Assembly (NCBI GenBank): GCA_000002435.2
Contig: AACB03000022.1
From: Giardia intestinalis
Taxonomy: Eukaryota
Length of the DNA stretch: 2,678 nucleotides
Strand: one strand, 5' to 3'
Shown here: piece by piece, positions 1 through 2,678 of the stretch
Position numbering within the stretch: position 1 is the first letter of the stretch
Layout of the letters: each line of letters starts with the position of its first letter
Made by a program: the position numbers and the translations under genes
Notes under the pieces: model-generated
Databases searched by the model: none
What the model was told of the DNA's origin: nothing
What the model saw: the letters and a program-made list of their open reading frames with translations, nothing else

Positions 1-982
1 CTGGGCCTTGGCGTCGTTCATGGCTCCGAGGTTTTCGGTCAGGGCAGAGACCCTGTCCTCAGCGGCGGCGAGCTGGGCGCGGGCGGTCTGCAGGGCGTCC
101 TGGGCCTCCGCCAGCTGAGCCGCGAGGGCATCTCGCTCGGCCTCCAGATTCTTGTGCTCGGCCTCCAGAGCTGCGCCTCGTCGAGGGCCTTATCGAGGGC
201 CGCACGGGCCTCATCGCGCTCGGCCTCTGCAGCACGCACGTCGGCTCAAGGCGGCGGATGGCCTCGTCGCCGCCCTGCGCCTGCTGTGCCTTGGCGCGGA
301 ACTTCTCTCGGCGGCATCGGCGAGGGCCTCTGTGCCTGCTGCTGCGTGTGCCTCGAGCTCGGCGATTTTGGCGCGGGCGTCGGCAAGCCTTTCTTCGGCG
401 GCCTTGGCCTGAGCTCCAGCTCTGCAGCGCGCTCTGCAAGCGCCTCTGCGTCGCGAGCACGCACGGCATCTTCGGCCGCCTGCTCGCGGAGGCGCGCCAG
501 CTCCTCGGAGAGATCCTCGAGCTGGGCCGCCTTGAGCTGGGCGTCTTCCTGGTGGGCGGCGGCCTGCTCGCGCGCTTCACGGAGCGCCGCTGCGTTCTCG
601 GCTGCGTCGCGGCGGAGGGCTGCAAGCTCCTGCTGAAGCTGCTGCGCGGCGTCGCCGTGGTCGGCAATCCCGTCGATCGCCTCTGCAAGCGCCTTCTCGC
701 GGGCCTCGAGCTTGTCTGTAAGGGCGGCGCTTTCGTCTTCGAGGCGACGGATCCTGTTCTGGGCGTCCTCGAGCGCGCCGTCTGTAGCGCTTCTTTTGAG
801 GTCCATGGCAGTAAGCTGGCGCTCGCGGTCCCGGACCTCCTCTGCTCGCGCTTCGGCCTTGCGGCCAGCGATTGAAGGGCACTCTCCAGCTCGTCGACGC
901 GGTTGCGCAGCCGTGCCGTCTTGGCGGCGCTTTCTTCTGCTTGCTCTGCCTTGCGGCTGCCTCGTCCTCCAGGGCTTGAATC
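1..982. repeat. Copy A of the long direct repeat, truncated by the window start. It is homologous to 1697..2678.
   Basis: Base-by-base comparison: identical to 1697..2678 except for indels at about 175 (-g), 245 (-c), 306-307 (+ct), 414 (-c), 426 (-a) and 842 (+c), plus four sites where B carries the change. There are no substitutions. Confidence 0.95.
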
Positions 983-2678
983 CGCGTTCTGGCGGCCTCG
1001 ACACTGGCCGTTGTTCGGGAAAGTTCGTCACTCAGCTGGCCGATCTCCTTGTCCTTTGCATCAAGGGTGGCATGGAGGTCATCTCGCTCGGCCTCGAGTT
1101 GAACGATGCGCTCTGCAGCGCCTTCATTGTCTTGCGCACGTAGTTGTTGAAGCTCGCGCTCGCGGTTGTCTGCCTCCTCGCGAAGTCTTTCTGCCTCATT
1201 CCGGAGCATGTCAAGCGCCACTGTCTTCTCATCGAGCTCGCCCTGCTTTTGCTCCAGCTCCTTCCTAAGAGCGCTTGCTTCAATAGTATATAATTTGAGT
1301 ATCTGACATCTGTGATTTAAGCTCACTAACAAAATCTTCCAACCGTTGAGTACGTTCTTTGGAATCGTTCGCTCTTTCCTCTGATGCCTTATTTAATTTT
1401 TTCAGGTCTGCTACCTCTGTCAAAAGTTCCTTTTTGTCGCGCTCGAGTTGAGCCACGCGATCAACAAGATCTTGAGATTCCTCTGCCTCTAGTTTCATAG
1501 TGGCAATTTCATCCATTTGTGCATTTAAGTTATCCAATAGCTCCGCCATCTGAATTTCATTGGCTTGTGCCTCATGGGTTCGTCTGGCAAATTCCATCTG
1601 GGACGCGACAAGCGTCTGCTGGAGTTGGATGATCTCCTCTTGGTGCTGGCGAATCGCTTGTCGAAGATCTGGGATGGTATCCTGCATCTCGCGGATCTGG
1701 GCCTTGGCGTCGTTCATGGCTCCGAGGTTTTCGGTCAGGGCAGAGACCCTGTCCTCAGCGGCGGCGAGCTGGGCGCGGGCGGTCTGCAGGGCGTCCTGGG
1801 CCTCCGCCAGCTGAGCCGCGAGGGCATCTCGCTCGGCCTCCAGATTCTTGTGCTCGGCCTCCAGAGCTGCGGCCTCGTCGAGGGCCTTATCGAGGGCCGC
1901 ACGGGCCTCATCGCGCTCGGCCTCTGCAGCACGCACGTCGGCCTCAAGGCGGCGGATGGCCTCGTCGCCGCCCTGCGCCTGCTGTGCCTTGGCGCGGAAC
2001 TTCTCGGCGGCATCGGCGAGGGCCTCTGTGCCTGCTGCTGCGTGTGCCTCGAGCTCGGCGATTTTGGCGCGGGCGTCGGCAAGCCTTTCTTCGGCGGCCT
2101 TGGCCTGAGCCTCCAGCTCTGCAAGCGCGCTCTGCAAGCGCCTCTGCGTCGCGAGCACGCACGGCATCTTCGGCCGCCTGCTCGCGGAGGCGCGCCAGCT
2201 CCTCGGAGAGATCCTCGAGCTGGGCCGCCTTGAGCTGGGCGTCTTCCTGGTGGGCGGCGGCCTGCTCGCGCGCTTCACGGAGCGCCGCTGCGTTCTCGGC
2301 TGCGTCGCGGCGGAGGGCTGCAAGCTCCTGCTGAAGCTGCTGCGCGGCGTCGCCGTGGTCGGCAATCCGTCGATCGCCTCTGCAAGCGCCTTCTCGCGGG
2401 CCTCGAGCTTGTCTGTAAGGGCGGCGCTTTCGTCTTCGAGGCGACGGATCCTGTTCTGGGCGTCCTCGAGCGCGCCGTCTGTAAGCGCTTCTTTTGAGGT
2501 CCATGGCAGTAAGCTGGCGCTCGCGGTCCCGGACCTCCTTGCTCGCGCTTCGGCCTTGCGGCCAGCGATTGAAGGGCACTCTCCAGCTCGTCGACGCGGT
2601 TGCGCAGCCGTGCCGTCTTGGCGGGCTTTCTTCTGCTTGCTCTGCCCTTGCGGCTGCCTCGTCCTCCAGGGCTTGAAT
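1..2678 (-). CDS. Internal fragment (both ends open) of a giant, tandemly repetitive coiled-coil protein gene. The reading frame is interrupted by about a dozen 1-2 nt indels, so it looks either frameshifted/pseudogene-like or laden with indel errors.
   Basis: All six minus-strand ORFs in the track (39..239, 59..688, 246..1031, 577..1332, 1280..2365, 1944..2579) contain long heptad-like A/E/R/L/Q/D/K-rich segments typical of alpha-helical coiled coils. Each of these segments is flanked by P/R/S/T-rich 'wrong-frame' sequence at the exact positions where the two repeat copies differ by an indel. Sense blocks in different frames abut one another and together tile the whole window. The plus-strand ORFs translate to L/G/S/R low-complexity mirror images (GAG->CTC, GCC->GGC). 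No start codon context or terminator is visible. Confidence 0.7.
411..872 (-). CDS. Sense-frame block of about 154 aa in repeat copy A. It is the sense part of track ORF 246..1031.
   Basis: Translation IAGRKAEARAEEVRDRERQLTAMDLKRSATDGALEDAQNRIRRLEDESAALTDKLEAREKALAEAIDGIADHGDAAQQLQQELAALRRDAAENAAALREAREQAAAHQEDAQLKAAQLEDLSEELARLREQAAEDAVRARDAEALAERAAELEL. The corresponding stretch of copy B is split by two compensating indels at about 2484 and 2368. Confidence 0.65.
949..1299 (-). CDS. Sense-frame block of about 117 aa of the same coiled-coil gene. It is the sense part of track ORF 577..1332.
   Basis: Translation LKLYTIEASALRKELEQKQGELDEKTVALDMLRNEAERLREEADNRERELQQLRAQDNEGAAERIVQLEAERDDLHATLDAKDKEIGQLSDELSRTTASVEAARTRIQALEDEAAAR. 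It continues the heptad pattern directly after the block ending at 1283, one frame over. Confidence 0.65.
1283..1570. other. Low-GC compositional island (roughly 40% GC) embedded in coding sequence that is otherwise about 70-80% GC.
   Basis: Hand counts of 60-bp blocks: 1321-1380 is about 43%, 1381-1440 about 38%, 1501-1560 about 37%. For comparison, 61-120 is about 80% and 481-540 about 72%. The flanks 1000-1283 and 1570-1750 are intermediate at about 55-60%. The minus-strand coiled-coil frame stays open across the island. Confidence 0.85.
1283..2128 (-). CDS. Longest uninterrupted sense-frame block, about 282 aa, of the coiled-coil gene. It is the sense portion of track ORF 1280..2365; the first 79 aa of that ORF are out of frame.
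   Basis: Translation ALAELEAQAKAAEERLADARAKIAELEAHAAAGTEALADAAEKFRAKAQQAQGGDEAIRRLEADVRAAEAERDEARAALDKALDEAAALEAEHKNLEAERDALAAQLAEAQDALQTARAQLAAAEDRVSALTENLGAMNDAKAQIREMQDTIPDLRQ...RLEDFVSELKSQMSDTQIIYY*. The block runs without a stop through both the GC-rich DNA and the ~40%-GC DNA. Its terminal TGA at 1280-1282 is probably not a real C-terminus (see findings). Confidence 0.75.
2117..2142. repeat. Local 13+13 nt tandem micro-repeat ctctgcaagcgcg|ctctgcaagcgcc. In copy A (420..444) it is 12+13 nt.
   Basis: Seen directly in the sequence. On the sense strand the 12-nt core gcgcttgcagag encodes A-L-A-E in both units, but the units are 13 nt apart. A frame change therefore sits here in copy B and not in copy A. 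Confidence 0.8.
2124..2366 (-). CDS. Sense-frame block of about 81 aa in repeat copy B. It is the sense part of track ORF 1944..2579.
   Basis: Translation IADHGDAAQQLQQELAALRRDAAENAAALREAREQAAAHQEDAQLKAAQLEDLSEELARLREQAAEDAVRARDAEALAERA, identical to the matching part of copy A. It is bounded by indel sites at about 2368 and about 2126. Confidence 0.55.

What the first reader, a model, noticed from the sequence alone, without database searches (positions are those of the whole stretch)
1..2678. Near-identical direct repeat of at least 982 bp with a 1696-bp period, truncated by both window edges
Positions 1-982 and 1697-2678 are the same sequence apart from 10 small indels. Because the identity reaches both window edges, the window is most simply about 1.6 copies of a ~1.7-kb tandem unit, roughly 565 codons, lying inside a coding gene. 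1696 is not a multiple of 3, but with this much indel noise the true period is probably 1695 or 1698. A coding tandem repeat this long and this identical implies very recent duplication or strong concerted evolution. It could also reflect an assembler mis-handling a repeat array. The true copy number could be far higher than what is seen here.
Basis: seen in the sequence. Interest (0 to 1): 0.6.

Follow-up and report, generated by a model that had tools for sequence, protein, structure and literature searches.

The report
Giardia coiled-coil gene's 1.7-kb tandem repeat
The window is about 1.6 copies of a 566-codon in-frame tandem repeat that builds the long coiled-coil stalk of a Giardia duodenalis ankyrin "head-stalk" protein; the small differences between the copies are sequencing errors, so this is a real but ordinary feature that genome assemblies usually collapse.

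Summary
Positions 1-981 and 1697-2678 align with 976 identical columns, no substitutions and 10 small indel events.

All 10 indels are read or consensus errors. Choosing the frame-keeping variant at each site gives a mosaic of both copies, and that mosaic has no indel against an independent Giardia assembly. The corrected period is 1698 nt (566 codons). The reading frame, on the minus strand, is continuous around the period.

The DNA is Giardia duodenalis assemblage A, 99.6% identical to an assemblage A assembly. It lies inside the gene for the ankyrin plus coiled-coil protein XP_001709357.1, also deposited as GHSP-138 and annotated as GASP-180.

The WB reference protein holds two copies of the main block. 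Five other assemblies break or leave a gap exactly at the repeat. The syntenic Giardia muris gene carries a perfect array of 5.18 units of 1611 nt. The window's unit aligns with that unit end to end in the same phase (38% identity, E 4e-66).

So this is an old tandem array kept uniform by concerted evolution. It most likely sets the length of a coiled-coil stalk, about 84 nm per unit. Copy number in the source genome is unknown, but is probably at least three main blocks. The finding is ordinary in kind, with modest interest.

The parts
1..753 (-). A block, downstream copy. It encodes IRRLED-ESAALTDKLEAREKAL...LTENLGAMNDAKAQ and is about 70% GC. It carries copy-specific read errors at 174, 244, 304-305 and 413. 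Window position 1 is the last base of the ...AKAQ codon, which is the unit border.
   Evidence: It is 98.9% identical to L005 6183-6936, with 3 substitutions and 5 gap columns. The amino-acid sequence is identical to WB P0126 residues 1062-1312 and 1565-1815. Errors were assigned.
754..1269 (-). C block, complete copy. It encodes LRKELEQKQGELDEK...GALEDAQNR and is 57-69% GC. One base is missing from a GGG run (CCC on the + strand) at about 863-866. The same loss occurs in the other copy at about 2560-2563, so it is a systematic homopolymer error. A further copy-specific error lies at 948.
   Evidence: The amino-acid sequence is identical to the WB P0126 spacer from residue 1392 onward, except at the frameshift, where WB reads SLGRKAEARAEE. 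Frames were read.
1270..1598 (-). M block, AT-rich (36-49% GC). It encodes MEFARRTHEAQANEIQMAELLDNLNAQMDEIATMKLEAEES...SELKSQMSDTQI..TIEASA. One extra base in the TATATA run at about 1286-1292 causes a frameshift. This block is absent from the WB 2007 protein model, which has a shorter, partly homologous segment (VHYLEEAARD...MQEMELGT) in its place.
   Evidence: Composition, frames and the alignment to WB. It is homologous to the G. muris unit (ELARRTKEAEDNEAQIAELLDQMNAQMNEINGM...).
1599..1696 (-). I block. It encodes IREMQDTIPDLRQAIRQHQEEIIQLQQTLVASQ. In other assemblies the same sequence follows the last A block and leads into the unique C-terminal region.
   Evidence: It is contiguous with the A block in L005 (DH), and the similarity stops sharply at 1599/1598. 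The same holds in L001 (assemblage B) and L008 (P15). It opens every unit in G. muris.
1697..2450 (-). A block, upstream copy. It carries copy-specific read errors at 2123 (extra A) and 2366 (missing C).
   Evidence: It is 99.4% identical to L005 6183-7034, with 3 substitutions and 2 gaps.
2451..2678 (-). C block, 3' part of a second copy. It encodes IQALEDEAAARAEQAEES...DAQNR. Copy-specific errors lie at 2483, 2539 and 2624, and the shared homopolymer loss at about 2560-2563. Because this block sits upstream of the A block, that A block is internal to the array and not the first one after the unique N-terminal region.
   Evidence: The flank upstream of the repeat in other isolates (...LERELEHANNLIR(H/R)LED) differs from this sequence.
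1..1696 (-). One full period as it stands in the window: 1696 nt raw and 1698 nt (566 codons) after error correction. Block order on the coding strand is I-M-C-A.
   Evidence: Mosaic correction. The mosaic has no indels against L005. It aligns end to end with the 537-aa G. muris unit.

Best explanation
The window comes from inside an in-frame tandem array in a chromosomal Giardia duodenalis (assemblage A) gene. The gene encodes a head-stalk protein with N-terminal ankyrin repeats followed by a very long heptad coiled coil. It is XP_001709357.1, annotated 'axoneme-associated protein GASP-180', and ACJ49153.1, 'head-stalk protein GHSP-138'.

Each 1698-nt unit encodes 566 residues of continuous alpha-helical coiled coil. 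On the coding strand the blocks run I, M, C, A. At 0.1485 nm per residue (textbook value) one unit adds about 84 nm of rod.

Units are kept identical within a genome by unequal crossing-over or gene conversion, that is, by concerted evolution. The array as a whole is old and is shared with G. muris.

By inference, the array works as a length-setting spacer between the ankyrin head and the C-terminal region, and unit number can change by unequal exchange.

The 10 differences between the two copies, plus two further frameshifts, are errors of the sequencing or consensus step. Because the errors differ between the copies, the two copies were read separately rather than duplicated by software.

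Shown here: the repeat, its coding frame, the errors, the gene identity, the orthologous arrays and the helical heptad character. Inferred: the copy number of at least three A blocks in the source genome, the concerted-evolution mechanism and the spacer function.
For: - Repeat: 976 identical columns, 0 substitutions and 10 indels.
- Errors: the frame-keeping choice at each indel is a mosaic, with five sites right in each copy. The mosaic has 0 indels and 3 shared substitutions against the independent assembly L005.
- Period: the corrected unit is 1698 nt with a continuous minus-strand frame.
- Gene identity: the A and C blocks are amino-acid-identical to WB protein P0126, which itself holds two A blocks 503 aa apart. 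The nucleotide sequence is 99.4-99.6% identical to L005.
- Domain structure: orthologues have ankyrin Pfam domains at the N-terminus.
- Synteny: the order NGP1-type GTPase, kinase, this gene, ~3000-aa protein is kept in L002, L004, L005, L006 and L007.
- G. muris orthologue: P0144 (4580 aa) has an 8346-nt array of period 1611 nt, 5.18 copies, 100% nucleotide identity.
- Unit homology: the window unit aligns with that unit from the first to the last residue at 38% identity, E 4e-66, in the same phase IREMQD...DAK(A/E)Q.
- Junctions: every block junction in the window is seen independently. A-I is in L005, L001 and L008. C-A and the junction into C are in WB P0126. I-M is in G. muris.
- Assembly breaks: 100-N gaps cover the repeat in L002 (B) and L006 (A). 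Contigs end at its border in L001, L004 and L008.
- Structure: AlphaFold2 on 280 in-frame residues gives two helices (2-48 and 53-276) at pLDDT 87. Hydrophobic residues show a 3.5-residue periodicity at z = 15 against shuffles.
- Read depth in the literature: raised depth over 'one gene encoding GASP-180' in an AII isolate (PMC4570179), though that paper does not say which paralogue.
Against: - No flanking sequence or read data exist for the window's own source. The array there is seen for only 1.58 units and copy number is unknown.
- The WB protein model has a different, shorter first spacer (period 503 aa) and lacks the M block. No other G. duodenalis sequence available here contains M.
- The DH assembly shows a single copy of the A-I segment. 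That may be a collapse, or it may be real.
- The G. muris array comes from a long-read assembly whose consensus step could overstate identity between units.
- The spacer function is argued by analogy only. This paralogue's localisation was not found in the searchable literature.
Confidence: 0.8

Rival explanations
1. Over-extended cycle. The source genome has only one I-M-C spacer between two A blocks (X-A-I-M-C-A-I-Y). The assembler, or a rolling-circle or chimeric read, walked the resulting graph cycle more than once and added the extra partial C block at 2451-2678. On this reading it is a two-copy segmental duplication and not an extended array.
For: - Only 1.58 periods are visible.
- The WB model has just two A blocks and DH has one.
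- Window position 1 falls exactly on the A|I unit border. That is also the point where the two contexts of A diverge in WB (A-VHYLEE versus A-IREMQ). A contig cut at an assembly-graph fork would look like this.
Against: - The two copies carry different errors. They were therefore read independently and are not a software copy of one consensus.
- The homologous G. muris gene has more than five units.
- Short-read and 454 assemblies break at this spot in assemblages A, B and E.
Confidence: 0.12
2. A small circular DNA of about 1.7 kb, read or assembled past its own start so that it appears as a contig with a direct terminal repeat. It could be an extrachromosomal circle excised from the array or an independent replicon.
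For: - The identity reaches both window edges, as in circular contigs with terminal overlap.
- The reading frame is endless around the period.
Against: - The sequence is part of a chromosomal gene with unique N- and C-terminal flanks in WB, DH, GS, P15 and G. muris.
- There is no replication or capsid gene; the only coherent frame is coiled coil.
- There is no match in the phage, plasmid or viral collections.
- The terminal overlap of 982 nt carries independent errors, unlike an assembler's circular overlap.
Confidence: 0.04
3. Chimeric misassembly. The AT-rich segment 1270-1598 would come from a different locus or organism and was wrongly joined between two reads of the same GC-rich block.
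For: - GC falls from about 0.72 to 0.36 within the unit.
- The M block is missing from the WB protein model.
Against: - The G. muris unit contains a colinear homologue of M directly after I.
- The 3' part of M is homologous to the WB spacer (DSKERTQRLEDFVSELKS versus DSKERTQMLEDYLSELKS).
- The unique parts of the same gene have the same 38-47% GC.
- The frame runs through both junctions.
Confidence: 0.03

Closest known systems
Giardia intestinalis WB protein XP_001709357.1 / ACJ49153.1, 2124 aa ('axoneme-associated protein GASP-180' / 'head-stalk protein GHSP-138'), P0126
   Same: It is the same gene. The A and C blocks are identical at the amino-acid level, and it also contains a long internal direct duplication with A blocks at residues 1068 and 1571. 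The flanks enter and leave the repeat at the same points as in the window.
   Different: The WB model has a 503-aa period. Its only spacer starts with a shorter, diverged segment (VHYLEEAARD...MQEMELGT, 79 aa) in place of the window's I+M (147 aa). The window's 566-aa unit is not represented in it. The window therefore implies at least one unit more than this model, or a different allele or isolate structure.
Giardia muris syntenic orthologue, 4580 aa (GCA_006247105.1, CM016927.1; P0144, L007)
   Same: It has the same gene neighbourhood and the same ankyrin head plus coiled-coil stalk. Its tandem array is built of a homologous unit in the same phase, and its units are identical within the genome.
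   Different: Its unit is 537 aa (1611 nt) against 566 aa. Unit identity between the species is only 38%. It has 5.18 copies resolved in a chromosome-scale assembly. It shows no GC contrast inside the unit (0.60 against 0.59 for the gene).
GASP-180 and the Giardia head-stalk protein family (GHSPs; ankyrin repeats paired with coiled coil)
   Same: The domain plan of ankyrin head plus long coiled-coil stalk is the same, and the database name was propagated from this family. Sources: the review PMC13315228, and Elmendorf et al. 2005 from my own knowledge.
   Different: The original GASP-180 is a paralogue. Its assemblage B orthologues of about 1650 aa (P0007, P0130, P0131) are only 28% identical to this gene's N-terminal region. 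The anterior-flagellum localisation reported for GASP-180 cannot be transferred to this gene.
Trypanosoma brucei p197 (tripartite attachment complex spacer)
   Same: It is a large alpha-helical protein whose centre is a tandem array of nearly identical long repeats, collapsed in the reference genome (3.5 annotated against about 26 real). The length of that centre sets a cellular distance (PMC9546609). It is a functional and technical analogue.
   Different: It is not homologous. Its repeats are 175 aa, it has no ankyrin head, and its orthologues in other kinetoplastids lack the repeats, whereas here the array is shared by two Giardia species. A spacer role for the Giardia protein is untested.

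Membership tests
Orthologue of G. duodenalis head-stalk gene XP_001709357.1 (GHSP-138) | Near-identical sequence to the reference protein or gene | tested here: met
   The A and C blocks are amino-acid-identical to P0126. Window 1599-2450 is 99.4% identical at the nucleotide level to the assemblage A locus L005.
Orthologue of G. duodenalis head-stalk gene XP_001709357.1 (GHSP-138) | Location in the syntenic chromosomal locus (GTPase - kinase - gene - ~3000-aa protein) | not testable with these tools
   The window has no flanking sequence. Synteny is shown only for the orthologous loci L002, L004, L005, L006 and L007. A very recent paralogous copy elsewhere cannot be excluded.
Giardia head-stalk (ankyrin + coiled-coil) protein family | N-terminal ankyrin repeats | tested here: met
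   They are not in the window itself. The orthologues P0003, P0124, P0126 and P0144 carry Pfam Ank_2, Ank and Ank_4 hits at the N-terminus.
Giardia head-stalk (ankyrin + coiled-coil) protein family | Long alpha-helical heptad coiled-coil stalk | tested here: met
   AlphaFold2 gives two long helices at pLDDT 87. The 3.5-residue hydrophobic periodicity scores z = 15. Pfam gives only sub-threshold generic coiled-coil hits.
Giardia head-stalk (ankyrin + coiled-coil) protein family | Association with axonemes or the cytoskeleton | not testable with these tools
   It needs localisation data. None was found for this paralogue.
In-frame tandem repeat array under concerted evolution | Head-to-tail copies with no unrelated spacer, periodic up to the limits of the available sequence | tested here: met
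   The periodicity covers the whole window. In G. muris the array is perfect over 8346 nt.
In-frame tandem repeat array under concerted evolution | Period a multiple of three, with an open frame across unit junctions | tested here: met
   The period is 1698 nt after error correction, and the frame is continuous through all block junctions.
In-frame tandem repeat array under concerted evolution | Two or more complete units in the source genome | tested here: inconclusive
   The window shows 1.58 units. The partial C block upstream of the first A block implies at least three A blocks if the source has the usual unique-flank-to-A junction, but there are no spanning reads.
In-frame tandem repeat array under concerted evolution | Units more alike within a species than between species | tested here: met
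   The window copies are identical after correction and the G. muris units are 100% identical. Between the two species the units are 38% identical.
Small circular replicon (contig with direct terminal repeat) | Replication-associated gene or origin, and no chromosomal flanks | tested here: not met
   The only coherent frame is coiled coil. The same sequence is embedded in chromosomal genes. There is no phage, plasmid or viral match.

The most novel reading that the evidence does not exclude
The current G. duodenalis gene models for this head-stalk protein (2124 aa in WB, 1621 aa in DH, fragments in GS and P15) are all too short. The real gene would carry several 566-codon I-M-C-A units, as the G. 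muris orthologue does, giving a protein of more than 300 kDa. Unit number would differ between isolates and assemblages and would set the length of a cytoskeletal or flagellar tether. The ~70% GC of the homogenised A and C blocks, in a gene that is otherwise about 42% GC, would be a footprint of GC-biased gene conversion within the array.
Probability: 0.4. Interest if true: 0.4.

Novelty: new member of a known kind. Interest (0 to 1): 0.3.

Why it matters
The practical point concerns annotation. A large Giardia cytoskeletal protein, already listed as an immunogenic head-stalk family member, is probably mis-sized in every G. duodenalis assembly examined here. The window holds a unit type (the I-M part) that the WB protein model lacks. 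Proteomic, antibody or knock-down work based on that model may therefore be using the wrong protein length and missing sequence.

The biological point is modest. A 1.6-1.7 kb coiled-coil unit has stayed tandemly repeated and internally identical in two Giardia species whose units are only 38% alike. That is a clean example of concerted evolution acting on a structural spacer. It also offers a testable length-ruler hypothesis like the one shown for T. brucei p197.

Tried and rejected
- Stop-free length as a way to pick the correct variant at each indel. It did not discriminate, because GC-rich DNA is open in most frames. I used coiled-coil frame continuity instead and validated the result against L005.
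- Pfam. It gave only generic coiled-coil families, all below their curated cut-offs.
- BLAST against phages and plasmids, and a 47-mer scan of viral contigs. There was no match, so there is no support for a mobile or viral origin.
- Two exact-pattern scans of JGI metagenome contigs, one with a 30-mer conserved between assemblages A and B and one with a 26-mer from the M block. Both found nothing, so the source contig and further copies of M could not be recovered.
- Exact look-up of three window ORFs in the protein collection. None is present, so the source record remains unidentified.
- The WB protein P0126. It has no contig on record, so WB DNA could not be compared.
- Tandem Repeats Finder on the G. 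muris locus. It returned nothing because its longest period is 500. I measured the periodicity directly.
- Literature searches for GHSP-138 and for the accession numbers. They found nothing.
- The G. muris and WB genome papers. Neither mentions this array.
- The plus-strand ORFs of 86-222 aa. I dismissed them as antisense artefacts of GC-rich coding DNA. They are rich in Arg, Ser, Ala, Gly and Cys and have no homologues.
- The 42-nt 'non-canonical intron' reported in two WB genes annotated GASP-180. It could not be tied to this gene.
Full report
**1. Observation**

The window contains the repeat as described. A global alignment of 1-982 with 1697-2678 gives 976 identical columns, no substitutions and 10 internal indel events, nine of 1 nt and one of 2 nt. 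In gapless blocks the offset drifts between 1696 and 1698. There are no inverted repeats. The match runs to both window edges.

**2. Coding strand and nature of the indels**

All three minus-strand frames carry stretches of an Ala/Glu/Leu/Arg/Gln-rich protein, and these stretches swap frame at the indel sites.
- At five sites copy 2 keeps the frame: 174, 244, 304-305, 413 and 948.
- At the other five sites copy 1 keeps the frame: 425, 669, 785, 842 and 928.
- The resulting mosaic unit is 1698 nt long.
- Against an independent assembly (L005) the mosaic has three substitutions, the same in both copies, and no indel.

Every difference between the copies is therefore an error in one copy, and the corrected copies are identical.

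Two frameshifts remain.
- One base is lost from a GGG run at about 863-866 and again at about 2560-2563, so it is common to both copies. The WB protein reads SLGRKAEARAEE at that point.
- One base is extra in a TATATA run at about 1286-1292.

These two cancel, so the true period is 1698 nt, or 566 codons, and the frame is endless around the period. Indel-only errors, mostly at short homopolymers, point to an indel-prone platform or a thinly covered long-read consensus (my knowledge). Because the errors differ between the copies, the copies were read separately.

**3. Identity**

The stitched unit protein has no curated Pfam family above threshold. It does hit a partial G. duodenalis assemblage B protein, GSB_151937, at 89% identity.

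I followed that gene through several assemblies.
- In assemblage B (L001, L002) it encodes N-terminal ankyrin repeats and about 900 aa of unique coiled coil. The window-like repeat follows, and then a unique 280-aa C-terminus.
- The 90%-identity cluster of the N-terminal region contains four relevant proteins:
  - WB XP_001709357.1 / ACJ49153.1 (2124 aa; 'axoneme-associated protein GASP-180' / 'head-stalk protein GHSP-138');
  - ESU39728.1 (1621 aa; I recall this as the DH isolate, assemblage AII);
  - two partial P15 proteins.
- Window 1599-2450 is 99.4% identical to the ESU39728.1 locus L005. The window is therefore assemblage A.
- It is 94.6% identical to P15 and 84.6% identical to GS.

**4. 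Anatomy**

On the coding (minus) strand the window reads as follows:
- partial C block (2678-2451);
- A block (2450-1697);
- I block (1696-1599);
- M block (1598-1270);
- C block (1269-754);
- A block (753-1).

The similarity to L005 starts sharply at ATCCGTCGCCTCGAAGAC (IRRLED) and stops sharply after GTCGCGTCCCA (VASQ).

The WB protein has the order X-A-S1-C-A-I-Y, where X and Y are the unique N- and C-terminal regions. Its A and C blocks are identical to the window's. Its S1 segment (79 aa) stands where the window has I+M (147 aa), and only the last ~40 residues are homologous. The WB period is 503 aa. DH has a single A-I segment, and 2124 - 1621 = 503.

The window's first A block is preceded by C, not by X. 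A source genome with the usual X-to-A junction would therefore hold at least three A blocks, which is one unit more than the WB model. This is an inference.

**5. Is the I-M-C-A unit a real tandem unit?**

A full HMMER scan with window 1283-1696 found one representative, P0144, with six matching stretches.
- P0144 is a 4580-aa G. muris protein on chromosome record CM016927.1, in the same gene neighbourhood.
- It holds an 8346-nt array of period 1611 nt, 5.18 copies, 100% identical at the nucleotide level.
- The window unit aligns with the G. muris unit from first to last residue, at 38% identity and E 4e-66. The alignment includes I and M in the same order and phase.

This makes a chimeric origin for the AT-rich M block unlikely. 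It also shows that the array predates the split of the two species, while units stay identical within each. That pattern is concerted evolution.

**6. Assembly behaviour**

Assemblies repeatedly fail at this repeat.
- Metagenome scaffolds have 100-N gaps exactly over it, in L002 (B) and L006 (A).
- The GS contig L001 ends inside it.
- The P15 contig L008 starts inside it.
- The Logan contig L004 stops at its upstream border.
- Ankarklev et al. report raised read depth over 'one gene encoding GASP-180' in an AII isolate (PMC4570179). The paralogue is not specified.

Window position 1 coincides exactly with the A|I border, where the two contexts of A diverge in WB. That would fit a contig cut at a graph fork. 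I cannot test this.

**7. Protein character and likely function**

AlphaFold2 on 280 in-frame residues predicts two long helices at pLDDT 87. Hydrophobic residues show a strong 3.5-residue period, z = 15. One unit would add about 84 nm of coiled coil (566 x 0.1485 nm, textbook value).

The best functional reading is a length-setting stalk or spacer between the ankyrin head and the C-terminal region. The closest worked example is T. brucei p197, whose repeat array was also collapsed in the reference genome and whose length sets a cellular distance (PMC9546609). This is analogy and not evidence. GASP-180 proper is a paralogue, only 28% identical, so its flagellar localisation cannot be transferred.

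**8. Rivals**

- An over-extended graph cycle or a two-copy duplication remains possible (about 0.12).
- A 1.7-kb circle is unlikely, because the sequence sits in a chromosomal gene and there is no mobile-element signal.
- A chimera is unlikely, given the G. muris colinearity.

**9. Verdict**

The feature is real and correctly read by the first stage. It is a long in-frame tandem repeat in a known Giardia head-stalk gene, seen through noisy sequence. It is ordinary in kind. Its value is that current gene models probably under-count units and lack the I-M unit type, and that the array is conserved and homogenised across Giardia species. Interest is 0.3.

Noticed in passing
window 1-1269 and 1697-2678 versus 1270-1696: There is a strong GC contrast inside one repeat unit. 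The A and C blocks are 57-75% GC. The I and M blocks are 36-57% GC, like the unique parts of the same gene (38-47% in L002). The G. muris unit shows no such contrast (0.60 against 0.59 for the gene). This could reflect GC-biased gene conversion in the most often homogenised part.
   Followed up: partly
window 1 (and 1696/1697): The window's first base is exactly the last base of the ...NDAKAQ codon. That is the unit border, and it is also the point where the two contexts of the A block diverge in the WB protein (A-VHYLEE versus A-IREMQ). It may mark a contig break at an assembly-graph fork.
   Followed up: partly
window ~863-866 and ~2560-2563: The same one-base loss in a GGG/CCC run occurs in both copies, unlike the ten copy-specific indels. 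It indicates a systematic homopolymer error as well as random ones.
   Followed up: yes
L007 5956-14301 (G. muris CM016927.1): There is a perfect 5.18-copy, 1611-nt tandem array inside a 4580-aa ankyrin/coiled-coil gene. A term search of the G. muris genome paper for tandem, coiled, GASP and axoneme-associated found no mention of this array.
   Followed up: yes
WB genes GL50803_0061565 and GL50803_00137716 (literature, PMC10711314 Table 1): A 42-nt non-canonical, rarely spliced 'intron' is reported at CDS position 4091 in two genes annotated GASP-180, with exon GC of 66.6%. It may be a repeat-variant mapping artefact and not splicing. Whether either gene is the one studied here was not established.
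   Followed up: no
window 175-245 vs 314-384, 192-227 vs 1060-1095 and 1210-1245: Weak internal direct repeats, 61-78% identical over 36-71 nt, lie within the unit (families D3 and D6). They suggest the unit itself grew from shorter coiled-coil modules.
   Followed up: no
L005 (DH) 3001-7866 versus WB P0126: The two assemblage A gene models differ by exactly 503 aa, which is one WB-type repeat period. Either the DH 454 assembly collapsed the duplication, or unit number truly differs between sub-assemblages AI and AII.
   Followed up: partly

Follow-up and report, generated by a model that had tools for sequence, protein, structure and literature searches.

The window analysed here, a stretch of DNA of 2,678 nt, carries two long copies of one repeat that differ only by short indels, each of which breaks a reading frame in one copy, and the question is whether a gene has decayed in the organism or whether its frame was broken on the way to the deposited sequence. 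With a probability of about 0.85, the window is a piece of a long in-frame tandem repeat in a giant coiled-coil gene of a parasite of the G. duodenalis group, and the copy-specific indels are sequencing or assembly errors.

Structure of the repeat

The whole window (1-2678, minus strand) is filled by 1.58 tandem units of an in-frame repeat with a period of approximately 1,697 nt in the raw sequence, and nothing else is present. The coding strand is the minus strand, and the true frame runs through without start or stop; the window is an internal segment of a giant gene for a coiled-coil protein. Copy A occupies 1-981 and copy B 1697-2678, both on the minus strand, while the segment between them (982-1696, minus strand) is the part of the unit found once in the window. 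GC content ranges from 36% to 74%, and the segment present once contains a low-GC stretch (36% at 1276-1425). The repeat begins at base 1, not at 171, where an earlier note on this DNA had placed it.

Global alignment of copies A and B gave 10 indel events and no substitution over 981 nt, at the same sites that the earlier note had listed when it first described an indel-only pattern. Five events are specific to copy A and break the frame there, including the deletion of a G at 174-175 (GG in B at 1871-1872), deletions of a C at 244-245 (CC in B), at 413-414 (CC in B at 2110-2111) and at 948-950 (CCC in B at 2644-2646), and a TC/CT insertion at 306-307 that turns TCTC into TCTCTC. The other five break the frame in copy B. 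These are an inserted A at 2123-2124 (A 425/426), where A becomes AA and a perfect local tandem of 13 nt is created, a second inserted A at 2483-2484 (A 785/786), again A to AA, a C deleted at 2366-2368 (CCC in A at 668-670), and the loss of a singleton C at 2539-2540 (TCT in A at 841-843) and at 2624-2625 (GCG in A at 927-929). The events are thus split 5 to 5 between the copies, at approximately 0.5% per base, and deletions outnumber insertions by 7 to 3. Even if half of the real differences between copies were indels, the probability that all 10 would be indels is at most 1e-3.

The frame is kept by one copy and broken by the other at every one of the 10 sites, one more than the nine of the earlier count. 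When the frame-keeping variant is chosen at every site, both copies become 983 nt long and are one identical sequence.

Reading frame and the two remaining frameshifts

The expectation that a simple consensus of A and B would rebuild an almost continuous frame held in that the copies converge on a single sequence, but two frameshifts remain. One is common to both copies, at 860-863 in A and 2557-2560 in B, where one nucleotide is missing between LQSLAA and KAEARAEEV; its simplest repair is GG -> G in CCTTGCGGCC. The other lies at 1285-1310 in the single-copy part, where one extra nucleotide between SQMSDTQ and LYTIEAS makes an apparent stop at 1280-1282, and its likeliest cause is TTT for TT at 1294-1296. 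Once the consensus has been taken and these two shifts have been repaired, the unit is 1,698 nt long, or 3 x 566 codons, its frame stays open across the unit junctions, and the window, after 12 frame repairs in all, reads as 894 codons with no stop.

ORF length was considered as evidence for the frame and was dropped. Off-frames are also open for 300-450 codons in the GC-rich DNA of the window, and the frame was therefore assigned from composition and homology. Composition-based frame tracking found 12 switches that cover all of the listed sites, one switch standing for two adjacent shifts of copy B. When the raw window was aligned to the G. muris protein TNJ27669.1 with frameshifts allowed, the alignment covered all 2,678 nt and likewise placed 12 shifts, none farther than 17 nt from where a shift was expected.

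The repaired translation is high in Ala, Glu, Leu, Arg and Gln, and the stalk that it encodes is predicted to be a coiled coil, as judged from this composition together with homology. Pfam searches of the window returned only matches of coiled-coil type (ATG16, Rod_CreS and others), all weak and below the cut-off, and no Rfam family was matched.

Relatives in Giardia

The closest relative of the window repeat is GSB_151937 (ESU43523.1), a partial hypothetical protein of G. duodenalis assemblage B isolate GS, the identifier of which was not found in the papers searched. Its residues 1-168 are approximately 90% identical to the copy-B reading of the window, and it represents the terminal, incomplete unit of an array of this kind. 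Unlike the window, the GS protein leaves the repeat past TLVASQ and continues into a unique C-terminus of 277 aa, a stop and the next gene. It is located at the very end of a 67.5-kb contig that ends within the repeat, so that the array itself is unassembled there. At the DNA level it is 84.6% identical to copy B, with 70 substitutions and one in-frame 9-nt gap, indicating that divergence in this gene is dominated by substitutions and preserves the frame; the earlier note had likewise expected substitutions to dominate real divergence between repeats. Alignment of the GS sequence to copy A, over a shorter span, needs 4 gap openings against 1 with copy B, which is in keeping with the indels of copy A at 175, 245 and 306-307.

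When positions 414-872 (minus strand) were used as query, TNJ27669.1 (A0A4Z1T577) was the sole match among 1.84 billion representatives (E=2e-22, in 5 stretches). This G. muris protein, named 'axoneme-associated protein', is 4,580 aa long and has an Ank_2 head (PF12796) followed by coiled coil. Its stalk is an array of 5.18 units of 537 aa (1,611 nt) without a single DNA mismatch over 8.3 kb, located on a 1.3-Mb contig between the ankyrin head and a unique tail. Alignment of the repaired 566-aa unit with that of G. muris extends over their full length, at 38% identity (E=1e-109) and gap-free across the shared frameshift, and the two have the motif DAK.QIREMQD.(I/V)PDLRQA..QHQ.EI.QLQQ in common. 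Both genes encode a giant stalk, predicted to be coiled coil, of long, perfectly identical and collinear in-frame tandem units, and by sequence comparison the window gene is an orthologue of the G. muris ankyrin-plus-coiled-coil protein. They differ in the length of the unit (537 aa against 566 aa), in GC content, which is even in G. muris (55-68%) and ranges from 36% to 74% in the window, and in that the G. muris gene is intact and free of frameshifts. Moreover, an ankyrin head and a C-terminal tail are known in G. muris, whereas the window consists of internal repeat units only.

Other searches added no further relative. No plasmid or phage sequence matched the whole window in Megablast, and no record with exactly the sequence of the 465-aa edge ORF was found. 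When contigs from metagenomes and prokaryotic genomes were scanned by back-translated protein, the yield was either nothing or one coiled-coil noise match at 33%. The rest of the unit retrieved nothing in a word-indexed protein search, and no orthologue from G. duodenalis WB, DH or P15 was obtained. Viral, metagenome and genome contigs contained no exact copy of a 34-mer of the window (1297-1330); this 34-mer reaches into the suspected error site near 1294-1306, and that alone could block a match.

Origin of the indels

The copy-specific indels contradict both the conserved frame and the homologues, and they cancel between the copies, which is the behaviour of consensus errors. We infer that the repeat units are most likely identical in the organism, through concerted evolution or a recent expansion, and that the absence of substitutions between A and B would follow from this identity, as in the G. 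muris array. The 10 copy-specific indels of 1-2 nt would then be consensus errors from the sequencing or assembly of an unresolvable repeat, that is, noise superimposed on identical units, and the gene is most likely intact. The suspicion in the earlier note that the frameshifts are probably artifacts is thus supported by the frame logic and by the comparisons with G. duodenalis and G. muris.

The platform behind such errors is less clearly marked. Seven of the 10 events alter a run of 1-3 nt, 2 remove singleton bases and 1 inserts a dinucleotide, so the description of all 10 as homopolymer or dinucleotide indels applies to 8 (a run of 2-3 nt or a dinucleotide repeat) and fails for 842/2540 and 928/2625, a singleton C in each case. 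Five of the 7 deletions fall inside runs of at least 2 nt, compared with 42% expected (P=0.11), and each of the 3 insertions is duplicative, repeating the base or dinucleotide beside it (P=0.03 if insertion were uniform). Length changes that become more frequent in longer runs, as in 454 or Ion-type data, were not found, and none of the three T4 runs differs between A and B. The homopolymer signature is therefore weak, and low-coverage 454 reads, an unpolished long-read consensus or Sanger compressions are possible sources. The indels resemble the residual errors of 454 and long-read repeat assemblies in being indel-only, deletion-biased (7/10), frame-breaking and present at approximately 0.5% per base, and in their location in a repeat beyond the reach of short-read polishing; they differ in that the long homopolymers of the window are spared, two are losses of singletons, and one error is present in both copies. 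In other Giardia assemblies, genes were left without annotation where they had putative 454 frameshifts (PMC4570179), and frame-breaking indels were corrected in the PacBio assembly of G. muris (PMC7641422).

If the indels were instead real, the window would hold a recently decayed pseudogene, or units that differ by slippage, possibly between alleles of a tetraploid genome. The duplicative nature of all 3 insertions is what replication slippage would produce, and a frameshift found in both copies fits a real mutation spread through the array. Such an origin would have to account for 10 frame-breaking indels without any substitution, split evenly 5 to 5 and cancelling to one common sequence, in a gene whose real divergence runs at 70 substitutions to one in-frame gap and whose orthologous array in G. 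muris has zero differences between units; the coiled-coil signal and the collinearity with G. muris also persist along the whole unit. Real indels are thus improbable as a general explanation. The shared frameshift (860-863, 2557-2560) deserves separate mention, since errors arising independently at the observed rate are expected to coincide only 0.025 times. It does not fit independent random errors well, and either a context-specific error or a real mutation is needed. Also against the error reading, the single-copy part has 1 frameshift where 3.6 are expected (P=0.12). That at least this shared shift is real and was spread by concerted evolution, or more widely that slippage indels truly distinguish the units, is given little credence, a shade less than real indels in general. 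Were the shared shift real, the giant head-stalk gene of this isolate would be inactivated in every unit or would depend on recoding.

Deliberate or simulated corruption, with random indels put into a duplicated sequence, would also give an indel-only pattern at approximately 0.5% per base, and it could explain why the run enrichment of deletions is not significant (P=0.11), why the longest runs are intact and why the window has no exact match in any collection searched. It is nevertheless very unlikely. Random insertion would seldom duplicate the neighbouring base or dinucleotide 3 times out of 3 (P=0.03 under uniform insertion), a frameshift common to both copies is unexpected from independent corruption, and the same pattern is ordinary in low-coverage or unpolished Giardia assemblies (PMC4570179, PMC7641422). 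The window has the same sequence at its two ends, and its unit once repaired is a stop-free multiple of 3, as would be the case in a small circular element of approximately 1.7 kb that carries an endless ORF and was read more than once around or with terminal redundancy. The orthologous units, however, form chromosomal tandem arrays within long genes, on a 1.3-Mb contig in G. muris, and in G. duodenalis GS_B the last unit is followed by unique C-terminal sequence, a stop and then the next gene. As the orthologous arrays are chromosomal and joined to unique sequence, this highly improbable reading was rejected.

Significance for Giardia assemblies and head-stalk proteins

With consensus errors as the preferred explanation, the value of these results lies mainly in quality control: the frameshifts of the window are not to be taken as pseudogenisation, and neither a circular element nor an exotic repeat should be read into the contig.

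GASP-180 and the head-stalk proteins of Giardia combine ankyrin repeats with coiled coil and belong to the axonemes of the anterior flagella. The window gene is linked to this family through TNJ27669.1, a homologue that is named 'axoneme-associated protein' and has coiled coil behind an Ank_2 head; the window unit retrieved no annotated GASP-180 protein of G. duodenalis, and the likeness to GASP-180 runs through the name and architecture of the G. muris orthologue. GASP-180 has been localised to flagellar axonemes (PMC13315228), a GASP-180 gene showed excess read depth in 454 Giardia assemblies (PMC4570179), and a published table, if it is read correctly, suggests that the GASP-180 genes of WB are GC-rich (66.6%) and exceed 4 kb (PMC10711314). 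Long identical units break short-read assemblies, so that such units are absent or truncated in annotated G. duodenalis proteomes. From public data, head-stalk or axoneme-associated proteins are known to contain very long, perfectly homogenised in-frame tandem units, of 566 aa here and 537 aa in G. muris.

Differences between the two repeat copies

Repeat finding and global alignment showed that copy A (1-981) comes again as copy B (1697-2678), and the window consists of nothing but 1.58 units of a repeat whose period is about 1697 nt and which starts at base 1. The gapless match blocks detected by the repeat finder in the window switch in spacing among 1696, 1697 and 1698 nt. In the global alignment, the copies differ by exactly 10 indel events and 0 substitutions, reproducing the count and sites reported in the earlier note. 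Eight of the 10 events are length changes of 2-3-nt runs or of a TC dinucleotide, and two are deletions of a singleton C (842/2540 and 928/2625). All three insertions duplicate the adjacent base or dinucleotide (P=0.03), five of the seven deletions lie within runs of at least 2, in which 42% of bases are found (P=0.11), and the repeated part has three T4 runs, all of them alike in A and B. Since the context enrichment is weak and two events remove a singleton C, the strong signal is "indels only" rather than "homopolymers"; the homopolymer or dinucleotide signature proposed earlier is corrected on these two points. The B-specific extra A at 2124 (window 2116-2147; compare 418-448) changes GCTCTGCAGCGC to GCTCTGCAAGCGC, identical to the next 13-mer, resulting in a perfect 2.5-copy 13-nt tandem in copy B. 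This neighbour-copying error looks like a consensus or alignment artefact.

Reading frame of the repeat unit

The coding strand is the minus strand, and its product is rich in Ala, Glu, Leu, Arg and Gln and of coiled-coil type. Because the DNA has a GC content of 65-74% across most of the window, wrong frames are likewise open for hundreds of codons, and ORF length is therefore unusable as evidence here. When the coiled-coil frame is read through, each of the 10 sites keeps it in one copy and breaks it in the other. The breaks lie at 175, 245, 306-307, 414 and 949 in copy A, and at 2124, 2368, 2484, 2540 and 2625 in copy B; the principle had been recognized previously, with a count of nine. 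When repaired separately, both copies give the same 983-nt sequence. In the raw window, a Viterbi path through the three frames of the minus strand, trained on composition, contains 12 frame switches, covering all 10 copy-specific indel sites and two more minus-strand frameshifts: one shared by both copies (~860-863 and 2557-2560, merged in copy B with the adjacent shift at 2540), and one in the single-copy part (~1285-1310), which produces an apparent stop at 1280-1282. Addition of one base at the shared site and removal of one from TTT at 1294-1296 yield a 1698-nt unit (566 codons). The A/B consensus, expected to form a nearly continuous ORF, is indeed a common sequence but leaves these two frameshifts; after both are fixed, the whole window reads as 894 stop-free codons, with 12 and 28 stops in the remaining two frames.

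Orthologues in Giardia

Plasmids and phages gave no DNA match to the window, and an exact 34-mer is absent from viral, metagenome and prokaryotic genome collections. A word-indexed protein search found a sole protein, GSB_151937 (ESU43523.1) of G. duodenalis isolate GS, encoded at the extreme end of a 67.5-kb contig (GCA_000498735.1). Residues 1-168 match the copy-B reading at ~90% identity; beyond them the protein leaves the repeat and continues into a unique C-terminal part, followed by a stop codon and then the next gene. Its DNA aligns to copy B with 84.6% identity, 70 mismatches and one gap, which is 9 nt long and in frame; genuine divergence in this gene is therefore substitution-dominated and frame-preserving. 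The A/B differences show the opposite pattern. The alignment with copy A, which ends at the window edge, has four gap openings versus one for copy B, as expected because copy A has three indels in that stretch. The GS contig (AHHH01000046.1) stops inside a repeat unit (position 1 of this locus) and the annotated protein is labelled partial; the array breaks this assembly, whose annotated proteome lacks the full gene. Protein database searches with the repeat unit or the unique C-terminus retrieved no orthologues from further G. duodenalis isolates (WB, DH, P15), in whose database proteomes the gene appears absent or unannotated.

Exhaustive HMMER searching with the unrepaired in-frame segment 414-872 (minus strand) matched one of 1.84 billion proteins, TNJ27669.1, "Axoneme-associated protein [Giardia muris]" (4580 aa). 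This protein combines an ankyrin head (PF12796) at the N-terminus with a giant coiled coil, and its gene lies on a 1.3-Mb chromosome contig (CM016927.1, positions 2001-15743 of the locus examined). The protein carries 5.18 tandem units of 537 aa, 100% identical in protein and DNA (1611 nt, 0 mismatches), with perfect periodicity over 8.3 kb. Such identity marks extreme intragenic repeat homogenisation, or possibly copies made identical in assembly polishing. The repaired 566-aa window unit aligns end to end with the G. muris unit (38% identity, E=1e-109), gap-free over the shared frameshift (LESALQSLAAKAEARAEEVRDRERQL versus LEGELDSLKTNADTRAKEVMNREAQL). The raw minus strand was also aligned with tandem G. 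muris units by frameshift-aware dynamic programming, a check independent of the A/B comparison. This alignment spans the full 2678 nt, with 365 of 839 aligned codons identical, and needs 12 frameshifts, at 2627, 2544, 2498, 2365, 2114, 1306, 954, 865, 431, 294, 247 and 176, all at most 17 nt from sites predicted by the A/B comparison or the frame path. GC is even in the G. muris unit (55-68%), whereas it drops from ~72% to 36% within the window unit (1276-1425). A comparable drop is seen in the GS orthologue (positions 1-1000), where GC is 66% over the initial 500 nt and 40% over those that follow.

Origin of the frameshifts

The gene represents a known type, the head-stalk proteins of Giardia with ankyrin repeats, a coiled coil and long perfect repeats. 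The window is an internal segment of a long tandem array, in frame and homogenised, within such a giant head-stalk/axoneme-associated gene. Units of such arrays are identical in a well-polished assembly, as in G. muris, which accounts for the complete lack of A/B substitutions that the earlier note had held to need explaining were the indels real. The best explanation for the copy-specific indels is that they are consensus errors, made in a repeat which the assembler was unable to resolve or polish: they are evenly divided between the copies, all break the frame, cancel to one consensus and are contradicted by both orthologues. The frameshifts are most likely not a biological feature, and their earlier reading as technical artefacts is supported by frame logic, the common consensus and the two orthologues.

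The shared frameshift is the sole one not explained by independent random error, since only 0.025 coincident error sites are expected. Relative to the frame that G. muris conserves, both copies lack the same single base (860-863, 2557-2560). Either a miscall tied to its context (GG to G in CCTTGCGGCC) or a genuine mutation carried by all units is required. That the gene is a genuine pseudogene, or that its units truly differ, is improbable. The single-copy frameshift has no second copy in the window, and in the alignment with G. muris a gap of 10 residues falls at precisely this point; the single-copy part holds one frameshift against an expectation of 3.6 at an equal rate, a non-significant deficit (P=0.12). 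Least probable is a small circle carrying an endless ORF, an idea that conflicts with the chromosomal setting of both orthologues. Deliberate corruption of the sequence ranks between these two and is very unlikely.

Consensus errors of this type are ordinary for Giardia according to the literature. The PacBio assembly of G. muris had to be corrected with Illumina data, "mostly the indels ... to cause frame-shifts" (PMC7641422). For assemblage AII isolates assembled from 454 data (8x and 30x coverage), excess read depth was found at a GASP-180 gene, and genes with putative 454 frameshifts were left unannotated (PMC4570179). The error spectrum of the window departs from the long-homopolymer profile that is classic for 454/Ion. 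GASP-180 belongs to the head-stalk proteins of Giardia and to the anterior flagella (PMC13315228), and the GASP-180 genes of WB apparently have a GC content of ~66.6%, on an uncertain reading of the published table (PMC10711314).

What the first reader, a model, noticed from the sequence alone, without database searches (positions are those of the whole stretch)
1..2678. Reconstructed repeat unit of about 565 aa from an unnamed giant coiled-coil protein, with no recognisable enzymatic or globular domain
Stitching the sense blocks together, using whichever copy is in frame at each site, gives this protein in N->C order on the minus strand: ...LSDELSRTTASVEAARTRIQALEDEAAARAEQAEESAAKTARLRNRVDELESALQSLAA[junction]AEARAEEVRDRERQLTAMDLKRSATDGALEDAQNRIRRLEDESAALTDKLEAREKALAEAIDGIADHGDAAQQLQQELAALRRDAAENAAALREAREQAAAHQEDAQLKAAQLEDLSEELARLREQAAEDAVRARDAEALAERAAELEAQAKAAEERLADARAKIAELEAHAAAGTEALADAAEKFRAKAQQAQGGDEAIRRLEADVRAAEAERDEARAALDKALDEAAALEAEHKNLEAERDALAAQLAEAQDALQTARAQLAAAEDRVSALTENLGAMNDAKAQIREMQDTIPDLRQAIRQHQEEIIQLQQTLVASQMEFARRTHEAQANEIQMAELLDNLNAQMDEIATMKLEAEESQDLVDRVAQLERDKKELLTEVADLKKLNKASEERANDSKERTQRLEDFVSELKSQMSDTQ[junction]LYTIEASALRKELEQKQGELDEKTVALDMLRNEAERLREEADNRERELQQLRAQDNEGAAERIVQLEAERDDLHATLDAKDKEIGQLSDELSRTTASVEAARTRIQALEDEAAAR -> back to the start. 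The sequence is almost pure heptad-type coiled coil, with only rare P or G (GIADHGD, TIPDLRQ, AHAAAGTE) as likely stutters or hinges. Repeat units of this length are unusual, since most giant filament or tether proteins use much shorter repeats. The sequence class resembles SMC, myosin-tail, Scy/FilP or M-protein-like cytoskeletal, tether or surface proteins, but I cannot assign a family from sequence alone.
Basis: partly seen in the sequence, partly recalled or inferred. Interest (0 to 1): 0.55.

Follow-up and report, generated by a model that had tools for sequence, protein, structure and literature searches.

The report
Giardia head-stalk protein stalk repeat
The window is about 1.6 copies of a 1.7-kb tandem repeat inside an already named gene of the gut parasite Giardia (head-stalk protein GHSP-138, annotated "axoneme-associated protein GASP-180"), read with small sequencing-type errors, so it is a real but ordinary finding.

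Summary
Bases 1-981 and 1697-2678 are the same sequence with 0 substitutions and 11 one- or two-base indel events. The corrected unit is 566 aa (1698 nt), almost entirely helical, with strong 3.5-residue periodicity.

The protein is neither unnamed nor unassignable. The DNA is 99.4% identical to Giardia duodenalis DH (assemblage A2). Outside one linker, the unit is 100% identical in protein to WB "head-stalk protein GHSP-138" (ACJ49153.1 / XP_001709357.1, 2124 aa). [quoted passage not shown]

The syntenic G. muris ortholog (TNJ27669.1, 4580 aa) carries 5.18 identical copies of a colinear 537-aa unit. The large repeat is therefore real and older than the species split.

Short-read and 454 assemblies collapse or gap this region. 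The indels are sequencing-type errors: each is private to one copy, and the six events that DH covers all resolve to the in-frame version.

One item is mildly new. The AT-rich segment inside the unit is absent from all annotated G. intestinalis proteins found here. The reference gene models may therefore be collapsed. Interest is low.

The parts
1..981 (-). Repeat copy 'A' (partial unit). It is the same sequence as 1697-2678 and carries private indel errors at +174, 244, 304-305, 413 and 948.
1697..2678 (-). Repeat copy 'B' (partial unit). It carries private indel errors at +2123, 2366, 2483, 2539 and 2624.
1697..2554 (-). Block A of the unit (AEARAEEVRD...ENLGAMNDAKAQ, 287 aa), 63-73% GC. It is 100% identical in protein to WB P0126, and the part present in DH P0124 is also identical. 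The same block lies at +1-857 in copy A.
1598..1696 (-). Block B (IREMQDTIPDLRQAIRQHQEEIIQLQQTLVASQ, 33 aa). In WB, DH, P15 and GS_B this block is followed by the unique C-terminal tail. In the window it is followed by block C.
1295..1597 (-). Block C (MEFARRTHEAQANEIQ...SELKSQMSDTQ, 101 aa), 43-47% GC. It is absent from every annotated G. intestinalis protein found. Blocks B+C together are 57% identical over 101 aa to the matching part of the G. muris unit.
1294..1294 (-). A single extra A in an A-run on the coding strand. This part of the unit is covered only once in the window.
860..1293 (-). Block D (LYTIEASALRKELEQKQGELDEK...RNRVDELESALQSL, then GRK across the frameshift). From LRKELEQ onward it is 100% identical to WB P0126 aa 1392-1529. 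A partial second copy lies at +2557-2678.
858..859 (-). Frameshift shared by both copies (also at +2555-2556). One base of a three-base run is missing: GG for GGG on the minus (coding) strand, CC for CCC on the + strand, relative to the reading LQSLGRKAEARA of WB.

Best explanation
The window is a piece of the stalk-coding region of the Giardia duodenalis (assemblage A) gene for head-stalk protein GHSP-138. This gene is one of several annotated 'axoneme-associated protein GASP-180'.

Sequence content: the window holds about 1.58 tandem copies of a 1698-nt (566-aa) unit that is in frame with itself. The indels between the copies are read or assembly errors, not biology.

Protein architecture: an N-terminal ankyrin-repeat head of about 200 aa, then roughly 850 aa of unique coiled coil, then the tandem units, then a coiled-coil tail of about 280 aa.

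Inferred mechanism: two or more chains pair along the heptad stalk to make a long rod. The ankyrin head binds a partner on the microtubule cytoskeleton, which is axonemes for the founding family member. At 0.1485 nm per residue, each 566-aa unit would add about 84 nm of rod, so copy number would set stalk length.

Inferred evolution: copies are kept identical within a genome by unequal crossing-over or gene conversion (concerted evolution), while the unit diverges between species.

Shown versus inferred:
- Shown: gene identity, strand and frame, tandem in-gene arrangement, helical and heptad character, orthology with the G. muris repeat, and the error nature of the six indel events that DH covers (the other five are private to one copy and resolved by reading frame only).
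- Inferred: dimeric rod, length-setting role, cytoskeletal partner, and concerted evolution as the homogenising process.
For: Identity:
- The only hit to the unit in 5.8 billion clusters is a Giardia GS_B partial protein at a contig end.
- Window 1599-2450 is 99.4% identical in DNA to DH contig AHGT01000001.1 inside gene ESU39728.1.
- Cluster members name the gene GHSP-138 / GASP-180.
- The unit is 458/566 identical to WB P0126. All differences lie in one linker.

Tandem and in-gene arrangement:
- WB P0126 holds two copies 503 aa apart, between unique N- and C-terminal parts.
- Short-read scaffolds L002, L003 and L007 have a 100-N gap exactly between the repeat's entry (…AALTDKLEAREKAL) and exit (RQHQEEIIQLQQT…).

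Orthology and age:
- G. muris TNJ27669.1 sits in the same gene neighbourhood: Ephrin_rec_like, NGP1NT GTPase and kinase genes upstream, and a gene of about 3000 aa downstream.
- It has 5.18 DNA-identical copies of a 537-aa unit.
- That unit aligns end to end and colinearly with the window unit, 217/568 identical.

Errors:
- Each between-copy indel is private to one copy.
- Six of the 11 events lie in the part of the unit that DH covers, and DH supports the in-frame version at all six.
- The 3 substitutions against DH are shared by both copies.

Frame: codon-position differences are 7/6/58.

Structure. Ankyrin head.

Family context: Elmendorf et al. 2005 (PMID 15982656), as cited in PMC3243723 and PMC5142787. 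GASP-180 family proteins are abundant in cytoskeletal fractions (bioRxiv 10.1101/361105).
Against: - The window's own source record was not found, so the isolate is unknown.
- No other G. intestinalis sequence retrieved contains block C or the B-to-C and C-to-D joins. Support for them is the window itself plus colinearity with G. muris.
- One frameshift (+858/2555) is shared by both copies, so it is not a random private error.
- Nothing here tests dimerisation, localisation or a length-setting role for this family member. I found no paper on GHSP-138 itself.
- Identical copies in assemblies can partly reflect consensus polishing.
Confidence: 0.93

Rival explanations
1. The window-type unit is an assembly chimera. 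The true assemblage A gene would be exactly the WB model (A'-W-D-A''-A'-B-tail), and the B-to-C-to-D path in the window would be a misjoin of unrelated AT-rich and GC-rich coiled-coil sequence.
For: Block C and its joins are seen in no other G. intestinalis sequence retrieved. There is a sharp GC change at both edges of the AT-rich part. The window has error-type indels, so it comes from low-quality sequence.
Against: The G. muris unit has the same order. Its first 101 aa match B+C at 57% identity (E = 7e-33), running straight across the B/C boundary, and the whole unit is colinear. The end of C is homologous to the end of WB linker W (ANDSKERTQRLEDFVSELKS against ASDSKERTQMLEDYLSELKS), and the C-to-D spacing equals WB's. 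The reading frame is continuous across both joins, apart from one extra base in an A-run.
Confidence: 0.04
2. The frameshifts are real. On this view the window is a decaying, non-functional duplicate (pseudogene) of the repeat.
For: There are 11 between-copy indel events plus 2 further frameshifts in 2.7 kb, and one of them is shared by both copies.
Against: There are zero substitutions between copies, and decay would give substitutions as well. Every between-copy indel is private to one copy and lies in a homopolymer or dinucleotide run. At the six events DH covers, DH has the in-frame version. The corrected protein is 100% identical to WB outside the linker.
Confidence: 0.03
3. The sequence is a small circular or rolling-circle element of about 1.7 kb with an endless ORF, read more than once around.
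For: The window is 1.58 head-to-tail copies. The ORF is continuous around the period and runs off both ends.
Against: The same unit is embedded in frame between unique N- and C-terminal coding sequence in chromosomal contigs of WB, DH, GS_B and G. muris, with conserved neighbours. Entry and exit points lie at different phases of the unit.
Confidence: 0.01
4. It is a bacterial cytoskeletal or surface coiled-coil protein of the SMC, Scy/FilP, crescentin or M-protein type.
For: The composition is A/E/R/L-rich with 70% GC over most of the window. There are weak sub-threshold Pfam hits to coiled-coil families, including Rod_CreS.
Against: The DNA is 99.4% identical to a Giardia chromosome contig. 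Rod_CreS scores 12.4 bits against a cutoff of 100. Pfam finds no SMC or myosin head in the full-length proteins. There was no match in plasmids.
Confidence: 0.005

Closest known systems
Giardia intestinalis WB head-stalk protein GHSP-138 (ACJ49153.1; UniProt E2RU46; XP_001709357.1, annotated 'Axoneme-associated protein GASP-180'), 2124 aa
   Same: Blocks A and D of the window unit are 100% identical in protein. Both have an internal tandem duplication flanked by the same entry and exit sequences.
   Different: The WB period is 503 aa, not 566. Where the window has B+C (143 aa, AT-rich), WB has an 80-aa linker W. Only the last ~35 aa of W resemble C, and W has no detectable match to G. muris. 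WB shows 1.7 copies. The window does not tell its copy number.
Giardia muris 'Axoneme-associated protein' TNJ27669.1 (A0A4Z1T577), 4580 aa
   Same: It is the positional ortholog, with an ankyrin head, a coiled-coil stalk and a large tandem repeat colinear with the window unit, including the B-C-D-A order.
   Different: Its unit is 537 aa and only 38% identical. It has 5.18 copies. There is no GC jump within its unit (0.56-0.62 throughout). Its array ends inside block C rather than at the end of block B.
GASP-180 proper (GL50803_137716) and other Giardia head-stalk proteins (Elmendorf et al. 2005, PMID 15982656)
   Same: They share the architecture of N-terminal ankyrin repeats plus a long coiled coil. 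Paralogs of this type are 28-31% identical over 58-97% of the N-terminal query.
   Different: They are different genes. I did not test whether they carry large tandem units, and axoneme localisation is reported for GASP-180, not for this protein. GL50803_16745 is also a different gene: its C-terminal primer encodes ...LASIQPQ.

Membership tests
Giardia head-stalk protein family (GHSP/GASP-180; Elmendorf 2005) | N-terminal ankyrin-repeat head | tested here: met
   The head is not in the window itself. It is present in the full-length gene to which the window maps: P0126 scores Ank_2 108 bits (cutoff 27.3) and P0130 scores 99 bits.
Giardia head-stalk protein family (GHSP/GASP-180; Elmendorf 2005) | Long C-terminal alpha-helical coiled-coil stalk | tested here: met
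   3.5-residue periodicity z = 17.6, a/d occupancy z = 11. The AF2 model is all helix. Pairing of chains was not tested.
Giardia head-stalk protein family (GHSP/GASP-180; Elmendorf 2005) | Sequence identity with a named member (GHSP-138) | tested here: met
   458/566 identical, and 100% identical outside the B+C/W linker. DNA is 99.4% identical to the DH ortholog.
Giardia head-stalk protein family (GHSP/GASP-180; Elmendorf 2005) | Association with axonemes or the microtubule cytoskeleton | not testable with these tools
   Only literature on GASP-180 and 'GASP-180 family proteins' in cytoskeletal fractions is available. There is nothing specific to GHSP-138.
SMC proteins | ABC-type ATPase head halves and a hinge flanking the coiled coil | tested here: not met
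   Pfam finds only ankyrin families above cutoff in P0126 and P0130, with no SMC_N or hinge. Nothing in the window unit is above cutoff.
Bacterial intermediate-filament-like proteins (crescentin, Scy/FilP) | Match to the rod-domain model; bacterial origin | tested here: not met
   Rod_CreS scores 12.4 bits against a cutoff of 100. The DNA is Giardia.
Myosin II tail | N-terminal myosin motor domain | tested here: not met
   There is no myosin head in the full-length proteins. The head is made of ankyrin repeats.
Streptococcal M-protein-like surface fibrils | Signal peptide and C-terminal LPXTG wall anchor | tested here: not met
   The full-length protein starts MFLDSKEAWFACVNNGD (ankyrin head) and ends ...IIAELQKAQNA, with no LPXTG. 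The organism is eukaryotic.

The most novel reading that the evidence does not exclude
In assemblage A Giardia the real GHSP-138 gene may be considerably longer than either reference model (WB 2124 aa, DH 1621 aa). On this reading the gene holds several identical 566-aa G. muris-type units, including the so far unannotated block C. Copy number would differ between isolates and change stalk length in steps of about 84 nm. The copies would be homogenised by gene conversion, which would also have driven blocks A and D to about 70% GC in a gene that is otherwise about 45% GC.
Probability: 0.35. Interest if true: 0.35.

Novelty: already known. Interest (0 to 1): 0.15.

Why it matters
Mostly it does not change anything. 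The gene, its family and its internal duplication are already in public records.

The practical value is for annotation. The window shows a repeat unit form (with blocks B and C inside the repeat) that no annotated G. intestinalis protein contains but that the G. muris ortholog confirms. The WB and DH gene models may therefore be collapsed at this locus.

Every short-read scaffold examined has a gap there. Anyone studying Giardia cytoskeletal head-stalk proteins, or using this gene's read depth or length for isolate comparison, should treat its length as unresolved.

Tried and rejected
- Pfam on the unit gave only sub-threshold generic coiled-coil families.
- A PDB sequence search gave nothing.
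- A plasmid megablast gave nothing.
- A search with the unique tail of P0001 found only assemblage B fragments. The assemblage A orthologs were hidden behind a 929-aa cluster representative. They appeared only after searching with the N-terminal region and listing cluster members.
- P0126 has no contig on record, so WB DNA, including linker W, could not be examined.
- A look-up of the window's own 465-aa partial ORF found nothing on record, so the source contig remains unidentified.
- A JGI metagenome scan with blocks B+C found no relative.
- Literature searches for GHSP-138 and for its accessions returned no papers. Elmendorf 2005 is not held.
- I considered GL50803_16745 as the gene ID and rejected it on its C-terminal primer sequence.
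- The G. muris genome paper does not discuss this gene.
- COILS, Marcoil and DeepCoil were not available, so I used a periodicity test and an AF2 monomer instead.
- I did not run a fold search, because a single long helix gives uninformative matches.
Full report
**1. What is in the window**

The 2678 bases contain one long direct repeat. Bases 1-981 recur at 1697-2678 with a spacing of 1696-1698 nt. A global alignment of the two copies shows no substitutions and 11 indel events (12 bases). All sit in homopolymers or dinucleotide runs.

No long ORF is intact. The minus strand nevertheless carries long A/E/L/R-rich stretches that switch frame at exactly these indels.

After correction the unit is 566 aa, or 1698 nt. 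The ORF is continuous around the period and runs off both ends of the window.

**2. Coiled-coil character**

- The unit is 22% Ala, 15% Glu, 12% Leu and 10% Arg, with one Pro and eleven Gly.
- Hydrophobic residues show a 3.5-residue periodicity far above shuffles (z = 17.6). The GC-rich block, the AT-rich block and block D each show it separately (z = 13.0, 6.6 and 6.1).
- The best-register a/d occupancy has z = 11.
- An AlphaFold2 monomer of the longest in-frame stretch (272 aa) is a single helix, broken once at AQGGD, with mean pLDDT 88.
- Pfam gives only sub-threshold hits to generic coiled-coil families. No PDB chain matches by sequence.

**3. What it is**

A search of 5.8 billion protein clusters with the unit found one protein: "hypothetical protein GSB_151937, partial" of Giardia duodenalis GS_B.

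- This protein lies at the end of a contig. Its first 170 residues match the unit, and it then continues into a unique tail.
- Metagenome scaffolds carrying the same tail hold a 1412-aa ORF. It has N-terminal ankyrin repeats, a long coiled coil, and a run of 100 N.
- The N run sits exactly between "...DENAALTDKLEAREKAL" and "RQHQEEIIQLQQTIVASQ...", which are two different phases of the window's unit.

Searching with the N-terminal part and listing the members of the best cluster gave the names:

- DH "putative ankyrin repeat protein" ESU39728.1, 1621 aa.
- Two P15 fragments, both broken at contig ends.

Window 1599-2450 is 99.4% identical in DNA to the DH gene. The source is therefore Giardia duodenalis assemblage A.

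Against GS_B, differences fall 7/6/58 on codon positions 1/2/3 of the minus-strand frame. That is the signature of a translated, constrained sequence.

**4. The repeat is real, tandem and inside the gene**

WB P0126 contains the A block twice, 503 aa apart, between unique N- and C-terminal sequence. The DH model has it once, so it is collapsed. An assemblage A short-read scaffold has a 100-N gap at the same spot.

The window unit is identical to the WB unit at 458 of 566 positions. All differences lie in one segment:

- The window has blocks B+C (143 aa).
- WB has an 80-aa linker "W", and only its last ~35 residues resemble the end of C.

To test whether B-to-C-to-D is genuine, I searched the B+C segment exhaustively against 1.84 billion representatives. 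The single hit was a 4580-aa protein with six matching stretches. It is G. muris TNJ27669.1, "Axoneme-associated protein".

- It lies in the same gene neighbourhood: Ephrin_rec_like, NGP1NT GTPase and kinase genes upstream, and a ~3000-aa protein gene downstream.
- It has an ankyrin head.
- It carries 5.18 copies of a 1611-nt (537-aa) unit, essentially identical at the DNA level.
- That unit aligns end to end and colinearly with the window's 566-aa unit at 38% identity. The match runs straight across the B/C boundary, with 57% identity over the first 101 aa.
- Linker W has no detectable match to G. muris.

The window's unit is therefore the conserved form. The large repeat predates the split of G. 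muris and G. intestinalis.

**5. The indels**

- Six of the 11 between-copy events lie in the part of the unit that DH also covers. At each, one window copy agrees with DH and keeps the frame, and the other does not. Four errors fall in copy A and two in copy B.
- The other five between-copy events lie outside the DH match. They are private to one copy and are resolved by reading frame only.
- The three substitutions against DH are shared by both copies, so they are true isolate differences.
- One frameshift (+858 and +2555) is shared by both copies. Relative to the WB reading LQSLGRKAEARA, one base of a three-base run is missing (GG for GGG on the coding strand). It looks like a systematic homopolymer or compression error.
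- The frameshift at +1294 lies in the part covered only once. Removing one A from an A-run gives a C-to-D spacing equal to WB's.

This is the error pattern of 454, uncorrected long-read or low-coverage Sanger sequence. It is not gene decay, which would also produce substitutions.

**6. Composition**

- Along the DH gene the baseline is 42-51% GC, with GC3 about 0.45.
- Only the repeat's A block rises to 67-73% GC, with GC3 0.72-0.81.
- Block C sits at the gene's normal level.
- The G. muris unit is flat at 56-62%.

Ala/Arg/Glu richness explains part of the rise, and the GC3 rise needs another cause. GC-biased gene conversion in a homogenised repeat is a reasonable guess that I could not test.

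**7. How it probably works**

Shown:
- An ankyrin head and a very long heptad stalk.
- Tandem stalk modules that are identical within a genome and divergent between species.

Inferred from general coiled-coil knowledge and from the description of the family (Elmendorf et al. 2005, PMID 15982656, cited; GASP-180 at the intracellular anterior axonemes; GASP-180 family proteins abundant in cytoskeletal fractions):
- The chains pair into a rod.
- The head docks on a cytoskeletal partner.
- Each unit adds about 84 nm (566 x 0.1485 nm), so copy number would tune rod length.
- Concerted evolution by unequal crossing-over or gene conversion would keep the copies identical.

None of these functional steps is tested for GHSP-138. 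I found no paper on it.

**8. Rivals**

- A circular element with an endless ORF is excluded by the chromosomal flanks in four genomes.
- A bacterial filament or surface protein is excluded by the DNA identity to Giardia.
- A pseudogene is unlikely, given zero substitutions and private indels.
- A chimeric assembly of the B-C-D path is unlikely, given the colinearity with G. muris. No second G. intestinalis sequence confirms it, though.

**9. Novelty and verdict**

This is a known gene of a family described in 2005. Its internal duplication is already visible in public proteins.

The only mildly new point is that assemblage A has a G. muris-type 566-aa unit containing block C, which is missing from all annotated G. 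intestinalis proteins found here. If the WB reference collapsed such units, an assembler would produce exactly the path N-term-A'-W-D-A''-A'-B-tail seen in P0126. The window-type sequence would then be left over.

A report of excess read depth on "a GASP-180 gene" in isolate AS175 (PMC4570179) fits this, but it may concern another paralog.

Interest is low (0.15). The identification is secure.

Noticed in passing
window 1-2678 (minus strand); L005 6001-10866; L006 5001-18743: There is a sharp GC change inside one ORF. Blocks A and D are 63-73% GC (GC3 up to 0.81 in the DH A block) and block C is 43-47%, against a gene baseline of 42-51%. The orthologous G. muris unit is flat at 56-62%. This might reflect GC-biased gene conversion in a homogenised repeat.
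   Followed up: partly
P0126 aa 1313-1391 (WB protein; no DNA available): The WB reference has an 80-aa linker W in place of the window's B+C. W has no detectable similarity to the G. muris unit, whereas B+C does. The WB and DH gene models may be collapsed at this locus.
   Followed up: partly
L002 9654-9753 approx., L003 (same position), L007 9800-9899: All three metagenome-derived Giardia scaffolds have a 100-N gap exactly where the repeat array sits. In GS_B and P15 the gene is broken at contig ends.
   Followed up: yes
L001 1379-10654; L002 10683-19958; L005 10914-16866+; L006 18772-23743+: The downstream neighbour is a 3049-3091-aa protein (2807+ aa in G. muris) with no Pfam hit. It is syntenic in every locus examined. 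Its function is unknown and it was not studied.
   Followed up: no
window 419-449 and 2116-2147: There is a short 12-13-nt tandem motif, GCTCTGCAAGCGC x 2.5. It overlaps one of the copy-specific indels (+2123, an extra A in copy B).
   Followed up: partly
L004 12739-13287: In the Logan contig of an assemblage A run (SRR13990249), the gene model P0003 ends in a frameshifted tail (…EEKYVDHRIRFF…), and a second ORF continues to the contig end. The contig stops before the repeat.
   Followed up: no

What the first reader, a model, noticed from the sequence alone, without database searches (positions are those of the whole stretch)
1283..1570. Abrupt GC trough (about 40% versus about 70-80%) inside a continuously open coiled-coil frame, giving a mosaic gene composition
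AT-rich DNA of this length would normally hit a stop roughly every 20 codons in a non-coding frame. Yet the minus-strand frame stays open for about 95 codons through the trough and keeps its heptad character. This is strong evidence that the trough is coding. The codon usage changes (GAA/AAA/ATT/TTA in place of GAG/GCC/CTC/CGC). The amino-acid composition changes too, from A/E/R/L-rich to K/I/N/Q/M/D/T-rich, as in NLNAQMDEIATMKLEAEESQDLVDRVAQLERDKKELLTEVADLKKLNKASEERANDSKERTQRLEDFVSELKSQMSDTQ. GC falls in a graded way on both sides, from about 70% through about 57% and about 40% to about 55% and back to about 70%. Possible explanations are a module acquired by recombination or HGT from a lower-GC source and then incorporated into every repeat unit, or a functionally distinct segment, such as a binding or hinge region, held under different compositional constraint. 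Each 1696-bp unit would carry one such island.
Basis: seen in the sequence. Interest (0 to 1): 0.55.

Follow-up and report, generated by a model that had tools for sequence, protein, structure and literature searches.

The report
Host-typical segment in GC-rich Giardia repeat
The low-GC stretch is an ordinary, Giardia-typical coding piece of a 1.7-kb repeat unit in a giant ankyrin/coiled-coil gene; the unusual part is the very GC-rich rest of the repeat, so this is not a foreign insert.

Summary
The GC trough is real. GC is 0.40 at 1283-1570 and 0.70 outside it, with shoulders near 0.56. One of six frames is open for 96 codons (P about 9e-4) and keeps heptad periodicity.

The window comes from a Giardia duodenalis-group gene. 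It matches assemblage B GSB_151937 at about 88% nucleotide identity, and it is the syntenic ortholog of the G. muris 4580-aa 'Axoneme-associated protein'.

Giardia DNA around this gene is 44% GC, and the genome is 46.3%. The trough therefore has host composition: GC 0.41, against 0.43 predicted from its amino acids with host codon usage. The anomaly is the rest of the unit, with GC 0.71 and GC3 0.78 where 0.38 is predicted.

The trough-encoded peptide has a homolog in every unit of the G. muris array (5.18 perfect 1611-nt units). There the GC profile is flat, so the module is old and native. HGT and chimerism are rejected.

The two overlapping copies in the window differ by 11 indels and no substitutions. 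The frame breaks, including the stop at 1280-1282, therefore look like sequencing errors.

Why only part of a homogenised unit is GC-enriched remains unresolved. A local GC-biased fixation process is my best guess.

The parts
1283..1570 (-). GC trough as reported: 96 open codons encoding AQANEIQMAELLDNLNAQMDEIATMK...SELKSQMSDTQIIYY.
   Evidence: GC is 0.399 here and 0.696 outside. This frame has 0 stops and the other five have 4-8.
1283..1597 (-). Full low-GC coding segment of the repeat unit (MEFARRTHEAQ...KSQMSDTQ). Its composition and codon usage are host-typical.
   Evidence: GC is 0.410 and GC3 is 0.375. Its amino acids with host codon usage predict 0.433 and 0.435.
1505..1714 (-). Best-conserved block of the unit (NDAKAQIREMQDTIPDLRQAIRQHQEEIIQLQQTLVASQMEFARRTHEAQANEIQMAELLDNLNAQMDEI). 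It straddles the GC drop.
   Evidence: Identity to the G. muris unit is 60-73% here, against 20-47% elsewhere.
1571..1700 (-). Upper shoulder, the ramp from high to low GC in the sense direction.
   Evidence: GC is 0.554. GC3 is still 0.71 over 1598-1699.
982..1282 (-). Lower shoulder, the intermediate-GC part of the unit that follows the trough in the sense direction.
   Evidence: GC is 0.587 and GC3 is 0.61, where 0.405 is predicted with host codons.
1697..2678 (-). High-GC, Ala/Glu-rich part of the unit, upstream copy (copy B).
   Evidence: It equals 1-981 apart from indels. Over 1700-2440, GC is 0.709 and GC3 is 0.78. It is 88% identical in DNA to Giardia duodenalis assemblage B L001:1-510.
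1..981 (-). High-GC part of the next unit, downstream copy (copy A).
   Evidence: There are 0 substitutions and 11 indels against 1697-2678. Over 1-743, GC is 0.710 and GC3 is 0.78.
982..2678 (-). One complete repeat unit of about 1697 nt as read, 566-567 codons after frame repair.
   Evidence: Start-to-start spacing is 1696-1698. The stitched unit is 567 codons.
1280..1312 (-). In-frame TGA (1280-1282) and the frameshift that moves the coiled-coil reading to another frame. This is probably a sequencing indel in an A/T run.
   Evidence: The repaired reading SELKSQM..LKLYTIEASALRKELEQ is collinear with G. muris ELQAALTERTSAITALENEATELRQVIEQ.
1598..1600 (-). Codon for the Q of ...QQTLVASQ. This phase is where the array ends in assemblage B and a unique low-GC tail begins.
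   Evidence: Similarity between L001 or L003 and the window stops here.
2384..2434 (-). DESAALTDKLEAREKAL (also at 687-737). This phase is where the array begins in assemblage B.
   Evidence: L003:9603-9653 and L004 read DENAALTDKLEAREKAL just before the 100-N gap. GC jumps there from about 0.38 to 0.70.

Best explanation
SHOWN. The window is 1.58 units of a tandem array of about 1.7 kb (566-567 codons). The array lies inside a giant Giardia duodenalis-group gene with N-terminal ankyrin repeats and a long alpha-helical coiled-coil rod. This gene is the syntenic ortholog of the G. muris 'Axoneme-associated protein' TNJ27669.1.

SHOWN. The 'trough' is the part of each unit whose base composition and codon usage equal those of the Giardia genome. 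The remaining 1.0-1.3 kb of the unit is the true outlier: GC 0.71, GC3 0.78 and 33% Ala in a 44-46% GC genome. About 0.12 of the 0.30 GC gap comes from amino-acid content, a difference partly shared with G. muris. About 0.18 comes from synonymous sites.

SHOWN. The trough module is ancient and native. It sits in every unit of the G. muris array, where GC is flat. The mosaic therefore arose in the G. duodenalis lineage by GC enrichment of most of the unit. It did not arise by import of AT-rich DNA.

SHOWN. High GC3 is kept in two assemblages despite heavy synonymous turnover.

INFERRED. A continuing, locally acting GC-favouring fixation bias holds most of the unit at high GC. My preferred candidate is GC-biased repair or conversion during the recombination that keeps the units identical. 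Local selection for Giardia's G/C-ending optimal codons is the alternative.

INFERRED. The trough is a segment that this process does not reach, or where it is opposed.

INFERRED. The frame breaks in the window are sequencing indels.
For: Host and orthology. The only homolog of the stitched unit is G. duodenalis GSB_151937, with 88% DNA identity over about 510 nt. The only homolog of the trough peptide among 1.84 billion representatives is G. muris TNJ27669.1 (E = 6e-147, 7 stretches). The gene order NGP1-type GTPase, protein kinase, this gene, then a gene of about 3000 aa is the same in both species. Ankyrin repeats are found at the N-terminus (Ank_2, E = 1.5e-32).

Host composition. L001 background is 0.35-0.50. 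Seven genes or gene segments of L003 together give GC 0.441 and GC3 0.492. The gene's own unique 5' part is 0.425/0.409. Genome G+C is 46.3% (PMC7641422).

Decomposition. Observed against predicted GC is 0.410/0.433 for the trough and 0.709/0.554 for the high part.

Antiquity. The units are collinear with 41% identity. G. muris GC is 0.53-0.69, and GC3 is 0.60-0.83 in the trough homolog.

Homogenisation. G. muris has 5.18 units with zero mismatches. The window copies have zero substitutions.

Maintenance. Between the window and assemblage B, 50 of 166 codons differ synonymously and 13 change the amino acid. GC3 is nevertheless 0.77 and 0.735.

Array edges. Sequence flanking the array in assemblage B is low-GC, and its upstream flank aligns weakly with the unit.

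Precedent. Giardia rDNA arrays are about 75% GC, spacers included, and gBGC has been proposed for them (PMC10123126). All 26 optimal Giardia codons end in G or C (PMC8393687).
Against: The GC-biased conversion step is not demonstrated. No polarised substitution or polymorphism data were available.

A process tied to array homogenisation should also act on the trough, which lies inside the same unit.

The perfectly homogenised G. muris array is barely GC-enriched: 0.599 against 0.572 for the rest of the gene.

Codon selection linked to expression should also raise GC3 in the gene's unique parts, and it does not.

The host codon reference comes from assemblage B, and the window is from another, unidentified assemblage.

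No assemblage A protein or contig was recovered.

Only one trough copy was seen in G. duodenalis.
Confidence: 0.72

Rival explanations
1. The trough is a module acquired by recombination or horizontal transfer from a lower-GC organism and then spread to every repeat unit.
For: There is an abrupt change in composition and codon usage within one reading frame.
Against: The trough matches the host genome, not a foreign one: GC 0.41 against host 0.44, and 0.433 is predicted from its amino acids with host codons.

A homologous module lies at the same place in every unit of the G. muris ortholog.

No homolog exists outside Giardia in 1.84 billion representatives, nor in the PDB, Pfam or plasmid collections searched.
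Confidence: 0.03
2. The trough is a functionally distinct protein segment, such as a binding site, stutter or hinge. Its amino-acid requirements, or a need for slowly translated A/T-ending codons, would keep it AT-rich while the rest of the rod is free to drift GC-rich.
For: The best-conserved block of the unit (1505-1714, 60-73% identity to G. muris, including the conserved DTIPDLRQ) overlaps the upper shoulder and the first third of the trough.

The trough homolog in G. muris is also poorer in G/A/R/P residues and richer in F/Y/M/I/N/K residues (the amino acids with AT-rich codons) than the rest of the unit: 0.25 and 0.20, against 0.31 and 0.10.

The trough uses non-optimal A/T-ending codons (PMC8393687).
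Against: The largest part of the gap is synonymous (GC3 0.375 against 0.78), and protein function does not dictate that.

Two thirds of the trough (1283-1500) is no better conserved than the rest, at 30-43%.

In G. muris the homologous codons have GC3 of 0.60-0.83, so a rare-codon cluster is not conserved.

The model is one unbroken helix with pLDDT of 90 across the border.

The trough simply equals the host default, which needs no special constraint.
Confidence: 0.15
3. The AT-rich island serves at the nucleic-acid level. It could be an internal or antisense promoter, since Giardia promoters are short AT-rich elements, or another DNA or RNA signal repeated once per unit.
For: The sense strand carries AAAAAATTAAATAA at about 1390-1403. 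This resembles AT-rich Giardia initiator elements, a comparison made from memory and not tested.
Against: There is no Rfam match. There is no excess RNA structure (z = -0.52). The composition is just the genome average. There is no AT-rich island in G. muris.
Confidence: 0.05
4. The mosaic, the repeat, or both are artefacts. Either reads from two organisms were joined in a chimera, or a circular or rolling-circle molecule was read twice.
For: The sequence is error-prone: 11 indels between the copies and 12 frame hops. The repeat copies are otherwise identical.
Against: The order high-GC, conserved block, trough, mid-GC, high-GC is collinear with the G. muris unit across both junctions.

G. muris has a genuine 5.18-unit array in a PacBio chromosome.

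Three assemblage B assemblies break or leave a gap exactly at the array borders.
Confidence: 0.03

Closest known systems
Giardia muris 'Axoneme-associated protein' TNJ27669.1 (A0A4Z1T577), 4580 aa
   Same: It is the syntenic ortholog. It has N-terminal ankyrin repeats and a long coiled coil. It holds a tandem array of DNA-identical units (537 aa) that are collinear with the window's unit, and each unit carries the trough homolog.
   Different: Unit identity is only 41%. The unit is 1611 nt rather than about 1700 nt. The array starts and ends at different phases. The GC profile is flat (0.53-0.69) with no trough and no strongly GC-enriched part.
Giardia duodenalis assemblage B GSB_151937 (ESU43523.1, partial) and the same gene on ENA metagenome scaffolds L003 and L004
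   Same: This is the same gene in another assemblage. It has 88% DNA identity over the last 510 nt of the array, with mostly synonymous differences. Its GC3 is high in the same way, at 0.735.
   Different: These assemblies lack the array interior, because of a contig end or a 100-N gap. None of them shows the trough. They supply the unique low-GC 5' part and tail that the window lacks.
GASP-180 / 'head-stalk' family of Giardia (ankyrin repeats plus coiled coil; Elmendorf et al. 2005, recalled from memory) and ankyrin-repeat 'Protein 21.1' genes
   Same: The architecture is the same: an ankyrin head and a coiled-coil stalk. The source's name for the G. muris ortholog points to this family. WB GASP-180 genes are also GC-rich, with exon GC of 66.56% (PMC10711314).
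   Different: No significant sequence match between the trough or the unit and any GASP-180 protein was returned. Axonemal localisation of this protein is untested.
GC-rich, concertedly evolving tandem arrays such as Giardia rDNA (about 75% GC), for which GC-biased gene conversion has been proposed
   Same: It is a tandem array with identical units and GC far above the genome mean, including at sites free of protein constraint (PMC10123126).
   Different: This array codes for protein, and only part of each unit is enriched. No bias in substitution direction has been measured.

Membership tests
Horizontally acquired or foreign compositional island | Its composition and codon usage deviate from the host genome. 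| tested here: not met
   Trough GC is 0.41 and GC3 is 0.375. Host locus GC is 0.44 and GC3 is 0.49. The prediction from its amino acids with host codons is 0.433. Genome G+C is 46.3%.
Horizontally acquired or foreign compositional island | It is absent from orthologs of related species, or closest to a foreign donor. | tested here: not met
   It is present in every unit of the G. muris ortholog. No other hit was found in 1.84 billion representatives.
Giardia ankyrin plus coiled-coil 'head-stalk' proteins (GASP-180-like) | N-terminal ankyrin repeats. | tested here: met
   The assemblage B ortholog gives Ank_2 with E = 1.5e-32 at residues 11-151. The G. muris ortholog has PF12796. The N-terminus itself is not in the window.
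Giardia ankyrin plus coiled-coil 'head-stalk' proteins (GASP-180-like) | A long alpha-helical coiled-coil stalk. | tested here: met
   Heptad periodicity is present. The model has a single helix over residues 2-202 with pLDDT of 90. Only weak coiled-coil Pfam hits were found.
Giardia ankyrin plus coiled-coil 'head-stalk' proteins (GASP-180-like) | Sequence homology to GASP-180 itself, and axoneme association. | not tested
   No GASP-180 protein appeared among the significant hits, but no direct comparison was run. Localisation cannot be tested with these tools.
Tandem array under concerted evolution | Units within a species are (near) identical while orthologous units between species are diverged. 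| tested here: met
   The window copies have 0 substitutions in 981 nt. G. muris units have 0 mismatches. Between species the units share 41% amino-acid identity.
GC-biased gene conversion tract | GC3 is raised above flanking and genome levels independently of protein content. | tested here: met
   GC3 is 0.78 against a predicted 0.38. Unique parts of the same gene are at 0.41.
GC-biased gene conversion tract | An excess of AT-to-GC fixations in polarised substitutions or polymorphisms, linked to recombination. | not testable with these tools
   Only two G. duodenalis sequences overlap, over 166 codons. The outgroup is saturated at 41% amino-acid identity. The unpolarised counts are 37 against 26.
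Assembly chimera | Junctions are not supported by any related sequence. | tested here: not met
   Both junctions of the trough are collinear with the G. muris unit.

The most novel reading that the evidence does not exclude
The saw-tooth GC3 profile falls from about 0.9 to about 0.35 within roughly 200 nt and climbs back over about 1 kb. It recurs once per unit of a perfectly homogenised coding array. It could be a footprint of GC-biased gene conversion with a fixed hot and cold structure inside the unit. That would be a readable record of recombination-associated repair bias in Giardia, an organism in which meiosis has never been observed. It would also show that this bias has pushed a structural protein to 33% alanine.
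Probability: 0.2. Interest if true: 0.55.

Novelty: new member of a known kind. Interest (0 to 1): 0.3.

Why it matters
Practical point. Once the host is known, the signal inverts.

Annotation. The interior of this repeat array, trough included, is missing from every G. duodenalis protein and contig I could reach. It is replaced there by gaps or contig ends. The window therefore shows sequence that current gene models of this large cytoskeletal gene lack.

Evolution. Inside one gene of a 46% GC genome, a homogenised array holds GC3 near 0.78 over most of its unit and leaves 315 nt at host level. This is a compact natural test case for separating GC-biased conversion from codon selection in Giardia.

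Caveat. None of this is established beyond the composition facts.

Tried and rejected
- Plasmid BLAST of 1000-1700 found no match.
- The second word-indexed protein search, with the trough plus the mid part, found nothing, not even the G. muris ortholog. The third, with the assemblage B tail, found only assemblage B proteins. The assemblage A ortholog therefore stayed out of reach.
- Exact look-ups of two window ORFs, meant to find the source contig, found nothing on record.
- Two metagenome DNA scans, one with a degenerate trough pattern and one with a 26-mer shared with assemblage B, gave no hits.
- Rfam, RNA folding and PDB sequence searches of the trough found nothing.
- Literature searches found no description of this gene's repeat or of its GC mosaic.
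- I rejected pseudogene decay as the cause of the frame breaks. The copies show indels only, mostly changes in homopolymer length, and no substitutions.
- I rejected gene-wide, expression-driven codon bias. The unique parts of the same gene have GC3 of 0.41.
- I rejected a hinge at the GC border, because the helix is continuous in the model.
Full report
OBSERVATION. GC is 0.399 in 1283-1570, against 0.696 in 1-1000 plus 1701-2678 (binomial z = -10.9). The shoulders are 0.571 (1001-1282) and 0.554 (1571-1700). The lowest 288-nt window of the whole sequence starts at 1274. One minus-strand frame has no stop in 96 codons, while the other five frames have 4-8. At this composition the chance of no stop is about 9e-4. 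The encoded peptide keeps a 3.5-residue hydrophobic periodicity, which only 1.3% of shuffles reach. A single-sequence AlphaFold model of window:1283-1900:- is one helix from residue 2 to 202 with mean pLDDT of 90. It shows no break at the GC border.

SEQUENCE QUALITY AND THE REPEAT. Positions 1-981 repeat 1697-2678 with a spacing of 1696-1698. The two copies differ at 11 places. Every difference is a one- or two-base indel, mostly a change in homopolymer length, and none is a substitution. To follow the coiled-coil reading through the window, the frame must hop 12 times. At each hop inside the duplicated region the other copy is intact. The frame through the trough ends in TGA at 1280-1282, and the reading resumes in another frame after a shift near 1290-1312. 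I read these breaks as sequencing errors of a long-read or homopolymer-sensitive platform, not as biology. The WB PacBio paper reports frameshift-truncated genes in its draft assembly (PMC7000408). The title phrase 'continuously open' is therefore true only for 1283-2132.

WHOSE DNA IT IS. The stitched unit of about 567 aa has one significant homolog in the 5.8-billion-protein index. This is Giardia duodenalis assemblage B GSB_151937, a partial gene at a contig end. At the DNA level the window and that gene are about 88% identical over the last 510 nt or so of the repeat. Of 166 codons, 103 are identical, 50 differ only synonymously and 13 change the amino acid. This is an orthologous gene under purifying selection in a different assemblage.

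An exhaustive HMMER scan of 1.84 billion representatives with the trough peptide found a single protein, with E = 6e-147 in seven stretches. It is Giardia muris TNJ27669.1, named 'Axoneme-associated protein', 4580 aa. The gene order is the same in G. muris and in two assemblage B metagenome scaffolds: NGP1-type GTPase, protein kinase, this gene, then a gene of about 3000 aa. The assemblage B scaffolds show the whole gene frame. It has an N-terminal ankyrin head (Ank_2, E = 1.5e-32) and 3.2 kb of unique coiled coil. A 100-N gap stands where the array belongs, and a unique tail follows.

THE COMPOSITION ARGUMENT INVERTS. The Giardia background at this locus is 0.35-0.50 GC. Seven genes or gene segments of L003 together are 0.441 GC with GC3 of 0.492. 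The unique 5' part of this very gene is 0.425 with GC3 of 0.409. The published genome value is 46.3% for G. intestinalis, against 54.7% for G. muris (PMC7641422). CDS GC is mostly 45-55% (PMC8393687).

The trough (1283-1597) has GC of 0.410 and GC3 of 0.375. Its amino acids translated with host codon usage predict 0.433 and 0.435, so it is simply host-typical. The high part has GC of 0.709 and GC3 of 0.78, where 0.554 and 0.38 are predicted. Of the 0.30 gap, about 0.12 is amino-acid content (Ala 33% against 11%) and about 0.18 is synonymous codon choice.

THE MODULE IS OLD AND NATIVE. The G. muris gene holds 8346 nt of perfect 1611-nt periodicity, which is 5.18 units with zero mismatches. The window's unit aligns collinearly with it at 41% identity. 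The order is high part, conserved block, trough homolog, middle, high part. That excludes both a chimeric join and a recent foreign insertion.

The best-conserved stretch (60-73% identity) is NDAKAQIREMQDTIPDLRQ...LLDNLNAQMDEI at window 1505-1714. It spans the upper shoulder and the first third of the trough. The rest of the trough is conserved no better than the rest of the unit.

In G. muris the composition is flat, with GC of 0.53-0.69, and GC3 in the trough homolog is 0.60-0.83. The mosaic is therefore specific to the G. duodenalis lineage. Part of the amino-acid contrast is ancestral. In G. muris the fractions of G/A/R/P and of F/Y/M/I/N/K residues are 0.25 and 0.20 in the trough homolog, against 0.31 and 0.10 in the high part. 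In the window the high part has moved further, to a G/A/R/P fraction of 0.42 and Ala of 0.30.

ARRAY BORDERS. In assemblage B the array begins at DENAALTDKLEAREKAL, which corresponds to window 2384-2434 and 687-737. GC jumps there from about 0.38 to 0.70 within a few codons. The array ends at ...QQTIVASQ, which corresponds to window 1598-1600, exactly at the upper edge of the trough. Low-GC unique sequence follows.

If the window's assemblage has the same borders, the array must hold at least two troughs. The reason is that the window's upstream copy extends 5' of the entry phase with array-type sequence.

The G. muris array enters and exits at other phases, ARRSALLDDAKEQ and IAKIAQLE. The 370 residues before the assemblage B array align weakly but collinearly with the unit (25% identity, E = 2e-7). 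They may be a decayed old copy at host composition.

MECHANISM. The following points are shown:
- The gene is native to Giardia.
- The tandem array is homogenised.
- The trough has host composition.
- The remainder of the unit is GC-enriched, mainly at synonymous sites.
- That enrichment is shared by two assemblages despite synonymous differences in 30% of codons. This points to a continuing bias and not to a relic.

The cause of the bias is inferred. I favour a local GC-biased fixation process tied to the recombination that homogenises the array. This is analogous to what has been proposed for Giardia's 75% GC rDNA arrays and spacers (PMC10123126). The shift of the protein toward amino acids with GC-rich codons fits a process that is blind to function.

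Two facts argue against a simple version of this idea. The trough lies within the same homogenised unit, and the G. muris array is hardly enriched (0.599 against 0.572). Selection for Giardia's G/C-ending optimal codons (PMC8393687) is the main alternative. It fails to explain why the unique parts of the same transcript have GC3 of 0.41. I could not separate these two explanations (see note).

OTHER CHECKS. No Rfam family matches the window. The trough has no excess RNA structure (z = -0.52). There is no PDB sequence relative. Only generic coiled-coil Pfam hits were found for the unit.

COMPARISON WITH WHAT IS KNOWN, AND VERDICT. The gene belongs, by architecture and by orthology, to the Giardia ankyrin-plus-coiled-coil group that includes GASP-180. 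WB GASP-180 genes are also GC-rich, with exon GC of 66.56% (PMC10711314). No direct homology to GASP-180 was shown.

The array behaves like other concertedly evolving tandem arrays. The finding is a real compositional feature whose proposed meaning, a foreign low-GC module, is not supported. The trough is the normal part.

What remains mildly interesting is the partial GC enrichment of a perfectly homogenised coding repeat. It is also notable that the interior of this array is absent from the G. duodenalis gene models I could reach. Interest is 0.3, and the novelty class is new member of a known kind.

Noticed in passing
window 1-981 vs 1697-2678: The two repeat copies differ by 11 one- or two-base indels, mostly changes in homopolymer length, and by no substitution. 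Each indel breaks the reading frame in one copy only. This is the signature of an error-prone long-read or homopolymer-sensitive platform, not of diverged repeats or a pseudogene.
   Followed up: yes
L002:7956-16301 (G. muris CM016927.1, gene 5001-18743): The G. muris ortholog holds 8346 nt of perfect 1611-nt periodicity, which is 5.18 units with zero mismatches. The array starts and ends at different phases of the unit than in G. duodenalis assemblage B. The borders have therefore moved, or the arrays expanded independently.
   Followed up: partly
L003:6361-10001 and L004:6360-10001: Two ENA metagenome scaffolds (ERZ28615481, ERZ28636381) are Giardia assemblage B. The repeat array is replaced by a 100-N gap. 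No gene was called across this stretch, although one frame is open for 1415 codons from the ankyrin head to the tail.
   Followed up: partly
L003:8546-9652 (assemblage B residues 715-1083 of the gene): The unique low-GC region just upstream of the array aligns collinearly with the repeat unit (25% identity over 398 columns, E = 2e-7). It may be an old, decayed copy of the unit that has relaxed to host composition. The score rests largely on the last 30 residues.
   Followed up: partly
window ~1390-1403 (sense strand AAAAAATTAAATAA): This A/T run inside the trough resembles the short AT-rich promoter or initiator elements of Giardia (recalled from memory). It could in principle start internal or antisense transcripts once per unit.
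   Followed up: no
G. duodenalis WB genes GL50803_0061565 and GL50803_00137716 (not in the window): Table 1 of PMC10711314 lists exon GC of 66.56% for both GASP-180 copies, with an identical non-canonical 42-nt 'intron' in each. PMC4570179 reports above-average read depth for a GASP-180 gene. Another duplicated ankyrin/coiled-coil gene is thus also far above genome GC.
   Followed up: no
protein databases: No assemblage A (WB) ortholog of this gene was returned by any search, with the unit, the trough or the assemblage B tail as query. Either the gene is unannotated or broken there, or the word-indexed searches missed it.
   Followed up: partly
window 1598-1822: The GC3 profile along the unit is a saw-tooth. 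In the sense direction it falls from about 0.9 (1733-1822) to about 0.4 (1508-1597) within roughly 200 nt. It then climbs back over about 1 kb (0.33, 0.50, 0.6-0.7, then 0.8-0.9).
   Followed up: partly
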